NCBI GenBank assembly: GCA_026387235.1
Contig: JAPLMD010000054.1
Span: forward strand, 11,437 to 75,436
Length of the DNA: 64,000 nt
Direction of reading: 5' to 3'
From: Candidatus Omnitrophota bacterium
GTDB taxonomy: Bacteria; Omnitrophota; Gorgyraeia; Gorgyraeales; Gorgyraeaceae
Shown here: positions 1 to 64,000 of the stretch, one piece after another
Layout of the letters: the number at the start of each line of letters is the position of its first letter
Position numbering within the stretch: the stretch's first letter is position 1
Notes under the pieces: generated by a model
The model's database searches: none
What the model was told of the DNA's origin: nothing
The model's input: the letters and a program-made list of their open reading frames with translations, nothing else
Program-made: the position numbers and the translations under genes

Positions 1-422
1 AGCAATTTATACTCATCTTCGGTCATGACATTATAGATATCGCCTTCCTTTGCATAAGCGAGTTCGTTTGAGCGCAACATTATATCAAATATGTCTTTTA
101 CAGGCACATTTTGGACCATAAGGGTGATCCTGCCCGTAACGTTCTTTGTTACAACTACATTTAAGCCTGCCTTCATAGCCAAAAACTTGAGCGCGTCTAC
201 AACGTCTATATTGCGAAGGTCCAGAGAAACGCTGCTCCGCGCGTCCAAAGGCTCAGAGGATGGCAGAGGCTGGCCTACAATCGCCTGGACTAATTGAGTG
301 TTAGATTGAGTGTTAGCGTCCTCTGCCCAACTGATATTAGCCGGGCATAAGATAAAACAAGCAGCTAATAACGCATATAGAGTCCGACGGAACTGAAGCC
401 CATGGCTTCTAAAATATATCAT
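1..422 (-). CDS. Secretin (GspD/PilQ family), N-terminal ~140 aa; the gene continues past the window start
   Basis: Minus-strand frame reads MIYFRSHGLQFRRTLYALLAACFILCPANISWA (signal peptide), then VSLDLRNIDVVDALKFLAMKAGLNVVVTKNVTGRITLMVQNVPVKDIFDIMLRSNELAYAKEGDIYNV, which is a typical secretin N-terminal (STN/N0-like) domain. The ATG at 420-422 overlaps the TGA of the upstream gene as ATGA. This ORF is not in the supplied track because it runs off the window. Confidence 0.55.
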   Translation of the reverse strand, partial: MIYFRSHGLQFRRTLYALLAACFILCPANISWAEDANTQSNTQLVQAIVGQPLPSSEPLDARSSVSLDLRNIDVVDALKFLAMKAGLNVVVTKNVTGRITLMVQNVPVKDIFDIMLRSNELAYAKEGDIYNVMTEDEYKL

Positions 423-1111
423 CGCAATTCTACTTCTTCTCCTCTGTAGCTTAAAATAACCTTGTCTTTTAATATCGCTTCTACCCTTATATCTGTTCCC
501 AGGGTTTGCCCTCTCTTTACAAAAAACGTCCTCAACGCGCTTGTGTCTTCAACCATTGCGTCAGGATCGCTGGACCAGGAAATACCAACTAATCTTAAAT
601 GCCTGGTTGCCTCAGTCGCGTTTAAAGAGGCGTCTTTCATAACTGCCTTTGCGCTGCCATCTATATTTTTTGCGCCTATCTTAAATATGTTTCTTTGCCT
701 CACTTTTTCTAAGTAGAAGGATTCTGCTTTTTTTAAAAAAGACGTCTTTCCCGCGCCCTCTTCGGATTGGCTTTCTAAATCAGGGATCTTAAATTTAGAA
801 TCCCATGGGTTTTTCATGTCAACCATCGATGCAGAAAAACTGAATAAAAAATAAAACGCTAAGATAAATATAGAAAGAAACAGGATATTATTTATAGTTT
901 TTACGTCTAATTTTCGGAAATCCCTGTAATCAAAACTTCCTCTCAGTTTATTCTTAAAAAAATAAATCCTGCTTAGCCAGGCGCTAAATGAAAACAGGCT
1001 ATTCCTTCGGTATCTGACAGCGCGGCCGCCAACGCCTGCGCTCTCTTTCTTCGGATCCTCTATTAACCTTAATAACTGTTTTTCTGGAGTAACAGATCTT
1101 TCCTGTGCCAT
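419..1111 (-). CDS. Bitopic membrane protein, possible GspB/ExeB-like partner of the ExeA-type ATPase
   Basis: 230 aa with one central TM segment (INNILFLSIFILAFYFLFSF). It overlaps the start of the ATPase gene upstream and its stop overlaps the secretin start (ATGA). The assignment rests on gene context only. Confidence 0.35.
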   Translation of the reverse strand: MAQERSVTPEKQLLRLIEDPKKESAGVGGRAVRYRRNSLFSFSAWLSRIYFFKNKLRGSFDYRDFRKLDVKTINNILFLSIFILAFYFLFSFSASMVDMKNPWDSKFKIPDLESQSEEGAGKTSFLKKAESFYLEKVRQRNIFKIGAKNIDGSAKAVMKDASLNATEATRHLRLVGISWSSDPDAMVEDTSALRTFFVKRGQTLGTDIRVEAILKDKVILSYRGEEVELR

Positions 1112-1938
1112 CCTGATTTTATCTCTTCCCCTATTATTTCCTTGATCAACTCTCCGTTTATTACAAATTTATTCTTAAGGATCAGGCATTTCAATGCCTT
1201 GTGGCATATCATGATTATCTTTCTCGGATATCCCCGGCTATATTGATAAATCTCTTCTATTGCATCCTCCGAGAATAACTGCATGTTTGCCTTGTAGCCT
1301 GCCTGCCGTATCCGGAATTCTATCATCTCTTTTGTCTCATTAAAGCCAAACGGGTTGAGGGTGTATTTAAAACTAACTCTATCAAGAAAATTCGGAATGT
1401 TCACTATCTTGGAATGCAGTTCCATCTGCCCTAAAAGAACCAGCTGCAGAAGCTTAAATTTATTCGTTTCGTAATTTAAAAGCACTCTCAATATCTCCAG
1501 AGAAGCCTCGTTTAATTTTTGCGCCTCGTCAATTATAAGAGTTACTGTTTTATTTTCTGTAACTCCTTTCTGGAAAAGGAACTTCTCTAATGCCTCTCTC
1601 ATATCCAATATTGCATGAGAGGCATTGCTATCTATGTTAATATCAAAGTTTCTTATTAATGAGGTAATGAAGAGCTGCTCGTTATTAAAAGAAGGGTCTA
1701 AGATTATGTGAAAGATAAAATCATCTCTTTCTTTCAACTCCTGTATAAGCTTGCGGGAAAGAGTAGTTTTGCCTGTCCCGATATCCCCCAATGTAACACA
1801 AAGCCCTCTTTTTAGCCTGAGTTCTATGAGAATATTGGTAAGAGCTGCCTCATGTTCTTTAGACAGATAAAAAAATTCAGGGTCAGGGCTCGTAGAAAAT
1901 GGTTCTTTGTCAAATCCTAAAACCTTAAAGTAACTCAT
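1069..1938 (-). CDS. ExeA/GspA (MshM)-like AAA+ ATPase of type II secretion / type IV pilus systems
   Basis: Walker A GDIGTGKTTLSRKL and Walker B LIIDEAQ. Length and order match ExeA-family ATPases, and it lies directly upstream of a secretin. Confidence 0.65.
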   Translation of the reverse strand: MSYFKVLGFDKEPFSTSPDPEFFYLSKEHEAALTNILIELRLKRGLCVTLGDIGTGKTTLSRKLIQELKERDDFIFHIILDPSFNNEQLFITSLIRNFDINIDSNASHAILDMREALEKFLFQKGVTENKTVTLIIDEAQKLNEASLEILRVLLNYETNKFKLLQLVLLGQMELHSKIVNIPNFLDRVSFKYTLNPFGFNETKEMIEFRIRQAGYKANMQLFSEDAIEEIYQYSRGYPRKIIMICHKALKCLILKNKFVINGELIKEIIGEEIKSGWHRKDLLLQKNSY

Positions 1939-2088
1939 ATTCTCCTAAGGCCTAAAAAAACCTCTTTTACACTTATATTCTAAGTATATATACGCTATTT
2001 ACAATAATGTATATCATATAAACCATTTTTTGTCAAGCCAAAACCCCTTATTTGAGTATAAGTTGAGAAAAATTAGGCTGGATTTTTG

Positions 2089-4419
2089 TTAATTGGATGA
2101 AATTTCCACTCTATCAAGTTCTTGTATGACATTAAAATCGCTGTCAGCCAAAGGCTTTGTTACTATAAAGCTGTCAAAAACCTTGGTTGTCTTTAATGCG
2201 GATATCTTTATGTTGTCTCTATATACGTCGAATATCTGGCCTTCTACGATACCATTGGCTTTGCTGAAATCGAGCCAGACATCCCTACTGGCTGCATCTT
2301 TGCCTATTACAGCTCCTGAGGTTTTCTCAACCATTAATTCTGAAGCAATTTTTAGACTGCCGACTTCCGGCGCAGGAATATCTGCGCTGGAAATATTTTT
2401 ATTTTCAGATTCACCAACCTCTTTTTTAACCGCTCTTGGCCCTTCTTCCGCCTGGCCTGAGCGTTTTGTTTCTCTTTGCAATCCTCTCGCTGCTGCTTTT
2501 TTATCCAACTCTAGATCTTGACTATATTCTGTCTCTTCTAATTTTACCTCTGCAGTTTTCAATGCGAGCGCTTTTTTTAACTGAAGCTTAAGCGCGTTAT
2601 TAACGTCTTCTAATGTTCTCTTCTCAAAATCAAATGAATTCGTTTTTAACGCATATTCTGCCTTAAGATTTTCCAATATATTAATTCGTGATTCCAAAAA
2701 TGACTTTTCCTTTTCTACTGCAGCTATCTCTTCGTAAAGCCGCATCTCTGTTTTTTTCTTTTCTTTATTCAAAAGTTCATATTCTTCCTTAAGTTTAGAA
2801 TCTGCGTTTGCAAGCGCAGAAATCTCTAACCTTAACTTTGCTTCAGATTCTTCTTTTGATTTCTCAGCAATAGCATGTTGGTCGCTAAACAAGGCTATTT
2901 TTTTATTTAACTCTGCTATATTGTCGTCTTTGGCCTTGCTTAAATTAGTTATGTCTGAATCAAGTCTAAATTTTAAATCTTCTTTCTCTTTATTCAAAGA
3001 AGATATTTCCGCCTTCAATTGAGATTCGCTGTCTTCTTTGGCCTTTTCCGATTTTTTAAGCTGGTCGCTCAGATAGGATATCTGACTATATAATTTTTGC
3101 TCTCCGTCTTCCTTATATTTGACTAAAGAAGAGATGTACTTTAAGTTTGATTCAGAGTCCTCTTTTTCTGCGCTTAGACTAACAAGTTTGGCGCCAAGAT
3201 CCGCTTTTTCTGTCTCTAATACAGAAATTTGAAGGCTCAATTTAGATTCGTTTTCCTGCTTTTCTGTATTCAAAGAAACAATCTGGCTATTCAAATCGGA
3301 TTTCTCTCTTTCCAAAACAGCTACTTTATTGTTAAGTTCCGATATCAGCTTTTCCTTGCCCTGAATCGCAGTAGCAGTTTCGGATCTTACTCTATTTTCG
3401 TCTTCTTTGCTTAATTTATCCAAAGCCTGCAATTGATTGCTAAGAGTTACTATCTGCGAGTTTAGTTTTAATTCGGAATCGTCTTTTTGTTTTGTCAGAG
3501 CTGCCAATTCCAGCTTTAATTTACCGCTGTTATCTTCGCTCTGCTTGATAAGGTTTGCGAGTTTTTGTTCAAGAGATTCTTTGTCCTTATTTGAAAACGA
3601 GTATTGGCTGCTAAGTGTTTTTATTCTGGAATTTAGCTGCGCTTCCGCGTTTTCTTTATCTTTAGCGAGGCCTGCGATCTGAGCGTTCAGTTTGGAATCT
3701 GAGTCCTGTTTTTCCTTTGCAAGGATGAAGAGTTTTGATTCAAGCTCGTCTTTTTGTTTTGTCAGAGCTGCTAATTCCAGATTTAATTTACCGCTGTTAT
3801 CTTCGTTCTGCTTGACAAGGCTTGCAAGTTCGGAAAGAAGCCTTTGTTCTGTTTCCCTTTGCGTCTGGGCATTTATTTTCTTGATATTCACAAGCTCGCT
3901 GCTCAGGTTGGCGGACAAACTATCTTTTTGCTTGTTTAATTCTATTACTTCCGACAACAATCTCGCATTTTCATTCTGCAAATCGCTCAGTTTGCTGTTT
4001 AATAATTGTTCTCTCTGCGAAGAAGGCGTTTCATGTTCCCCGGATATAAATTTTGATGCGCCAGCGGCTGAAACCACATCTGGAACTATTACCCTGTCTC
4101 CTATTTTTATTGCGAGATTTTTGTCTGTACTAAGAGACCAGGCCTCTGACATTTCAGGCTTTACATCCTTTATGACAAAAGTGGCGAGATATTCGGAACG
4201 CCTGTAAATCTCGACCAAGGCTCCCACTTTTACTTCTTTTTCGCCTAAATCAGTAAAAACAAAACCTGCCTTGTTAGCTGCGTGAAGGACAACGCCTTCC
4301 TTTGAGCCTTTTGCCTGCGCTGGCGGGACTAAACAAGATATGACAAGAAAACAAATTATAGCGAAAACGGCAGCGGTCGTATATGTTTTAACTATTCTGT
4401 TTAAAGGAATATTTAACAC
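2089..4419 (-). CDS. Large secreted or membrane-anchored coiled-coil protein (776 aa) with internal repeats
   Basis: N-terminal hydrophobic signal/anchor (AAVFAIICFLVISCLVPPAQA), a ~100-aa globular region, then ~600 aa of heptad-like K/E/L/S-rich sequence with repeated blocks such as SGKLNLELAALTKQKD. Confidence 0.6.
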   Translation of the reverse strand: MLNIPLNRIVKTYTTAAVFAIICFLVISCLVPPAQAKGSKEGVVLHAANKAGFVFTDLGEKEVKVGALVEIYRRSEYLATFVIKDVKPEMSEAWSLSTDKNLAIKIGDRVIVPDVVSAAGASKFISGEHETPSSQREQLLNSKLSDLQNENARLLSEVIELNKQKDSLSANLSSELVNIKKINAQTQRETEQRLLSELASLVKQNEDNSGKLNLELAALTKQKDELESKLFILAKEKQDSDSKLNAQIAGLAKDKENAEAQLNSRIKTLSSQYSFSNKDKESLEQKLANLIKQSEDNSGKLKLELAALTKQKDDSELKLNSQIVTLSNQLQALDKLSKEDENRVRSETATAIQGKEKLISELNNKVAVLEREKSDLNSQIVSLNTEKQENESKLSLQISVLETEKADLGAKLVSLSAEKEDSESNLKYISSLVKYKEDGEQKLYSQISYLSDQLKKSEKAKEDSESQLKAEISSLNKEKEDLKFRLDSDITNLSKAKDDNIAELNKKIALFSDQHAIAEKSKEESEAKLRLEISALANADSKLKEEYELLNKEKKKTEMRLYEEIAAVEKEKSFLESRINILENLKAEYALKTNSFDFEKRTLEDVNNALKLQLKKALALKTAEVKLEETEYSQDLELDKKAAARGLQRETKRSGQAEEGPRAVKKEVGESENKNISSADIPAPEVGSLKIASELMVEKTSGAVIGKDAASRDVWLDFSKANGIVEGQIFDVYRDNIKISALKTTKVFDSFIVTKPLADSDFNVIQELDRVEISSN
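3479..3831. repeat. Two ~85-bp near-identical direct repeats inside the coiled-coil gene (3479-3563 and 3747-3831)
   Basis: tcgtctttttgttttgtcagagctgcYaattccagMtttaatttaccgctgttatcttcgYtctgcttga occurs twice, ~268 bp apart, and encodes the repeated LELAALTKQKD coiled-coil block. Confidence 0.7.
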
Positions 4420-4434
4420 AAATATTCCTCCTTT

Positions 4435-4827
4435 TTAAGAGCTATGCTTAAGATTTTTATGCACCCTTAATGCGGATTCAAGCAGGGATAACCCTTCTTG
4501 AAAATCTTTACGCTTGCAAAAAATACCGGAGATTCCATATTTCATTGCTTCTGCAGCCCTTGGGTCATCCACATAAGCGCTTATAACTATTATGGGAATA
4601 TTTTTATTAAATCCCCTGATTCTTTTAATCGTTTCTACGCCGTCCATATTTGGCATCCGCAAATCAATCAGGATAATATTTAACTCTTCTTTTTTCACCA
4701 GGTCAATTGCAGCCTCTCCATCCCCTGCGGTTACAACAGAATAACCTTTTGATTCAAGCCAAAACTTCATAAGCTGAAGAAAATCCTGCTCGTCATCTAC
4801 CAACAAAATCTTTTTTTCTTTACCCAT
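4435..4827 (-). CDS. Single-domain response regulator (CheY-like receiver)
   Basis: KILLVDDE ... ILIDLRMPNMDG ... K motifs; 130 aa with no output domain. Confidence 0.8.
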   Translation of the reverse strand: MGKEKKILLVDDEQDFLQLMKFWLESKGYSVVTAGDGEAAIDLVKKEELNIILIDLRMPNMDGVETIKRIRGFNKNIPIIVISAYVDDPRAAEAMKYGISGIFCKRKDFQEGLSLLESALRVHKNLKHSS

Positions 4828-4879
4828 AAACCCTCCGGCATATTTACAAATGTTATTATTACAACATATTACGCGATAG

Positions 4880-6316
4880 TCAAGCTTGAATTGTGTTCAA
4901 GGGCAATGTGAAAATAAACTTTGCGCCCCGGCCTTGTTCGCTTTCCGCCCAAATTCTTCCGCCGTACAATTCTACTATCTCCTTGGCAATAGACAGCCCT
5001 ATGCCCGTCCCGATTATTTCGCTGCGCGCTTTTTTCCCATCTGCCTGATAAAATTTATCAAATACCTTCTTGAGATCATCCTGAACTATGCCGCTGCCCG
5101 TATCCTGGACGCTAATCTTAATCTCCTTGTTCTCCTGATCGAAACCCGCTTCTATAATTATACTGCCATTATTTGGAGTAAATTTAACAGCATTCCCCAC
5201 GAGGTTATTCAAAACCTGGTTTATTCTATTCGGATCTGCATATAAATCTGAAATGGGCTCATGGATATTTTTTTCCATCCTGATAGATTTTGTGCTTGCC
5301 CATGTGCCAAAACTCTTGAGAGATTCGTCAATCATGTTCTCTATTGAAAAAAGTTCACGCCTCAATTCCATTTTGCCTGCTTCTAGCTTGGAAAGGTCTA
5401 AAAGGTCATTGATAAGAAGGCTTAATCTCTTGAGATTGCGCTCAGCTATGCTTAAAAATTGTTCCTGATTTTTGCTGACAGGCCCCGCGGCATTGCTGAG
5501 AATAAGGGTTATGGATTTTTCGATAGCTACGAGAGGTGTCCGCAACTCATGAGAAACGCTGGCTACAAAATTTGATTTCAATTGATCCAATTCTTTTTGC
5601 TTAGTGATATCGCTCAAAACAGAAACCATCCCGACCGTATGACCGTTCTCATTCTCTATGACCGCGCTAGAGGCTCTTAATATCTTTTTGGTTTCGTCAT
5701 GCTGGCTTATGACCTCTATTTCTTTGCCTTCGGAGCCGGGCACATTTTTTATCAAAGATATCAACTGCTCTTCTTTTAAATTCTCCATGATAGGCCTGCC
5801 TATTTTATCATTTTTCGAAACCCCTAAAAGCCTCTCTGCAGCGGGGTTCATCATAATAACCTTGCCTGATGAATCCACAACCAACAGGCCTTCTGCTATG
5901 CTTTTTATTACCGCCTCTGTCTGTTTCTTATTAACCAGCTCCTTTTCATATTTACCCCACGCGACTTCTTCGTTCTGCGTCTTTTCTTTGATAACTGATT
6001 CGTATTTCCTGCTTAATTCTTGCGTATGCAGGCTGATCTTCTTATCTAATTCCTTATTAAATATATCGGAAACAACCTTGGTAACCTGTTCGCAATCCTT
6101 TTCTGAATCAACTATATTCGTCAACTCATCATATATAACACGCTCTAGCGGCTCTTCGACAGAGAGATCTCTATCGAGATATTTTATTCTTTTTTTATTT
6201 TTATCTAATGCTTTTTTTGAATGATCCGACAGGTTGGAGAAATATACCAGCAGAAATGCGATTATTATACTTAAGGTAGCTGTTACTACGTATACGGATA
6301 CAAGGTAAGAAGACAT
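4880..6316 (-). CDS. Sensor histidine kinase (TM, PAS, HisKA, HATPase_c)
   Basis: N-terminal TM helix, PAS-like region, H-box SHELRTPL, N/G boxes (VGNAVKFT, GTGIGLSIAKEIVELYGG). Confidence 0.8.
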   Translation of the reverse strand: MSSYLVSVYVVTATLSIIIAFLLVYFSNLSDHSKKALDKNKKRIKYLDRDLSVEEPLERVIYDELTNIVDSEKDCEQVTKVVSDIFNKELDKKISLHTQELSRKYESVIKEKTQNEEVAWGKYEKELVNKKQTEAVIKSIAEGLLVVDSSGKVIMMNPAAERLLGVSKNDKIGRPIMENLKEEQLISLIKNVPGSEGKEIEVISQHDETKKILRASSAVIENENGHTVGMVSVLSDITKQKELDQLKSNFVASVSHELRTPLVAIEKSITLILSNAAGPVSKNQEQFLSIAERNLKRLSLLINDLLDLSKLEAGKMELRRELFSIENMIDESLKSFGTWASTKSIRMEKNIHEPISDLYADPNRINQVLNNLVGNAVKFTPNNGSIIIEAGFDQENKEIKISVQDTGSGIVQDDLKKVFDKFYQADGKKARSEIIGTGIGLSIAKEIVELYGGRIWAESEQGRGAKFIFTLPLNTIQA

Positions 6317-6429
6317 TTTATATATATCCCCTAAAAGTGAAAATATATTTGAATAATACCATAATAACTATGTTTATACAAGAGCTTGCTGAGACTGAAA
6401 AAACAATATTCTATTCTTTTAAATCTTTA

Positions 6430-6663
6430 TTACATATTGGCTGATGCTTCCTGGGCCAGAGGCAAGATTGCCTGGACTTCGTCTTTGGTCATTCTCCCGA
6501 GCTTTGCAAACCTGAACGCGCCTTCCTGGTCCCTGTTTTCCCTCACTATCTGTAATTTCTTAGGGCCGTTATTGTAGGAATGGACGCTCACGGTGATTTT
6601 CCCATCATCATTTTCATAAGATTTAGCAAATACTTCCTTATCAAGACTTGCATCGTACGGCAT
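6430..6663 (-). CDS. Small hypothetical protein (77 aa)
   Basis: ORF with RBS gaggagg 6 nt upstream, preceded by the conserved two-hairpin leader element. Confidence 0.4.
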   Translation of the reverse strand: MPYDASLDKEVFAKSYENDDGKITVSVHSYNNGPKKLQIVRENRDQEGAFRFAKLGRMTKDEVQAILPLAQEASANM

Positions 6664-6667
6664 GTTT

Positions 6668-6737
6668 CCTCCTCAAATTTGCAAAGCAAATTTGATCCCG
6701 AGCCGCTCTTATACTCCAGTATATGCGGCGAGGGACC
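6668..6737 (-). promoter_or_regulatory. Conserved two-hairpin leader element, copy 1 (directly upstream of the RBS of the 77-aa gene)
   Basis: Minus strand reads GGTCCCTCGCCGC, a ~20-nt AT-rich stretch, GGCTCGGGATC, then CAAATTTGC-ttt-GCAAATTTG, then GAGGAGG and ATG. The first and third blocks are complementary (11 of 13 pairs). The second hairpin is a perfect 9-bp inverted repeat. Confidence 0.6.
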
Positions 6738-6742
6738 TTTTT

Positions 6743-7933
6743 TTACTCTGTTAGACCAGCTACAAAGCCTGACGCCCATGCCCAGGCAAGATTGTACCCG
6801 CCTCGTTCGCCATTTACATTCAGAATCTCGCCTGCGAAATAAACGCCTTTTTTTAATTTTGATTCGAGAGTAAGTTCCTTGACCTCTCCTGTATCTATCC
6901 CGCCTGCCGTAAACTCTGCTTCGTTCCAACCTCTTGTTCCTATTATATCAAATCTTTTGTCTTTTAGCATCTTTACTATTTTTTCAATATTTGCCCCCCT
7001 GAATAAATCCCTGAAAATAAGGCTGAATTTATTGGGCAATATCCCTATCATTAAATTTTCTGCTGCGAAACCTTTTTGGATCCTGTTTTCAATCTCTTCT
7101 CTAAGCTTTAGCGCGTCAATAAAAGGCACCATATCGATCGAAACGATTACGCCTTTTTTGCGAAGCCTGTTTATGGCTATCGAAACATCCCCGCTCACGT
7201 CCAATATGGCAGTGCCGGACAATCCGTATTTTGTGAAAAGCAATTCTCCTTTCGCTTCTTTTTTTATTTTACCATCTATTACGCTTCTTGCAATACATTG
7301 TATTTTCTGGCCCTGAAGCAGGTGGCAAAATTTGTCTTTTACCAAAAGCGGGACAGCGTTTGGGACAGGCTCTATGATCTTATGGCCGAACGATCCGGCT
7401 AAAGCATAGCAACTCCCGTCAGAGCCAAGGCTCGGATAAGTCTTTCCGCCTCCTGTTATAATAACCCAATCGCCTGATATAGTTTTGCCGCTCCTGGATT
7501 TTACTATAAATCCTTTGGCTGAACCGGCAATACTATTTACTTCAAAGCCAAACTCTATGGGCATCTTTAAATTTTTAAGCTCTTCTTCTAAAACCTTTAA
7601 AACGCTGGATGACTGGTTTGTAACGGGAAAAAGCCTGTCACCTTGCGAATATAACTTCAGCCCAAGCTTATTAAAAAATTTCTCTATATCATCCCGGCCG
7701 CCGAATTTGGAAAATACACTTTTTACAAGGCCTCTTGCTTCTGGATTATAATGCGTCTCGCTTAAATCTTTATTGGAAATATTGCATCTTGCTGCGCCTG
7801 AAATAAGTATTTTCTTGCCGAGCCGCGGCATCTTTTCGCATATTATAACATCTTTACCGCTGCGCCCGGCGCTGATAGCCGCAGTTATTCCTGCTGCTCC
7901 GCCTCCTATAACCGCAATATCAAATTTTTGCAT
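6743..7933 (-). CDS. HI0933-family FAD flavoprotein (BaiN/aminoacetone oxidase-like NAD(FAD)-utilising dehydrogenase)
   Basis: N-terminal FAD fold DIAVIGGGAAGITAAISA; length and overall pattern match the HI0933 family. Confidence 0.7.
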   Translation of the reverse strand: MQKFDIAVIGGGAAGITAAISAGRSGKDVIICEKMPRLGKKILISGAARCNISNKDLSETHYNPEARGLVKSVFSKFGGRDDIEKFFNKLGLKLYSQGDRLFPVTNQSSSVLKVLEEELKNLKMPIEFGFEVNSIAGSAKGFIVKSRSGKTISGDWVIITGGGKTYPSLGSDGSCYALAGSFGHKIIEPVPNAVPLLVKDKFCHLLQGQKIQCIARSVIDGKIKKEAKGELLFTKYGLSGTAILDVSGDVSIAINRLRKKGVIVSIDMVPFIDALKLREEIENRIQKGFAAENLMIGILPNKFSLIFRDLFRGANIEKIVKMLKDKRFDIIGTRGWNEAEFTAGGIDTGEVKELTLESKLKKGVYFAGEILNVNGERGGYNLAWAWASGFVAGLTE

Positions 7934-7943
7934 TTATACATTC

Positions 7944-8006
7944 GCCCCGATAAATCGGGGCTCAGTATTCCGCCCAAGAAACCCTGGGCTTAAGCCCAGG
8001 CGGGCT
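7944..8006. repeat. Two stem-loops plus REP-like repeat copy A (GGCTCAGTATTCCGCCCAAGAAACCCTGGGCTTAAGCCCAGG)
   Basis: gccccgat-aaa-atcggggc (8-bp stem) and cctgggc-ttaa-gcccagg. The same ~50-nt sequence family recurs at 36965-37016 (reverse orientation) and 46661-46700. Confidence 0.6.
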
Positions 8007-9020
8007 TCATTTTCTTATTTTTTTCCTGATATCGTGCTCGTCCTCTATCTCGCCCACTATTTCCTCAAGCAGGTCCTCCATGGTCACCAGGCCCTGAATC
8101 TTGCCATACGAATCAATTATAATGGCCAGGTGAGTGTGGCCTTTCTGGAATTCCTTTAACAGCTCTGCTACATTTTTGGAATCAGGGACAAAGATAGGAG
8201 GATATATTATATCCTGCAGGATCACAAGGTCTCTATTGACCGAAAGATTCAATAAATCCTTCATATTTATAACGCCAATTATATTGTCCGGGTTGTCTTT
8301 ATAAACAGGCAACCTGGAATAGCCTGACTCAAGGACCTTATCCAGTATATCCTCTATATTCGCGCATATATCAATCAAAATCATCCTGTCTTTGGGTATC
8401 ATTACAGTCTTTACAACAGTATCGCTGAATTCAAATACCTTTGTAAGCATTTTGTATTTATCTTTATGCTTCGGACTTTCTTCTTCGCCTATCCTGATGA
8501 GCGCCTTTATCTCGTCTTCCACTACAAGAGACGGCTTGCCTTTTGTACCGCCTCCCAGAAGATTCACTACGAAATTAGTTATAGTCGACAAAATCCTGAC
8601 AACAGGGGATAAAATAATTATAAGATATTTCACTGTCATGGAAAGATATAATGCAATCCTTACAGGTTTTTTCGCAGATAACGTTTTAGCAGCTACTTCA
8701 AAAATTATTATGAGAAAAGAGGCTACGATCGTAGCAAGCAATATGCTTCTGGAATTGCTTCCGCTGAAAGAAACTATCATAACCGTAACTATGGATGCTA
8801 TAAGAGCGTCCACGATATTATTCGCTACAAGAATGGTTCCGAAAAATCTTTCAGGTGTCTCTAGAATTTTTAGTATTATCTTTGCTGGTTTAGACCCGTC
8901 AGCAGCAAGGCGCCTTAATTTTATGATGCTCGCCGCTATAATGGCTGTTTCTGACGCAGCTGTCAAAGCGCCTATCAAAAGTAAAATTACCAGCAATAAA
9001 AGCTCTATGATTATTTTCAT
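8007..9020 (-). CDS. CNNM/DUF21 membrane domain plus CBS-pair protein (HlyC/CorC-family transporter lacking the C-terminal CorC_HlyC domain)
   Basis: Four N-terminal TM helices (DUF21), then a CBS pair (MIPKDRMILIDICANIEDIL... GVINMKDLL). Confidence 0.65.
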   Translation of the reverse strand: MKIIIELLLLVILLLIGALTAASETAIIAASIIKLRRLAADGSKPAKIILKILETPERFFGTILVANNIVDALIASIVTVMIVSFSGSNSRSILLATIVASFLIIIFEVAAKTLSAKKPVRIALYLSMTVKYLIIILSPVVRILSTITNFVVNLLGGGTKGKPSLVVEDEIKALIRIGEEESPKHKDKYKMLTKVFEFSDTVVKTVMIPKDRMILIDICANIEDILDKVLESGYSRLPVYKDNPDNIIGVINMKDLLNLSVNRDLVILQDIIYPPIFVPDSKNVAELLKEFQKGHTHLAIIIDSYGKIQGLVTMEDLLEEIVGEIEDEHDIRKKIRK

Positions 9021-9670
9021 TTTTGTATAAAGTTTACCATATCATCCGCTAATGGCAAATCAAAATTCATTTTGATACCGGTGACAGGATGTATAAATTC
9101 AAGCGCTTTAGCGTGAAGCGCTGTCCTCTTAAACTTCAGCTTGAAGTCTTTCCTGAATGCGTACACGCTTTCTCCCACAAGAGGATGCCCAAGTTCTTTA
9201 AAATGTATCCTGATCTGATTAGTTCTGCCTGTAGCAGGTTCTACTTTGACTATCGTAAAATCCCCCCTTCTTTCAAGGACTTCGAATTTCGTAATCATAA
9301 GCTCGGTTTTTCTTTTCTTTTGATTATATATGTTGCCTCTCAGGGTATCGGAATTTTTTTGCACAATGCCATGGACAAACGCAATGTACGTCTTTTTTAC
9401 AAGACGCCTTTTGAACTGATCCATCATGTTTCCCTGAATAGACTTCCCCTTGGCGTAGAGAATAAGGCCGGAGGTTTCTCTGTCAATCCTGTGGCATGGA
9501 TAGGCATTCACTTCCACGCCGCGGCTATCCAGTTCCTTATTTAAAAGATCTGTCAGGGTATTTGTTTCTCCTTTTGGGGTAGGCACAACCAGCATCCCGG
9601 AAGGCTTGTTTATCACAAAGATATACTCATCCTCATAAACTATGCCATATCTCTTTTTATCTGGATTCAT
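9017..9670 (-). CDS. RluA-family pseudouridine synthase
   Basis: Catalytic motif HRIDRETSGLILYAKGK with the conserved Asp; length ~217 aa. Confidence 0.8.
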   Translation of the reverse strand: MNPDKKRYGIVYEDEYIFVINKPSGMLVVPTPKGETNTLTDLLNKELDSRGVEVNAYPCHRIDRETSGLILYAKGKSIQGNMMDQFKRRLVKKTYIAFVHGIVQKNSDTLRGNIYNQKKRKTELMITKFEVLERRGDFTIVKVEPATGRTNQIRIHFKELGHPLVGESVYAFRKDFKLKFKRTALHAKALEFIHPVTGIKMNFDLPLADDMVNFIQK

Positions 9671-9676
9671 CTGGCA

Positions 9677-10060
9677 TTACTGCGCTTTTTTATTTAGATA
9701 CTCTTTTAATTTTTGCCAGGTTTTAGGCCCGACTTTGCCGTCTGCCTTTAAACCGATTTTAGACTGAAAAGCCTCTATGGCCTTTCTGGTTTTGGGCCCG
9801 GAAATACCGTCTATATTACCTTCGTAAAAATTGGAGTTCTTTAAAGCCTGCTGTATATCCTGGACGCTCGGTTTTTCAACCTCTGCCATTTGAGTAACCG
9901 CGGGTTCTACGGAAACGCTCTGACTGATATTTTCCATAGCTGCGACAGAGGTCTCCTCAGTAACAGCCGGCTCCATGGATAAACTTTCATCCGAGTTTTT
10001 CTTAAGACAGCCTGTTAAAGCTGTCATTAATATAAAAACAATAACAAAACGCATTACCAT
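9677..10060 (-). CDS. Lipoprotein with a peptidoglycan-binding (PG_binding_1) domain
   Basis: Signal peptide with lipobox LTGC. C-terminal GISGPKTRKAIEAFQSKIGLKADGKVGPKTW matches the PG-binding domain pattern. Confidence 0.6.
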   Translation of the reverse strand: MVMRFVIVFILMTALTGCLKKNSDESLSMEPAVTEETSVAAMENISQSVSVEPAVTQMAEVEKPSVQDIQQALKNSNFYEGNIDGISGPKTRKAIEAFQSKIGLKADGKVGPKTWQKLKEYLNKKAQ

Positions 10061-10089
10061 GCTAACCTCCCTTTCGTTTACAAGTATAT

Positions 10090-10470
10090 TTATTTTAGAT
10101 AAGTTGACAGTTTCTCGACTATTTTATCACAGTAATATTTTAAAAATCTGGCTTCATCTTTAGCGGGCATGTTTATAATCTTAACACCATTTATATATCT
10201 TTTGTCTCTATTAGATTTAATATCCCCTATCCATCTTACCTCGGCAACCATAGATACAGGCGGACAGTCATCTTTAAGATCTACTTCAAGCTGCACAAAA
10301 ATCCCGGGTTTCAATAATTCAATAGACTCAAAACACACGCCTTCCGCAGATATGTTCTGCGTCTTCGTAAACTGGAATATCTGCTCATAATCAAGCACCT
10401 TATATTTGGCTTCCAGAATTAATTCAATTCTGGGATATCTTCTTCTTTCCTTGACGAAATCATTAATCAT
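10090..10470 (-). CDS. PilZ-domain protein (c-di-GMP receptor-like)
   Basis: RRRYPRIEL (RxxxR) and NISAEGVCF (D/NxSxxG) PilZ signature motifs. Confidence 0.65.
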   Translation of the reverse strand: MINDFVKERRRYPRIELILEAKYKVLDYEQIFQFTKTQNISAEGVCFESIELLKPGIFVQLEVDLKDDCPPVSMVAEVRWIGDIKSNRDKRYINGVKIINMPAKDEARFLKYYCDKIVEKLSTYLK

Positions 10471-11300
10471 AACACCCCCATTATCAGTTTTTTTGCCTCA
10501 TTCGGTGTTGCGGATAAGAATCTGAATCTGTGTTCAAATATTTTCAATTCTTTTAAACATTTATCAATATAACAAACCGCATCCGCGTTGCCCCTGTCAA
10601 AAGAGAGCATGGAAACAAAACTTACAAGGGCTTCTTTAAATCTTTTTTTATAAAAAAGTATCTGCCCTATCTTGAAATATGTAGCTCTATTTAAAAAAGG
10701 CCGGTTACAAGCCATATCTGCCACCTTGTTAAAAAATTCATACGCCTTATCAAAATTGCCGTCTCCAAAATATATATCAGCTATCTTAAAGTAGCTAAGG
10801 GCTATCTCATATTGGTCTATATATTTCTTTTCCTCGCAGTTAAGGCCTTCTATGAATTCTATGAATTCCCTCACGCCCTGTTCGGTTTTTAATCTTTCGC
10901 CGCTTATCTTAATATCAAACGTGTTATTGACATATTCTTCTATGACAGAATCTACCCTTTCGACTATATCCTGAAGATAATATCTTGGATTTAGCTTTAA
11001 AGTGCTTCTGTAGTTTTCAATGGCCTGTATGTAAAACTCCGACGCCTTTTCAAAATTTTTCCAATATTTCTCGCGCCGCGCCTTATTATGATAATCAACA
11101 GCTATCTCCAGAATAGGTTTGATTCTCGCGCGCTCGCTGTTCCATTCTTCTAGATTTTTTATCTTTTCTTCTATATTGTTCACATTGTTATCGGTCATAC
11201 TTGAATAATATAGCATAAAAATGTAAACATGTGAAGAAAGAAATTTTTGTCCAAGTAACTGTAGGTTGATTTTATTAATCCATTGTGCTATATTTATCAT
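10467..11300 (-). CDS. TPR-like helical repeat protein (hypothetical)
   Basis: Repeated ~34-aa helical units with Y/F/A/L periodicity. The true start may be internal (MTDNNVNN). Confidence 0.35.
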   Translation of the reverse strand: MINIAQWINKINLQLLGQKFLSSHVYIFMLYYSSMTDNNVNNIEEKIKNLEEWNSERARIKPILEIAVDYHNKARREKYWKNFEKASEFYIQAIENYRSTLKLNPRYYLQDIVERVDSVIEEYVNNTFDIKISGERLKTEQGVREFIEFIEGLNCEEKKYIDQYEIALSYFKIADIYFGDGNFDKAYEFFNKVADMACNRPFLNRATYFKIGQILFYKKRFKEALVSFVSMLSFDRGNADAVCYIDKCLKELKIFEHRFRFLSATPNEAKKLIMGVL

Positions 11301-12017
11301 ATGTTAGGAGCGCTGATAAATCTACTTTATCCTGTCCTGTGCAGAGTCTGTTCTGAAAAAATAAATGAATTCGACCGTAATATATGCGCTGATTGCGCCA
11401 AAAAGATAAAAGAGCGGCTCCCTCCTTTCTGCATAAAATGCGGAAGGCAGCTCAAAGGAGATCCTGAATTAATGGCTGTATGCCCGGACTGTAAAAAACA
11501 TGCTCCGTATTTTGACAGGGCATGGTCAGCTTGCCATTACGATAATCCGTTAAAAGGCCTTATCCATGATTTCAAATATAAGAAAATATCCTCTCTTTCA
11601 ACAGATTTTACGGCTCTAATTATTGATTTCATGAAAAAATATAACGTCGGCAAAGATTGTCAGATGATTTTATCCATACCAATGCATTCTCGTAGATTAT
11701 TCAAAAGAGAAATTAACCATTCCGACATACTGGCGCAGGGATTAGGAAAAAAGCTGGGTATTTCGTACTCCTCAAACACGCTAAAGAAAACAAAAGATAC
11801 ATTATTTCAAAGTAAACTCAAAAGAGAAGCCAGAATAAAAAATCTCCATTTAAGCTTCTCTCTAAAAGACAGCTCAATTGTCCGCAATAAAAATATACTA
11901 CTTATAGATGACCTTTTCACTACAGGATCCACTGTCAATGAATGCTCAAGGCTTCTTAAAAATTCAGGCGCGCGATACGTGGAAGTAATAACGCTGGCGC
12001 GAGGAGACAGCATATGA
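11283..12017 (+). CDS. comF: ComF-family protein (phosphoribosyltransferase-domain competence protein)
   Basis: N-terminal paired CxxC zinc finger. C-terminal PRTase motif ILLIDDLFTTGSTVNECSRLL. Confidence 0.7.
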   Translation: MCYIYHMLGALINLLYPVLCRVCSEKINEFDRNICADCAKKIKERLPPFCIKCGRQLKGDPELMAVCPDCKKHAPYFDRAWSACHYDNPLKGLIHDFKYKKISSLSTDFTALIIDFMKKYNVGKDCQMILSIPMHSRRLFKREINHSDILAQGLGKKLGISYSSNTLKKTKDTLFQSKLKREARIKNLHLSFSLKDSSIVRNKNILLIDDLFTTGSTVNECSRLLKNSGARYVEVITLARGDSI

Positions 12018-13111
12018 AGATACTGCGCAAGTATATAATAAAAGAAATTATTGTCATGTTTTTATTTTCTCTTGCCATATTCACCTTTACTCTGGTAGTA
12101 GGAAATATCATAAAGCTCGCGGAGTTAGTAATAAACAAAGGCGTGGATATAAGGCTCATAGGCAGGCTATTTCTTTATCTCATCCCATTTTTATTAAGCT
12201 ACACCATACCCATGTCCATATTGACTTCCGTGCTGCTGGTGTTCGGCAGGCTTTCCGGAGACAATGAAATCGTGGCTATCCGCTCAAGCGGTATAAATAT
12301 CTACAGACTGAGTTTTCCACTGCTTGTGATAGGCCTATTGCTCAGCATTCTCTCTATAGTATTAAATAACGACGTAATACCGAACATGCACTTTGAATCC
12401 AGGAAGATCATAAAAAATATAGGGATAAAAACTCCGGCTGCGTATCTCGAACCGGGCATATTTATAAAAAGTTTCAAAGGTTATATAATATTCATACATG
12501 AAATAGGCGGAAATAAGCTAAAAGGCGTACGCATATATCAGCCGCAGGATGAACATTCCACCAGGACCATAATAGCCGAAAAGGGGGAATTCATAACGCT
12601 TGATAATCAGAATGCGGTAAAATTAAAGCTTATAAACGGCACAAGCGATGAGCCAAATCCTAAAAATCCTATAAATTTCTATAAATTGAATTTCAAAACA
12701 TATTATTTGACCCTAAACATAGACGAATCAATAGCGTCCAGCGGTTACATGGAGAAAAAACCCAAGGAAATGAATTTTCAGGAAATAAAAAATGAAATCA
12801 AAAAACTTGGTACATATCACGTTGATACGCCAAACCTCATTACAGAATTTCACAGAAAGATTTCCATATCTTTTGCGAGCCTAATTTTTATAATCATAGG
12901 TATACCTCTGGGCATATTTACCAGTCGCGGAGAAAAAACCATACAGTTCGCCATAGCGCTGGGGGTAATTGTGGTATATTATCTATTAATGGCCCTGAGC
13001 ATAGCTCTATCTTTAAAAGGCATTTGGAGCCCTGGATTCTGGATGTATATGCCGAATATAATAATTGGCGCGGCTGGAATAATATTATTAAGAAAAACCA
13101 TAGAAACCTGA
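12014..13111 (+). CDS. lptF: LptF/LptG-family LPS export permease
   Basis: YjgP/YjgQ architecture: three N-terminal TM helices, a periplasmic beta-jellyroll region, three C-terminal TM helices. First of a tandem pair. Confidence 0.65.
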   Translation: MKILRKYIIKEIIVMFLFSLAIFTFTLVVGNIIKLAELVINKGVDIRLIGRLFLYLIPFLLSYTIPMSILTSVLLVFGRLSGDNEIVAIRSSGINIYRLSFPLLVIGLLLSILSIVLNNDVIPNMHFESRKIIKNIGIKTPAAYLEPGIFIKSFKGYIIFIHEIGGNKLKGVRIYQPQDEHSTRTIIAEKGEFITLDNQNAVKLKLINGTSDEPNPKNPINFYKLNFKTYYLTLNIDESIASSGYMEKKPKEMNFQEIKNEIKKLGTYHVDTPNLITEFHRKISISFASLIFIIIGIPLGIFTSRGEKTIQFAIALGVIVVYYLLMALSIALSLKGIWSPGFWMYMPNIIIGAAGIILLRKTIET

Positions 13112-13112
13112 C

Positions 13113-14207
13113 ATGCGAATATTAGACAAATACATAGCTAAATATTTTATACTGCCTCTTCTATACTGTCTTCTGGCGTTTATCGTCCTATACGTAATTA
13201 TAGACCTTTTCGGGCGCCTAGATGAAATTCTGAAACAAAATATCCGGCTGGGAATACTGTGGGAATACTATATATCAATGATACCTATCATCATCATACA
13301 AACAACTCCTGTGGCAAGCCTAATCTCCACTATATATGTCTTAGGCACACTGAATAAATATGGAGAAATAACAGCTATGCGAGCAGCCGGAATAAGCATA
13401 TACAGAATACTGATGCCCTTTATATACATCGGGTTTACCATAACAATACTGATATTCGGCGTATCCGAGAAAATCCTTCCGCAAAGCATGAGAAAGGCAG
13501 AATCAATAAAAGAAAACTCCATAGAAAATATTGATAAAAATAAACCTGTTAATAAAAAAATAATTTCCAATATTGCGCTATACAGCAAAAATAACCGTCT
13601 CATATTTATAGACAATTTCGACGCCTCTTCTAAAACAGCAATGGGCATTACCATACTGGAACAGGACAAAAAAGATAACGTGTCATTAAAGATAAACGCT
13701 CATGAAGCAAAATGGCTTGGCGGGAAATGGCTTTTTTCAAACATACTGATGTATAAATTGGACGATAAAGGAGCGGTAATAGGTTCTCCTGAATTTTTTC
13801 AGGAAAAAACAATTACCATGGAAAGCCCTAAAGACCTCATAGCTAAAGGTACAAATTATGAATACATGAGTTTTCACGATTTATCAAATTATATAAAGAA
13901 TTTTTCTGAAGCCTCTCCGAAATTAATCGCAAGACTCCGCGTAGACCTGCATCAGAAAATAAGTCTTCCTTTTATAAGCCTCGTGGTAATATTAATAGGG
14001 GCTGGTTTTGCATTAAGGACAAGACAAAGAGGCAAGGCCACCGCCCTGTTGGGCATAGGCATGAGCATAGTAATAGGCTTTATCTATTACGCCTTTATGG
14101 CGAGCTGCATAGCCCTCGGTAAAAGCGAAGCGCTTCCGCCTTTCCTCTCAGCCCACCTGGCAAACATATTATTTGGATTAATTGGAATAATATTGATAAG
14201 AAATTAA
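13113..14207 (+). CDS. lptG: LptF/LptG-family LPS export permease
   Basis: Second paralogous YjgP/YjgQ permease, 2 nt downstream of the first. Confidence 0.65.
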   Translation: MRILDKYIAKYFILPLLYCLLAFIVLYVIIDLFGRLDEILKQNIRLGILWEYYISMIPIIIIQTTPVASLISTIYVLGTLNKYGEITAMRAAGISIYRILMPFIYIGFTITILIFGVSEKILPQSMRKAESIKENSIENIDKNKPVNKKIISNIALYSKNNRLIFIDNFDASSKTAMGITILEQDKKDNVSLKINAHEAKWLGGKWLFSNILMYKLDDKGAVIGSPEFFQEKTITMESPKDLIAKGTNYEYMSFHDLSNYIKNFSEASPKLIARLRVDLHQKISLPFISLVVILIGAGFALRTRQRGKATALLGIGMSIVIGFIYYAFMASCIALGKSEALPPFLSAHLANILFGLIGIILIRN

Positions 14208-14211
14208 TTAT

Positions 14212-15477
14212 CTAGGTGCCGAGTTCCCAGCTGGAAAGATATTTTTTCTGAAACGGAGTGAGGACATCTATCCGGACGCCCATGCTTTTAAGCTTAAGCC
14301 TGGCTATTTCTTTATCTATTTCTTCGGGCATTCTGTAAACCTTTTTATTTAGCCTTTTATGATTCTTTACGAGATATTCCGCGGCAAGCGCCTGATTCGC
14401 AAAACTCATGTCCATGACTATAGCAGGATGGCCTTCAGCGCAAGCAAGATTTACGAGCCTGCCCTCGCCTAAAAGATTAATACGCCTCCCATCTTTTAGA
14501 AGATATTCTTCAACGCCGCTACGGATAACACGTTTCTTAGAGCTCATCTTTTCAAGAGCAATTATATCTATCTCAACATTGAAATGGCCTGAGTTGGCGA
14601 CTATTGCTCCGCCCTTCATCGCTTTAAAATGTTTTCCAGCTATAACCGTAGTATTGCCTGTCAGGGTTACAAATAAATCTCCTTTTTTAGCGGCTTCACT
14701 CATCGGCATTACTGAATAGCCGTCCATTACTGCTTCCAGGGCCTTTGTAGAATCTATTTCTGTAACTATAACATTGGCTCCCATGCCTCTTGCGCGCATG
14801 GCAAATCCCCTGCCGCACCATCCATAACCAAGCACAACTACAATTTTACCTGCCAAGAGAATATTTGTAGCCCTGATAATCCCATCCACTGTTGACTGAC
14901 CCGTGCCGTAGCGATTGTCAAAAAGATGTTTAGTATCTGCATCGTTCACAGCAATTACAGGAAAAAGAAGTTTTTTATTCTGCTCCAGACTCCTCAACCT
15001 TATTATCCCTGTAGTAGTTTCTTCTGTGCTGCCAAGTATATCCGGCACAAGGTCTAGCCTGGATTTATGAATAGTAGAAACAAGATCCGCGCCGTCATCC
15101 ATTGTCACGTTCGGCTTCAATTCCAGAGAACTCTCTATATGAGAATAATAAACTTTATTATCCTCTCCTCTTCTTGCGAAAACAGGTATGTTAAAATCTT
15201 TTACCAGAGACGCAGCCACATCATCCTGAGTACTGAGAGGATTAGAAGCACAGAGATTTACATCAGCTCCTCCTGTTTTTAAGGTATCCATTAAAACCGC
15301 TGTCTCTGTAGTCACGTGAAGGCAGCAGCTGACCTTTATGCCTTTCAACGGCTTTTCTTTGGAGAATCTTGTTCTTATAAGGTTCAATACAGGCATGTTT
15401 TCATTTGCCCATTCTATCCTTAATTTTCCGGTGGAAGCTAATTTTATACTACTTATGTCGTATTTCATGTTAAACAC
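14212..15477 (-). CDS. ahcY: Adenosylhomocysteinase
   Basis: NAD-binding motif [33 protein letters not shown] and overall AhcY pattern. Convergent with lptG, with only 4 bp between the stops. Confidence 0.85.
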
Positions 15478-16633
15478 ATCCTTTTCTCAAAAGATCTACC
15501 TTGTCTGTCTCTTCCCATGTAAAGCCTTCTTCCTCGCGGCCAAAATGCCCGTAAGCAGCTGTCTTCCTATATATAGGCTTAAGAAGATCCAGCTCTGTTA
15601 TTATGCCTCTCGGCGTCAAATCAAAATGTTCCTGCACCAGCTTTGACATATTTCCTTCTGAAATTTTGCTCGTTCCGAAAGTTTCGACCATTACCGCTAA
15701 CGGCTCTGCCTTTCCTATAACATAGGCAAGCTGAATGCAGCATTTCTTGGCAAGGCCTGCGGCTACTATATTTTTCGCAACATATCTCGCCATGTACGCG
15801 GCTGAACGGTCAACCTTTGTAGGATCCTTGCCTGAAAAAGCCCCACCGCCATGAGATATGATGCCGCCGTACGTATCCACTACTATTTTTCTCCCTGTCA
15901 TGCCCGTGTCAGACTGCGGCCCGCCTATTAAAAACTTGCCTGTCTGATTTACATAATATTTTGTATCGTCGTCAACAAGCTTGCCCAATACAGGCTTTGC
16001 TATCTTTTCTATAATCTCTTTTCTTGCTTTCTCGGTTATATGCTCTCCGCTTTTATCCAGTATTTCTTCTGTGTGCTGACACGCAAGAACAACTGAATTT
16101 ATCTTGACTGCCTTGCCGTCTTTGTACTCAACCGTTACCTGGCTTTTAGAGTCAGGCCCGAGATATTTCAGCGTTTTATTTTTCCTCAACTCTGCCATTT
16201 TCCTGACAAGCTTATGCGCCAGCATAATCGGTAAAGGCATCAGTTCTGGCGTCTCATCGCACGCATATCCCACCATAAAACCCTGGTCGCCTGCGCCGCC
16301 TTTATCAACACCCTGCGCAATGTCAGGAGATTGAGAATGTATCGTGTTTACAACAGCGCATGTCTTATAATCCATGCCATATTTAGGGTCTGTGTAGCCT
16401 ATTTCCTTAACCACTCTCCTTGCGGTATTAATTATGTCTACATAAGCAGTGGTGGTAATTTCCCCTCCCACTATAATAAGGCCCATCGTCACAAACGTTT
16501 CGCATGCAACCCGGCCTCTTGAATCCTGGCGTAAAACCTCATCCAATATCGAATCTGAAATCTGATCGCAAAGTTTATCAGGATGACCCTCTCCGACTGA
16601 TTCTGAAGTAATGTAATATTTTCCTTTAGGCAT
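15470..16633 (-). CDS. metK: S-adenosylmethionine synthetase
   Basis: [14 protein letters not shown] ... [19 protein letters not shown] hallmark motifs. Confidence 0.9.
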
Positions 16634-16636
16634 TTT

Positions 16637-17380
16637 TTAATCCTTTCTGAATTCTTTATCAGCCTCTTCTAACGATTTTTTATCCCCTATGTCAAACCAC
16701 TTTTTATCTTTAAACGCGTAACCAAATACCGATTCTCTTTTGTAGAGCCATTCCAGAAAATAACCCGGCGCGTCTTTAGCGTTATCCATTTCCAGATATC
16801 TCTTCATTATGTCCAATCTTTCCTTTGGAAAGAAATAAAGGCACATAGCTGCAAGAGTAGACGGAGGATTGGCAGGTTTTTCCCTAAAATCAACGATCTT
16901 ATTATTTTTATCAATAGATACTATACCGTATTTTTTCGCGAGAAGCAAATCTTTTATATCATAAATGCCTATTGTAATAGAGGGCCTTTTCGAAACGCAA
17001 AAATCTGTAAATACAGAAAGATCTGCCTTGAAAAGGTTATCTCCGGCCAGGACCAGCAAATCATCCTTTACATTTCTTTTCTCTATGACAAATTCTATGT
17101 CTCCTGTAGCTCCGAGCCTCGTTTCATTGGAAGTTGTGCCATCGTCTACAATAGTTATTTTCTTTAAACTCTTGAAACCCCGTTTCCAGTCCTCAAAGAT
17201 CTGATAAAATTTTTCATTTGTTACAATAAAAACCTCGTCCGCCTGTTTCAAAGGTTCGATAAGATCAAATATGTATTCCAGAACAGTCTTGCCTGCTACC
17301 GCGAGAAGCGGTTTCGGAGTATCTAAGGTCAATGGATACAGCCTGGTAGCGTATCCTGCGGCTAATAATAAAACCTTCAT
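16637..17380 (-). CDS. Sugar-phosphate nucleotidyltransferase (NTP_transferase domain)
   Basis: N-terminal LLAAGYATRLYPLTLDTPKPLL signature, shared by G1P-thymidylyl and M1P-guanylyl transferases. Confidence 0.7.
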   Translation of the reverse strand: MKVLLLAAGYATRLYPLTLDTPKPLLAVAGKTVLEYIFDLIEPLKQADEVFIVTNEKFYQIFEDWKRGFKSLKKITIVDDGTTSNETRLGATGDIEFVIEKRNVKDDLLVLAGDNLFKADLSVFTDFCVSKRPSITIGIYDIKDLLLAKKYGIVSIDKNNKIVDFREKPANPPSTLAAMCLYFFPKERLDIMKRYLEMDNAKDAPGYFLEWLYKRESVFGYAFKDKKWFDIGDKKSLEEADKEFRKD

Positions 17381-18444
17381 ATTTTTCCTAGTTCTTTTTT
17401 CAGGTAATCTATTGTTTCTACCGGAGTCGGGTCAATATTATTGAGAATGGCCAGATAAAAACTCACAAAATCTCCTATATACATAAGAGAATATATCCTT
17501 GCGAGCCTTTCGCCCTTTTCTCTTTCTAATACAATAACCTCCGCTCCTGATTTTTCTATAATCTCTTTGGAAATTCTTATGCGTTCTTTTGTCCTACTGC
17601 GATCATCTTTATCGCAGAGCATTATGACCTTAAAATCCTTAAGAAGCTTTTCCGGAAATTTCCAGCCCACTATCTCATTATGATTCATTTCGGGCAGCGT
17701 ATTGCTGGATGAAAGCGCCTTTCCGTTCTCCGCGATCTGCTCTCTCCATCTATAGCTTATAGCTTCCGTAGTATCAGCCGTGCCGTATATTACGGAATAT
17801 CTTTTGTAAAGTTTAACAGCTATCTGCTTGGAGATATTTTTTTGCGCCGGAACGTCAAAACCCGCCTCTTTATCCCTGATATCGGAAAGAACGGAATACA
17901 GTTCTTTCACATCATTTTCTTTACCTTTTACTAGCCCGAGTTTCACTAAAACACCAAGCATTGTTATGGACATATAACCGATAGCTGCCCTGGGAGGGTA
18001 TCCCGGAGGAATCAGTATATGAGTGACATTATTTTTAAAAGACAGTTCCTTTAATTTTCCTCCTGCGCCCATTGTTATTATAAAAGCTTTTCTCTCTAGG
18101 CCCTGCTCAAAACAGGAAAGCGTTTCTTCCGTAGCCCCGGAATAACTTGAACATAATAAAAGCGTATTCTCATTTACAAAATCAGGCAAGGTATAATTGC
18201 GGCATATCGATACAGGTATTTTAAGTTCACTCCCTGAATAAACTTTAACAAGATCAGCCCCTATGCCGGATCCTCCTACGCCTGCGAATACTATATTGTT
18301 TATTTTTACTGCTGGTTTATTTATATTGCCGGAGATCCCGATGCGATAGGCATCAGCGCATTGTTCCGGCAGGCCTGAAATAAACTTCAGCATATTTGAA
18401 CGGTCCAGCTTTTTTATGAGTTTCAGATTGTCCAGTTTATTCAT
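17377..18444 (-). CDS. Bifunctional phosphoglucose/phosphomannose isomerase (tandem SIS domains)
   Basis: Two SIS-type nucleotide-binding segments (VFAGVGGSGIGADL ... LLLCSSYSGATEET), ~355 aa. Confidence 0.65.
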   Translation of the reverse strand: MNKLDNLKLIKKLDRSNMLKFISGLPEQCADAYRIGISGNINKPAVKINNIVFAGVGGSGIGADLVKVYSGSELKIPVSICRNYTLPDFVNENTLLLCSSYSGATEETLSCFEQGLERKAFIITMGAGGKLKELSFKNNVTHILIPPGYPPRAAIGYMSITMLGVLVKLGLVKGKENDVKELYSVLSDIRDKEAGFDVPAQKNISKQIAVKLYKRYSVIYGTADTTEAISYRWREQIAENGKALSSSNTLPEMNHNEIVGWKFPEKLLKDFKVIMLCDKDDRSRTKERIRISKEIIEKSGAEVIVLEREKGERLARIYSLMYIGDFVSFYLAILNNIDPTPVETIDYLKKELGKI

Positions 18445-18456
18445 GCCGAAAATTTT

Positions 18457-20208
18457 TTATTGTTTTTTGGTCTTCTTGAGCCATGGGATAAGCTCGTTCA
18501 GCCGTTTATTTGTGAAAGTCTCTATCTCTTCGCCTGTAGACAAGGTCAACGCCTCTTCCGCGACTTTTCTGGCATCCTCAAATTTCACATTACTTATGAC
18601 GTATTTCATCTCAGGAACTACTACAGGGCTCATGCTAAATTCATCCAGCCCAAGCCCAAGCAATATAAGGACGAATCCGGACTCCGCTGCCATCTCTCCG
18701 CACATTCCTACCCATATATTTTCTTTGTGCCCTGAATCTATTATATTTTTTATAAGCCTGAGCACTGCCGGATGCGTAGGTTTGTACAGATAAGCTATTT
18801 TTTCATTAGCCCTGTCTACTGCCAGGGAATATTGTATAAGGTCATTGGTTCCTATGCTGAAAAAGTCCACTTCCTTGGCCAAAAGGTCGCAGGTAAGCGC
18901 GGCTGACGGGATTTCTATCATTGCCCCTACTTCTATGTCCTGGTTAAAATTTATCTTTTTATTTCTCAATTCTTGTTTTGCTTCCTCTAAAACTTTTATA
19001 GCCTGCCTTAGTTCTCCGAGTCCGGATATCATAGGAAACATGATTTTTATATTTCCGAATGCGCTCGCGCGCAGTATCGCCCTTAATTGGACCTTAAACA
19101 CCTCCGGCTTCGCAAGGCAGAATCTTATAGCCCTCCACCCGAGAAACGGGTTCATCTCATGCGGAACTTTAAGCTGCGATAAAAATTTATCACCGCCGAG
19201 ATCAAGCGTGCGTATTATAACAGGGCTTTTAGAAAGTTTGGCGCCTACTTTTTTATACGCCTCAAATTGTTCTTCCTCGCCAGGAGCATCGTTTCTGTTC
19301 ATGTAAAGAAATTCTGTGCGGTACAGGCCTATACCTTCCGCGCCATGCGCGATAACAGAATCAACCTCATCAGGCAATTCAATGTTTGCCGATATCTCTA
19401 CCCTGTGGCCGTCAATAGTATTAGCAATTGTATCTTTAAAATCCAGAAGCGTTTTTTCGAACTCTGCGAACTTCTGCTGCTTTGCCTCATATTTTTTAAG
19501 AATTAATTTGTCCGGATTTATTATTACAATGCCGTCCGCTCCGTCCACTATCAGGGTATCCCCTGTCTTTATTTTAGCTGTTGCCTTTTCAAGGCCTACT
19601 ACAGCCGGAATCTCCAGGGATTTTGCCATAATCGCGGTATGAGAAGTCCTGCCGCCTATATCGGTAATGAATCCTATAACATTCTTCTTGTGCATATTAG
19701 CGGTATCGGAAGGTGAAATATCATACGCAACCACTATCACCGGTTCTTTTAAATCGCTAAGGGTTTTTTCCTGCGCGCCTATAAGATTTTTTAGAATCCT
19801 CTTGCCCACGTCTTCTATATCACTGGACCTTTCCTTCAGATATTCGTCATTCATCTTTGAAAAGACCTTTATATATTTACCGATAACTTTTGAAAATATA
19901 TATTCCACGCATTTGCGCTCTTTCTTGAGGCCCTGTATAACTTCCTCTATCAGCGTCCTGTCCTCCAAGACAAGCAAATGCGCGTTGAATATCTCCGCGT
20001 GCTGAGCTTCCATCTCGCGCGAAATTTTTTTCTGTATAGTAAGTATCTCCGAACGTGTCTTGATAAGAGCTTCTTCAAAGCGGACAATCTCAGAAGGGAC
20101 AGCATCCTGCTTAATATCCTTTTCAGTTACTATAAGCTGCCTTATATCAAACAAAAAGGCTTTGCCTACGGCTATCCCAGGCGAAGCCGGTATGCCTTTT
20201 AATAACAT
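18457..20208 (-). CDS. ptsI: Phosphoenolpyruvate-protein phosphotransferase (PTS Enzyme I)
   Basis: GGRTSHTAIMAKSLEIPAVVG active-site His region; C-terminal PEP-utilising TIM barrel; 583 aa. Confidence 0.9.
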   Translation of the reverse strand: MLLKGIPASPGIAVGKAFLFDIRQLIVTEKDIKQDAVPSEIVRFEEALIKTRSEILTIQKKISREMEAQHAEIFNAHLLVLEDRTLIEEVIQGLKKERKCVEYIFSKVIGKYIKVFSKMNDEYLKERSSDIEDVGKRILKNLIGAQEKTLSDLKEPVIVVAYDISPSDTANMHKKNVIGFITDIGGRTSHTAIMAKSLEIPAVVGLEKATAKIKTGDTLIVDGADGIVIINPDKLILKKYEAKQQKFAEFEKTLLDFKDTIANTIDGHRVEISANIELPDEVDSVIAHGAEGIGLYRTEFLYMNRNDAPGEEEQFEAYKKVGAKLSKSPVIIRTLDLGGDKFLSQLKVPHEMNPFLGWRAIRFCLAKPEVFKVQLRAILRASAFGNIKIMFPMISGLGELRQAIKVLEEAKQELRNKKINFNQDIEVGAMIEIPSAALTCDLLAKEVDFFSIGTNDLIQYSLAVDRANEKIAYLYKPTHPAVLRLIKNIIDSGHKENIWVGMCGEMAAESGFVLILLGLGLDEFSMSPVVVPEMKYVISNVKFEDARKVAEEALTLSTGEEIETFTNKRLNELIPWLKKTKKQ

Positions 20209-20471
20209 TATGGCGTTTCTCCTAATATTATTTTTTCAAGTTCCTCAATCGCTTCTTTTGCGTCAGGGCCATTTGCTTTTATATGAAGTTTGGCGCCTTT
20301 TTCTACCGCGAGAGTCAATAAACCCATTATGGACTTCCCGTTGACTTCTTGCCTGCCTTTTTTTACAACGATATCGCTTTCGTATTTATTGGCTATCTGC
20401 ACGAATATCGCCGCAGGCCTGGCATGAAGCCCTTGCTCATTTTGAATGATTAATTTTTTTTCTATCAGCAT
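20208..20471 (-). CDS. ptsH: Phosphocarrier protein HPr/NPr
   Basis: 87 aa; GLHARPAA active-site His15 motif. Confidence 0.85.
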   Translation of the reverse strand: MLIEKKLIIQNEQGLHARPAAIFVQIANKYESDIVVKKGRQEVNGKSIMGLLTLAVEKGAKLHIKANGPDAKEAIEELEKIILGETP

Positions 20472-20482
20472 GACAAATTCAC

Positions 20483-21727
20483 CTAATCAATAGATATCTT
20501 CTTGCCTTTTGTCTTAAGGGTAAGATCTATGATAATCTTTGAGAGTTTCTTGGCATCGTGCCTTACATAATTTTGAGTATTTACCACGTCGCCTTCTATT
20601 ACGTTGTAACCATTCTCTATAATCTTATCTGAGTCAGCTAAAACAGGATAAGCGCCTTCTTCTTCATATTTTTTAAGAAGCTCTTTTAGGACCTTGCCTG
20701 TATTTACGATGCAGTAATTAAGTATATCGGGTCTTGTATGGGATATAAGGGCGTTCATGTGATCAAATGCCGTATAATTATTTGTTTCTCCGGTTTGCGT
20801 CATTACATTACAGACATAAACTTTCTGCGCCTTGGACTCAGCAATCTTTTCCGCTATACCGTCCACCAGAAGATTAGGGATAACGCTTGTATATAAACTA
20901 CCAGGCCCAAGAACTATTATGTCAGCCTCAGCTATTGCTTCAAAAGATTCTTTGCTGGCTTTGCAATGCAATGGGTCTAAATAAACTTTTTTTATAGGCG
21001 CGTTTTGTTTAACTATCTTTGTCTCCCCTACGGTCTTCTGTCCATTCTGATATTCCGCCACAAGCTTAACTTTCTCAAACGTAGAGGGAATAACACTGCC
21101 TCTTATCGCAAGAACTTTACTGGATTCTTTTATTGCCTTTTCAAAATCGCCTGTAACCTTACACATTGCGGTTATAAATAGATTTCCGAAACTATGCCCC
21201 TTTAATTCTGATTCGTCTCCAAATCTAAACTGAAATAACTCGCGCATTAGCGGCTCTGCGTCTGCAAGCGCAACAAGGCAATTTCTTATGTCTCCCGGCG
21301 GAAGCATGTCAAATTGCTCCCTTAGCCTTCCGGAAGACCCGCCGTCATCCGCAACAGTTACTATTGCCGTGATGTTGCTTGTATGTTCTTTTAAACCGTG
21401 AAGAATAGTTGAAAGACCGGTTCCGCCTCCTATAACTACTATCTTTGGGCCCTTTTCGAGTTGGCGATAGTGATACATTATATCCACTAGCTCTTTTTCT
21501 CGCTGCGGGAGAAAAACTGCAATGAATGATTTCAGCATCCTCTTCATGCCATATATGACTATCAATGAGCCCAGGACAACAACAGAAATGCCTATTATTT
21601 TGGATCCTGGAAATTTTTTAAGTATCCACACCATAGAACCCATGGCAACTAATAAAACGCCCGTACCGGAAGTAAATATCCAGCGTTTTATTTTCATTCC
21701 AGGATAAAGCCATTTAAATCTTCGCAT
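20483..21727 (-). CDS. yvcK: YvcK/UPF0052 (CofD-like) family protein with an extra N-terminal two-TM segment
   Basis: Core IVVIGGGTGLSTILHGLK and the rest of the family pattern. It is preceded by ~85 aa containing two hydrophobic helices not typical of the family. Confidence 0.7.
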   Translation of the reverse strand: MRRFKWLYPGMKIKRWIFTSGTGVLLVAMGSMVWILKKFPGSKIIGISVVVLGSLIVIYGMKRMLKSFIAVFLPQREKELVDIMYHYRQLEKGPKIVVIGGGTGLSTILHGLKEHTSNITAIVTVADDGGSSGRLREQFDMLPPGDIRNCLVALADAEPLMRELFQFRFGDESELKGHSFGNLFITAMCKVTGDFEKAIKESSKVLAIRGSVIPSTFEKVKLVAEYQNGQKTVGETKIVKQNAPIKKVYLDPLHCKASKESFEAIAEADIIVLGPGSLYTSVIPNLLVDGIAEKIAESKAQKVYVCNVMTQTGETNNYTAFDHMNALISHTRPDILNYCIVNTGKVLKELLKKYEEEGAYPVLADSDKIIENGYNVIEGDVVNTQNYVRHDAKKLSKIIIDLTLKTKGKKISID

Positions 21728-21734
21728 ATATTTT

Positions 21735-22205
21735 TTACGCCCTTCTGATATCTTCTTCTTTTATAATCTTGATCAGTGTTCTTTCGCCGTCTGAATTTTT
21801 TAATGAATCTCTGAAATACTTGTCTTTTAATAATTTCGAGATACGGGCCAGCGCCTTGAGATGCGGGCCTGAAGATTCTACAGGAGCTAATAGAAGGAAA
21901 AATATGTAGGCAGGCTCTCCATCTAATGAATCAAACTTTATGCCGCTTTTAGATATGCCAAAAGCTCCTATAAGCTCGCTCACATATTCACATTTTCCAT
22001 GAGGTATGGCAACGCCCTGGCCGATACCAGTCGAACCAAGGGTTTCTCTGTTTAAAAGCACTTTTACAACAGCGTCTTTGTCTTTAGGCTTGAGCTGGCC
22101 TGATTTAACCAAGAGTTCTATGAGCTCCTTTATAACGCTATTTTTGTCCTGGGATTTTAAATCCGCTGATACTGCCTTCTCGTTTAAAAAATCGAGTATG
22201 TGCAT
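21735..22205 (-). CDS. ptsN: PTS EIIA(Ntr)-type protein (nitrogen-regulatory IIA)
   Basis: EIIA-fructose/Ntr fold with GIGQGVAIPHGK active His; 156 aa. Confidence 0.8.
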   Translation of the reverse strand: MHILDFLNEKAVSADLKSQDKNSVIKELIELLVKSGQLKPKDKDAVVKVLLNRETLGSTGIGQGVAIPHGKCEYVSELIGAFGISKSGIKFDSLDGEPAYIFFLLLAPVESSGPHLKALARISKLLKDKYFRDSLKNSDGERTLIKIIKEEDIRRA

Positions 22206-22210
22206 CTGTT

Positions 22211-22278
22211 CCTCCCAAATTTGCGAAGCAAATTTGATCCCGAGCCGCCCCTATACCTACATATATGCGGCGAGGACC
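22211..22278 (-). promoter_or_regulatory. Conserved two-hairpin leader element, copy 2 (upstream of the ptsN RBS)
   Basis: Minus strand: GGTCCTCGCCGC, AT-rich stretch, GGCGGCTCGGGATCA, CAAATTTGC-ttc-GCAAATTTG, then GGGAGG and ATG. Same architecture as copy 1. Confidence 0.6.
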
Positions 22279-22435
22279 TATTTACCTGCTAGCTTTATTT
22301 TTTTCTCTATCACACCTAATATTCTTAATTCTTTGCCCCTCGCGACACACTATTCGTTCGGCGTTCGTTCGTTTCGAACCCCTAAATTCACTATTAATGG
22401 TGAGCAAGGTCGCCTTCGGCGGCCGCGTCGAACCA

Positions 22436-22456
22436 TGGAGCGGGAGACGGGGTTCG
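22436..22456 (-). other. 21-nt exact duplicate of the tRNA-Gly 3' end (tRNA fragment / att-like scar)
   Basis: tggagcgggagacggggttcg is identical to 22602-22622 (3' acceptor and T-arm of tRNA-Gly). It sits in a GC-rich spacer ~145 nt downstream of the intact gene. Confidence 0.6.
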
Positions 22457-22601
22457 GCGCCCTTCGCTTCGGCCTCGTCCAGAGGCCTCGGCACTTCCTC
22501 AGACATTACGTCCTCGGTCGCTCAGGGTCGGCCACTCGCCCTTGAAATCCTCCTATTCGTCGTATTTCAAAACAGGGCTCTCTTCGAACCCCTTAAAAAT
22601 C

Positions 22602-22676
22602 TGGAGCGGGAGACGGGGTTCGAACCCGCGACCTTCTCGTTGGCAACGAGAAGCTCTACCACTGAGCTACTCCCGC
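22602..22676 (-). tRNA. tRNA-Gly (anticodon GCC)
   Basis: Reverse complement folds as a 75-nt cloverleaf: acceptor gcgggag/ctcccgc, anticodon loop ttGCCaa, T-loop ttcgaac, encoded CCA. Confidence 0.85.
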
Positions 22677-22702
22677 GGACATTTATTTTTCTCCATGTAT
22701 TC

Positions 22703-22840
22703 TCAGTCCCGAGTCGCCCTATTTTTTATTTATCTGCGACGAGGGACAAACTAAAGTATCCTTAACTATCTTTTTGGTCCCTCGCGACTATATATAACAG
22801 ATATTGGTCGTTCAGGATCAGTTCTGCCTTCGGCAGAACT
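22703..22840. repeat. Two copies of the conserved hairpin element in inverted orientation (22703-22747 and 22776-22840), between tRNA-Leu and tRNA-Gly
   Basis: tcagtcccgagtcgcc-[AT-rich]-gcgacgagggac, then 28 bp, then ggtccctcgcgac-[AT-rich]-ggtcgttcaggatca-agttctgcc-ttcg-ggcagaact. The stem halves carry compensatory substitutions relative to copies 1-3: GTCGC/GCGAC instead of GCCGC/GCGGC, and GTCCC/GGGAC instead of GGTCC/GGATC. Confidence 0.55.
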
Positions 22841-22924
22841 GGTGCGAGAGGAGGGAGTCGAACCCTCAAGGGTCTCCCCACTAGCTCCTAAGGCTAGCGC
22901 GTCTGCCAATTCCGCCACCCTCGC
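22840..22924 (-). tRNA. tRNA-Leu (anticodon TAG), long variable arm
   Basis: 85-nt cloverleaf: acceptor gcgaggg, anticodon loop ctTAGga, variable stem-loop, T-loop ttcgact, encoded CCA. Confidence 0.8.
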
Positions 22925-22946
22925 CTATATCTGTTTCTGCGGTCCT

Positions 22947-22966
22947 GGTACTCCCAACAGGATTCG
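22947..22966 (-). other. Near-exact duplicate of the tRNA-Lys 3' end (tRNA fragment)
   Basis: tggtactcccaacaggattcg versus the tRNA-Lys 3' end tggtacccccaacaggattcg (one mismatch). It is followed by ttcggcgc as in the tRNA-Gly fragment, so the two spacers are themselves homologous. Confidence 0.55.
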
Positions 22967-23091
22967 GCGCTTTGCCCTTCGGGCAAAGTCGGCCATTCGC
23001 TCTGCTGTCGTCCGCCAATATTCTTGGCAGACTTTTCCTCGCTTCGCTCGGCGCAGAGCTCTATTCGAATCCTGTAACCTGAATAACATTG

Positions 23092-23167
23092 TGGTACCCC
23101 CAACAGGATTCGAACCTGTGACCTTATCATTAAGAGTGATCTGCTCTACCAACTGAGCTATGGGGGC
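23092..23167 (-). tRNA. tRNA-Lys (anticodon CTT)
   Basis: 76-nt cloverleaf: acceptor gccccca, anticodon loop ctCTTaa, T-loop ttcgaat, encoded CCA. Confidence 0.8.
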
Positions 23168-23228
23168 ACAAACGTTAAGCCTAAATGATATCACAGGTTA
23201 AAAACTTCGTCAATAATTTTAATGTATA

Positions 23229-23295
23229 GGTCCCTCACGACTAGATACAAAAAACTATGGTCGTTCGGGATCAAATCCGCCTTTGGCGAGGTCCT
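23229..23295. repeat. Copy of the conserved hairpin element between tRNA-Arg and tRNA-Lys
   Basis: ggtccctcacgac-tagatacaaaaaactat-ggtcgttcgggatca-aatccgcctttggcgaggtcc, matching the GGTCCC/GGGATC and CGAC/GTCG stem halves. Confidence 0.5.
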
Positions 23296-23350
23296 TCGAA
23301 TACTTCCTATTCGGTCGTATTCTCAGGATCAATTTTTGCTTTGCAAAAAT

Positions 23351-23427
23351 TGGCGCGCCCGGGGTGAATCGAACACCCAGCCTACTGGTTCGAAGCCAGC
23401 CGCTCTATCCATTTGAGCTACGGGCGC
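23351..23427 (-). tRNA. tRNA-Arg (anticodon TCG)
   Basis: 77-nt cloverleaf: acceptor gcgcccg, anticodon loop ctTCGaa, T-loop ttcgatt, encoded CCA. The hairpin atttttgc-ttt-gcaaaaat lies immediately 3' of it. Confidence 0.85.
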
Positions 23428-23435
23428 ACTGCTGA

Positions 23436-24119
23436 CTAAAGACGCTTATGTTCCGCAAAACTGTAATATCTGTTGTCCCCTATTATTATATGGTCCAGGA
23501 CATTTATCTGTAATGCCCTGCAAGCTGCTACAAGATTTTTGGTAAATACCCCATCTTCTTTACTGGGCTCGGGTTCTCCGGATGGATGGTTATGCGCTGC
23601 GATTATACTTGCTGCAAAGTTCTGAAGCGCTTTCAGGGCTATCTCTCTAATATGAGGGTTGGCCTGGTCAACAGTCCCCTCCTCTATTTCAACTATATCT
23701 ATTATATTATTTTTACTATTTAACAGCAACACCTGAAATATTTCCTTTTTAATATCTCTTAATCTCGGCATAAAAAGCCCGGCAGCGTCTTTTGGAGATT
23801 TTATCACGCTGGATGGTTTTTTAGGCTCAGACATAAACCTTCTCGCTATCTCAAAACTGGCCCTTAATTGCGCTATCTTTGTGTCTCCTATGCCCTTAAA
23901 ACTTCTCATTTCAGAAATATCAGTATGACTCATGTTTCTGAAAGTCTTAAAACGCTCCACTACTTGCCGCCCCAGATCTACTGCGCTCATGCCTTTCGCG
24001 CCAGTGCGGAATAGTATAGCGAGAAGCTCCGCGTTGGTAAGCGTATGTTCCCCATATTTAAAAAGCTTTTCTCTCGGCCTTTCATTCTCCGGCCATTTTT
24101 TTATACCTGACTTTGCCAT
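23436..24119 (-). CDS. radC: RadC-family JAB/MPN domain protein
   Basis: N-terminal helix-hairpin-helix-like region (LLAILFRTGAKGMSAVDLGRQVVERF) and JAMM motif HNHPSGEPEPSKED. Confidence 0.8.
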   Translation of the reverse strand: MAKSGIKKWPENERPREKLFKYGEHTLTNAELLAILFRTGAKGMSAVDLGRQVVERFKTFRNMSHTDISEMRSFKGIGDTKIAQLRASFEIARRFMSEPKKPSSVIKSPKDAAGLFMPRLRDIKKEIFQVLLLNSKNNIIDIVEIEEGTVDQANPHIREIALKALQNFAASIIAAHNHPSGEPEPSKEDGVFTKNLVAACRALQINVLDHIIIGDNRYYSFAEHKRL

Positions 24120-24126
24120 ATGTCTG

Positions 24127-25152
24127 CTATGCGGGGTTTCCCGCTAGTTGGCCGCAGGCAGCCATTATATCTTTGCCTTTGGATTCTCTTATTGTTACAT
24201 TGATCCCTTTTTTCAGAAGACCGTCTTCGAAATCTTTTACATCTTTCTTAAGAGAGGATTTAAAATTAACGCTGCACACTTCGCTATAAGGTATAAGATT
24301 AACTTTTGCCTTTAACCTTTTTGCTATTTTTGATAAATCATTTATGTCTTTTTGCGAATCATTTATATCTTTAAACACTATATATTCAAGCGTAAGCATC
24401 CTGCCTCCGTTATTCATATAATCTTCACAGGCCTTTATAAGTTTCTCAAGAGGGTATATTTTATTAACGCTCATCAGTCTATCTCTCAGTTCATTGTTCG
24501 CGGCATGAAGAGATATGGACAAATTAACCTGCAAGCCTAATTCTTTAAACTTCTCTATGCCCGGTATAATGCCGGAGGTTGAAACAGTAATTCTCCTGGC
24601 TGCTACGGCCATTGCCTCAGGGGAATTCATTATCTTTATAGTTCTGGATACGTTTTCATAATTATCAAAAGGTTCGCCCATGCCCATAAAAACAAAATTT
24701 GTTATATCATGCTTCAATCTATGTTCCAGAAATAATGCCTGGCTTAATATCTCGGATACACTTAAATCTCTTTTAAAACCATTCATGCCGCTTGCGCAGA
24801 ATACACAGGCATACTTACAACCTGCCTGAGTTGAAATGCACGCTGTTTTTCTCTTATTTGAACAAATAAGCACTGTTTCTATCAGGATTCCATCGTCAAG
24901 CTCGAACAAAATTTTTTCAGTCCCATCAATAGATTCAAGTTGCTTTAAAGGCTTCACGGCGCCTATATAATAGGATTCGGCTAATTTATCCATGAATAAT
25001 TTCGGGATATTATTCATGGCGTTAAAATCTTCTGCGCCTTTTTTATAAATCCAGGAAAATATCTGTTTAGCTCTGTAGGAAGGCTCTGAAATTTTTTTAA
25101 ATTCTTCCTTAAGCTCTTCGAGAGTGAAATTCTTTATATCTTTTTTATCCAT
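24127..25152 (-). CDS. rlmN: 23S rRNA/tRNA A2503/A37 C2-methyltransferase, radical SAM
   Basis: Radical-SAM CxxxCxxC in AGCKYACVFCASG and overall RlmN pattern. Confidence 0.85.
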   Translation of the reverse strand: MDKKDIKNFTLEELKEEFKKISEPSYRAKQIFSWIYKKGAEDFNAMNNIPKLFMDKLAESYYIGAVKPLKQLESIDGTEKILFELDDGILIETVLICSNKRKTACISTQAGCKYACVFCASGMNGFKRDLSVSEILSQALFLEHRLKHDITNFVFMGMGEPFDNYENVSRTIKIMNSPEAMAVAARRITVSTSGIIPGIEKFKELGLQVNLSISLHAANNELRDRLMSVNKIYPLEKLIKACEDYMNNGGRMLTLEYIVFKDINDSQKDINDLSKIAKRLKAKVNLIPYSEVCSVNFKSSLKKDVKDFEDGLLKKGINVTIRESKGKDIMAACGQLAGNPA

Positions 25153-25174
25153 AAAGGCATTGGAGGCAGGAAAT

Positions 25175-25717
25175 TTACGAAAGACTATCTCGTCCTTCTT
25201 TAAATCGTTCCAATAATCTTTTTATATCGCTATCTGCCGAGCGCATAATCTGAGTGGCTATAAAAATCAGGATGGAGAACTGCCAGGAATCTTCAGGCCC
25301 CGTAATCAGGCCGTTAGCCACGTCTTCTCCTCTCTGCAGTTTATCAGAATAATATTCTATAGCCTTTTCAAGATGGCCCTCGTAAACGTCAAGTGAATAG
25401 GTCTTATTGTTATATTTTAGAGACGGGAATGTTACCCCGCGCACAAAAAGAAAATTCAAGATCATGTCCTGTCCTGAATGAAATTCCCTTTCAAAATCAA
25501 ATCCTTCAAACTGAGGAGAGTTCGACGGCAGGATTATGGCAGGTTTTTCAACCACAACCTGGCCCTTTCTGACCACAGTATCTCCCAGATTAACGGAAGA
25601 CTCGGATAAAAATATATACGGCACCTCTGTGGTCTCAAAGGTCAAAAGCTCCTTAGGCCTTGGCCTTATAATCTTAGTACTTTTTAAAGCCTTTTCCCAC
25701 CCATCTTGAATATTCAT
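25175..25717 (-). CDS. Hypothetical protein (180 aa)
   Basis: ORF only; no recognisable motif. Confidence 0.3.
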   Translation of the reverse strand: MNIQDGWEKALKSTKIIRPRPKELLTFETTEVPYIFLSESSVNLGDTVVRKGQVVVEKPAIILPSNSPQFEGFDFEREFHSGQDMILNFLFVRGVTFPSLKYNNKTYSLDVYEGHLEKAIEYYSDKLQRGEDVANGLITGPEDSWQFSILIFIATQIMRSADSDIKRLLERFKEGRDSLS

Positions 25718-25761
25718 AGTGTTATTGTTATATCATAAAAAGCGCTATAAGGCGAGAAAAA

Positions 25762-28700
25762 TTATTGGCCGGATTCAGATAAGAAAACAATCTTTTTCCT
25801 CTTGCCTTCAATCTTTATGAGAAGGCTGTAAATGCACGGCACGACAAATAGAGTCAGTAGCGTAGAAACTACGACCCCGCCTATGACTGTTACTGCCATA
25901 GGTATACGCGTTTCTGCGCCGGGCCCTAAAGCCAAGGCCGGAGGTATTGCTGCACCAACAGTGGACGCCGCAGTCATAAGAATCGGGCGCAGGCGCGTCG
26001 GACAGGCTTTTAATAATGCCTCACGATGATCCATGTTCTCTTGTTCCCGGAACTGGTTAGTAAAATCAATCAGAAGAATGGAATTTTTTTGAACGATGCC
26101 CATGAGAAGGATAAGCCCGATAATACTGTAAATATTCAATGACTGGCCCGCCACCCATAGAGCTATGAGAGCGCCGGAGATACTAAAAGGAAGCGCGAAT
26201 AGAACTGAAATCGGATGAATATAATTGTTAAACTGCGATGCCAGGACCATGTATGCGACAATAATCCCAAGCCAGAACGCAAACGCGAGACCGGCAAAAG
26301 ACTCCTGAAATGCCTTGGTGCTTCCGCTAAAAACAATATGATAACCTTCCGGTAAAATTCCTTTTGCAATCTTATTAACTTCATCCATGGCACTGACCTG
26401 AGATTTTCCCGGAGCCACATTTGCAAAAATAGAAATAGCCCTTTCCCTGTTCTTGCGCGTAATGGTTAAAGGAGTGAGCTTCTCTGTAATCTTTATAACA
26501 TCTTTTAAATTTACCTGCTCCCCGCGATTGTTCCAGACCCATAACCTATCTATGTTTTCCGCTTCAGTGCGCTGAGAAGGTATCAGACGGACCCGCACGT
26601 CATAACGCCTGCCGTCTCTTGTGTATTTACCGATACGTTCGCCTCCTATAAGAGAATTGACAGTGCTTCCAATGGTATCGACACTCACTCCGCGACTATC
26701 AGCGTTCTGGCGGTCAGGCACGATGCGAATCTCCGGGATAGCAGCCAGGTAGTCAGTATCCACGTCTATCATAAGGCTGCTTTTTTCCATTTCTTTTTGA
26801 ATCTTTCCGGAGCAATCAGCTAATGTTTCCCAGTCAGGCCCTCGAATTGAAAATTCAATAGGAGACCCTCTTTGCGCGGAAAATCCGGAGAGAGATAAAT
26901 CCTGAATAGTGGCTTTGATGTCAGGCACCTGGTTTAAATTTTTGCGAAAAACAGCCATTAACTCAGCCTGAGAAAGCCTGTGTTTTGCAGGAGGCACTAT
27001 CGGCCGTTTCTTAGGATCTTTAAATGTTACAAAGAACATCCCTGAATTTACTTCTCCCCCTCCGAACCCGCCTATGATACTCACCACGCCTTGTACCTCA
27101 GGCCTGCCTAAAACAAACTCCTCTGCTTTTTTAAAACGTTCGTCCGTAAAAGTAATTGAAGAACCTACCGGCGTCTGCAAGCGGCACATAAACATGCTTT
27201 GATCCTGAGGAGGGACAAATTCTTTTCGCAAAATGCCTAGTAAGAAAAGAGACGCTATAAAGAAAATTACGGCAAAGACAACGACCTTTTTTCTGTTTCC
27301 CAAAGCCATCGTAAGCCCGGTTTTGTAACGTTCTGCTAACCATTGAAGGCTTTTATCAATATTTTTTCCCATAACGGTGCTGCGTTTCCCCATTTCAAGA
27401 AATTGCGAGCATCGCATAGGCGCAAGAGTCAAAGCCTCCAGAAGAGACAAAGCCACAGCTATGGAAATCGTCATTCCAAACTGAAAAAAGAACCTTCCTA
27501 TTATGCCGGACATGAAAGCTACGGGCAGAAATATTGCAATAAGCGCAATTGTAGCAGCGAGCGCGGCAAAGGTAATCTGGCGCGCGCCTTGCCGCGCGGC
27601 TTCGACCTGTTCAATACCTTTTTCCCTATAACGAGCTATATTCTCCAGGACCATAATGGCGTCGTCTACAACGATGCCGATTGCGAGCGAAAGCCCAAGG
27701 ACCGTAAAAGTGTTAAGAGTGAATTTTAAAAAATGAATTACAATAAATGCACCTAAAATAGAGGTAGGGATAGCGAGTAAAATATTTAAAGTTGCGCTCC
27801 ATGAGCCCAGAAAAAGCCAGCAAATAAGAGATGTAAGAATCGCCGAAAGAAAAAGAGTGAATGTCAATTCTCGTATTGAATCTTCGCTGAACTTGGTACG
27901 GTTAAAACGAACGATAGCCTGCATGCCTTCAGGAAGAGTTTTTTTGATTTCCTCGAGGCGCTTTAAAACCTTATGCGCTACTTCAACCTCATTAGATCCG
28001 CGTTGTTTGCGGATACCCATGGCAACGGCCGGTTTTCCTGAACTGCGCACAATTCGTCTTATATCCGCAAGGCCATCCTCAATAGTAGCAACATCTTTTA
28101 AATAAATCGGTTTATAGACAGGCTGGCCGGCGCGTTTTGGAATCAGGATATTTTCAAATTCCTCTGTGGTCATAGCCTCGCCCATTACGCGGACATTGAA
28201 TTCCTTTTCTTTTGCCTCAATACGGCCCGCGGGCATTTCCTTATGTTCTTCCTGAACTGCGTTAACAACATCCCCGACTGTCAGCTGATAACTATCCAAT
28301 TTATCGGCATCCACCCATATGCGCAGGTTTCTATCCACAAATCCGCCTAAAAATATCTCGCCTACCCCGCTTATGGTGGAAAACTTATCCTTGACATGGT
28401 TCTGAACATAAGTCATCAAATCGCGCAGCGACATATTGTCAGATAACACTGTAAGAAATACAATAGGCTGGTCGTCAGGATTAGTTTTGGTCACAACCGC
28501 GGGATCCATGTCGTTGGGCAGATTTCTCTGCGCCTGGTCTATCTTTGTCTGGATATCCTGCATAGCTACATCAATATCTCTGTCAAGCTCAAACTCAACC
28601 GTAACAGTAGCGTTTCCCTGCCGTATCTGAGACGATACGTCGCGCACGCCCTGGACACCCATTATCGCGCTTTCGACGATATCCACCACGTCTGATTCCA

Positions 28701-28875
28701 TAACCTCAGGGGCAGCACCTTCCCATGTAAGACTTACAGAAACAACCGGAAAATCGATGTCCGGCAGCTGGCTCACGCCCAGCATGTTGAAACTTATAAT
28801 GCCGAACAGGATAAGCCCCAACATAAGCATCCATGAAAAAACAGGGTTTTTAATCGCTATATCAGAAAGCGTCAT
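25762..28875 (-). CDS. RND-family efflux permease (AcrB/CzcA type)
   Basis: 1037 aa with 12-TM pattern and two large periplasmic loops. Overlaps the upstream outer-membrane factor gene by 4 nt. Confidence 0.85.
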   Translation of the reverse strand: MTLSDIAIKNPVFSWMLMLGLILFGIISFNMLGVSQLPDIDFPVVSVSLTWEGAAPEVMESDVVDIVESAIMGVQGVRDVSSQIRQGNATVTVEFELDRDIDVAMQDIQTKIDQAQRNLPNDMDPAVVTKTNPDDQPIVFLTVLSDNMSLRDLMTYVQNHVKDKFSTISGVGEIFLGGFVDRNLRIWVDADKLDSYQLTVGDVVNAVQEEHKEMPAGRIEAKEKEFNVRVMGEAMTTEEFENILIPKRAGQPVYKPIYLKDVATIEDGLADIRRIVRSSGKPAVAMGIRKQRGSNEVEVAHKVLKRLEEIKKTLPEGMQAIVRFNRTKFSEDSIRELTFTLFLSAILTSLICWLFLGSWSATLNILLAIPTSILGAFIVIHFLKFTLNTFTVLGLSLAIGIVVDDAIMVLENIARYREKGIEQVEAARQGARQITFAALAATIALIAIFLPVAFMSGIIGRFFFQFGMTISIAVALSLLEALTLAPMRCSQFLEMGKRSTVMGKNIDKSLQWLAERYKTGLTMALGNRKKVVVFAVIFFIASLFLLGILRKEFVPPQDQSMFMCRLQTPVGSSITFTDERFKKAEEFVLGRPEVQGVVSIIGGFGGGEVNSGMFFVTFKDPKKRPIVPPAKHRLSQAELMAVFRKNLNQVPDIKATIQDLSLSGFSAQRGSPIEFSIRGPDWETLADCSGKIQKEMEKSSLMIDVDTDYLAAIPEIRIVPDRQNADSRGVSVDTIGSTVNSLIGGERIGKYTRDGRRYDVRVRLIPSQRTEAENIDRLWVWNNRGEQVNLKDVIKITEKLTPLTITRKNRERAISIFANVAPGKSQVSAMDEVNKIAKGILPEGYHIVFSGSTKAFQESFAGLAFAFWLGIIVAYMVLASQFNNYIHPISVLFALPFSISGALIALWVAGQSLNIYSIIGLILLMGIVQKNSILLIDFTNQFREQENMDHREALLKACPTRLRPILMTAASTVGAAIPPALALGPGAETRIPMAVTVIGGVVVSTLLTLFVVPCIYSLLIKIEGKRKKIVFLSESGQ

Positions 28876-30164
28876 CTTATCTTATCCTCTATAATATTTC
28901 CCGCTGCCACTTGCAATTGCCAGTACATGCGTTTTTTCTCATAAAACGCGTGCATGTAACTTCTACGCGTATTCCCGAAATTTTGAATCGCTGTCAATAC
29001 CTCAAGATTGGAGACAAGATTATTTTTATAATCATCTTTTTGCAAAGAATAATTCAATTCCGCAGACTCCAAGGCCTTTTCCATAGCCCTGGCCCTAAGT
29101 ATTGCCGAATAAGCTCTTACATAAGAATCATGAATATCTTGATCTGCCAGGCGTCTTGCGCGGCTATATTCTAATTCTGCCTCGCGGTATTTAGCATTGG
29201 CCTGTTTAATATTTCCATACGTAGTTGTTCCTTCAAAAATAGGCACGCTGACCTTAAGCACAGTAGACCAGTTAACATCCAGAGGACTTGTATTGCGCCT
29301 CTCGTAATAATCACCTTCTACTGTTACTGTTGGAAGCAAAGCTGTTTTTGCTATATAAGCCTCTTTTTTAGCTACGCCTGTTGCAAAATCATACGCCTTA
29401 ACATCTGATCTTAATTTAACATTAGCACTATAAAATGATTCAGATCCTAAAGAATCTGGAGTATCTTTTCTATCAAGCAGCGTTCCTGGATCCATGCCTA
29501 TAAGAAAAGTCAAAAGCTCCTTAGCGACAAGCTCCTGGCTTTTAACAAGCTGTATTTCTGCCTCAATATTATATAGCTGGGATTCTGTATTAACTACTTC
29601 GCTATGCCTGGATCTTCCGATTTGTTCTCTCTTCTTTAATTCACTTACTCTATCGTTTAATGCCTTACGAATCAAGCCCATGGTCTTTAAATCTTCTTGC
29701 TGTTCAAGCAACAGATAAAACGCATCAGCTACATCAACAAAAAGTAGCTCCTCTGCCCGTTTCTTTTCGTTAATGCGTTGTTTTTGTTCCATGGAGCTGC
29801 CTGCCATACCTGCAAACTCTTTAAAACCTGAAAAAAGAGTCTGCTTGAAAACAAACTTACTTTCAAAACTCCCGTTATGATTATAGGAGCTAAAAGCCCT
29901 TTCTGAGTCCAGATTAGTCTGTGTCCACACAAAAGAAACCTGAGGCAAAAGTGTTCCCAACGCCTGTGTAAAACGCGCCTCAGCTTCTCTGATAAGTTCT
30001 GAATTAATTGCAATTGTTTCGCTTTGTTTAAGGGCTAGAAGATAGCACTCAGCTAGCGTCAATTTGTCTGGTTTAATATTTCCTGCAACACTCTGCGAAG
30101 GCAGAAAACAAAGAATAGAGACTATTAAACTGCTTTCAGCGAATAATTTCATTATCTTTTTCAT
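28872..30164 (-). CDS. TolC-like outer membrane efflux protein
   Basis: Signal peptide, then a two-fold repeated helical/beta pattern typical of outer-membrane factors. Confidence 0.7.
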   Translation of the reverse strand: MKKIMKLFAESSLIVSILCFLPSQSVAGNIKPDKLTLAECYLLALKQSETIAINSELIREAEARFTQALGTLLPQVSFVWTQTNLDSERAFSSYNHNGSFESKFVFKQTLFSGFKEFAGMAGSSMEQKQRINEKKRAEELLFVDVADAFYLLLEQQEDLKTMGLIRKALNDRVSELKKREQIGRSRHSEVVNTESQLYNIEAEIQLVKSQELVAKELLTFLIGMDPGTLLDRKDTPDSLGSESFYSANVKLRSDVKAYDFATGVAKKEAYIAKTALLPTVTVEGDYYERRNTSPLDVNWSTVLKVSVPIFEGTTTYGNIKQANAKYREAELEYSRARRLADQDIHDSYVRAYSAILRARAMEKALESAELNYSLQKDDYKNNLVSNLEVLTAIQNFGNTRRSYMHAFYEKKRMYWQLQVAAGNIIEDKIR

Positions 30165-30607
30165 TTTACCCGCCCTGATAATACTTCTTCTATTTTTGTA
30201 AGAACTCTAAGGTAATCTGATCTGTCATGCTCTGAAACCTTGGCAAATATATCTATGATCATCTGCCTGCGCTGACAGTTAATCTTTTTTATAATATCGC
30301 TGCCTTTTGAAGTAATTTTGATTTTAATAACGCGCCTGTCCTTTGGCTCTAGTTCCCGAATAACATATCCATAGCTTACAAGCCTGCCTATTGTTCCTGT
30401 CATAGCAGCAGTGCTCACAGACATAAAATACGCCAGGTCACTCATCTTTGCTTCCCCGCTCTTTTCAAGAAAACCAAGTATCAAGAACTGGGGAAGCGTA
30501 ATCTTACCCTTGGACAGTTCATTTACCTGATATTTTGCAAATTCCTTTATCATAATAGGTATGATATTATTTATACGGTCAGCAAATTCTTGCATGGACA
30601 TCTTCAT
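30161..30607 (-). CDS. MarR-family transcriptional regulator
   Basis: Winged-helix region LPQFLILGFLEKSGEAKMSDLAYFMSVSTAAMTGTIGRLVSYGYV; 148 aa. Confidence 0.75.
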   Translation of the reverse strand: MKMSMQEFADRINNIIPIMIKEFAKYQVNELSKGKITLPQFLILGFLEKSGEAKMSDLAYFMSVSTAAMTGTIGRLVSYGYVIRELEPKDRRVIKIKITSKGSDIIKKINCQRRQMIIDIFAKVSEHDRSDYLRVLTKIEEVLSGRVK

Positions 30608-30620
30608 AATTAACCTCCTT

Positions 30621-30643
30621 GATAGTTAAGTATATTAACTATC
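30621..30643. promoter_or_regulatory. Perfect palindrome GATAGTTAA-gtata-TTAACTATC, candidate MarR operator
   Basis: 9-bp perfect inverted repeat 14-36 bp upstream of the marR start codon, in the marR/efflux promoter region. Confidence 0.55.
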
Positions 30644-30753
30644 AACTGCATTAAATATATCACATCTTTAAAGCGTCGTCAAGTCTCGATATATCTTTTA
30701 TTGATTTTCTTATAAGGCAGGAATCACTATAAAACTTTAAAAAATAACTTAAA

Positions 30754-31368
30754 TTATCTCTTCTGAAGAACCAATAATTCTTTTTCAGTATCTATTTTAA
30801 AAATAAAATTATCCAGAAATGACATACCGAGAAGGCCCTGGCTGTTTCCGATGTCGCCTGAATCAAGCACCACTGCCTGGACATTGTAAACCTTTGCCCC
30901 TCCTATCCTGACTTCCCTGATATTTACCTGCTTACCGCTCACGCTTCTTCCGTCCGCTACCTGGCACAGCACGTCCCGGCCTTTATTAGTGGATATGCCT
31001 AATTTTTTGGCAAGACCGCTGGATATCACAGTATCAGTAGATCCTGTATCAATAATTAAATTTGTGCTTACTTTTCTATTAAAAAGCGCATCTGCGGTTA
31101 AACTATTTCCTCTTTTGGTAAGTTTTACAGTATGCTTACCTGTGGCCATATTCACTACTGTCCTGACCCCTTTACCTGTAACTACAGCGGTCTTACCTAC
31201 AGCCTTGGCAGTTGTGCCTACAACTTTTCCTGTAACCTTAGCTGTTGTATAAACCACTTTACCTGCTGTCCCGATCGCAGAGCCTGTAACTTTTACGATA
31301 GAACAGCTATTTAAAAATATAACGCAAAAAATAACTGCTATAAATTTACACTGTCTGCAAAAAGTCAT
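30754..31368 (-). CDS. Retropepsin-like (clan AA) aspartic protease with N-terminal signal peptide and a K/T/G/V-rich repeat region
   Basis: Catalytic LIIDTGSTDTVIS (D-T/S-G) motif. N-terminal region has tandem TAKVTGKVVGT-like repeats. Confidence 0.6.
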   Translation of the reverse strand: MTFCRQCKFIAVIFCVIFLNSCSIVKVTGSAIGTAGKVVYTTAKVTGKVVGTTAKAVGKTAVVTGKGVRTVVNMATGKHTVKLTKRGNSLTADALFNRKVSTNLIIDTGSTDTVISSGLAKKLGISTNKGRDVLCQVADGRSVSGKQVNIREVRIGGAKVYNVQAVVLDSGDIGNSQGLLGMSFLDNFIFKIDTEKELLVLQKR

Positions 31369-31783
31369 AAGCTCTCCTTAATATATTTTTAAGGTTGTTG
31401 AATCTTATCAGCTCTTCCGCTTGGCTAAAATTTAAAAATCTATGACCTGTAATTTCCCTGCCATCTGCTATTATATCCTGATTACTTGTTTCGCACAAAA
31501 AATATATCGCGTGTTTTTCTATCCTTTGGCCTTTAAAAGGATGCCTCTTACTAATCGTATCATACGCAATTTCTTCTCTAAACCCATCTATAAAATGTAA
31601 ATTTTCCAAGCCTGTTTCTTCTTTTATCTCTCTTGCCGCAGCATCTTTTTCAGTCTCTCCGCGCTCCAGATGACCTTTTGGAAATCCCCAGATTTTATTT
31701 CTATTGCTGTAAACCGCAAGAAATAATATGGCATTATTTTCTTTTTTAAAAATTACAGCCCCTGCTGAAAATTCTTTATTCAT
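31346..31783 (-). CDS. NUDIX hydrolase
   Basis: Nudix box GFPKGHLERGETEKDAAAREIKEETG. Confidence 0.8.
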   Translation of the reverse strand: MNKEFSAGAVIFKKENNAILFLAVYSNRNKIWGFPKGHLERGETEKDAAAREIKEETGLENLHFIDGFREEIAYDTISKRHPFKGQRIEKHAIYFLCETSNQDIIADGREITGHRFLNFSQAEELIRFNNLKNILRRAYDFLQTV

Positions 31784-32139
31784 TCCGCTTTCCTGGTCGC
31801 TATTAAATTTACGCCTAACCTTAAGAAATCTTTAACAATAATATCGCCCGCATTTAAAGACTTTTTTACTTTTATCTTTTTAATTTCCTTCATCGCTTCA
31901 AATATCATGGATTTCGATATGGGTTTATCTGTCCTGACAGATAGCATCTTTAAACTTAAACCCTGGCATAGAACAGTTGAGGTTAATATCCTGACCGGGT
32001 TTTCAATTTCGGCCACGGCATACGATTCTCCCTTAGGACATTTATTGCCGGTAATTTTAATTACCTTAGAGTTTTCTGCATCAATAGTTAATCTGCATCC
32101 TTCGGGGCATTCTATGCATGTTAACTTTTTTGAAATCAT
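31780..32139 (-). CDS. DUF1667-domain protein (small Cys-rich partner of GlpA-like dehydrogenase systems)
   Basis: CIECPEGCRL ... NKCPKGESYA cysteine pattern. Conserved position downstream of the flavoprotein pair. Confidence 0.5.
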   Translation of the reverse strand: MISKKLTCIECPEGCRLTIDAENSKVIKITGNKCPKGESYAVAEIENPVRILTSTVLCQGLSLKMLSVRTDKPISKSMIFEAMKEIKKIKVKKSLNAGDIIVKDFLRLGVNLIATRKAE

Positions 32140-33080
32140 AAATTCCTTATATATTCCGCTGCGAGCTTACCTGTAAGCATGCTATCCTCAGTAGCAGAAT
32201 CTACCATATCATATATCTTGAAAGAATTGCCGCACACAAAAATTCCGGGCGCTGAAGTTCTATCGCCTTCTATACTGACCCCTGCCATCTCTATAAGCTC
32301 ATTTTCAGGAATAAGCCCAACGGACACCAGTATCGTATCGCATTTGATTTCAAATAAAGTTCCTGGAATTTCATTAAAATCATTATCTACTTTTACAACG
32401 CTTACTTTTTCTACCCTGTCTTTCCCGTAAATCCAGGAAATCTTATGATTAAAATAAACAGGTATATCAAAATCCTCTACGCATTGTACCATATTGCGCA
32501 AAAGCCCTCTGGACTCCTTTTGGATTTCAATAATGGCTTTTACTTTTGCTCCTTCCAGCGCAAATCTTCTGGCCATAATAAGGCCTATATCCCCTGAGCC
32601 GACAATCACGACTTCCCTGCCCGGCAAAAGGCCTTCTATGTTTATCAATTTTTGCGCCAGTCCAGCTGAGAAAACCCCGGCAGGCCTCGTGCCGGGTATA
32701 TGGATCATCTCTCTTGTCTTTTCCCTGCATCCGGTAGCCATAACTAGTGCCTTTGCTTTAATAGTTTCAAGTTTTCCGGGTTTTAGAAATGTAATGGTTT
32801 TGTCATTTGTCAATCGAACCGCTAGCGATTTTAAACTCACCTCTATATCTGGAATGCTTTTAACCTTTTCTATGAACCTGCCGGCATATTCAGGCCCTGT
32901 TAAAATCTCTTTAAAATAATTAATCCCAAAACCTGTATGCACGCACTGATTTAAAATTCCGCCTAGATACTGATCTCTCTCAATCAAGAGAATATCTTTT
33001 ACGCCGTTTTCATGCGCCGAGATTGCCGCAGCCATGCCGCTAGGCCCTCCTCCTACTATAACCAGATCTCTTTTAATCAT
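32136..33080 (-). CDS. FAD/NAD(P)-binding pyridine nucleotide-disulfide oxidoreductase-family protein
   Basis: LVIVGGGPSGMAAAISA dinucleotide fold and a second GXGXXG at VVIVGSGDIGLIMA. Confidence 0.7.
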   Translation of the reverse strand: MIKRDLVIVGGGPSGMAAAISAHENGVKDILLIERDQYLGGILNQCVHTGFGINYFKEILTGPEYAGRFIEKVKSIPDIEVSLKSLAVRLTNDKTITFLKPGKLETIKAKALVMATGCREKTREMIHIPGTRPAGVFSAGLAQKLINIEGLLPGREVVIVGSGDIGLIMARRFALEGAKVKAIIEIQKESRGLLRNMVQCVEDFDIPVYFNHKISWIYGKDRVEKVSVVKVDNDFNEIPGTLFEIKCDTILVSVGLIPENELIEMAGVSIEGDRTSAPGIFVCGNSFKIYDMVDSATEDSMLTGKLAAEYIRNL

Positions 33081-33083
33081 AAA

Positions 33084-34529
33084 TCAAACTCTTTCCCGTT
33101 CTGTGGAACGGTTTTCTTTTATTATTTCTGAACCTTTGCCTCTCTTTGTTATTTCAACTAAAGGTGTTTTGGTTTCTTCCGATAGAATTTTCATAATCCT
33201 TGTGGTGCAAAAACTGCCGTGGCATCTTCCTGCCTGGCTGCGCGTCCTGAACTTTATACCGTCCATTGTCCTTGCCCCGGCCTTTATGGCATCGCGTATC
33301 TCTTTAGCGGAAACCATCTCGCACCTGCACACGATATCCCCGTAAGAATGGTCTCTTTTAATAAGGTCTTTTGTTTTTGAAAGAGGTATTTCAAATAAAT
33401 GTATTGTCTTTTTACGATGAGAGCGGAATATAAATTTTCTTTTAAGGCCAAGCCCCGCTTTATTTAAAATATTGCAAACCATCAATGCTATCGCAGGGCT
33501 GGCTGTTAAGCCTGGGGATTGGATGCCTGCGACATTTATAAATCCATGGGTTTTAGTTTCATGCCTTATAATAAAATCGTTTCCGCTCCAAGGACGCAAG
33601 CCTGCGAAGTAAGCTATTATATCTTTTTCATCTACGGCAGGAATCAGGCGCCTGGCAGACATCAAGACCTTATTAAGCCCGGCTTCAGATGTGGACAGGT
33701 CTTCTTTATCTTCACCTTCTTCGGCTGTCGGCCCTATCATAGGATTCCCATCAGCAGTTTTTATTATCAAAACTCCTTTTGACGTTTTAGACGGCAATGG
33801 GAAAATCAGATGCTTTGCGAGATTTTCTTTTTTCTTATCAAGAATGAATTCTTCGCCTTTACGCGGTTTAATTTTAAAATCGCATATACCCAGCATGCCG
33901 GATATATCGTCCGCGAATAAACCTGCCGCATTTATAAGATATCTTGCTCTATACATGCCTCCGGAAGTGTCTATCTCAAAATATTTATCGGATCTAGCTA
34001 TGTTTACAGCCTTTGTTTCAGCATAAATCTCAACCCCGTTTCGAACAGCATTTTCTGCAAGGGCATATACCAGTCGGTAAGGACTTATAATCCCTGCTGT
34101 AGGCGCATAAAGGCCGCAAACCGCTTCGCTATTGAGATTCGGTTCGTGCTGCCTTAGCCAGGCCTTGTCTACTATCCTTAAACCAGGAACGCCTAGAATC
34201 TCAGCTTCTTCTTTAAGGCGCAAAAGCTCTTTTGTTTCTCCTTCGTTAAAACTGACTATCAACTCTCCTGCTTCTTTGAAATCCAGCCCTAATTCTTTTG
34301 AGATTTTTCTTATGAGAAAGTTTCCCTGCACGCATAATTTCCCTTTTAATGAATCCGGAGGATTTTGCGTTCCTGGATGAATTATTCCTGAATTTGATTT
34401 TGAAACGCCAAAGGCAAGCTCTTCTTCTTTTTCAAGAAGCGCGATATTTAATCTGTAGCGGGATAATTCCCTGGCAATCGAAGTCCCTATTACCCCTGCC
34501 CCGATTATAGCTACGTCATATAGTTTCAT
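33084..34529 (-). CDS. FAD-dependent glycerol-3-phosphate dehydrogenase-like oxidoreductase with C-terminal BFD-like [2Fe-2S] domain (anaerobic GlpA-like)
   Basis: N-terminal DVAIIGAGVIGTSIAREL. C-terminal CRCEMVSAKEIRDAI ... CHGSFC matches the BFD-like pattern. Confidence 0.7.
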   Translation of the reverse strand: MKLYDVAIIGAGVIGTSIARELSRYRLNIALLEKEEELAFGVSKSNSGIIHPGTQNPPDSLKGKLCVQGNFLIRKISKELGLDFKEAGELIVSFNEGETKELLRLKEEAEILGVPGLRIVDKAWLRQHEPNLNSEAVCGLYAPTAGIISPYRLVYALAENAVRNGVEIYAETKAVNIARSDKYFEIDTSGGMYRARYLINAAGLFADDISGMLGICDFKIKPRKGEEFILDKKKENLAKHLIFPLPSKTSKGVLIIKTADGNPMIGPTAEEGEDKEDLSTSEAGLNKVLMSARRLIPAVDEKDIIAYFAGLRPWSGNDFIIRHETKTHGFINVAGIQSPGLTASPAIALMVCNILNKAGLGLKRKFIFRSHRKKTIHLFEIPLSKTKDLIKRDHSYGDIVCRCEMVSAKEIRDAIKAGARTMDGIKFRTRSQAGRCHGSFCTTRIMKILSEETKTPLVEITKRGKGSEIIKENRSTERERV

Positions 34530-35937
34530 TTAGTCAACGTTCGTTTAACTGCATCAAGCCACTCCCTGTAATACTTTGAAGCTATTTCTTTTCTCATTTT
34601 AGGCCTAAAAACTCTGTCTTTTTCCCAGCATTTTTTTATTTCTTTCGAATCTTTCCAATACCCCGCAGCAAGGCCTGCCAGATACGCGGCTCCCAGGGAA
34701 GTGGTCTCTATCACTTTTGGCCTGACTACGTTTATTCCCTCTTTAAACCAGAATCCTTTTGCATAGCCAGGAGCACATCTTTAGTCTGATAACACATTGC
34801 CTCCAGCGCCGCCCTTACAATATGATTGCCGTTAGTCCCTCTTGTGATCCCAAAGATAGCGCCTGAGGCGTTCTGATCCCAGTAAGGCGCGCCAAGTCCT
34901 GTAAGGGCAGGCACAAAATAGACGCCCGCATTATCCTTGAGCGACGCTGCCATTTTTTCAGATTCACATCCGCATGTTAAAAGTTTCAGGCCGTCTCTGA
35001 TCCAGTGAATAGCCGCCCCTGCGATGAATACCGATCCTTCAAGCACATATACGGGTTCTCCGAAAAACCCGCATCCAATAGTAGTAATAAGTCCATGCAT
35101 TGAAACAACCTTTTTCCTGCCAGTATTTAACAAAATAAAACAACCTGTGCCGTATGTATTTTTCATGGTACCCGGCTCAAAACATGCCTGACCGAACAAA
35201 GCTGCCTGTTGGTCTCCGGCAATTCCTGATATCGGAATACCGGCCGGCAGTTTTCCTATTTTTATAGTGTCTCCAAAAATACCTGATGATTTTTTAACTT
35301 TTGGCAGAATTTGCTCCGGGATTCTGAGTTTAGCCAGGATATCTTTATCCCATTCCAATTTTTCAATATTGAAGAGCATCGTACGCGAGGCATTCGTATA
35401 ATCAGTAGCGTGAATTTTCCCGCCTGTTAGTTTCCATAAAATCCACGCATCAGTAGTGCCGAATAATAATTTTTCGCTTTGGGCTTTTTTAAAAGCGCCT
35501 TTTACATTTTTTAAAATCCACTCTATTTTAGTGGCTGAAAAATATGCATCTATTGGAAGGCCTGTTCTCTTTTTAAAGAATTCCCTCTCGCCTTTTATGG
35601 CTTTAAGCCGGTCACATCTGGAAGCCGTGCGTCTGCACTGCCACACGATAGCATTATAAACAGGCTTACCCGTATCTTTATCCCACAAAACAGTTGTCTC
35701 GCGTTGATTTGTAATGCCTATTGCCTGAATCTTATCTGCTGGAATTTTTTTAAGAACTTTCTGGATAGAATTATTAACGCTTTTCCATATTTCTTCCGGG
35801 TCATGCTCTACCCATCCCGGCTTTGGAAAATACTGCGGAAATTCTTCATACGCGCTTACTACTTTTCTGCCGCGCTTATCATAAATAATAGCCCTGCTTC
35901 CGGTAGTCCCCTGATCTATGGCTAAGATATATCTCAT
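34526..35937 (-). pseudogene. glpK: Glycerol kinase with internal ~65-bp deletion/frameshift (disrupted glpK)
   Basis: N-part MRYILAIDQGTTGSR ... EAMCYQTKDVLLAMQKDSGLKRE* ends at 34732. A second frame continues (FKEG)INVVRPKVIETTSLGAAYLAGLAAGYW to 34526. About 22 residues, including the conserved RVDGGA motif, are missing between the parts. Confidence 0.7.
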
Positions 35938-35939
35938 AA

Positions 35940-36239
35940 TCACTGCATCAACTGATAATAGTTTTTCAAAGAAGATACGCTGCTGATCAGCATTACACTT
36001 AAAAAATAAGTCAGGACAATGACAATAACGCTTACCCATATCTTTCTTTTAAGTGTAAAACGCGGATTAAGCCAGAAAAGAGGCAAGGCAAACGGCCCGA
36101 CGCATAGAAGCGCAGTCACGAAAGTAGCCATGCTGAAATACCATTTGGTTTTTTTCTGTTTATTCAGGACCTCTCCGCAATACCTGCACTTTACAGCTTC
36201 GTCTTGTATCTCTTCAGCGCAATAAGGACATTTTTTCAT
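35940..36239 (-). CDS. Zinc-ribbon membrane protein (~99 aa, hypothetical)
   Basis: [25 protein letters not shown] zinc ribbon followed by two TM helices. I take the start as the ATG at 36237-36239, downstream of the leader element and RBS GGGAGG, not the longer ORF in the track. Confidence 0.5.
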
Positions 36240-36244
36240 TTTCG

Positions 36245-36314
36245 CCTCCCAAATTTTGTGAAACAAAATTTGATCCCGAGTCGCCATAGTTTTTACCATC
36301 GGGCGGCGAGGGAC
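36245..36314 (-). promoter_or_regulatory. Conserved two-hairpin leader element, copy 3 (divergent promoter region, upstream of the zinc-ribbon/glpK operon)
   Basis: Minus strand: GTCCCTCGCCGC, AT-rich stretch, GGCGACTCGGGATCA, CAAATTTTG-tttca-CAAAATTTG, then GGGAGG and ATG. No upstream same-strand gene, so it must lie in a promoter or 5' UTR. Confidence 0.6.
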
Positions 36315-36376
36315 TTTTTTCTATTGTACTATATACATATTTTATATTAAAGCAAAATATGATATATTAAGTACTT

Positions 36377-37681
36377 ATGGAAATAAAAATTGAGAAAATA
36401 ATCTACCCTGGCAAAAGTCTTGGCTTAATCGAAAAACAAACCATCCTTACGGATGAAGGATTGCCCGGCGAAATAGTAGAGATAACCCCTCTTGAAGAAA
36501 AGAAAAATTATATTGAAGCAAAAACAATAAAAATAATAACCCCCTCCATTTCCAGGATAACACCGCGCTGCAGCCATTATCAGGCATGCGGAGCTTATCA
36601 GTATATGGACTATAAAACTCAGCTTACGATCAAAAAATCCCAGTTAAAAGAGATATTTACAGACACATCTATCAGCGTTACTCCTTCTTCCGAAACATGG
36701 GGATATAGGAATAAAATAAAATTAAGCATAATATGGGAAGATAAAAAAGCAAGTCTTGCATATCATGCTCCTGAATACAGGGACAAATTCATTCAGATAG
36801 GTTCATGTTGTTTAGTAAGCAAAAATGTTAATGAGTTTCTATCGTCATTTATGGAAATAGTAAATAAAGAGAATTTGACCTTTATCAAAGAAATTGAAAT
36901 AAGAGAAAGTTATTCTACAAAAGAACTGATGCTTACAATACACCCTTCCGGAAAATCTGAAAATGGAGCCCAACCGAGCTTAAGCCCGGAGTTCCTTGGG
37001 CGGAATACTGAGCGACCATTACCTATCTGCGGCCTAAAGACCGAAGTTTTGTGGCCGCGAATGTACAAACTGCACATATTATTTTCAAAATTCAACATGA
37101 AAAATAATTACATTGAAGAAACAATTTCAGGAAAAACTTTCAGAATAGGCCCTGATTCATTCTTCCAGATTAATGTTCCGATGCTTGAGGCGGTTCTGAA
37201 AGATATGCAAAAATCCACGAGCCCGGATAAAAAAGAAATAATAGCTGACCTATATTGCGGCATAGGCACGTTTGGAATATGTTTAAGCCAATATGCCAAA
37301 GAAGTCATCGGGGTAGAATCCGCTCCGGGCAACATCTCTTTTCTAAAAAGTAATCTGAAATTGAATAAAATTAAAAACTTCAGGCTTTACGAAGGCTCGT
37401 GCGAAAAATTATTCCCTTCGCTTATGACTAGCGGCATTGATACTTTGATACTTGATCCGCCGAGAAAAGGCCTGGATAACATGCTATGCCAAAATATCAT
37501 TCTCAGTTCAGTAAAAAAAATCATATATTTATCATGTAATCCAGCCACTCTCAGCCGCGATTTAAAAATAATGAGCGTTTCCCACGCTATCAAAACTCTT
37601 CACTTTTTTGACTTTTTTCCCCAAACACCTCACATCGAAACCCTGGCAATACTGGAAAAAAGACATTGTAAACCAATATGA
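36377..37681 (+). CDS. RumA/RlmD-family 23S rRNA (uracil-C5)-methyltransferase (TRAM, Fe-S and SAM-MTase domains)
   Basis: TRAM-like N-terminus, Cys cluster (CSHYQACGAY...SCC), MTase motifs DLYCGIGTFGI, SFFQIN, LILDPPRKG. Confidence 0.75.
   Translation: MEIKIEKIIYPGKSLGLIEKQTILTDEGLPGEIVEITPLEEKKNYIEAKTIKIITPSISRITPRCSHYQACGAYQYMDYKTQLTIKKSQLKEIFTDTSISVTPSSETWGYRNKIKLSIIWEDKKASLAYHAPEYRDKFIQIGSCCLVSKNVNEFLSSFMEIVNKENLTFIKEIEIRESYSTKELMLTIHPSGKSENGAQPSLSPEFLGRNTERPLPICGLKTEVLWPRMYKLHILFSKFNMKNNYIEETISGKTFRIGPDSFFQINVPMLEAVLKDMQKSTSPDKKEIIADLYCGIGTFGICLSQYAKEVIGVESAPGNISFLKSNLKLNKIKNFRLYEGSCEKLFPSLMTSGIDTLILDPPRKGLDNMLCQNIILSSVKKIIYLSCNPATLSRDLKIMSVSHAIKTLHFFDFFPQTPHIETLAILEKRHCKPI
36965..37016 (-). 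repeat. REP-like repeat copy B, lying in frame inside the RumA-like CDS
   Basis: Reverse complement ggtcgCTCAGTATTCCGCCCAAGgAACtCcGGGCTTAAGCtCGG matches copy A at 7958-8000. The 51 nt (17 codons) encode GAQPSLSPEFLGRNTER, between the Fe-S and MTase domains. Confidence 0.5.
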
Positions 37682-37690
37682 AAAATTAAG

Positions 37691-37718
37691 TTTACAATAT
37701 TGCCTATTTTTGTATAAT
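37691..37718 (+). promoter_or_regulatory. Sigma-70-like promoter: TTTACA, 16-bp spacer, TGtTATAAT (extended -10)
   Basis: Strong consensus match ~25 bp upstream of the TonB-dependent receptor start. Confidence 0.5.
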
Positions 37719-37740
37719 ATATCCGGAGTAAAAACACTTT

Positions 37741-39507
37741 ATGATACTAATCGCCAGCATTATATTAAACCTGATATTCTGCCTTTCTTCTTTTGCCGAA
37801 GAAGATCACATGCTGGAGAAAATAGTCGTAACCGGCAATTCGGGCAATGAAAAAACTCAGAATTACCCTGCGGAAACATTTTCTTACAAAGATATCCAGG
37901 GGGAAAAACTCAATTCAGCTTCCGATGTTTTCAAATATGCTTCAGGCGTAGATCTGCGCTATAGAGGCACATCAGGCGTCCAAGGAGATCTTTCCATAAG
38001 AGGCTCTACCTATGAACAGGTAGCTGTTCTCATAGACGGAATCAGGATAAACGATATGCAAACAGGCCACCATAATTTAGACATACCCTTCACTAGCATG
38101 GATATGGAAAAGATAGAGGTAATAAAACAGGGCTCATCCTCTCTCTATGGCGCAGGCGCACTCAGCGGCAGTATTAACATTATAACGAAAAAACCTTTAA
38201 AAAAATCTGTAAGCATAGAAATGTCAGGAGGAGCGCACGCCTTGTACGGCCAGGCCTTTTCCTGCGATATGCCTGGAAAAGACGCTTCCAGCAGTTTTTC
38301 ATTCGAGCACAAGACATCAAACGGCGCCAGGCCGAACACTGACTTTGATTACCAAACCTTTTCTTATATCTTTAACAGAGGCTGGTTGGACAATTCTTTA
38401 AATTTCTTAGCCGGTTACCAGGATAAAGATTTCGGAGCGGACAGCTTCTATTCTAATCTTTATAAAGAAGAGGAGGAGCATACAAAGACGCTGTTCGTAA
38501 AAACAGGCCTTGATTCCGATCTTTGCTCTTATAAATTGAAAAATTCTATTTTTCTGCGCAGACACAATGATAAATTCATATTAAATAGAAACAATCCGTC
38601 TTTCTCTCAAAACACTCATGCCACTTATTCATACGGGGTCAATTCCGGTATAAATTGGCCCGTAAAATACGGCAACATGGAAAGCGGTTTTGAAATATCC
38701 AGGAATACGATAAATTCCACAAAGTTAGGCAAAAATACAAGGATGAACGAGGCGTGTTTTTTGGGATTCAATCCTGAGCCCGGAAATAAATTTGAACCAT
38801 CAGCTAGGTTCAGATATGACCATTTCCAAAACTGGTCATACCAGAACTCTTTTGACGCAGGTCTTGGCTGGTGGCTCATAGATGAAAAATTAAAAATAAA
38901 ATCATCTTTCAGCCGCGCTTTCAGAGGGCCGAGTTTTACGGAACTATATTATTCTGACGCCGCCAATAAAGGAAATTCTGACTTGAAAGTGGAAAAATCA
39001 GATAATTACAGCGCTGGTTTTGAAACAAATTTCAATAATATTAAAATTGAATGCAGCGGATTCCTGCGCAGAGTTAAAAATCTTATAGATTATACAAGGC
39101 CTACGCAGAATGACATATGGCAGGCTGCTAATCTTGGGAAAGTGGATTTTAAAGGCCTGGAACTGAAAACCGGCCCGTTCTCTTATGTCTATATGGAAGC
39201 AGATAAAAATAATTCCGGCTTTCTGTCAAAATATGCCCTAGATATATTAAAACATCAATTGATGTTTAATCTAAACCATGACATTAAAGGCATAAAAATA
39301 GGCTGGCACCTGTCCTACAATGAAAGAAAATTCGGGGAGACATATTTTATAGGGGATTTGCGCATCTCAAAGGTATTTGAAAATAAGCGTAATTCAATAG
39401 AGCCTTTTTTAAAAATAGATAATTTTACAGATACGGAATACAGCGAAATTGCAGGAGTGACGCAGCCTGGAAGATGGATTCAGGGAGGCGTAAAAATAAA
39501 TTGGTAA
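37741..39507 (+). CDS. TonB-dependent outer-membrane receptor (BtuB/CirA-like)
   Basis: Signal peptide and plug-domain motifs (VVTGNSG ... DLRYRGTSG ... VLIDGIRIND); the last residue is aromatic (W). Confidence 0.8.
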   Translation: MILIASIILNLIFCLSSFAEEDHMLEKIVVTGNSGNEKTQNYPAETFSYKDIQGEKLNSASDVFKYASGVDLRYRGTSGVQGDLSIRGSTYEQVAVLIDGIRINDMQTGHHNLDIPFTSMDMEKIEVIKQGSSSLYGAGALSGSINIITKKPLKKSVSIEMSGGAHALYGQAFSCDMPGKDASSSFSFEHKTSNGARPNTDFDYQTFSYIFNRGWLDNSLNFLAGYQDKDFGADSFYSNLYKEEEEHTKTLFVKTGLDSDLCSYKLKNSIFLRRHNDKFILNRNNPSFSQNTHATYSYGVNSGINWPVKYGNMESGFEISRNTINSTKLGKNTRMNEACFLGFNPEPGNKFEPSARFRYDHFQNWSYQNSFDAGLGWWLIDEKLKIKSSFSRAFRGPSFTELYYSDAANKGNSDLKVEKSDNYSAGFETNFNNIKIECSGFLRRVKNLIDYTRPTQNDIWQAANLGKVDFKGLELKTGPFSYVYMEADKNNSGFLSKYALDILKHQLMFNLNHDIKGIKIGWHLSYNERKFGETYFIGDLRISKVFENKRNSIEPFLKIDNFTDTEYSEIAGVTQPGRWIQGGVKINW

Positions 39508-39513
39508 AATGGA

Positions 39514-40872
39514 TCAATTCCTTAGGCTGGTAATAGGGGCTGGGAGCCTGCCGCCTCTTTTCATAAAATTCTTGGCAGAATATCTATTTACGCTCATCAC
39601 AGGGGCAATTCCCAACAGGCCTCCCAGTTTTACAAGGTCTCCTGGTTTTTTGCCGGGTATCGGTAAGATCCTCACAGCTGTGGTCTTATTATTTATAATA
39701 CCTATGCTGAGTTCGTCTGCTATTATCGCGTTTATAGTTTCTTCCGGAGTATTCCCTGGTATCGCTACCATGTCCAGGCCCACAGAGCAGACTGCTGTAA
39801 GGGCCTCTAATTTATCCAGGCTGAGGGATTTTCTTTTCACTGCCTCTACCATGCCCATGTCTTCGCTGACAGGCATGAATGTGCCGCTCAAGCCTCCCAC
39901 GTTTGCGCTAGCCATTGCCCCGCCTTTTTTAACAGCGTCCATTAATAAAGCTATCGCAAGCGTAGATCCGTGAGCGCCTATGCTTTCTATGCCAAATGCC
40001 TTTACTATATCTGCTACAGAATCTCCTTTGTTTGTAGTTGACGCGAGAGAAATATCTACTACGCCGAATGGTATCTTGAGATTCTTGGCAAGTTCCCTCC
40101 CTATCAACTCCCCTGCCCTGGTTATTTTAAAAACAGTCCTCTTTATGACCTCGGATAATTCTGTCAGGTCGCAATCTTTATTTTTTTCCACAACGCTTCT
40201 TACCACTCCCGGCCCGCTTATACCTATATTTAAAGTACTATCTCCTTCTCCTATCCCATGAAAAGCGCCTGCCATAAAAGGATTGTCTTCGGGGGCGTTT
40301 ACAAATACTACAAACCTTGCGCATCCTAAAGCGTTCCTGGTCTTTCCGGCTGTCTTTTTAAGCATTGCTCCCAAAAGATTCACTGCGTCTAAATTCATGC
40401 CGCTTACATTTGAGCCTACGTTCAAAAAAGAGCACACGTGCTTTGTATTTGAAAGAACATCCGGCAGAACTTCTATCAATAAATTATCCGAACGCGTAAG
40501 GCCTTTCTGGCATAGCGTCCCAAACCCTCCTATAAAATCAACACCCGCGTCCTCAGCCGCTTTATCAAGAATCATTGCCATCTCCAAGAATTTCTTCTTA
40601 CTCAGATGGGCTTCCATTATAATGCTTACAGGAGTCACAGACATCCTTTTATTCACTATAGGTATCCCGTATTTAAGCTCTAATTTTCCAGCCTCTTTTA
40701 TCAAAATCGAACCGTTTTTACAAACCTTATCGTATACCTTTTTCTTAAATGCCCTGAAATCTGAATCCACGCAGTCTTTCAAATTAATACCAAGGGTAGT
40801 AGTCCTTATGTCCAGATTCTGGTAAAGAATCATCTTGGCTGTTTCAAAAACTTCATCTACGGTTATGGCCAT
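39514..40872 (-). CDS. UPF0210/DUF711 (PFL-like) family protein
   Basis: ~450 aa, conserved N-terminus MAITVDEVFETAKMI...DIRTTTLGINL. Paired with the ACT gene upstream. Convergent with the TonB receptor, with 6 bp between stops. Confidence 0.6.
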   Translation of the reverse strand: MAITVDEVFETAKMILYQNLDIRTTTLGINLKDCVDSDFRAFKKKVYDKVCKNGSILIKEAGKLELKYGIPIVNKRMSVTPVSIIMEAHLSKKKFLEMAMILDKAAEDAGVDFIGGFGTLCQKGLTRSDNLLIEVLPDVLSNTKHVCSFLNVGSNVSGMNLDAVNLLGAMLKKTAGKTRNALGCARFVVFVNAPEDNPFMAGAFHGIGEGDSTLNIGISGPGVVRSVVEKNKDCDLTELSEVIKRTVFKITRAGELIGRELAKNLKIPFGVVDISLASTTNKGDSVADIVKAFGIESIGAHGSTLAIALLMDAVKKGGAMASANVGGLSGTFMPVSEDMGMVEAVKRKSLSLDKLEALTAVCSVGLDMVAIPGNTPEETINAIIADELSIGIINNKTTAVRILPIPGKKPGDLVKLGGLLGIAPVMSVNRYSAKNFMKRGGRLPAPITSLRN

Positions 40873-40873
40873 T

Positions 40874-41152
40874 TTATACCCTGTGCATCATTTTAAAGAT
40901 GTTCTCGTGCTGCAGCTGGATCCTAAGACCCATCTCTTTTCCTATTCTTTCAAGACTTAAGTTCAATTTATTTATTGGATATTTATATCCGCTTATATCC
41001 ACAAGCATTGTCATGACAAATAATCCTTCCATAATCTTCTGGTTTATATCCTCTATATTTACATTATTTTTGTACAAAAGATTTGATATCTTTGCGACAA
41101 TGCCTTTTTTGTCTTTTCCGATAACAGTTATAAAAGATAATTCTTTTTTCAT
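40874..41152 (-). CDS. ACT-domain protein (UPF0237 family)
   Basis: 92 aa; FITVIGKDKKGIVAKIS ACT beta-alpha-beta pattern; canonical partner of UPF0210. Confidence 0.6.
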   Translation of the reverse strand: MKKELSFITVIGKDKKGIVAKISNLLYKNNVNIEDINQKIMEGLFVMTMLVDISGYKYPINKLNLSLERIGKEMGLRIQLQHENIFKMMHRV

Positions 41153-41187
41153 AATAACCGTCCTTATGTTTTAAATATAATTTGATA

Positions 41188-41595
41188 TCACTGCTCTACC
41201 TTCGCAGCTATATTGAGATTTCTGATACCTATCTCATTAAGGTCATCCAGGATGGAGACAATATTCTTAAACTTGACCATTTTGTCTGAAAAAAGGATAA
41301 CCTCCAGGTTAGGATTATCTCTATGCATCATCCTGATCTGAGCCCTTAATTCTTTCCTCGTTACAAGTTTATTGTCAATATACACGGAATTATCATTACT
41401 AACGGTAATATTTATCTGCCTGGTATTTGTTAAAGGCTTTCCGCTCGCAGCTTCAGGCAGGCTGACTTTGATGTTGGACTGAAGGATCAAGGGCGTGGTT
41501 ATCATGAAGATTATCAATAAGACAAGTATAACGTCCGTAAAAGGCGTTATATTTATCTCTGCCATTACTTTTTGTTTCGCAGACCGTCTATTCAT
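41188..41595 (-). CDS. exbD: ExbD/TolR-family biopolymer transport protein
   Basis: Single N-terminal TM helix (INITPFTDVILVLLIIFMITTP) plus periplasmic domain, 135 aa. Confidence 0.75.
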   Translation of the reverse strand: MNRRSAKQKVMAEINITPFTDVILVLLIIFMITTPLILQSNIKVSLPEAASGKPLTNTRQINITVSNDNSVYIDNKLVTRKELRAQIRMMHRDNPNLEVILFSDKMVKFKNIVSILDDLNEIGIRNLNIAAKVEQ

Positions 41596-42221
41596 TTCTG
41601 TTTACCGGAAATCAGATCCAGCGTTTCAGAAGCGCATAATTCCATGTCTGTCACAAAATTATCTATTCTTTTTATAAAATAATTATACGCGATAACCGCC
41701 GGTACAGCAACGCATAATCCGGCCGCGGTGCATATTAATGCTTCTGATATACCGTTTATAACAACGCTTATGCCGCCTGATCCGGTCTTAGAGATATCGT
41801 GGAATGCCCTTATTATCCCAAGCACCGTGCCGAAAAGCCCTATGTAAACTGCAACGCTCCCTATTGTGCCGACTATGGTTGTAAAACGGCTTAGCATGTT
41901 TGTCTCTATGACAATGCTTCTCTCCATGTTATTGGATATTTCTTTTTCTCCACGGTTATAAGCGTTTAGACCGGAACACACGACATTGGCAAAAGGAGTA
42001 GCCGCATCCTTACACATGCCGATGCACATAGTCATGGCATGCCTCAGATTATCGCGATCCAGCTGATTTTTTATATCCATCATAAAATCTTCTCTCTTAA
42101 CCCTGGCCCGCCTGTGGTAATATAAAATCTTCTCTACTATAATAGCTATGGACAATATAGAGCAAAGGATAAGCACGTACATTGTAATCCCGCCGTTAGA
42201 AATTAATTGAAACATCCCCAT
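41592..42221 (-). CDS. exbB: MotA/TolQ/ExbB proton-channel protein
   Basis: Three TM helices and conserved C-terminal region GTIGSVAVYIGLFGTVLGII. Confidence 0.75.
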   Translation of the reverse strand: MGMFQLISNGGITMYVLILCSILSIAIIVEKILYYHRRARVKREDFMMDIKNQLDRDNLRHAMTMCIGMCKDAATPFANVVCSGLNAYNRGEKEISNNMERSIVIETNMLSRFTTIVGTIGSVAVYIGLFGTVLGIIRAFHDISKTGSGGISVVINGISEALICTAAGLCVAVPAVIAYNYFIKRIDNFVTDMELCASETLDLISGKQK

Positions 42222-42258
42222 CTAAACACCTCCATATTTTCATTTCTCAATAAAACTA

Positions 42259-42747
42259 TTATACCACCTTTTCCTTTAAAGCTGCCAGATATACAATATG
42301 CTGCTTTTCTTCTTCAATAAGTTTTTTTATTACGTCTTTTCTCGCATCAACCGTATAACCCATAATCTCGTTAAAAAATATAATCGCATCTTTTTCAAAT
42401 CCTATTCCGTATGAAATGGCGTCCAGAGGAGTCTTTACGTTAGCGCTGAACTTTGCGGGAGAAACGTCATTATAAAGTTTATCATCCAGAAGCGCTTGCA
42501 TATAATAATTCAACTCACCTTCATAACTCTCTGTTTCCCTGAGTTCCTTTACAGACGCCCTTATCTCTGTAAATTTCTTTATATGCTCCTCTTCCCAGTC
42601 CCTTAGCTTTGTAAAAAGCTCTTTCATGTTTTTGCCGCTGAATTTTTCAGCCACCAGGCCATAAAAATCCCTTCTCTTTTTTTCTTTTTCGATTCCCAGA
42701 TCCACTATTTCAGACATATTGAAAATATTCATGCGAATTCCTTTCAA
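42259..42747 (-). CDS. Ferritin-like/rubrerythrin-like four-helix-bundle protein
   Basis: Paired E...EEH / E...EKQH helix motifs. Confidence 0.45.
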   Translation of the reverse strand: MKGIRMNIFNMSEIVDLGIEKEKKRRDFYGLVAEKFSGKNMKELFTKLRDWEEEHIKKFTEIRASVKELRETESYEGELNYYMQALLDDKLYNDVSPAKFSANVKTPLDAISYGIGFEKDAIIFFNEIMGYTVDARKDVIKKLIEEEKQHIVYLAALKEKVV

Positions 42748-43133
42748 GACAACGCCTGTTTAATTTTTTCAGGGATAGGCTGCGGTTTGAGCGCTTCATT
42801 TACGCAAGCCCATATCGTTTTTGCTTTTACCAGCGTTATATCATCTTTTTTTATTTCCTGTATAAAATAAATTGAGGAAAAGCCGATTTTTTCGATACGG
42901 GTAAAAACTGCAACAACATCTCCGTACATGGCAGGAGATTTGTAGTCTATTTCCAGGCGGACAACCGGGAATATTGCGCCTTCTTTCGCTGATTCCGCCA
43001 TATTAACCCCTCTTGAAAGGCAAAATTCAAATCTCCCCTCTTCAAGGTGTTTGAGATAATTAGCATAATACACTACGCCGCCTGCATCAGTATCATGATA
43101 ATAGATTTTCTTTTTTATGCAATGGTCTTCCAT
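42744..43133 (-). CDS. YbgC/4HBT-family acyl-CoA thioesterase
   Basis: YYHDTDAGGVVYYANYL hot-dog fold catalytic motif. Confidence 0.75.
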   Translation of the reverse strand: MEDHCIKKKIYYHDTDAGGVVYYANYLKHLEEGRFEFCLSRGVNMAESAKEGAIFPVVRLEIDYKSPAMYGDVVAVFTRIEKIGFSSIYFIQEIKKDDITLVKAKTIWACVNEALKPQPIPEKIKQALS

Positions 43134-43141
43134 AATCTGAC

Positions 43142-43483
43142 TTAAGAATTATCTATCAATACAAAATATACTATTACTAATGAAATCAAAATAAGAGAAG
43201 CTACTTTTAATATGAATGGGTCAATACTATATGCCGCGTATCCCTGGATCGTAAACGTTTTTGCAGCTAACTGCGTAGCGCCCAATAAAATAGAGGCTAT
43301 GCTCGCGCAAAAGAAAAATGCCTTGCCAGGGCTCCAGCCCTTTCCTATCTCCAGCAAAAGGTATAAAACCATAAAGAATGCCCACAACAACGGATTATTA
43401 TAATAAAAATGAAAGTCCTGAATATTTTTAATATAAGGCAGAAAAGCTGTTTTTAATGCCTCTGACATTGTGATTATGCTCAT
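43142..43483 (-). CDS. Small integral membrane protein (hypothetical)
   Basis: 113 aa, three predicted TM helices. Confidence 0.35.
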   Translation of the reverse strand: MSIITMSEALKTAFLPYIKNIQDFHFYYNNPLLWAFFMVLYLLLEIGKGWSPGKAFFFCASIASILLGATQLAAKTFTIQGYAAYSIDPFILKVASLILISLVIVYFVLIDNS

Positions 43484-43568
43484 ATAAGCCTCTAATAAAT
43501 TTTACAGCACATGGACTTTTAATGCAATTAGAAAAAGGATCTAAGGAAAAAACTCCCCGAGGGGTCAA

Positions 43569-45137
43569 TTAACTGAGACGCCTGGCCCTTGCCTGTTTTA
43601 ATTTTTCGGGGAATTTATCTCTTTTAAACCTGGATATCCAGTTTCTGAAAATAATCCATCCGCCAAAACGTACCAGGTAGTTACGCCACGGCCTATACCA
43701 GATTCTCCAGCCGGCCTTGATATCGTGCAAAAAGAAAATGAGCGACGGAAAGAAAAATATATTCAGGCCTATCATAAACATGTATTTGAACTGATAAAAC
43801 TTGCCCATGATTTTCCTGATTGAAAGCTGCGCGTCTTCCGCGCTCATTGGTTTGTCAGGCTCAAAAAGCGGGAAATTGCCGTCATAATATTCCCATCCCA
43901 CGTCCTGGAGAGAATAGATTCTATTCTGGGCCTCGAGTCTTTGCCGCAGTTCTGTGCCAGGCAAAGGCACAGGCAAAAGAACCTGTATAGTATCCAATCC
44001 TGCCTTTTTGATAAATTTTTTAAGCCGCTTTACCCGCTCCTCGCTAGACATGCTGAAATTCACGCTCTCTTTTAATGGATAACCAAAAATAAACATGCCG
44101 TGAATCAAAAAACCAAATTTACGGAATACCTTTACAAAGGACAGCATGTCCTCAGGTTTCAGGCGTTTATTCATAGCTTTTAATTCTTCCTCAATAGGCG
44201 ATTCAAACCCTATTGCCACTGTGCTAATACCTGCCTGGCGCATTGCTGATAAAAGTTCAGTATCCCCGGCTTTATCCAGCCGTATCTGGACAGTAAGATC
44301 CAGCCGTCTCTCCGTATCTTTCTGATAATCCCTAAGCATGTTGCAGAACCGTATTGTCTCATCCCTTTCCTGCCCAAAAAGGTCATCCACTATAAAAAAA
44401 TGCCTGGCGTCTTTAGTCTCAAGAAGAAAACTTATCCTTTCCAGAAGGCGTTCAGGAGAAGAACACCTTGGCTTCCCTTTCACTGTGCAGAATTCGCAGT
44501 CCATCCCGCACGAGCGTATCCTTTCAACCGGATAGAGGTTGATTTTCGCGTAACGCACCAGGGAAAAATCCGGCAACGGCAGGTTGTCAAAATCTTTTAA
44601 AGGCTCGCGGCCGGGAGTAAAAACTATTTTATCGCCGCTTAGATAGGCAATGCCTTTCACTTCGCTGATATCCAGTTTTCCTTCAAGCGCCCAGAGAAGT
44701 TCTTTTATGGCATCTTCTCCTTCTCCGATAACCACGTAGTCTATGCCTGAAGACAGGGCTTCTTTAATATTCTCTTTGCAAAAATGCTGCCCGCCGGCTA
44801 CAGTCACAACGCCTTTATCTTTGTAAAAACGCGCTATTTCATAAAGCCGAGGAATCGTACTTGTAAGACCGCCATAAAAACCGGCTATATCGCAAGGCCT
44901 TTGGTTTTGTAAAAATTCGTGATCAGCCCCGCCTGAAATTAAACGAGGGCCATACCTGCGGAGGTTATTCTCGTCTATAACCTCTACGTCCCATTTCTCC
45001 ATTTCGTTTACGCTGGTGGCCACGCACACCGGGCCCAAGGCAGTAGTCTTGGCAGCGACATATGAATATATATTGAACGTCGGGTAGGCAGGCGCTATGA
45101 TTCTAAGTCTATATCGTTTTCTAGAAATATCCAACAC
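43569..45137 (-). CDS. B12-binding-domain radical SAM protein with hydrophobic C-terminal tail
   Basis: N-terminal cobalamin-binding-like Rossmann region, radical-SAM CGMDCEFC, and a C-terminal ~60 aa containing two TM-like segments. Confidence 0.65.
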   Translation of the reverse strand: MLDISRKRYRLRIIAPAYPTFNIYSYVAAKTTALGPVCVATSVNEMEKWDVEVIDENNLRRYGPRLISGGADHEFLQNQRPCDIAGFYGGLTSTIPRLYEIARFYKDKGVVTVAGGQHFCKENIKEALSSGIDYVVIGEGEDAIKELLWALEGKLDISEVKGIAYLSGDKIVFTPGREPLKDFDNLPLPDFSLVRYAKINLYPVERIRSCGMDCEFCTVKGKPRCSSPERLLERISFLLETKDARHFFIVDDLFGQERDETIRFCNMLRDYQKDTERRLDLTVQIRLDKAGDTELLSAMRQAGISTVAIGFESPIEEELKAMNKRLKPEDMLSFVKVFRKFGFLIHGMFIFGYPLKESVNFSMSSEERVKRLKKFIKKAGLDTIQVLLPVPLPGTELRQRLEAQNRIYSLQDVGWEYYDGNFPLFEPDKPMSAEDAQLSIRKIMGKFYQFKYMFMIGLNIFFFPSLIFFLHDIKAGWRIWYRPWRNYLVRFGGWIIFRNWISRFKRDKFPEKLKQARARRLS

Positions 45138-45156
45138 AGGCTATCACCCCTCCTTC

Positions 45157-46395
45157 TTAACGGTAAAATTTAGACCTGTGCTGCATATGACGCTTTTGCT
45201 TGTAGTTATTTTTTGGATGTCTATATGAAGGTTGATACGAAGATTGATGGGAAGATTGAATAAATTGTTCCTGGAAAATATCCGGATTCTTTGAGATAGG
45301 CAGCGGCGCCCTCATGAGTTTTTCTATATCGCGGACATTGCCCTTTTGATCAGGCGTGGCAAAAGAAATCGCATGGCCTTTATGGCCTGCGCGGCCTGTG
45401 CGGCCGATGCGATGCACATAGTTTTCAGTGTCGTCAGGAAGGTCATAATTGAGAACCAACTCGATACCGGTCACGTCAATCCCGCGGGCAGCAATATCAG
45501 TAGCTACAAGTATCTTGTATTTACCGGATTTAAAGCCGCTGAGCGCTTCGCGGCGCTGGCCCAGAGAACGGTCAGAATGTATCTCTGCGGCGTTATGCCC
45601 CATGTCCCTGATCGAGCGCGTGATCTTTCTTGCGTTATGCTTGGTGCGGGAAAATAAAAGAACGGGCCCATGGTACTGCGCAAGGATTTTACCGAGAAGC
45701 TGCAATTTAAAATCTTTCTTAACAACAAATAATTCATGGGTAACTCTCTCAGCAGCAGTGCCGGAAGGCGCAATCTCTACATTGACAGGAAGTTTCATGT
45801 GCTTAGCAGCCATCTGCATGATTTCTTTCGGGATGGTTGCCGAAAAAAGCATGGTCTGTCTTTCTTTAGGCAAAAAACGCAGAATTTTCTCTACCTGCGG
45901 AGTAAACCCCATATCAAGCATGCGATCCGCTTCATCAAGCACCAGCATCACTGCATCATCGAGCAATATATTCCACTGGGTCATATGGTCGATAAGCCTG
46001 CCCGGGGTAGCGATTATCACGCGGGGTTTATTGCGCAGCGCCCGAACCTGGTCCTGCATTGAAGCTCCGCCGATAAGACAGGCTGTTCGTATTCCAAATG
46101 GCCGCGCAATGCCTTGAAAAGCCTCATCAATCTGAATAGCTAATTCGCGGGTAGGCGCAAGAACCAAGCCTATGCCTTTTTTCTGCGCAAGGATTTGCAC
46201 CATAGGGATAGCAAAAGAATGGGTTTTGCCGGTCCCTGTCTGGGCGATGCCGATAATATCTTTGCCTTCAATTGCCAAAGGGATTGCCTTCAGCTGAATA
46301 GGCGTGGGCACCTTAAACTTTATACGCTCAAGTATATCAAGTATCTTCGGCGCTATACCGAGTCCATAAAAACTCTGAGTTGGTTTATCTATCAT
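45157..46395 (-). CDS. DEAD-box ATP-dependent RNA helicase
   Basis: Q-motif, AQTGTGKT, DEAD, SAT, HRIGRTGRAG; basic C-terminal tail. Confidence 0.9.
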   Translation of the reverse strand: MIDKPTQSFYGLGIAPKILDILERIKFKVPTPIQLKAIPLAIEGKDIIGIAQTGTGKTHSFAIPMVQILAQKKGIGLVLAPTRELAIQIDEAFQGIARPFGIRTACLIGGASMQDQVRALRNKPRVIIATPGRLIDHMTQWNILLDDAVMLVLDEADRMLDMGFTPQVEKILRFLPKERQTMLFSATIPKEIMQMAAKHMKLPVNVEIAPSGTAAERVTHELFVVKKDFKLQLLGKILAQYHGPVLLFSRTKHNARKITRSIRDMGHNAAEIHSDRSLGQRREALSGFKSGKYKILVATDIAARGIDVTGIELVLNYDLPDDTENYVHRIGRTGRAGHKGHAISFATPDQKGNVRDIEKLMRAPLPISKNPDIFQEQFIQSSHQSSYQPSYRHPKNNYKQKRHMQHRSKFYR

Positions 46396-46638
46396 GGCTA
46401 TTTAGACCCCTTGAAAGCATGTTCCTGTAACATTTGGCCTCTATGTACATGGCAATGATCTTCATGATTATAGATGCTCAAGACATGCTTACAATGCGGA
46501 TATTTGCATTTTCTGCCTTTACTGGAAGTCTTTACTTTTTTAATAATTCCTCCTCAATAAAAAAACCGCAAAGGCTAGTTGTCTCCCCTTACGGCTCAAG
46601 ATTTTCTAATCTTTTTATGCTATTTGTTTTATACATTC

Positions 46639-46700
46639 GCCCGCCACAGAAACACTAGCGGGCTCAGTATTTCGCTCCAAGAAACTGCGAACTTTAACCC
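46639..46700 (+). repeat. REP-like repeat copy C with flanking hairpin
   Basis: gcccgc-cacagaaacacta-gcgggc hairpin, then CTCAGTATTtCGCtCCAAGAAACtgcgaaCTTtAaCCC, related to copies A and B. Confidence 0.45.
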
Positions 46701-46746
46701 ATGGAACTTTATTTTACCACGTTATTAAGATTTGTCAAACATAATA

Positions 46747-48714
46747 TCATTCATATCGCAATGCTTCGATCGGGTCCAGCCTAGAAGCTTTTTGGGCAGG
46801 CCAAAGTCCAAAAACTACCCCTATGACTAATGAGAATGTTGTAGCAAGAATTATAGAAGATGACGAAACCTTCACAGCCCATCCTGCAAAAAGCGTTATG
46901 AGTACTGCTATCCCAGTCCCCAGCAAGATACCGAACAGCCCTCCCAGAAATGACATCAATATCGCTTCAATAAGAAACTGCACCAGGATATCTTTATTAT
47001 TCGCGCCGATTGCCTTGCGTAAGCCTATTTCGCGGGTGCGCTCAGATACTGATACCAGCATAATATTCATAATACCTATGCCGCCGACTAAAAGCGATAT
47101 CGCGGCAATAGATCCCAGCAGTAACGACATTGTTTTAGTGGTGGCTTCGAGCGTATTTTTAATGTCAGCCATATTCCGGATTTGAAATGAATCTTCTCCG
47201 TCTTTATTAAGGCGATGCTGTTTTATAATCAGCGAGGATACTTCCTTCTGCGCTATGTCAAGCGAATCAGCGCTTTTCGCCTCCACGTAGATAGAATCAA
47301 CATACTCTTTTCCGAACACCCGGAACATCGCTGTCGTAACCGGAATCACAGCCGTGTCATCTTGGTCATGAAACGTGCTCGCTCCTTTTACGGGCAAAAT
47401 TCCGATAACTTTAAAATTAACCAAATTCAGCTTTATGGTTTCACCGATGGGATTGGCGTCCCCGAAAAGTTCCCTTACAACTGTCGCTCCAAGCACAATA
47501 ACCCGCGAGCGCATTTTTACTTCATCCTCAGTAAAAAATCTTCCCACCGCAGGAGATGAAGCTCGCAGTGTTGCATAATCCGCGCCAACGCCTTCCACCC
47601 TGGTATTCCAGTTCTTATTGGCATAGACCATCTGCCCTCTGCCGGTTACCGAGGGGCTCACGCTATTTACCACATCGGATAATTTAGCGATATCCGCGAC
47701 GTCCTGCAGGGTAAAACGCGTCACGGTGCCGGCCTCCATGGCCACTCCGTGGACTCTTGAAGAACCTGGCCTGACTACCAAAAGATTAGAGCCCAAACTC
47801 GCCAGCTGCTGCTCAATCGACTCTTTTGCCCCTGTCCCAATGGCAAGCATGGCTATCACCGCGGCAACGCCGATCAATATACCGAGGATAGATAAAAATG
47901 AGCGCATCTTATGCGTTACCATGGCCACGCCTGCCTGACGCAGATAATCAAAAAATTCTGTTTCTCTGGCCTTTCTTTCTGATTTAGATAACACAACGTC
48001 TATTATCTTATCGGCCTGGTTTTCTCCGGAACTTTTCATAAAAACCCCTGATTTATCATCAGAAATAATCCTGCCATCGCGCATATGAATAACGCGTTTG
48101 GCATGGCTAGCCACTTCTTTTTCATGGGTAATTATGATAATAGTCTTGCCTTTTTGATTTAAATCCTTAAGAATCGCCATTATCTCTTCCTGGCTTTTTG
48201 AATCAAGGTTTCCTGTCGGCTCATCAGCCATGATAATCAACGGATCATTAACTAATGACCTGGCAATAGCGATGCGCTGCTGCTGGCCTCCGGAAAGCTC
48301 GTTCGGCCTATGATTCATTCTATCAGCAAGGCCGACTTCATTGATTTTCTCCTTGGCCTTTTCTTTTAGATGACGTTTTCCCATGTACACTAAAGGAAGA
48401 ATGACATTTTCTAACGCGGTCATCCTGGGTAACAAATGAAATTGCTGGAATACGAAACCAACCAGCCGATTCCGCACTGCGGATAGCTCATCATCAAAAA
48501 GCTCATTGACCATTCTTTTCCCAAGATAATACTCTCCCGTATCAGGCCTGTCCAGTAAACCCAAAATATGCATCAGCGTAGATTTGCCGGAACCCGACGG
48601 CCCCATAATCGCCACAAACTCGCCCGGAGAGATTGCTAAAGAAATCCCCTGCAAGGCCTTGACTTCTACCTTACCCATATGATAAGTCTTGTAAATATTT
48701 TTTAGTTCAATCAT
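46747..48714 (-). CDS. macB: MacB-type ABC transporter (fused ATPase and FtsX-like permease)
   Basis: Walker [10 protein letters not shown], signature [16 protein letters not shown]-terminal four-TM FtsX domain with large periplasmic loop. Confidence 0.85.
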
Positions 48715-48719
48715 TATCT

Positions 48720-49670
48720 TTAATGACCAGGCATGAACGGATTCTTACCCCTGGTATCTTTAGGAAGATTATACATCTTTGATTTTATTATTATTCTATC
48801 GTCTTTAGTGATTCCGGAAAGCACTTCTACATTCTTATCATCAGAAATGCCTAGTTTAACAGCTGCCCTGACCAACTCCCCATTATACCCCTGTTTAACC
48901 AGTACATAATTTCCTTCTTTTTCTTTATACACAGCTTCCACGGGAACAAGCAAGGTATTTTCTTTACTCTGGTCTATGAAATCTATGGACGCATTCATGC
49001 CTGAGCGGAAAAATTTAGGCATATCTTCAGGCGCGAGATCTACTTTATAAACAGTGACGTTGTTGACAGTTTCGGATTCATAATAGATATGCTCTACACT
49101 GGCTTCGATCTTAGTATCCGGATAAGCGTCGATAGTAATGAACGCCTTTTTATCAAGCGCAACCTTACCTATATCTGTTTCATCAACCTGAGCTCTTACA
49201 ATCAAACGATCGGACAATACCACCACAGGATCGCTTGTGGTAACTGTCTGGCCGGGCTGGGTAGTGGCTACTATGACCTCGCTATCAATAGGCGCTATTA
49301 ACGGTATAGCCTTGTACGCATTTTCCCAGTAATTTACAGCCTGCTCCCCTTTACCTCTTGCAGCGTCCAGTAAAGCTGCCCTTTCTGTTGAGCTCATCCA
49401 TGCCAGTATATCGCCTGTTTTTACCCCATCTCCTTCTTTCACGAGAATACGTTCTATCCTGCCGTTGACAGGCGGCTTTATCTCTAGTCTATTTTTCGGA
49501 AGGATTGTCCCGGTAGAGGATATAAATGTTCTTATAGAGCCCATGGCAGGGTTTATTTCTTTTACGACTTCGTTGGTTGTTTTTTGCTGCTTCATCCCGG
49601 CTATATAAAATACCGAACCTGCCAGAATAATAAGTATCACTAAAAATATTCCTATCTTTTTAGTCTTCAT
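48720..49670 (-). CDS. macA: Periplasmic adaptor (HlyD/MacA-family membrane fusion protein)
   Basis: N-terminal anchor, then biotinyl/lipoyl-like half-motifs and beta-barrel region. Confidence 0.75.
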
Positions 49671-50928
49671 ATTCTAATGTCTCTCCTTTCGCTTCAATCC
49701 AGCCTGCCTCAACCTGCAATGCATTTGCCTCAGCGTCAATAAAGGTCTTTTTCGCCTTCACGAGACTGTCTTCTATGATAGTCCAACTGTCAAACTGGAT
49801 CAATCCCAATGAATACTGGCCTTCCGCGATTCTGGCGCGCTCTTCAGCCGCAACTAGAAACTTTTTCTGCACCTTTACGTTATCTATAGCGTCCAAAAAG
49901 CCTGTCCAGTTCTGCTCAAGCGCCAAGATAATGCTGTCTCTTTCGCTGCGCTCATCAGCCTGAGCCTGGTTATACGCCGCCTTTGCCTTTTTTATCTCGG
50001 CAAGCCTTAATCCGCCCTCAAATATAGGCAAGCTTAATCCAATGCCTATATCCCATTGATCCTGGTCCGGAGGTAAATCCGCGCCTGACATGCTTGTCCC
50101 GGCGCTAGCCGAGATCTTAGGATAAAAATCAGCTTCTTTGGATTTGATGCCGAAGAATGCCGAGTTTTTCTGCGCGGCTAATTTTTCAAGCGAAGGGTTA
50201 CCTTTTATCAAGGCATCGAAATCAGGCCTTTCCGGTTCAGGATCTATTGCTTCAAAACTTCCTTCCGCGCGGATATCAGAGAATTTGAACCTTCCCATTT
50301 CTTTCAAGAGCTCTCTCTGCCTGGCCTCCAGATTTCTTTTAGACTGGATGATCTCGAATTTTGCCTGAGTCAGATTTGCCTCGGCTGTCAATAGCGCGCC
50401 CTTATGTTCTATCCCGGCTTCATAGCGGAGCGTGATCAATATCAGGTTATCTCTCCTTATCCTGGCAATCTCCTCTGTAATGTTTAATAACTCCTGCGCC
50501 TTCAATAGACTTATAAAAGCTGACCGCAGGCGGTATCGTATTTCCGAAGAAACAAATCTGTAGCTATATTGAGCTGCCCTGATATTCTCCGACGCAGCCT
50601 TCAGGTCATTCGATGTCTTGGCGCCGTTGAATATAAGCTGGCTTCCGCTTACGCCGTAAGAATAGCTGTCTTTTTCCGTAGTAGTCTTTATCCTTGAATA
50701 ATCAGCGCTGGCGTCTATCTGCGGATATAGATCGCTTCTGGTTATAACCTTATCGGCTTCTTTTTGGTTTATATTTTCTTCGGCAGAGATAAGGTCAGGA
50801 TGATTTTTCTTCGCTTCTTTTATGCAATCGCCCCAGGTAAGTGCTTCTTCAGCTGACACATTGTGTGAAGAAAAGCATAAAACTAGTAATATAAAAACAG
50901 AAAATGTTTTAAATCTAATTATTTCCAT
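49660..50928 (-). CDS. TolC-family outer membrane factor
   Basis: Signal peptide; two-repeat helical pattern; first gene of the OMF-MFP-MacB operon. Confidence 0.75.
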   Translation of the reverse strand: MEIIRFKTFSVFILLVLCFSSHNVSAEEALTWGDCIKEAKKNHPDLISAEENINQKEADKVITRSDLYPQIDASADYSRIKTTTEKDSYSYGVSGSQLIFNGAKTSNDLKAASENIRAAQYSYRFVSSEIRYRLRSAFISLLKAQELLNITEEIARIRRDNLILITLRYEAGIEHKGALLTAEANLTQAKFEIIQSKRNLEARQRELLKEMGRFKFSDIRAEGSFEAIDPEPERPDFDALIKGNPSLEKLAAQKNSAFFGIKSKEADFYPKISASAGTSMSGADLPPDQDQWDIGIGLSLPIFEGGLRLAEIKKAKAAYNQAQADERSERDSIILALEQNWTGFLDAIDNVKVQKKFLVAAEERARIAEGQYSLGLIQFDSWTIIEDSLVKAKKTFIDAEANALQVEAGWIEAKGETLEYED

Positions 50929-50940
50929 TCGTAAACGCCT

Positions 50941-51159
50941 TCATTTCTTAAACCTGGCCAGCGCCTCGCTGGCCTGATCTAAAAAATGGCTGAATTCTTC
51001 TACAGGGATAAGGCCAATCATCTCGGATTTAGCAAAGACGATAAGCTTATCCCCGGGTTTAATACTGAAAGATTTTCTCACGTCCGCGGGAATTACAATT
51101 TGTCCTCTTTCGCCGACCGTAGCCGACCCGTAAATTTTATTTTTAGATAAGCTGTTCAT
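50941..51159 (-). CDS. AbrB/MazE/SpoVT-family DNA-binding protein (orphan antitoxin-like)
   Basis: Swapped-hairpin motif GSATVGERGQIVIPADVRKSFSIKPGDKLIVF; 72 aa; no adjacent toxin gene. Confidence 0.65.
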   Translation of the reverse strand: MNSLSKNKIYGSATVGERGQIVIPADVRKSFSIKPGDKLIVFAKSEMIGLIPVEEFSHFLDQASEALARFKK

Positions 51160-51188
51160 ATTCTCTCCTTTTGGTTCAAAATACCTGT

Positions 51189-51228
51189 GTATGAAAAGTA
51201 TGATTTACATATTTTATATGAAAAGTAT
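51189..51228. promoter_or_regulatory. Direct repeat TATGAAAAGTATG x2 (51189-51201 and 51216-51228) upstream of the AbrB-like gene, candidate operator
   Basis: Exact 13-bp direct repeat, 27 bp centre to centre, 30-70 bp upstream of the start codon. Confidence 0.4.
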
Positions 51229-51352
51229 GCCATATGAGGCAAAAAAAGTCAAACAAATTCGAAGAATTTGCTTGATCCTGAGGCTACGACAAAAAAGGAG
51301 TAGCCGAAGGATCTGAAGATGATATAATTTCTATAGTATCTGGGAAACTAAA

Positions 51353-52507
51353 CTATAAAGAAGATATATCTGTAAGAAATTTTGCTTTAAGCATTCCTTC
51401 ATCCCATTCCCCCTGCGGAGTGGAATCCCAAACAATGCCGCCTCCTATTCCTATTTCCCCTGAGCCACTACTGATTAAAAGCGTGCGGATAGGAATGTTA
51501 AAAAACATATCTTTATCAGGGGTGATATATCCGATAGCGCCCGTATAGATCTTCCGCTCTTCTTTCTCAAGTTTTCTTATAATCTCCATAGCGCGCATCT
51601 TCGGGGCCCCTGTAACAGAACCGGATGGAAAAAGCGAAGCGAATAGTCCGTAAAGAGCTATGTCCTTATCTACACGGCCCGTTACAGTAGAAGTCATCTG
51701 GCAAAGCGTCGCGTATTTAGCCACTTCGAAAAGTTTAGGCGCTCTGATATTCATCCCTACTCTCCCAAGGTCATTTCTGAGAAGGTCAGCTATCATCACG
51801 TTCTCAGCCCTGTTTTTCTTATCATATTTTAAGCAGAATGGGGCTATCAAATCAGATATCATATTATTACCTCTAGGCCACGTTCCTTTCATTGGCTTAG
51901 TAACTACATGGCCGGATGTTTTCTTGATGAACATTTCAGGTGAAAGAGAAAGTATATTGAACTCATCTGTCTCAATGTATGCCGGATAAGGAACAGGCTG
52001 CTCTCTTAGCAGTTTAACATAAAAAGACAGCGGGTCGCCCTTGAAATTAAACAACAATTTGATGCAATATGTAATCTGATACACATCTCCTCTTGCAATA
52101 TAATCACGTATAGCGTGAATATTAGAAGAATAGTCCTTATACGAAATATTTAATCTAAGTTCTTTTAAGCTATTTTGAAAAGGCGGGTTTTTGATGCTAA
52201 TCTTATCGCGTAAGGGAGTTTTGTATACCCCCATATAAATAAGCGGAAAACTGTATGTTTTATCTTCCAGCAATCTTTCTTCAAAACAATATCCAGCTTC
52301 GTATGAAAAGAAACCTGCCGCATAATATCCACGCTTGAGCGCAGATTCGATATCCCTGAAACAAGCTGTAAACGATGAAGGATTATTGCAGGATATGATA
52401 AATTCCGGATCTTGGAATAAAATCGGCTTTTTTTCGAATTGGATTAATACTTTCATAACCTTACGGAAGGTCTGGGTGCCCTGCGTAAAAGCATGGCTGA
52501 AGGTCAT
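51353..52507 (-). CDS. pabB: Chorismate-binding enzyme (aminodeoxychorismate synthase component I / anthranilate synthase-like), short form
   Basis: Conserved C-terminal chorismate-binding motifs (GAPKMRAMEII, GAIGYI, GGGIVWDS). Confidence 0.7.
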   Translation of the reverse strand: MTFSHAFTQGTQTFRKVMKVLIQFEKKPILFQDPEFIISCNNPSSFTACFRDIESALKRGYYAAGFFSYEAGYCFEERLLEDKTYSFPLIYMGVYKTPLRDKISIKNPPFQNSLKELRLNISYKDYSSNIHAIRDYIARGDVYQITYCIKLLFNFKGDPLSFYVKLLREQPVPYPAYIETDEFNILSLSPEMFIKKTSGHVVTKPMKGTWPRGNNMISDLIAPFCLKYDKKNRAENVMIADLLRNDLGRVGMNIRAPKLFEVAKYATLCQMTSTVTGRVDKDIALYGLFASLFPSGSVTGAPKMRAMEIIRKLEKEERKIYTGAIGYITPDKDMFFNIPIRTLLISSGSGEIGIGGGIVWDSTPQGEWDEGMLKAKFLTDISSL

Positions 52508-52526
52508 GACCGTGTTAGGATTTTGC

Positions 52527-53423
52527 TTAATCCTGCTTCAGAAATAGCTCTATCATCTTTAGATATTTCTCGCTTGTCTGAGTTACTATCTCTTGAGGAA
52601 GTTCCGGAGCCGGAGGCGTCTTATCCCAATCTAAAGTCTCCAAATAATCCCGCACAAACTGCTTGTCAAAACTCATCTGAGAACCTCCCGGCCTGTATCC
52701 ATCCATTGGCCAGAAACGCGAAGAATCCGGAGTGAGGATCTCATCTATAAGGATAATCTTGTTTCCGCTTAAACCAAACTCAAATTTAGTATCCGCAATG
52801 ATTACGCCATGACCTTCCGCAAAATTACTCGCTTTTTTATAAATCGCCAGGCTTAATTTTTTTAGTTTCTCTGTTATATCCATTCCCAATTCCTTTGCGA
52901 CATATTCTTGCGTTACATTAATATCATGGCCCATGTCTTCTTTGGTAGAAGGAGTAAAAATCGGTTCCGGCAGCTTGTCTGATTCTCTGAGCCCGACCGG
53001 CAATTTTATACCGCAGATAGTCTGGCTTTTTTGATATTCTTTCCATCCGGAACCGGACAAATACCCTCTTACGATACATTCCACAGGAATGGATTTGGCT
53101 TTTTTAACCAGCATAGAACGATTTTTAAGAACATCCTTATATTTCAATAGCTGTTGCGGATACTCATTCACATCAGCTGAAATTAAATGATTCGGCACAA
53201 TGTCTTTTGTAAGCTCAAACCAAAATAGGCTGAGCTTTGTCAAAACCTCTCCTTTATGAGGTATGCAGGTTGGCAAAACCACGTCAAAACAGGATATCCT
53301 GTCTGTTGAGACAATTAAAAGCTTGTCCTTTAGATCATAAACATCCCTCACCTTGCCTCTTTTAAAAAAATCAATATCTTTAAAATCTGTAAGGCGTAAC
53401 GGCTCCTGTTTCATATCGAACAC
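52527..53423 (-). CDS. purC: Phosphoribosylaminoimidazole-succinocarboxamide synthase (long form)
   Basis: GKVRDVYDL ... IADTKFEFG SAICAR synthetase motifs. Confidence 0.85.
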   Translation of the reverse strand: MFDMKQEPLRLTDFKDIDFFKRGKVRDVYDLKDKLLIVSTDRISCFDVVLPTCIPHKGEVLTKLSLFWFELTKDIVPNHLISADVNEYPQQLLKYKDVLKNRSMLVKKAKSIPVECIVRGYLSGSGWKEYQKSQTICGIKLPVGLRESDKLPEPIFTPSTKEDMGHDINVTQEYVAKELGMDITEKLKKLSLAIYKKASNFAEGHGVIIADTKFEFGLSGNKIILIDEILTPDSSRFWPMDGYRPGGSQMSFDKQFVRDYLETLDWDKTPPAPELPQEIVTQTSEKYLKMIELFLKQD

Positions 53424-55183
53424 CTTTTCGATAAAGTCTTATATTCCTGCCATATTTCAGCAGGCGTATGTTTGCCGAATTGGTTAAAGAATTTTTCCAT
53501 GTCTTTGAATTCTGCCTGCCACTCAGAATTATTGATCTCGAACAGCTTCTTTAACTTGTCTTCCGGGATATTCAATCCTTCGACATTCAGGTCTTCTAGG
53601 TCAGGTATCAAGCCAAGGGGCGTTTCTTTAGCGCTCACGCGGTTATTCACGCGTTCAATAATCCATTTTAAAACGCGGATATTTTCTCCGAATCCCGGCC
53701 AGATAAATTTACCGTTGTCATCCGTTCTGAACCAGTTAACAGAGTATATCTTAGGAGGATGGCTTAATTTCTTGCCTATATTAAGCCAATGCTTGAAATA
53801 ATCGCCCATGTTATAACCGCAAAACGGCAGCATGGCCATCGGGTCTCTTCTTAATACGCCTTCCTTATGCGTAGCAGCGGCTGTGGTTTCTGAGCCGGTC
53901 CTTGCTCCCAGAAAAACTCCGTGCTGCCAATTAAATGCTTCAATGACCAAAGGGATAAGCTTGGTCCTGCGTCCGCCCAGTATTATAGCTGAAATAGGCA
54001 CGCCCTTAGGATTATCAAATTCTTTTGAAAGCGTGGGCGAATTATATATAGATACGGTAAACCGCGAATTTGGGTGCGCGGCCTTGGTGTCTTTCGCGCT
54101 ATTCCAGGGCTTACCCTGCCAATCCAGCAGATTCTTAGGCGTAGAGCCGTCTAATCCCTCCCACCACGGTTCATTTTTATCCGTGTCCAAAGCAGTGTTT
54201 GTAAAAAGCGTGGGGTAGAATTTATCGGCTTTTAAAGTTCTCAGCATGTTGGGATTTGTTTTCATGGATGTACTCGGGGCTACGCCGAAAAGACCTGCCT
54301 CAGGATTAATGGCGTACAGCCTTCCGTCAGGCCCGACATTTAACCAGGCGATATCATCGCCTAAAGTCCAAACCTTATAGCCCGGCAGGGCGGATTCAAG
54401 CATGGCTAAATTTGTCTTTCCGCAGGCAGAAGGCATGGCTGCTGTAACATACGTTATGTTCCCTTTCGGATCCTCAATGCCAAGTATTACCATGTGCTCT
54501 GCAAGCCAGCCCTCCTGATAGCCTAGCCAGGAAGCGATCCTTAGAGAAAAACATTTCTTGCCCAAAAGCGCGTTGCCGCCATAACCTGAGCCTATACTCC
54601 ATACAAAATGCTCATCCGGAAAATGCATGATAAAACGCTTGTCGGGATCAAAATCTCCTACTGAATGCAGGCCTTTCACAAAATCGTTGCGGTCCCCGAT
54701 TTTTTCAATCACGTTCTTACCCATGCGAGTCATTATTCTCATGCTTATAGCTACATAAGAAACATCTGTAAGCTGGATGCAGGCCTTAGCGTAAGGAGAA
54801 TCAGGATGCCCCATCATGTAAGGAAGAACGTACATCGTCTTTCCTTCCATGCAGCCGTCTGATAATTTGGTCATAAGGCTTTTTGCATCTTCCGGGGCCA
54901 TCCAATTGTTATTTGGGCCTGCGATTTCTTTATCCGGATGGCAGACGTATGTCAAGTGCTCGGTACGAGCGACATCCGTAGGATGGCTCCTGTGAAAATA
55001 GGCATTCGGCCAATTATTTTGATTAAGCTCTTGAAAGACAGGATTCCCCGCTATCTTTTCTTCTTTCATACCTACTTCTATAAGTCTATGCGCTTCGGCT
55101 TCTGAACCATCGCACCAGTAAATCTTATCCGGTTTGGTAAGCCTCGCTTGTTCCTCAACCCATCTTTCAATCGGCGTTGCCAT
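53411..55183 (-). CDS. pckG: Phosphoenolpyruvate carboxykinase (GTP)
   Basis: 590 aa; GTP-type PEPCK motifs (kinase-1a SACGKTN, WLNVGPDGRLYAINPEAG). Confidence 0.9.
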   Translation of the reverse strand: MATPIERWVEEQARLTKPDKIYWCDGSEAEAHRLIEVGMKEEKIAGNPVFQELNQNNWPNAYFHRSHPTDVARTEHLTYVCHPDKEIAGPNNNWMAPEDAKSLMTKLSDGCMEGKTMYVLPYMMGHPDSPYAKACIQLTDVSYVAISMRIMTRMGKNVIEKIGDRNDFVKGLHSVGDFDPDKRFIMHFPDEHFVWSIGSGYGGNALLGKKCFSLRIASWLGYQEGWLAEHMVILGIEDPKGNITYVTAAMPSACGKTNLAMLESALPGYKVWTLGDDIAWLNVGPDGRLYAINPEAGLFGVAPSTSMKTNPNMLRTLKADKFYPTLFTNTALDTDKNEPWWEGLDGSTPKNLLDWQGKPWNSAKDTKAAHPNSRFTVSIYNSPTLSKEFDNPKGVPISAIILGGRRTKLIPLVIEAFNWQHGVFLGARTGSETTAAATHKEGVLRRDPMAMLPFCGYNMGDYFKHWLNIGKKLSHPPKIYSVNWFRTDDNGKFIWPGFGENIRVLKWIIERVNNRVSAKETPLGLIPDLEDLNVEGLNIPEDKLKKLFEINNSEWQAEFKDMEKFFNQFGKHTPAEIWQEYKTLSKRCSI

Positions 55184-55320
55184 AATCCACTCCCTTTTTA
55201 ATAATATTCATAGCAAATAACATTCGAAATATCTTTTCTTTACCGACTGTAATATTATACACATTAATGCCTCGGATTCAACAACTCTTTAATAAACAGG
55301 TATAATATTTTAAAGATTGC

Positions 55321-56001
55321 TTGAAAAACTCATTAATCCTGATAAAATACTTCCTATCTATGCGACCGGAGAAGATAAAAATGCTGCCAATACAAAATAT
55401 TTTTCAAATCCCAAAACGTTTTTTTATGTCCCTCTATGCATGGACAATGCACTGGGCAAAAACGCCGCAGGCGCCTTTCGCCCTTTTTGGAATCGCCTTT
55501 ATTGAAAGCTCTTTTTTCCCTATCCCGCCGGATGTGCTTCTTATCGCAATGGTAGTGGCTACGCGAAAAAAATGGCTGCGTAATGCAACAATCTGCACAA
55601 TTGGTTCGGTAGCCGGCGCGCTCTTTGGTTACTTTATCGGATGGGGCCTGTATAAAACTATCGGAAAGGTAATCGTAAACACGTACCATCTTCAGCCCAC
55701 GATGGATCTAGTAGGCCGTAAATATGCAGAGAATGCTTTCTTGACCATATTTACTGCGGCCTTTACCCCCATACCCTACAAAGTAATCACTATCGCAGCA
55801 GGGCTATTCCATATTTCAATACTGACACTCGTTGTTGCTTCAATTATCGGCCGCGCAGGCCGCTTCTTTCTCGTCGCCGGAGCGTTAAGAATTTTTGGAG
55901 ATAAAATAGAAAAAAGCATCGAGAAATATTTCGATCTTTTTTCGATTATTTTTATCGTGCTTCTGGCTTGCGGATTCCTCGCGCTGAAGTACTTTAAGTA
56001 A
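55321..56001 (+). CDS. DedA/YqaA (VTT-domain) family membrane protein
   Basis: FFPIPPDVLLIAM motif, four to five TM helices. Confidence 0.65.
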   Translation: MKNSLILIKYFLSMRPEKIKMLPIQNIFQIPKRFFMSLYAWTMHWAKTPQAPFALFGIAFIESSFFPIPPDVLLIAMVVATRKKWLRNATICTIGSVAGALFGYFIGWGLYKTIGKVIVNTYHLQPTMDLVGRKYAENAFLTIFTAAFTPIPYKVITIAAGLFHISILTLVVASIIGRAGRFFLVAGALRIFGDKIEKSIEKYFDLFSIIFIVLLACGFLALKYFK

Positions 56002-56024
56002 ATATCAGATGCGATACCCAAAGA

Positions 56025-56681
56025 CTATTTTCCACTTGATTTCGCAAGGCAGCGCCCTGCATAAAACGTACATATGCCAATGAATAAAAGAATGCTCCAA
56101 GCGTATGCTATACTTATTCGGCTGGATAAAACTTTATAAACTCCGCTTAGGCCAAACAACACAAACACAATCGCAGAAACCCATTTAATTATTTTTTCCG
56201 GAATACGCTTACGCATCACAATACCGATGATTATTCCTATTGTATCCGCTACTACCATGCCGAGGGTTGTGCCTATCAGCACGTTAATCATGCTTTGATA
56301 TTTAACCGCAAGACTTATTGTAGCGAGCTGCGTTTTATCTCCCATTTCAGCGAGAAAGAACGCAATGCCGACAGTAACTATTGGACCGAATCTGGATTCT
56401 TTTTTATCTTCACCTTCAAGCTTATCGCCGCGGATAGTCCACAAACCAAAAATAATAAAAGAAAGCGCCGCGACAAAGGAAATAATATCTATAGGTATGA
56501 TTGTAGTCAAGAAACGCCCCGCCGCTACGGCAAGGCCGTGGTTGATAAGCGTTGCAAGAAAAACTGCAAGCAGCACCTTGTATGCGCTATACCTAGTCGC
56601 AAAAGCCATAGCCAAGAGCTGGGTTTTATCTCCCATCTCTGCCAGAACTACGAACATAAAAGATGCTATAAAGGCTGTCAT
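56025..56681 (-). CDS. UPF0016/GDT1 (TMEM165) family cation transporter
   Basis: Two copies of the E-x-G-D-K-T motif (EMGDKTQL at each half). Confidence 0.8.
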   Translation of the reverse strand: MTAFIASFMFVVLAEMGDKTQLLAMAFATRYSAYKVLLAVFLATLINHGLAVAAGRFLTTIIPIDIISFVAALSFIIFGLWTIRGDKLEGEDKKESRFGPIVTVGIAFFLAEMGDKTQLATISLAVKYQSMINVLIGTTLGMVVADTIGIIIGIVMRKRIPEKIIKWVSAIVFVLFGLSGVYKVLSSRISIAYAWSILLFIGICTFYAGRCLAKSSGK

Positions 56682-56694
56682 GTAGCTCCTTTTA

Positions 56695-57072
56695 TTATTT
56701 TACCTGCTTTTCAGCTATGTCGCCTGCAATGGGAAGCTTGAACATCTCTCCCTGATAGGCCTTTATCATTAGGATTACCCAAAGTATAAAACTTATTATA
56801 TACAAAAGCCCTGTTATAAAAGAAAGTACAGGTATCATAAATCCTAATCTCATCATGGCAAACATACCAATAAGCATGCCTGCGCCTATCTGCAATACAA
56901 ATAAAGCTCCGAAAACTATCATTGACTGCATTGCGTGGAATTTTACAAATTTGTTGTCCTTCTCCAGCAGAAAAAAGATCAGCCCTGTCAGCCAGCCCAA
57001 CACGTAACTCAACAGCGCAGCCACATTAGCCTGCATTCCCGTAGAAGTCTTACCTAAATCCTTTGTTTCCAT
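56695..57072 (-). CDS. Small membrane protein (DUF4870-like)
   Basis: 125 aa, three to four TM helices. Confidence 0.4.
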   Translation of the reverse strand: METKDLGKTSTGMQANVAALLSYVLGWLTGLIFFLLEKDNKFVKFHAMQSMIVFGALFVLQIGAGMLIGMFAMMRLGFMIPVLSFITGLLYIISFILWVILMIKAYQGEMFKLPIAGDIAEKQVK

Positions 57073-57110
57073 GCTTCCTCCTTTTTTTGTTAAGTTATTC
57101 TCTACCTAAC

Positions 57111-57363
57111 TTAATTTTTCTTGGGCGCAATAGTTAAATTCAGCGACTTTTTAGTCACTACGCCACTGGAATCAGTTACTGCAAGCTCAGCCTTATAGGT
57201 TCCCGGGCCGGCGTAAGTATGGTTAAAACTCGCAGAAGATACCTTCCCCTCTCCGGCTTCGCTCTTTCCGTCCCCGCCGAAAGCAAGCGTCCATCTCCCG
57301 ATGGGATAGCTGCCTTCTTCGGCCTTTGAGGGGAAACCTCTCTTTCTTATACTTGCTGTAGAA
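57111..57363 (-). pseudogene. PKD-domain gene fragment without a start codon
   Basis: An 83-codon open frame ends ...WTLAFGGDGKSEAGEGKVSSSASFNHTYAGPGTYKAELAVTDSSGVVTKKSLNLTIAPKKN*, a textbook PKD signature. There is no ATG or RBS, and it is out of frame with the thi4 stop immediately upstream. Confidence 0.55.
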
Positions 57364-58149
57364 TTAACCTCCTCTGGAAAGCTTCTTGATCAAATCTTTG
57401 GCAACCTTTTCGCCAGCAAGAAGCATTCCGCCAAATATCGGCCCCATCCGCGGACCACCGAAAACCGCATTTGCGCACATGCCACAGACATATAAACCGG
57501 AACAAACTTCCTTTGAATTTTTCACAATTGTTTCTTCTCCCAACTCCGCCCACATGGATTCCTCTCCCAAAGTTTTTCCGGTTCTAGTCTTAAGCCTTAT
57601 CCCAGACTTTCTTTCAACAATACGAGTTACTTCCGCCGGGTGGCCTGTCGCATCCACAACGACTTTAGCACGCATAGTAATTGGGTCAACGTGCAAGTTC
57701 GCCATTTCAACCGCAGTCCAGTTCAATACTAAACCCACCACTTTTTTACTCCGCACCATTACGTCCTCAACACTCATCAGGTTAAAAATTTTCAACCCTG
57801 CCTTTATTGCTTTAGAACAAATAGTTGATACTGACTCTACGGAATCCGCTAAATAATAACCGGGTTCATAGCGTCTGCTTTTAATGCCAAATTCCTCGAG
57901 AATGCCTTTAGCCTTATCCTGCACCACTATTTCATTAAACATGATCCCGCCACCCCACATGCCACCGCCAACCGAAAGCTTCCTTTCAAAGAGTACTACT
58001 TTTTTCCCTGCCTTAGCCAGATAATAACCACATACCATACCAGCAGGGCCTGCTCCAACGATAGCGACATCAACGTCAAGCGCATCAATTAACTTGCTGC
58101 TATATGATTCAATGATAGCCTTGGAAATTTTGATTTCATCTAACTGCAT
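57364..58149 (-). CDS. thi4: Thi4-family thiazole synthase (archaeal/eukaryote-type)
   Basis: [29 protein letters not shown] fold plus conserved Thi4 core; 261 aa; preceded by a TPP riboswitch. Confidence 0.8.
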
Positions 58150-58199
58150 GGGCTTCTCCTTTCTTAATATTTATCCCCATACTTATTGATAAACTAATG

Positions 58200-58352
58200 A
58201 TAAAACAAAAAACCCTTATGCCAATTGCATAAGGGTTCTACACACTAACTTCCTTCCCTCCGCTGGCATTATCCAGATCAGGTTATTAGGGTAATTCGCT
58301 TTGCACCTGAAGGATGCGTGCGAAACTCTCAGGCCGTTATACGACCTCCCCC
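58200..58352 (-). promoter_or_regulatory. TPP (THI-box) riboswitch with intrinsic terminator
   Basis: Minus strand contains GGGGAG ... CTGAGAG ... ACCCTAATAACCTGATCTGGATAATGCCAGCGGAGGGAAGG (THI-box consensus), then hairpin AACCCTTATGC-aattg-GCATAAGGGTT, then TTTTTTGTTTT, then the RBS of thi4. Confidence 0.85.
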
Positions 58353-58823
58353 AATGTTATATTGTCTAAATTATACTAAAGAGCACTTAAGAAATCAAAC
58401 AAAATTTAAACTAAGTAGACAACCAGAAAGATTCTATTCAGAGAATTTCCTCTGGAGTTTCTATAAGCGAGGAAAGCGCTCTCTATATAAGAGAGGAATT
58501 GGCCAAATATTCGGATATTCTCGCTGATTTAGAGAGGCCTCCTACACAGAGAGCTGAAATGACTATTTTACCGACGGGAACAAACTGCTAACGCCCTAAC
58601 CATCGCAAACGTTAGGAGATAAAGCGCTCCGGCAATCGATATCCGTCGGGGCGTTGTCACAACTCATTGCAGCACAATGAGTTAGAAAGCTGGGGTCCCT
58701 CTCGTATGAGCCGAGGGGAAACCTCTCTGATTTACACAGGCTAATTATATACGCAATACTTCACTATATCAAGAATATTTTGGCTTTAGAGAGGGATTTT
58801 ATGGCGAATTACTGGCCTGGTGA

Positions 58824-58869
58824 CGGACAAAAGGGCTTGAAATTTGTCCGTTTTGTCCACTATTTTTTG
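58824..58869 (+). terminator. Candidate plus-strand intrinsic terminator in the ORF-free region
   Basis: cggacaaa-agggcttgaaa-tttgtccg (8-bp stem), then ttttgtccactattttttg. Confidence 0.3.
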
Positions 58870-58921
58870 TGTGGGAATGACATAACTATTTGAAAGGCAA
58901 AACGTTATTATTTGTCTTCTC

Positions 58922-58972
58922 TTAGAAGCAAATTTGTGGGTTATCGTCTACGATGAGAATTTTTTCGTTCAT
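58922..58972 (-). pseudogene. 16-codon receiver-domain stub (MNEKILIVDDNPQICF*) with RBS, remnant of a response-regulator gene
   Basis: aagggg RBS, 7-nt spacer, then ATG AAC GAA AAA ATT CTC ATC GTA GAC GAT AAC CCA CAA ATT TGC TTC TAA. This is a canonical REC N-terminus that stops after 16 codons. Downstream is 560 bp with no ORF. Confidence 0.4.
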
Positions 58973-59015
58973 TTCTAACCCCTTCTCTATGCGACATGTT
59001 TAACTTAAGGTAACC

Positions 59016-59783
59016 CTAATCGCCCTCCGCGATAATCAGCTTTGACATAACAACAAGTTCAAGGTATAAGAAATCAAAGGGTTTCAGCACATATCCATAC
59101 GCCCCCAACTCTATTGCCTTTTTGACCTTTTCGTCATCCTGAACGCCAGTTACCATTACCACTCCGAGCTTAGGATTTATCTCTAGAAGGTTCTTTAAGG
59201 TATCTAATCCATCCATCCCCGGCATTTTCATATCCAGCAATACTACTGATATTTTCTCGGCCCGGGCCAGCCGCACAGCTTCCTCACCACTTCTCGCTTC
59301 TTGAGTTTTATATCCCTTACGGTTAAAAAACTCTCTCAAGACCCGGCGAATTCCTTCTTCATCATCTACTATTAAAACTATTTTTTCTTTTTTCTCAGAA
59401 GGCCATTGAAAGAGGCGGTCCTTAGACTTGATAATCTTTCCGATTTGCGCTACAAGCTGCAGGATATCAATGTCTTTACTTAAGACCTCATTGGCTCCGG
59501 CCTGCCTTGCCTCTATCTCAAGTTCTGGTGTTAGGGCTCCTGAATAAACCACTACCGGAATTTTTCTCTGGAACTCCCTTATTTTTTTCAGAATTGAAAT
59601 TCCGGATTCTCCCAAGGATAAGCGAACGTCTAAGAGTATAAGATCAAAGGGCTCTTTAAAAATAAGCTCCAGTGATTGCTGGGCAGTAGGGACTGTAACA
59701 ACTTCGTATCCCGCCATGGTAAAAGATTTACGCAGAAGCTCCCTTATGCGAACCTCATCATCTACAACCAAAATCTTTGGCAT
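59016..59783 (-). CDS. Tandem-receiver (REC-REC) response regulator with no output domain
   Basis: Two complete receiver domains (ILVVDDE...LLDVRL...K and IVLIVDDEE...LLDMKMPGMDG...K). Confidence 0.75.
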   Translation of the reverse strand: MPKILVVDDEVRIRELLRKSFTMAGYEVVTVPTAQQSLELIFKEPFDLILLDVRLSLGESGISILKKIREFQRKIPVVVYSGALTPELEIEARQAGANEVLSKDIDILQLVAQIGKIIKSKDRLFQWPSEKKEKIVLIVDDEEGIRRVLREFFNRKGYKTQEARSGEEAVRLARAEKISVVLLDMKMPGMDGLDTLKNLLEINPKLGVVMVTGVQDDEKVKKAIELGAYGYVLKPFDFLYLELVVMSKLIIAEGD

Positions 59784-59785
59784 AA

Positions 59786-60901
59786 CTACAACCTACCTTC
59801 CGAAAAATAAATTGACACCTTTACAGGTATCGAGCTTAACTGGCCTTCTTTTAATTCTAGTTTACCAAATTCTGTAAAAATAAAACCCATGACTTGGATA
59901 TGTTTTTTCAATTTTTCCATTTCTGTTTTTGGAATAGAAAAAACGAATAATTCTCCTGATTCATAGTCGATTGAACCGCCTATACTCTGAATAATTTCTA
60001 ATAATTTATCTTTTTGCTGAGTCGACATCAGAACTACATGCCAGTGAAAAACATTTGCAATCTGAGTTTTTACATTATCAAAATAAAGAGTGACACGGTT
60101 CTCCTTATCTTTTGAAATAGGCGTCCCAGTAGTGAAATCGCGTAACGGAATGTTTTGCTTAGAGCTAGAAATAACCTGTTCAATTACCTTATCTATTTTT
60201 TCACCCGTGGCATTAAAAATAATCAGGTCTTGAGTTTTATATTCCGGCATAATACTTAAACTATTAAGCGCATCTAATAGTTTTCTTTTTTCTGCCTCTT
60301 CAGCATACAAGAGATGCCAATGTAGCGGCTTTGGCTTAACAATACCGACTTCTTTAGAAGCCGAAGGCACAGTAACGGCTGAGGGCTTCTCAGCGATTTC
60401 GTCTTTCTGGGAAGGCCCTAATGCCTCCTTAATTTCTTTTAACTCTTCTAAAAGCATTGCTGCCTCTTGGTCACTCGGAGGTTTTTGTTCTGCAATTATT
60501 TGCTTTGTGATTATGGGAGTCTCGGATACTTTTTGGGAAACTTTAAATTTTTTAAAATATGCAATTCCTAAAAAAAGAGTTACTACGACAAAAATTGATA
60601 CGGCAATTACGACCGCCCGTCTTTTAAAAATGGCGGGCTTGGCTGCTGGAGGAACCGCTGGTGTAGGATGTTTAAGGTTAAAAATAACCGTAGAAACAAA
60701 ATCGGACGGAACTTCAATATCACCCAATTTCCATAGTTGGTTAGATAAAGCACTGATAGATCGAACATAATCCCTGCATTTGGGACAACTTTCAATATGG
60801 ACAACAAATGCCTGATACTCCTCTTCTGCGAGCATATCTTCTAAGAAGGGCTTTAACTTATCTTTTACTTCACTGCAGGTTATAACAAATTCATCCCTCA
60901 C
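59786..60901 (-). CDS. Anti-sigma factor: zf-HC2 N-terminus, one TM helix, ~230-aa extracytoplasmic domain
   Basis: H-x3-C-x2-C pattern (VHIESCPKC); TM VVIAVSIFVVVTLFLGIAYF; overlaps the ECF sigma gene by 11 nt. Confidence 0.6.
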   Translation of the reverse strand: MRDEFVITCSEVKDKLKPFLEDMLAEEEYQAFVVHIESCPKCRDYVRSISALSNQLWKLGDIEVPSDFVSTVIFNLKHPTPAVPPAAKPAIFKRRAVVIAVSIFVVVTLFLGIAYFKKFKVSQKVSETPIITKQIIAEQKPPSDQEAAMLLEELKEIKEALGPSQKDEIAEKPSAVTVPSASKEVGIVKPKPLHWHLLYAEEAEKRKLLDALNSLSIMPEYKTQDLIIFNATGEKIDKVIEQVISSSKQNIPLRDFTTGTPISKDKENRVTLYFDNVKTQIANVFHWHVVLMSTQQKDKLLEIIQSIGGSIDYESGELFVFSIPKTEMEKLKKHIQVMGFIFTEFGKLELKEGQLSSIPVKVSIYFSEGRL

Positions 60902-61376
60902 GATTCAATATCTCCTCAATCTCTTTTCTTAAGCTGAATCGGGTCTCTTCTATCTGAACTCTCGCATTATTCTCAGAAATACCCACAATAGCTGATATGT
61001 CTTTATAGGGAAGGTGAAGTTGGTCGCGCAATAAAAGCAGCGCCTTTGTCTCGAAAGAAAGCTTCACAAGGGCGGTTTGAACTATGCGCAGAGACCTTTT
61101 TTCTTCAGCGGAGGAATACATACTGTCAATCTCATCAAGATTCGGCATTGTTTTTATATCCCGACTCTTTCCGAACACAACGCTAATAACCCGGGTAAAA
61201 AAAACGTCACCTTTCTCAAGAGAGTACCCTTTCCTAATTGCCTCGGCAAAACTGGATGCTGCAACTTCATAGGCTTTATCTCGATCCCCTCCAATCAGAT
61301 ATAAAGCAAACGCGAGAATCTTTTGTTGATAACGGGAAATAAGTGATTTTAAAGTCTCTTCGTTTTTGGCAAACAT
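60891..61376 (-). CDS. ECF-type RNA polymerase sigma factor (sigma-70 regions 2 and 4)
   Basis: 161 aa; region 2 then region 4 HTH (LPYKDISAIVGISENNARVQI). Confidence 0.7.
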   Translation of the reverse strand: MFAKNEETLKSLISRYQQKILAFALYLIGGDRDKAYEVAASSFAEAIRKGYSLEKGDVFFTRVISVVFGKSRDIKTMPNLDEIDSMYSSAEEKRSLRIVQTALVKLSFETKALLLLRDQLHLPYKDISAIVGISENNARVQIEETRFSLRKEIEEILNREG

Positions 61377-61401
61377 CTCTTACTTTCTCTTTCTTTTGCT
61401 C

Positions 61402-62718
61402 TTATCCCGTCCGGTCTATTTCTAGCGCGGAGTTTTGTATCAATTGAATAGCAGGTATTCTAATAGTGAACGTAGCGCCCTCGCCTGCGGTACTTGCTAC
61501 GTCAATCTTACCTTTATGTCTTGCAATTATACCGTAGGCAATGGCAAGCCCTAAGCCGGCTCCTTTTTCCGGTTCTTTAGCAGTAAAAAATGGCTCGCCG
61601 ATCCGCTTTAAATCATCCTGCTTTATTCCTGTGCCTGTGTCAGTGAAAATGATTCCCACTAGCTCTTTATCTTTAAGATATTCTGTTTTTATGGTAAGCG
61701 TTCCCCCCTTTGGCTTTCCGGATACAGCATCCAATGAGTTTAAAATCAAAGTTACAAAGACTTCTTGGATTTCGTCTTTGTCTCCCAGAATTAACGGAAT
61801 CTTGGGCTTTAGCACCCTTTCAACAGCCATTTTAGAATATCTCACAAGCGGCCAGGTTAACTCGAACGCATCCTCAATAGCCTTATTTATATCTGTCGGC
61901 GCAAATTCTTTTTCTGGTTCTTTAGAAAATCTGGCAAGTCGATAGACTAAATTGGCGCATCTGGATTCTGAATCTATAATGGATTTTAATCTCTCTCTTT
62001 GTTCTCCGCTTTGACCTTCAATAATCGATAACATTTGTATATTGCCTTTGATGGTAGCTAAGTAGTTTAGTATATCGTGTGCTGTTCCTCCGACGAGGTA
62101 GCCGGTTGCCAAAAGTTTGTGCATATATCTTAATGAATCTTCCTGTCTTTTTCTTTCCAAAAATTTTATCACGCCGGATGAATGAGCACTGAAATATCCA
62201 AAGGCAAACATAAAAGCCACGTTGCCCAAGAGCAGGCTAAACATCTGCGCGGCGGGCATCTTATAATTAAAATAACTAATTGCCGGCAACGCCCCAAAAT
62301 GCTCAAGAATTATAACCAACGAAAAGAAGATACTTGAAGAGAACACGGCGAAAAGTACAGCCGCGGCCCCAGAAACAACCCCTGCCCACAGAATAACCGC
62401 ATAATAGACGATACTAACAATGGGAGCCTCTAACCCACCCATTAAATACAGTACCCAGGAAATTACAATGATATCGGCAATCATTTGATAAAACTGAAAC
62501 CGATAGATATTAACCTTTTTAATAAGGAAAGTATAAGGCTGATTCAAAATGGCCTCTACAAAAATAAGAGCGACAAACGTGAAATTAAAATAAGGATAGC
62601 CTCCGCAGAGCTTCATTAAAATGAGAAGAATAAAAAGCAGAAAGAAACTTATAAATCTTATCTTTCCAGCCCACTGATATTTCTTTATTAATTCGCTGCG
62701 TAACTTGTCATCTGCCAT
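61402..62718 (-). CDS. Sensor histidine kinase with polytopic (5-7 TM) N-terminal sensor
   Basis: Multiple N-terminal TM helices, H-box region, HATPase_c G-boxes (GTGIKQDDL ... GAGLGLAIAYGII). Confidence 0.75.
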   Translation of the reverse strand: MADDKLRSELIKKYQWAGKIRFISFFLLFILLILMKLCGGYPYFNFTFVALIFVEAILNQPYTFLIKKVNIYRFQFYQMIADIIVISWVLYLMGGLEAPIVSIVYYAVILWAGVVSGAAAVLFAVFSSSIFFSLVIILEHFGALPAISYFNYKMPAAQMFSLLLGNVAFMFAFGYFSAHSSGVIKFLERKRQEDSLRYMHKLLATGYLVGGTAHDILNYLATIKGNIQMLSIIEGQSGEQRERLKSIIDSESRCANLVYRLARFSKEPEKEFAPTDINKAIEDAFELTWPLVRYSKMAVERVLKPKIPLILGDKDEIQEVFVTLILNSLDAVSGKPKGGTLTIKTEYLKDKELVGIIFTDTGTGIKQDDLKRIGEPFFTAKEPEKGAGLGLAIAYGIIARHKGKIDVASTAGEGATFTIRIPAIQLIQNSALEIDRTG

Positions 62719-62739
62719 GATTTTTCTTAAATTTCCTTA

Positions 62740-63114
62740 TTATGCTATTTGCAATTTGTTTTTTACTAAATCTAAAAGCGCAAAAAGGTCTACAGGTTTA
62801 TAAAGTATATCTTTTATGGTATATCCAAAATCTTTTAATTCTTTTAGGTATTTACTGGTATCAATCGAACCAGTAAGAATAATCGTCGGCTGCTTCCTAT
62901 TTAACTTGTTCATCTCACTCAACACCTCAATACCGCTTATCTTGGGCATCTTCAGGTCTACAATCATTAAGTCTATTTTAATATCTGAACGCAAGAGCTC
63001 TATCGCCTCTTCTCCGCCTGTGGCCTCTGCAACCTCAAAACCCATTTTTATAAGGAATCCCTGCATAACTCTCACTATTTGAGGTTCATCATCAACAACT
63101 AAAATTTTATACAT
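62740..63114 (-). CDS. Single-domain response regulator (CheY-like)
   Basis: ILVVDDEPQIVRV ... MIVDLKMPKISG ... K. Confidence 0.8.
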   Translation of the reverse strand: MYKILVVDDEPQIVRVMQGFLIKMGFEVAEATGGEEAIELLRSDIKIDLMIVDLKMPKISGIEVLSEMNKLNRKQPTIILTGSIDTSKYLKELKDFGYTIKDILYKPVDLFALLDLVKNKLQIA

Positions 63115-64000
63115 TATCCATCCTTCCTTAAAGGCAAGAGTATAGTTGCAATTGTGCCTTTATGTAATTCACTCTTGAATTTTAACTCTCCGTTATGGGC
63201 CCTGATGATACCGCAACATACCGATAGGCCAAGTCCTGTCCCCTTTTCTTTGGTGGTAAAGAATGGCTCAAATATCCTGCCCATTACTTCATTTTCCATA
63301 CCGCATCCTGTATCCTTAAAATCTATTTTCAAAAAATTACCTGCCAGAGATGTGCTTATAGTAATAACCCCGCCTTTAGGCATAGCCTCTTTGGAGTTGT
63401 TTAAGAGATTCATAAACACTTCTGCCAGCTGTTGCTCGTCTACTGATATAATAGGCAGGTCTTTAGTATAATCTCTTATTATCTCTATGGAGGACAGCTC
63501 AAATTGGTGTCCCACAATACCCACTACTGCCTCTATGCTCTTATTGATATCTATTTCTCTAAGTTCGCCTCTGCTCGGCCGGGAGAATTTAAGCAGCCTC
63601 TGAATAATATCCTTTGCCTTGCGGCACTCATCAAAAATAATCTTAAGATTTTCTTTTACGTTTTCGTTCTGTATCTCTTCCATTAAAGAAATCTGGGCGT
63701 TACCTGAGATAATCATTAGGGGATTATTTACCTCATGTGCCATATCGGCTACGAGTTCTCCTAATTGAGCGAGCCGCTCCCTCTTTTCCATCTCTTTGTG
63801 TTCAGTGATATCACGATAGGCGCTTAAGAATATCTTGCGGCCCTTATACAAAGCCAGAGATGACCATATGAGAATACATTTTAATTGTCCGTCCTTTGTA
63901 AGAATTCTCATCTCGACCTCGCGGCAAGTACCCCTTTCAAGAAGCTCTTTAATCCCTTGCAATGCACGCTGCTGGTCTTGTGGATCAGGGTAAAGTACCT
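63114..64000 (-). CDS. Cytoplasmic PAS histidine kinase; the 5' end runs off the window
   Basis: End of a PAS fold, H-box AHEVNNPL, HATPase_c (GTGLGLSVCCGIIRAHNGEL). The frame stays open to the window edge (…RYFTLIHKTSSVHWQGIKELL), so the true start lies beyond 64000. Confidence 0.7.
   Translation of the reverse strand, partial: VLYPDPQDQQRALQGIKELLERGTCREVEMRILTKDGQLKCILIWSSLALYKGRKIFLSAYRDITEHKEMEKRERLAQLGELVADMAHEVNNPLMIISGNAQISLMEEIQNENVKENLKIIFDECRKAKDIIQRLLKFSRPSRGELREIDINKSIEAVVGIVGHQFELSSIEIIRDYTKDLPIISVDEQQLAEVFMNLLNNSKEAMPKGGVITISTSLAGNFLKIDFKDTGCGMENEVMGRIFEPFFTTKEKGTGLGLSVCCGIIRAHNGELKFKSELHKGTIATILLPLRKDG

Follow-up and report, generated by a model that had tools for sequence, protein, structure and literature searches.

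Genomic context and copies in the window

The window, the whole stretch of 64,000 nucleotides of Candidatus Omnitrophota DNA that was analysed, carries on its minus strand a gene for an HI0933-like protein, the TAA stop codon of which lies at 6743-6745, followed by a 77-aa gene with its Shine-Dalgarno sequence (SD; AGGAGG) at 6668-6673, a 4-nt spacer and an ATG at 6661-6663. Between the stop codon and the SD lies a structured element (copy 1; full inserted unit 6674-6742, minus strand), which consists of an A-run (AAAAAG, 6737-6742) and two hairpins, H1 (6695-6736) and H2 (6674-6694). The RNA fold of this copy has an energy of -28.4 kcal/mol (z = -3.5).

An exact composite pattern matched only copy 3 in the window, so regular expressions and a covariance model, R1, were used instead. 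R1 was built on 42 copies, to which the window contributed three (copy 3 and the copies at 22774-22841 and 23288-23352), and was run across the whole window with no filters. All copies reported in the initial annotation were found to exist and were recovered by the model at E = 1e-13 to 1e-18, and an eighth copy, absent from that annotation, was added at 51250-51315 (minus strand, 43.2 bits; type B apex, CTCCTTTTTTGTCG).

Copy 1 was matched by R1 at 6674-6739 (minus strand, 66.2 bits). Copy 2 (22216-22277, minus strand; R1 match 22216-22280, 58.5 bits), with H1 at 22237-22277, the GTCCC foot short of one C, and H2 at 22216-22236, abuts the SD GGAGG (22211-22215) of a ptsN-like gene (ATG 22203-22205). 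Copy 3 (36250-36314, minus strand; R1 match 36250-36317, 80.1 bits), with H1 at 36273-36314 and H2 at 36250-36272, abuts the SD GGAGG (36245-36249) of a Zn-ribbon gene (ATG 36237-36239). The element had been described as ending 6-10 nt before the ribosome-binding site; this has to be corrected, as H2 directly abuts the site with no gap.

The remaining copies accompany tRNA genes, with the exception of the eighth. On the plus strand, a copy with a type B apex (TCCTATTCGGTC) at 23288-23352 (66.3 bits) overlaps with its H2 end the CCA of tRNA-Arg (23351-23427, minus strand); a second copy stands in tandem with it at 23227-23285 (plus strand; 46 bits and fold), with H2 shortened to TCGCC-TTT-GGCGA. 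A further plus-strand copy at 22774-22841 (61.6 bits and fold) has a fully covaried H2 (CAGTTCTGCC-TTC-GGCAGAACTG) that overlaps the CCA of tRNA-Leu (22840-22924, minus strand). Copies with covarying stems do exist in the tRNA spacers, as had been proposed, but the ones at 22776-22840 and 23229-23350 stand in reverse-complement orientation to the leader copies and directly adjoin the 3' ends of tRNAs. A solo H1 (GTCCCTCGTCGC...GCGACTCGGGAC) without H2 at 22707-22746 (minus strand), about 30 nt upstream of tRNA-Gly, was matched with 29.7 bits over model positions 5-44 only and looks like a decayed or partial copy.

With Rfam 15 at gathering thresholds, only four tRNAs and a TPP riboswitch were found in the window and the element was unmatched; a search of the element regions down to E <= 10 gave nothing relevant, in line with the earlier failure to match it to a named RNA family. 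Loci in which the element precedes unassigned sequence yielded tRNAs only, plus an RNase P RNA elsewhere in locus L028. Full-text literature searches, which covered RNA motifs and repeats of Omnitrophota as well as the literal sequences, found no description of the element.

Architecture and structural conservation

The repeat unit, an A-run followed by H1 and H2, is 65-72 nt long. On the minus strand, leader copies 1 to 3 read GTCC(C)TC-G, 4-5 variable base pairs, a 14- to 20-nt apex, the complement of the variable arm and C-TC-GGGAT, then H2 (C-AAAT..hairpin..ATTTG), then GGAGG or AGGAGG and the ATG. H1 is an imperfect hairpin with a 5-bp outer helix, a 2x2 unpaired spacer, a 5-bp inner helix and an apex that ranges from 10 nt up to a long extra stem (about 40 nt). 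Its foot (G.T-TCCC / TC.TC / G-C) is conserved, and above it a covarying stem leads to the apex, which is hypervariable and falls into subfamilies unrelated in sequence. The previously noted pairing of the first and third blocks is right and can be refined, since the non-Watson-Crick 2x2 loop (TC/TC) and the closing G.T pair are kept in every copy. H2 is a perfect AT-rich palindrome (CAAAT...ATTTG), the inner sequence of which varies while the pairing persists (TCCGCC/GGCGGA, TTCTGCC/GGCAGAA).

Only the helix foot and the ends of H2 contain conserved nucleotides. In almost every copy, the foot (GTCCCTCG / CTCGGGATC) is retained along with the pairing, even though the apices diverge. The foot starts with (A/G)GTCCC on one strand and the unit with CAAAT on the other, with no GTAG or CGTC tetranucleotide. 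The two ends, AAAAAG-GTCCC and ATTTG, do not match in inverted orientation, and terminal inverted repeats are absent. In the 70 nt upstream of 56 copies, position-specific counts revealed the A-run at -6 to -1 as the sole positional signal.

In an alignment of 42 sequences, 97.0% of the cells were paired, compared with 83.0% in shuffles, and double-sided changes occurred in 15 of 20 pairs. The observed covariation score was reached by 0 of 500 shuffles, and slid controls paired at 26-53%. Even the deep variant L015 (GCCCC..GGGGC, GAAT..ATTC) still covaries. The two-hairpin architecture with compensatory changes next to the ribosome-binding site, put forward in the initial annotation, is borne out by these results, and selection on the secondary structure is real.

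The strand-of-function test, based on G.U versus A.C counts and on forward and reverse fold energies, showed no asymmetry. The dG of the H1 core was -9.21 forward and -8.94 for the reverse complement (p = 0.2), G.U pairs numbered 24/436 forward and 17/435 reverse, H2 had no G.U in 526 pairs, and the single-stranded DNA folds were equal for both strands. Some of the A.C count comes from "GAC" variants, in which a C.A or a bulged A recurs. The SD was unpaired when copies 1 and 3 were folded at minimum energy; in copy 2 it was partly paired, and the centroid left it free. Pairing of the CCCUC of the H1 5' arm with GGGAGG as an anti-SD was rejected, as it reached a maximum of 4 bp and no alternative fold was conserved across copies. 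A K-turn formed by the tandem G.A of the reverse strand was likewise rejected on inspection, the 3-nt bulge being missing.

Distribution across Omnitrophota and docking geometry

Dozens of Candidatus Omnitrophota MAGs carry the unit many times over. A single pattern scan yielded about 70 loci, drawn from many Omnitrophota MAGs, and several copies per MAG. The covariance model gave 98 matches in the 517 kb of pattern-scan loci and 43 matches in 256 kb of loci picked by protein alone (about 1 per 6 kb), the latter sample being enriched for a tRNA array with clustered copies. Extrapolated from these tRNA-array-enriched 256 kb, the repeat share of the genomes is probably on the order of 1%. A scan of viral contigs gave one chance match, on a contig of 61% GC and without H2, and no contigs encoding the HI0933-like protein of the window were on record.

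An SD follows 54 of the 76 unique copies. In 49 of these 54, the gap between H2 and the SD is 0 nt, so that H2 contacts GGAGG, and in most of them the spacer from the SD to the start codon is 4-7 nt; 28 of the 54 start -1 to 13 nt past the stop codon of an upstream same-strand ORF. Orientation at SD sites is locked to the direction of transcription. The downstream genes at more than 50 sites are functionally unrelated and include those for EF-Tu (tuf), DnaK, RpoA, RibH, S2 (rpsB), rplS and gap. At tRNA and tmRNA 5' ends the unit is also flush, and at tRNA 3' ends it is flush but reversed, with H2 facing the RNA gene in each case (loci L100, L057, L026, L098, L049, L093, L017, L019, L015, L092, L123, L126 and L144, as well as tRNA-Arg and tRNA-Leu in the window). 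The H2-side flank always starts with G (GGAGG, the tRNA +1 G or the reverse complement of CCA), with no fixed tetranucleotide definable. The neighbours are housekeeping genes and tRNAs in conserved synteny. Random placement relative to genes, which had been named as the outcome that would speak against a functional motif, was not observed: the copies are placed in a strongly non-random but generic way that is not tied to particular genes. The family includes decayed and partial copies and inverted doublets, and a nested 47-nt MITE with a target-site duplication was found in an H2 loop.

Empty and filled alleles

At the copy-1 junction, all seven sampled relatives at 70-97% protein identity read TAA(A0-5)|RGGRGG with nothing inserted, and two contigs at 99% identity carry a different palindrome; the element is absent from the site of the 77-aa gene in all nine relative contigs examined. 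The window reads cagagTAA, the unit AAAAAG-GTCCC..TTTG and then AGGAGGAAACATG, and the corresponding allele of L185 reads cagagTAAAGGAGGAAACATG. The SD and start of the 77-aa gene lie outside the element, and the identical AGGAGGAAACATG is present in the empty alleles L185, L186 and L191. Judged from this identity, the SD and start are older than the copy-1 insertion.

The ptsN site is empty in 15 of 18 relatives at an amino acid identity of at least 85% and is filled only in L112, L116 and L130. The Zn-ribbon/glpK site is empty in MNVP01000053, and L004 provides an empty allele of copy 3 (atagaaaaaaCAGggaggcgatATG) with flanks that are 83% identical; a CAG at this L004 site may be an excision footprint. 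A further insertion allele was obtained by comparing L021 with L024 and L042. No target-site duplication was found at the clean junctions TAA|..|AGGAGG and aaaaaa|..|GGAGG. In the conserved Arg-Lys-Leu-Gly array, the tRNA spacers range from 0 to 776 nt and measure 0-3 nt in close relatives; thus, the elements are dispensable for tRNA processing.

Orthologous sites also differ in the apex. At the RibH sites, the flanks are 84-86% identical, the apex subfamilies differ and the elements share 74% identity; the ptsN copies of the window and L112 have common flanks and a common H2 with different apices. The H1 apex is evidently replaced at orthologous sites. For some orthologous copies, identity is higher than for the coding flanks (97% versus 88%, and 98% versus 93-96%). 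Within one genome the variable parts always differ between copies, which gives no indication of a recent burst.

Together, these comparisons establish discrete indel alleles, patchy occupancy in close relatives, flush docking, strand-neutral conservation of structure, and subfamilies with apex replacement. The element is gained, lost and replaced as a discrete unit of 65-72 bp.

Nature of the element and possible roles

We favor, with moderate confidence, the explanation that the element is a lineage-specific, noncoding, REP/MITE-like interspersed palindromic repeat of Candidatus Omnitrophota. The unit always lands H2-end-first on a G-rich functional boundary, namely, the 5' side of an SD, the +1 of a tRNA or tmRNA, or, when inverted, the CCA end of a tRNA, and would be cotranscribed with its neighbors. 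Each hairpin closes on itself, which would bring the two ends of the insert together, and the upstream stop codon would consequently stay near the downstream SD while the SD or tRNA stays unpaired. Such self-folding would be the reason why insertions survive even before EF-Tu, DnaK, RpoA and S2. We infer that spread takes place at the DNA level, via folded single strands or copy-to-copy conversion, and the conserved asymmetric foot may be the recognition feature for a putative trans-acting factor. Any RNA-level role, such as transcript end protection, processing or insulation, would be secondary.

Several findings count against the repeat reading. No transposase or other mobilizing factor was identified in the collected loci, and phmmer searches with approximate sequences of IS200 TnpA and YafM as queries gave no match among 3665 ORF pieces; these came from about 1 Mb of loci that cover fragments of genomes. 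Neither target-site duplications nor terminal inverted repeats are present, no recent burst is visible, orthologous copies can be better conserved than their flanks, and orientation is locked at SD sites. Retention of the foot and the pairing in nearly all copies looks like selection on each copy and not on master copies alone. In addition, a target preference at the DNA level would by itself hardly explain why the unit touches mature tRNA ends without a gap; this contact could reflect a role in RNA processing.

A host-beneficial RNA punctuation is possible though rather doubtful: after transcription, the dumbbell would mark boundaries in polycistronic RNA generically, and mobility would only distribute the module. 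It could act as an endonuclease site, cut in the irregular helix of H1 by an RNase III-like enzyme or at the base of the H2 hairpin, or as a two-way exonuclease barrier that stabilizes upstream 3' and downstream 5' ends and insulates the SD or tRNA from misfolding. The exact, orientation-locked position at SDs and at mature tRNA and tmRNA termini agrees with such a role, as do the SDs left free in the folds of copies 1 and 3 and in the centroid of copy 2, the retention of foot and pairing in nearly every copy, L015 still showing covariation, the orthologous copies conserved above their flanks, and the location before the highly expressed genes tuf, dnaK, rpsB, rplS, rpoA and gap. However, the element is dispensable at each site tested without ascertainment bias (ptsN site filled in 3 of 18, 77-aa site in 0 of 9, tRNA spacers of 0-3 nt), and the lack of G.U strand asymmetry, with no G.U at all in H2, is unusual for an RNA-only constraint. 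Moreover, both orientations occur beside tRNAs, so no single RNA sequence is presented.

A boundary-targeting system can be entertained only tentatively. Here, the unit would recognize the G-rich boundaries of functional RNAs (the SD and the tRNA and tmRNA acceptor ends) and would be installed there nucleotide-exactly by itself or by the host. It would be either a new class of boundary-seeking mobile DNA with a novel enzyme or a phylum-wide RNA punctuation, in which a dedicated factor on the GUCCC-UC-G/C-UC-GGGAU foot processes or protects most transcription units of these tiny-celled bacteria.

It is unlikely that the element is a folded single-strand recombination site, resembling an integron attC or the ends of IS200/IS605 or REP elements, which a tyrosine or HUH enzyme would insert at G-rich targets, with H1 as its structure-specific substrate. 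The layout of H1 parallels R-box/UCS/L-box/VTS, mismatches are conserved in otherwise palindromic DNA that folds equally on both single strands, insertion occurs without target-site duplication, and the units are placed between ORFs. Nevertheless, there is no GTTRRRY/RYYYAAC core and no GTAG/CGTC tag, the units flank core housekeeping genes instead of cassette arrays, and a weak search of about 1 Mb of loci found no integrase or Y1 transposase. This possibility is also a submechanism of the repeat explanation and not a separate identity.

A double-stranded DNA signal, either a sigma-70 or sigma-54 promoter or an operator at which a dimeric regulator or nucleoid protein reads CAAAT-N13-ATTTG, is very improbable. 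The perfect palindrome of H2 with its conserved outer half-sites CAAAT/ATTTG and the fixed distance from RNA starts would be in keeping with it, and the H2 of copies 1 and 2 (CAAATTTGC) contains GG-N10-GC with TTGC, which resembles the sigma-54 -24/-12 core. But the inner part of H2 changes freely as long as it is paired, which is the signature of a hairpin and not of an operator or a -10 box; no conserved -35/-10 was found in the 70 nt before 56 copies; about half of the copies start 0-13 nt after an upstream stop codon, inside operons; and reverse copies would fire antisense into tRNAs. The sigma-54 look-alike was rejected, being lost in most H2 variants, and so was the promoter reading, with only the A-run upstream at -6 to -1 and a covarying H2.

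Hardly credible is the initial proposal of a cis-regulatory, riboswitch-like leader that senses a signal for three particular units (the N-PTS/SAM-cycle operon, the glycerol operon and a small ORF): its 5' leader position directly before the ribosome-binding site and its conserved structure would fit, but the apex varies in length (10-40 nt) and sequence and so offers no conserved ligand pocket, the downstream genes at more than 50 sites are unrelated, the same genes of close relatives lack the element, it also occurs in reverse and next to tRNA genes and a tmRNA gene, the minimum-energy folds of copies 1 and 3 leave the SD free, the copies have no conserved alternative fold in common, and Rfam gave no match even at E = 10.

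Relation to known repeats and hairpins

Several known families come close to the element. REP/BIME elements and REPINs (RAYT-associated; Proteobacteria) are likewise extragenic imperfect palindromes of short length (20-40 nt per hairpin) and high copy number, in which mismatches are conserved and stems covary; they share the cotranscribed intercistronic or 3' location, both orientations, inverted doublets, subfamilies and, probably, a genome share of roughly 1%. In contrast to them, the Omnitrophota element has no GTAG/CGTC 5' tag, consists of two unlike hairpins in fixed order, docks flush and H2-first on SD and tRNA termini in the orientation of the downstream gene, and is confined to Omnitrophota; no RAYT was identified for it with approximate queries in locus fragments. 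MITE-like elements (Correia/NEMIS, ERIC, RUP, BOX and the small dispersed repeats of cyanobacteria) share discrete presence or absence, a size of 50-150 bp, location in 5' UTRs and between cistrons, RNA hairpins, mutual nesting and, potentially, the ability to alter mRNA processing or stability, whereas the Omnitrophota element lacks matching terminal inverted repeats and lacks target-site duplications at clean junctions. Nucleotide-exact insertion relative to an SD or tRNA end is not known for any of these MITE-like families, and the literature searches found no case of it.

Integron attC sites resemble the element in that structure is conserved over sequence, in the order of outer box, unpaired central spacer, inner box and variable terminal structure, in their inter-ORF location and, potentially, in acting as folded single strands. 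Unlike attC, the Omnitrophota element has no R'/R'' core (GTTRRRY; none in 76 copies) and no extrahelical bases, has the additional H2, and is found next to housekeeping genes and tRNAs, whereas attC sites accompany promoterless cassettes near intI. Mycobacterial MIRUs are likewise intercistronic repeats in operons, oriented with translation and located between a stop codon and the next start, but they are tandem direct repeats with small coupled ORFs, not hairpins, and have no tRNA association. The intercistronic RNase III hairpins of phage T7 and the ompA-type 5' stabilizers, irregular internal-loop hairpins between cistrons or 5' of the ribosome-binding site, provide a functional analogy for RNA punctuation. 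These are, however, site-specific, single-orientation structures and not mobile repeats, and cleavage of the Omnitrophota element is a hypothesis by this analogy.

Candidatus Omnitrophota is a largely uncultured phylum, for which we found no description of noncoding genome features. The repeat lies exactly at tRNA ends and translation initiation regions and will keep turning up in gene calling, in the prediction of operons and UTRs and in searches for RNA motifs. Nucleotide-exact docking on SD and tRNA termini is unusual for interspersed repeats and calls for either a new kind of target recognition or some general function at RNA boundaries. With its clean empty and filled alleles, the repeat offers a natural experiment on the effect of 70 nt of structured sequence, placed between stop codon and SD, on translational coupling, and the element can be used as a phylum marker and strain-typing locus.

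Terminator-like features

The eighth copy of the window (51250-51315) begins about 38 nt past the stop codon of the gene at 51353-52507, and the next ATG (51159) lies about 90 nt further on. Its H2 is followed by a T-run and appears terminator-like, and the orthologous site of L004 has a different hairpin. An intrinsic terminator was rejected as an explanation of the family, since SD-type copies run into GGAGG without a T-run and 51250-51315 is the only copy with a T-run after H2. Separately, one copy in locus L036 is followed by a distinct terminator-like hairpin with a T-run of its own.

Architecture and structural support of the element

The leader copies before the 77-aa gene (copy 1), the ptsN-like gene (copy 2), and the zinc-ribbon/glpK operon (copy 3) shared one layout on the minus strand: a first hairpin (H1), a second hairpin (H2), a Shine-Dalgarno (SD) sequence, and ATG. 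The foot pairs of H1 (G·T, T-A, C-G, C-G, and C-G) were followed by a 2 × 2 internal loop of TC opposite TC and then a G-C pair, nearly invariant. Above this, 4 to 5 bp were variable yet complementary and were capped by an apex of 14 to 20 nt. H2, a perfect AT-rich palindrome (C-AAAT..TTY..ATTT-G), followed H1 directly and was joined without a gap to GGAGG or AGGAGG, with 4 to 5 nt before the ATG. In copy 1, H1 lies at 6695-6736, H2 at 6674-6694, and the SD at 6668-6673, with an A-run at 6737-6742. H1, H2, and the SD lie at 22237-22277, 22216-22236, and 22211-22215 in copy 2 and at 36273-36314, 36250-36272, and 36245-36249 in copy 3. RNA folding placed both hairpins in the structure of minimum energy; z-scores ran from -1.7 to -3.5 in the leader copies and were near -4.3 in the regions between tRNAs.

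The 42-sequence seed alignment (A2) was compared with shuffles and slid-partner controls. Paired cells made up 97.0% of A2 versus 83.0 ± 0.7% in shuffles, and both-sided changes occurred in 15 of 20 pairs versus 7.5. The covariation score (0.377 versus 0.107) was reached by none of 500 shuffles, and shifting the partner by 1 to 3 columns left pairing of only 26 to 53%. A covariance model of the element (R1) was run over the entire window, with filters off. It recovered the seven copies listed in the initial annotation at 30 to 80 bits, together with one absent from that list at 51250-51315(-) (43 bits, E = 3.5e-9). The remaining best matches were partial or opposite-strand overlaps of known copies, and no further independent site in the window scored better than E = 0.15. 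Thus, the two-hairpin element with compensatory stem changes was confirmed.

The tRNA-spacer copies were the same element on the opposite strand. The reverse complement of H1 plus H2 started within the CCA of tRNA-Arg (23351) and tRNA-Leu (22840); a second reverse copy stood in tandem to the tRNA-Arg one (23227-23285), and a solo H1 was present at 22707-22746. The 51250-51315(-) copy, which has the type B apex, lies after a gene end with a T-run behind H2 and resembles an intrinsic terminator at that site. For the SD-type copies, promoter, operator, and terminator readings were rejected on the grounds that the A-run is the sole positional signal upstream, that the stems covary, and that an SD follows H2.

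Docking at Shine-Dalgarno sequences and stable RNA ends

A pattern scan of one-genome-per-species contigs (GTCCCTCG-N20-40-CTCGGGATCAAA), neutral as to strand and without constraint beyond the first three A's of H2, yielded at least 104 loci. At least about 70 of them came from many different Candidatus Omnitrophota MAGs, frequently several per MAG, and the others among the matches listed were high-GC chance or coding matches. Across syntenic genes, the window was 75 to 86% identical to "Ca. Omnitrophica bacterium CG1_02_40_15" and so belongs to an Omnitrophota genome. Among the matches listed, an SD and start codon followed 54 of 76 unique copies; in these 54, the motif was GGAGG in 46, the gap between H2 and SD was 0 nt in 49, and the SD-to-start spacer was 4 to 7 nt in most. 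In 28 of these 54 listed copies, the element began -1 to 13 nt past the stop of a same-strand ORF lying upstream, so that the intercistronic spacer consisted of element plus SD and nothing else. A position-specific count over the 70 nt upstream of 56 copies revealed no signal 5' of the element apart from the A-run at -6 to -1.

Further copies directly adjoined stable RNAs, lying 0 to 2 nt from the mature ends, with the H2 side always toward the RNA gene. Forward copies occurred at the 5' ends of tRNA-Val, -Asp, -Leu, -His, -Gln, and -Gly and one tmRNA, and reverse copies at the 3' ends of tRNA-Ser, -Arg, -Lys, -Leu, -Gly, and -Val. Some tRNAs had elements on both sides; in the comparison locus L100, tRNA-Val (2871-2946) is bracketed by elements at 2792-2870 and 2946-3023. 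Since tRNA spacers in loci encoding a ptsN relative ranged from 0 to 776 nt, the flanking elements cannot be needed for tRNA maturation.

Gain and turnover at orthologous sites

Three independent comparisons of filled and empty sites had homologous flanks on both sides. The HI0933-like gene and the 77-aa gene form a conserved pair, and the copy 1 junction between them reads cagagTAA[AAAAAG-GTCCC...AAATTTG]AGGAGGAAACATG in the window and cagagTAAAGGAGGAAACATG in the empty relative L185 (88% aa identity). It was also empty in L186, L190, L191, L192, L193, and L188 (97% down to 70%). By parsimony, the window lineage gained a 69-nt unit, A-run included, exactly between stop codon and SD. No target-site duplication was seen at this junction between the window and its empty relatives. 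The window sequence at copy 3 is atagaaaaaa[65 nt]GGAGGCGAAAATG, and that of the empty L004 is atagaaaaaaCAGGGAGGCGATATG, with 83% flank identity. The third comparison set filled L021 against empty L024 and L042 (flank identity, 81 to 95%).

To guard against ascertainment bias, a further sample was chosen by protein and comprised 80 metagenome loci with a gene for a ptsN relative. The synteny from tRNA Arg-Lys-Leu-Gly to ptsN was kept in these loci. An SD-flush element before ptsN was found only in L112, L116, and L130, and 15 of 18 informative relatives (≥85% aa identity) instead read ..ctttaaaGGAGGaacagATG.

Turnover at orthologous sites was uneven. RibH sites with flanks 84 to 86% identical carried different apex classes (element identity, 74%), and the ptsN copies of the window and L112 had the left flank and H2 in common but carried unrelated apices (76%). 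Other orthologous copies were more conserved than their flanks (97% versus 88%; 98% versus 93 to 96%). The H1 apices fell into recurrent classes common to several genomes (ATATACGGGGGTATAAGG-like, YGATGAAAAAYAAGG-like, CCGCCACAGAACTTTGGCGG, and TTCGCCACCTTTGGTGGCGAGA), together with the type B loop CTCCTATYSGTCG, mostly beside tRNAs. In deep variants, covariation extended to the foot and to the closing pair of H2, as in L015 (GCCCC..GGGGC together with GAAT..ATTC). Partial copies and inverted H1 doublets (L021, 1300-1427) also occurred.

Nature of the element

We consider it fairly probable that the element is a repeat of the insertion type and that its self-folding is why it is tolerated. An interspersed palindromic repeat of the REP/MITE kind fits the evidence better than a gene-specific leader because the element is generic, multicopy, and dispensable, is found in either orientation, and has decayed partial copies, with unit gain, replacement at orthologous sites, and no strand bias. 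We classify it among the bacterial interspersed palindromic repeats, as a new variant thereof. It shares the general logic of REP, MITE, and attC sequences but lacks the GTAG or CGTC tag of REPs, the terminal inverted repeats and target-site duplication of MITEs, and the GTTRRRY core of attC. What sets it apart from known families is the docking of its H2 end, exact to the nucleotide, on SDs and on tRNA/tmRNA termini, together with its fixed two-hairpin order. It had no match in Rfam 15, and full-text literature searches found neither a description nor a literal sequence match. A weak search covering only the gathered loci gave no match to a Y1 transposase.

The usual strand test revealed no asymmetry: the H1 core of SD-type copies folded at -9.21 kcal/mol on the transcribed strand versus -8.94 on the other (Wilcoxon P = 0.2), with G·U pairs at 24/436 versus 17/435 and none among 526 pairs of H2. 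As single-stranded DNA, the two strands folded equally (-14.3 versus -14.0 and -15.8 versus -15.9 kcal/mol). The foot G·T pair and the TC/TC loop were invariant asymmetries, found in every copy; on the opposite strand, the loop becomes CGAG/CGAG, a tandem G·A context, which is stable. These features argue that a folded strand is recognized in a sequence-specific manner, RNA and DNA being alike possible as that strand.

Two compatible reasons for docking can be proposed. A targeting mechanism may recognize G-rich sequence, SDs and acceptor ends being the only G-runs in the AT-rich spacers, with purifying selection acting in addition. There may also be an RNA-level benefit: the dumbbell would join its own 5' and 3' ends, so that the stop codon and next SD would stay neighbors and the SD or tRNA would remain unpaired. 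We see an appreciable, though minor, chance that the docking stems from a mechanism or function that is new.

That a host RNA punctuation or stability module is the primary reason for the element's maintenance seems rather unlikely. A riboswitch or leader is highly improbable, and the earlier suggestion of control over particular units was not borne out, given the empty ptsN site in 15 of 18 relatives and downstream genes that, among the matches listed, had no common theme (EF-Tu, DnaK, RpsB, RplS, RpoA, GAPDH, RibH, MoxR, GuaB-like, XseB, rubredoxin, NrdR, GreA, P-II, YebC, and small membrane proteins).

Associated repeats and other features

In the closest relatives (99% protein identity), L194 (~240-279) and L195 (~361-400), the stop|SD junction before the 77-aa gene, which holds copy 1 in the window, is taken up by a different small palindrome: GGGAACAGGCATGCCTGTTCCC with TACATAAT or TACAATAAG (-10-like) behind it. 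This unit also lies 5' of the two-hairpin element before EF-Tu, immediately ahead of the element at 2578 in L045. In these genomes, small palindromes seem to land generally at the boundary between stop codon and SD. The predicted 77-aa protein (6430-6663, minus strand) is a conserved small protein with a function not assigned by homology; it had no Pfam match and 436 homologues at E ≤ 1e-5, of which those with a source name are either Omnitrophota MAG hypothetical proteins or JGI "predicted transcriptional regulator." Its gene was nearly always directly behind the HI0933-like flavoprotein gene.

A 47-nt MITE was nested inside the H2 loop; its terminal inverted repeats are 12 bp long (CCCCGCTCTTTT...AAAAGAGCGGGG), and its target duplication is 5 to 6 bp (TTTCAC or CTTCG). 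It occurred in L051 [3043-3176(-) and 4796-4921(-)], L041 [~5300-5376(-)], L104 (~193-300), and L116 (~361-490), the last being the ptsN upstream region, and is a separate repeat within a repeat.

Relatives down to ~57% aa identity retain the tRNA Arg(TCG)-Lys(CTT)-Leu(TAG)-Gly(GCC) array with the PTS EIIA-2/ptsN-like gene behind it (window 22602-23427; L105-L184). Repeat insertions account for the variation of its spacers (0 to ~780 nt), so that the locus is useful for strain typing. A good match to a sigma-70-like promoter (TTGACG-N17-TATCAT, ~23185-23213, minus strand) lies within the array, just upstream of tRNA-Lys, so the array may not be one transcription unit. Modules of 146 to 166 nt lie behind tRNA-Lys and tRNA-Gly on the minus strand (22946-23091, 22436-22601, and probably 22330-22435) and recur among Omnitrophota relatives (L045/L060 and many of L105-L184). 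Their 5' end copies the tRNA's own T-stem 5' half (..GGGGTTCGAA / CAGGATTCGAA), and their 3' end consists of the T-stem 3' half and the acceptor 3' strand with CCA; for Gly, this is an exact 21-nt repeat. Homology links the inserts to one another (gagagcYctg ... cgaRtggccgac ... gcgccgaa). The modules resemble either a small element lodged within a duplicated T-loop or tRNA-operon repeats of the RtT type; Rfam RtT gave only 17.9 bits (E = 1.8), and folding z-scores were -6.1 (Lys) and -1.4 (Gly).

Elsewhere in the window, a TPP riboswitch (RF00059; 58238-58362, minus strand; 61.2 bits versus a gathering score of 54.3) lies upstream of gene 57364..58149. A 100-nt direct repeat (3464-3563 and 3731-3830; 89% identical, 267 nt apart) inside the 776-aa ORF 2089..4419(-) suggests an internal protein repeat.

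Follow-up and report, generated by a model that had tools for sequence, protein, structure and literature searches.

The RlmD/RumA-like gene at positions 36377 to 37681 (plus strand) of the 64-kb window, as we call the whole 64,000-nt stretch of DNA analyzed here, carries an in-frame insertion that very probably belongs to a dispersed family of non-autonomous mobile elements in Candidatus Omnitrophota, a reading to which we assign a probability of about 0.85. The copy would have landed in a GAA-AAY-AAA sequence of the variable central region of the gene, and the residues added by it would be translated as a surface loop in a protein that stayed functional. Since the master lengths of the element are multiples of three and two of its three sense frames can be kept free of stops, an insertion of this kind could add 34 residues and leave the gene functional. 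In a full-text search of the literature, no account of this kind of repeat in Omnitrophota was found, and the family is apparently new and undescribed, although of an already known kind of element.

The host gene encodes a protein of 434 amino acids, including the insert, and was assigned to the TrmA/RumA family of 23S rRNA (uracil-5)-methyltransferases by Pfam (PF05958, 2e-31) and by its match to RumA in the PDB (1uwv, 4e-37), in agreement with an earlier note made from the sequence. Its nearest relatives all come from Ca. Omnitrophota and are 386 to 405 amino acids long. Compared with the 18 closest orthologs (68 to 84% identity), only the window protein has 34 extra residues, GAQPSLSPEFLGRNTERPLPICGLKTEVLWPRMY, and this segment was absent from all 117 aligned orthologs (42 to 84% identity) in an alignment of 118 sequences. 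The earlier note had delimited an insertion of 51 nt or 17 codons, which turned out to be only the 5′ half of a 102-nt, 34-codon insert; those 17 residues, contained in 0 of the 117 orthologs, do not look ancestral, and the reading frame is open through the whole copy, as the note had stated. The insert (36963 to 37064, plus strand) codes for the last base of Asn196 followed by GAQPSLSPEFLGRNTERPLPICGLKTEVLWPRM(Y), i.e., the residues GAQPS...WPRMY, and NTERPLPICGLK is an example of a peptide of the window protein that spans it. A profile of the inserted peptide matched nothing in a collection of 5.8 billion proteins, in which no candidate had enough 5-residue words in common with it, and the diversity of host proteins was accordingly read from the DNA loci.

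A syntenic contig (L001) with the closest ortholog, 86% identical in nucleotide sequence across the gene, has a clean empty site at this position, CTGAAA|ACAAACTGCAT, with no element (CTGAAA|ACAAACTG); the window has CTGAAA-ATGGAGCCC...GCGAATGT-ACAAACTG. The boundary of the insertion is ambiguous by 1 to 2 nt, and by 1 nt in this comparison. Its flanks on the plus strand, GAAA on the left (36959 to 36962) and ACAAA on the right (37065 to 37069; family consensus, ATAAA), are native gene sequence, and both are found in the empty site. A second filled/empty pair was found in the same gene family, in which UBA10183 (L028, the same as L115) is filled elsewhere, after ...IWE, at a site that is empty in the window and L001 (GGGAAG|ATAAAAAAGC and GGAAAA|ATAAAAAGGC).

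The insert lies between two stretches that align to RumA, within a section of the central domain that is poorly conserved (residues 153 to 252) and in which the orthologs carry indels of their own, so that its earlier placement in the linker between the Fe-S and methyltransferase domains was roughly right. In an AlphaFold2 model of the host protein built with the 118 sequences (mean pLDDT, 92.9; pTM, 0.89), residues ~191 to 225 formed the only internal stretch of low confidence (pLDDT, 54 to 63), predicted as mostly coil and situated between a strand at 184 to 190 and a helix at 222 to 238; this stretch corresponds to the insert. The gene is still under purifying selection: its dN/dS was 0.16 between the window and L001 and 0.13 to 0.15 for other pairs, similar to the value of 0.14 for the neighboring gene of a TonB-dependent receptor.

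The window contains exactly three copies of the element, as found with an nhmmer profile built from the three. Their relatedness, claimed in the earlier note, is far beyond chance: a 22-mer, CTCAGTATTCCGCCCAAGAAAC, occurs at 7961 to 7982 (plus strand) and, with at most one mismatch, at 36991 to 37012 (minus strand), where shuffled sequences gave an expectation of 0.00, and the segments 7953 to 8021 and 36952 to 37020 form a gapless inverted pair of 69 nt with 81% complementarity. The first copy (7938 to 8010, minus strand; 73 nt) lies between two co-oriented minus-strand genes, with its ATGA providing the TGA stop (8007 to 8009) of the upstream open reading frame (ORF) at 8007 to 9020 and with the start codon of the ORF at 6743 to 7933 located 4 nt past its 3′ end. 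The second is the copy in the RlmD-like gene. The third (46633 to 46712, minus strand; 80 nt), which begins with ATAAAG, is degenerate and has lost its hairpin 1; it is intergenic, 34 nt past the stop of the minus-strand ORF at 46747 to 48714, and the corresponding intergenic region of L115 was not homologous, leaving this copy with no empty or filled ortholog found. A scan of the window for further GC-rich hairpins within ORFs gave no other obvious insertions.

Aligning the copies with their flanks revealed a composite unit, read in the sense of the local genes as ATGGAGCC, hairpin 1, the invariant GGAATACTGAG, hairpin 2, and CGAATGT, with the core between the two hairpins also written as GTTCCTTGGGCGGAATACTGAG in the aligned window copies. 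The GC hairpin that had been regarded as a neighbor of the repeat belongs to the unit, and what had been described as a single REP-like palindrome is a pair of hairpins without terminal inverted repeats, in which the 5′ end (ATGGAGCCCACC) shows no similarity to the 3′ end read in reverse complement (ACATTCGCGGCC). In the copy within the RlmD-like gene, on the plus strand, hairpin 1 (36968 to 37001) is partly decayed (CCGAGC/GCCCGG), and it is followed by the single-stranded core CTTGGGCGGAATACTGAG (36995 to 37012) on the 5′ side of hairpin 2, by a decayed hairpin 2 of 45 nt (37013 to 37057; CGACCA..., GCGGCC/GACCGAAG), and by the invariant 3′ end CGAATGT (37058 to 37064).

Across the family, the elements were 73 to 102 nt long, and their lengths clustered at 102, 81, and 73 to 78 nt, corresponding to three discrete hairpin-2 modules. 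Type C, present in the RlmD-like gene, has an outer stem CGGCCA...TGGCCG with a nested hairpin, whose inner stem varies in a compensatory manner (GCACCC/GGGTGC, GCGGCC/GGCCGC, GCGCCA/TGGCGC, and GCGGTC/GACCGC); type B, found in the third window copy, reads CCCGCCATTGGTTTCTGTGGCGGG; and type A, found in the first, reads CCCCGATTTATCGGGG. Among 49 distinct 5′ halves, hairpin 1 had a consensus outer stem GCCCA/TGGGC around an inner CCCGGGC-TAAA-GCCCGGG, with 80 to 100% of the cells paired and some compensatory TA, AT, or GC pairs, and the single-stranded core (positions 34 to 50) was 98 to 100% conserved. The 3′ end CGAATGT was 97 to 100% conserved over 73 sites and was always accompanied by the upstream core in the fetched loci; because it never occurred without the core, the element behaves as a single unit. 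Every copy was a single unit, with neither tandem arrays nor inverted doublets seen, and some contained other small palindromes nested within them. An Rfam 15 search over the first two window copies gave no match at the gathering threshold or at an E value of ≤10, with the best at 16 bits versus a threshold of 50.

The repeat extends well beyond the window; confinement to the window would have spoken against the earlier proposal. The core CTTGGGCGGAATACTGAG was found in 48 loci of species-representative genomes, nearly all of them metagenome-assembled genomes (MAGs) of Ca. Omnitrophota, from at least 11 genomes, with ~28 copies in JAHJGB01, 8 in UBA10183, and 4 in GWA2_41_15. It was also found in 71 metagenome stretches, 49 of which held further full copies, and there were 73 distinct insertion sites once duplicates had been removed. 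The viral contigs scanned for the core gave 0 matches.

These 73 sites share the target GAAA|ATAAA, with counts of G49 A56 A62 A66 in the left flank and A71 T70 A61 A69 A63 in the right, i.e., a conservation of 67 to 90% and 84 to 97%, respectively. In an AT-rich genome, this target is found in coding stretches rich in Glu, Asn, and Lys and at AAA-TAA-ATG junctions between genes. The dinucleotide AT stands at both junctions in 70 to 73 of the 73 sites. Four or five copies have GT, AG, or AC at the right junction with the left one staying AT, and a sole copy (L054) has AC at both. Since the right junction varies while the left is usually constant, we read the AT as the start of the element on one side and the target flank on the other, not as a duplication. 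No target-site duplication of fixed length was found, and the two filled/empty pairs show a junction repeat of at most 1 to 2 nt.

This combination, in which terminal inverted repeats and duplications are lacking, a different hairpin lies near each end, and the target is short, favors an HUH transposase. By analogy with IS200/IS605-type PATE or RAYT/REP systems, the most likely route would be mobilization in trans by a hairpin-recognizing, single-strand HUH/Y1 transposase. IS200/IS605 elements and their ends-only derivatives, PATEs, lack terminal inverted repeats and duplications and have an unlike hairpin near each end and a short specific target (PMC7290912). The Omnitrophota element resembles PATEs in the first two respects and in its distinct subterminal hairpin at each end, and it shares with both PATEs and the REP/RAYT system an orientation-specific insertion beside a short specific sequence (PMC7290912, PMC3184786). 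However, it is shorter than typical PATEs, and both of its target flanks are conserved, whereas only the 5′ flank is constrained in classical IS200/IS605 elements (PMC7290912). A PATE is expected to insert 3′ of a specific tetra- or pentanucleotide and to leave the other flank free. A tblastn search detected no cognate IS200-like TnpA in ~0.85 Mb of Omnitrophota loci, covering 8 to 14 kb around each copy, and none of the copies examined bounded a long internal segment.

Because both flanks are conserved, a recombinase reading both sides of the target would also fit, i.e., a site-specific enzyme of the IS110/IS1111 (DEDD) or serine type with a shared core of 2 nt would be the mover instead of an HUH transposase. 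This alternative, which concerns the mobilization step only, gains from the conserved GAAA and AAA flanks, the AT at both junctions, the missing terminal inverted repeats, and the paired AC of L054. We nevertheless consider it rather unlikely, as the other four or five right-junction variants keep the left AT (AT/GT, AT/AG, and AT/AC), which argues against a duplicated core, and no gene for such an enzyme was seen adjoining any copy.

The genomic placement of the copies raises a different question, namely, whether the element serves operons mainly as a functional RNA acting in cis (a stabilizer, a processing site, or a spacer for translational coupling, similar to REPs or MIRUs), with the intragenic copies as by-products. 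About 70% of the copies are co-oriented with both neighboring genes, none lie between convergent or divergent genes, and many are placed exactly between a stop codon and the following gene's ribosome-binding site or start, often at a distance of 4 to 22 nt upstream. Among the copies overlapping coding sequence, ~42 are sense and 7 antisense, a stronger bias than the availability of the GAAAATAAA motif (38 sense to 21 antisense) would provide, so that an RNA-level role or transcription-coupled insertion is conceivable. The invariance of the 17-nt core and CGAATGT (97 to 100%) alongside covarying hairpins points in the same direction. On the other hand, the GAAA|ATAAA target alone accounts for the enrichment at AAA-TAA-ATG junctions, close relatives differ in the presence or absence of copies, and unrelated housekeeping genes host the element in both orientations. 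Together with the degenerate third copy, the nested palindromes, and the lack of an Rfam match, these observations make a primary role as an operon RNA improbable. The presence/absence differences, the scatter over unrelated genes in both orientations, the decay, and the nested palindromes indicate instead a selfish mobile element, and the mismatched stems of the copy in the RlmD-like gene and the degeneration of the third copy fit selfish relics.

About 24 of the 73 sites run through an ORF, 18 in sense and ~6 in antisense orientation. Of 27 sites classed as read-through, 3 were not multiples of three and were left out as misclassified shadow ORFs. Pfam scans made after a crude ORF analysis confirmed a host gene at roughly a dozen of the in-ORF sites. 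Pfam domains that flank the insert on either side, or extend across it, were found for ValRS (two species, with the element at one and the same site), TilS, MnmA, a glutamine-dependent NAD synthetase (NadE), a PyrK-like subunit, and the RlmD-like protein (twice), as well as for antisense inserts in a radical SAM/DUF6873 protein and a GT2 glycosyltransferase. One-sided or weaker evidence was obtained for a radical SAM protein (L005), an Rce1-like protease, YfhO, a GtrA-domain protein, and an antisense insert in a DUF3786 protein. These Pfam-confirmed hosts, together with the empty sites and the dN/dS values, support the earlier proposal of a small mobile repeat that can be tolerated within proteins.

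All 24 read-through copies are multiples of three in length and free of stops, compared with 25 of 46 other sites that are multiples of three. A TGA within the invariant core closes the third sense frame, and whether the other two are open depends on the hairpin-1 loop (CTAAAG versus CTTAAG/CTCAAG), of which each intragenic copy has the variant that leaves the frame of its host open. At ~24 other sites, the stop codon of the upstream gene lies within the element. Where the element splits an AAA-TAA stop, which is the case at 12 sites including that of the first window copy, all 12 copies have the variant ATGAAG, which restores the stop as A-TGA, compared with 17 of the 64 other copies (Fisher p = 3e-5, with 9 automatically counted split-stop sites). 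The patterns of frame, loop, and stop are those expected, from the sequences, as the product of selection on a translated sequence, and the frame statistics suggest that the insert in the RlmD-like gene is translated.

Yeast mitochondria have bypass elements, and a GC-rich, structured insert in an AT-rich gene superficially resembles them, which brings up the idea that the 102 nt never reach the protein, being excised in the manner of a tiny intron or bypassed by the ribosome, and that the open frame is irrelevant. Such a process would need neither lengths in multiples of three nor stop-free frames, so that the 24 of 24 read-through copies and the exclusion of stop-creating loop variants from the frame in use count against it; as Rfam gave no ribozyme or intron match either, we regard it as very unlikely. 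Hardly credible is an assembly artifact (a misplaced collapsed repeat) or an ancestral segment lost in the relatives, for although the exact window protein was absent from the protein collection searched and no second assembly with the element at this site was found, the junctions are base-precise and in frame, in-frame copies occur at other sites in independent assemblies, including the same gene of UBA10183 recovered twice (L028 and L115), and a loss would require the identical exact deletion in 117 orthologs.

Among known repeats, the closest analog of the mobile element proposed here is the Rickettsia palindromic element (RPE) (Ogata et al. 2000), and the resemblance would be functional, recognized by the phenomenon and not by sequence homology. 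RPEs are outlined in PMC10969869 and PMC3184786 as structured repeats of ~100 nt in tens of copies, with a large share in frame in housekeeping genes, others intergenic, and copies that decay. The Omnitrophota element is likewise a small, dispersed, structured repeat that is tolerated in frame in unrelated housekeeping genes and has decaying copies; its palindromic unit recurs in frame inside many unrelated protein genes, which is a defining feature of RPEs. The analogy drawn in the earlier note thus stands for the phenomenon, with about one-third of the 73 sites in frame, and for membership it amounts to likeness only. The host phylum is Omnitrophota, not Alphaproteobacteria, and unlike RPEs, the element has two different hairpins, an invariant single-stranded core, a sharp 9-nt target, and an exchangeable hairpin-2 module, and the upstream gene often takes its stop codon from it.

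The other families compared were more distant. REPs and REPINs are extragenic, imperfect palindromes of 20 to 40 nt, usually in inverted doublets that flank a RAYT gene, whereas the Omnitrophota copies are single units with two unlike hairpins and are intragenic in about one-third of the cases. MIRUs (Supply et al. 1997) are units of 40 to 100 nt between co-oriented operon genes, which form tandem arrays of variable number, according to the summary in PMC3184786; the Omnitrophota element similarly lies between co-oriented genes, with ends overlapping the neighboring stop and start codons, but it is never tandem, is also intragenic, and has a defined target. Its likeness to MITEs (Correia/NEMIS, ERIC, BOX, and RUP) consists of being non-autonomous, structured, and occasionally intragenic with an open frame and, in the case of BOX, of being modular. 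However, the definition of MITEs rests on terminal inverted repeats and target-site duplications (PMC10969869), both of which the Omnitrophota element lacks, making it a poor fit to DDE-type MITEs.

In-frame palindromic repeats in housekeeping genes have until now been regarded as largely a peculiarity of Rickettsia. The same phenomenon, with a different element, in free-living or episymbiotic Omnitrophota suggests that proteins gain loops from selfish DNA in this way more generally. More tentatively, and with considerable doubt on our side, Omnitrophota may carry a so far unrecognized class of site-specific, hairpin-modular elements adapted to intragenic life. Traits in favor of this are the master lengths in multiples of three, two frames opened by loop variants, a stop-restoring ATGA, and a hairpin-2 module that differs between apparently orthologous copies, and the mover of the class might be a type of enzyme not yet linked to such repeats. 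If this is true, Omnitrophota would parallel Rickettsia as a second case of independent origin and would offer a natural system in which the origin of new peptide segments can be studied. In practical terms, the repeats make proteins longer and displace predicted stops and starts, and they can cause breaks in MAG assemblies and errors in annotation and ortholog alignment for a phylum that is known from metagenomes alone. The sharp target and the modular hairpins provide a handle for finding the mobilizing enzyme.

Some further observations concern individual sites and sequences. Read as its reverse complement, the 18-mer core encodes LSIPPK, and eight metagenome matches were genuine IS200-type TnpA genes; the idea that the element keeps a relic of an IS200 tnpA was dropped as a coincidence, as the ends and hairpins of those insertion sequences are unlike the element and nothing else is shared. 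The site of the first window copy is also filled in L092/L090, by an identical element, and in L013 and L046. Flanks are identical and a variant 5′ half is shared in the four related lineages, yet hairpin 2 belongs to type A in the window and in L092 but to type C in L013 and L046, a difference that would be explained either by conversion between copies or by independent hits of the same subfamily. Lastly, several unrelated families of palindromes were seen to settle in the same protein loop across species.

Other small palindromic elements are nested in copies of the two-hairpin element, at hairpin 1 or in the hairpin-2 loop. We found a palindrome of approximately 20 nt (CCTGCC...GGCAGGCAGG) 5′ of the invariant 18-nt core in the fetched stretches L011, L022, L045, L056, and L076, and a longer one of approximately 50 nt (CCCTCGACTTCGCTCGGGATG...GTCGAACC) in L007, L012, L046, L050, L066, L081, L109, and L112. 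The element copies carrying these nested palindromes suggest a community of small elements, each inserting into others.

The loop of the RlmD-like rRNA methyltransferase that holds the in-frame element copy is colonised by several palindrome families across Omnitrophota. The orthologue P0025 has two GC-rich perfect palindromes in frame (L123 3536-3592 and 3631-3659), encoding the peptides SRGQPASASRRRGGACLSP and VCKGGFETRPY, respectively, and related inserts are also present in the orthologues P0017 and P0020. The P0025 palindromes occupy the same variable region of the protein and differ from the two-hairpin element.

Read on its reverse complement, the 18-nt core encodes LSIPPK, a conserved motif of IS200-type TnpA that adjoins the HUH histidines, and eight of the metagenome core matches are IS200-type transposase genes (L060, L064, L071, L082, L086, L096, L111, and L120), whose hosts are unrelated and mostly GC-richer organisms. 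We treat this link between the element and IS200-type TnpA as a coincidence, because the eight genes share no other likeness with the element.

Several element copies lie at contig ends (L014, L051, L063, L089, L097, and L107), and a head-to-tail pair on the minus strand of L009 (2837-2960) is separated by an assembly run of N. The element copies probably break MAG assemblies.

A repeat search of the window also found a second repeat family (...AAATTTGATCCCGAGCCGC-loop-GCGGCGAGG...), which folds as a hairpin and is unrelated to the two-hairpin element, with copies at 6660-6733, 22202-22275, and 36261-36314 on the plus strand and at 23230-23276 on the minus strand. Those copies whose flanks were read by eye are intergenic and immediately 5′ of a ribosome-binding site; one copy occupies the spacer that immediately precedes the RlmD-like gene.

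The window also contains a four-tRNA-gene cluster (22605-23427) and a TPP riboswitch (58238-58362), both on the minus strand. Near the cluster, the repeat search detected short duplicates of tRNA 3′ portions at 22436-22456 and 22946-22979, which may be tRNA fragments. It also returned a 100-nt direct repeat of 89% identity (3464-3563 and 3731-3830), its copies 267 nt apart and both within a long minus-strand ORF (2089-4419); this direct repeat is probably an internal coding repeat.
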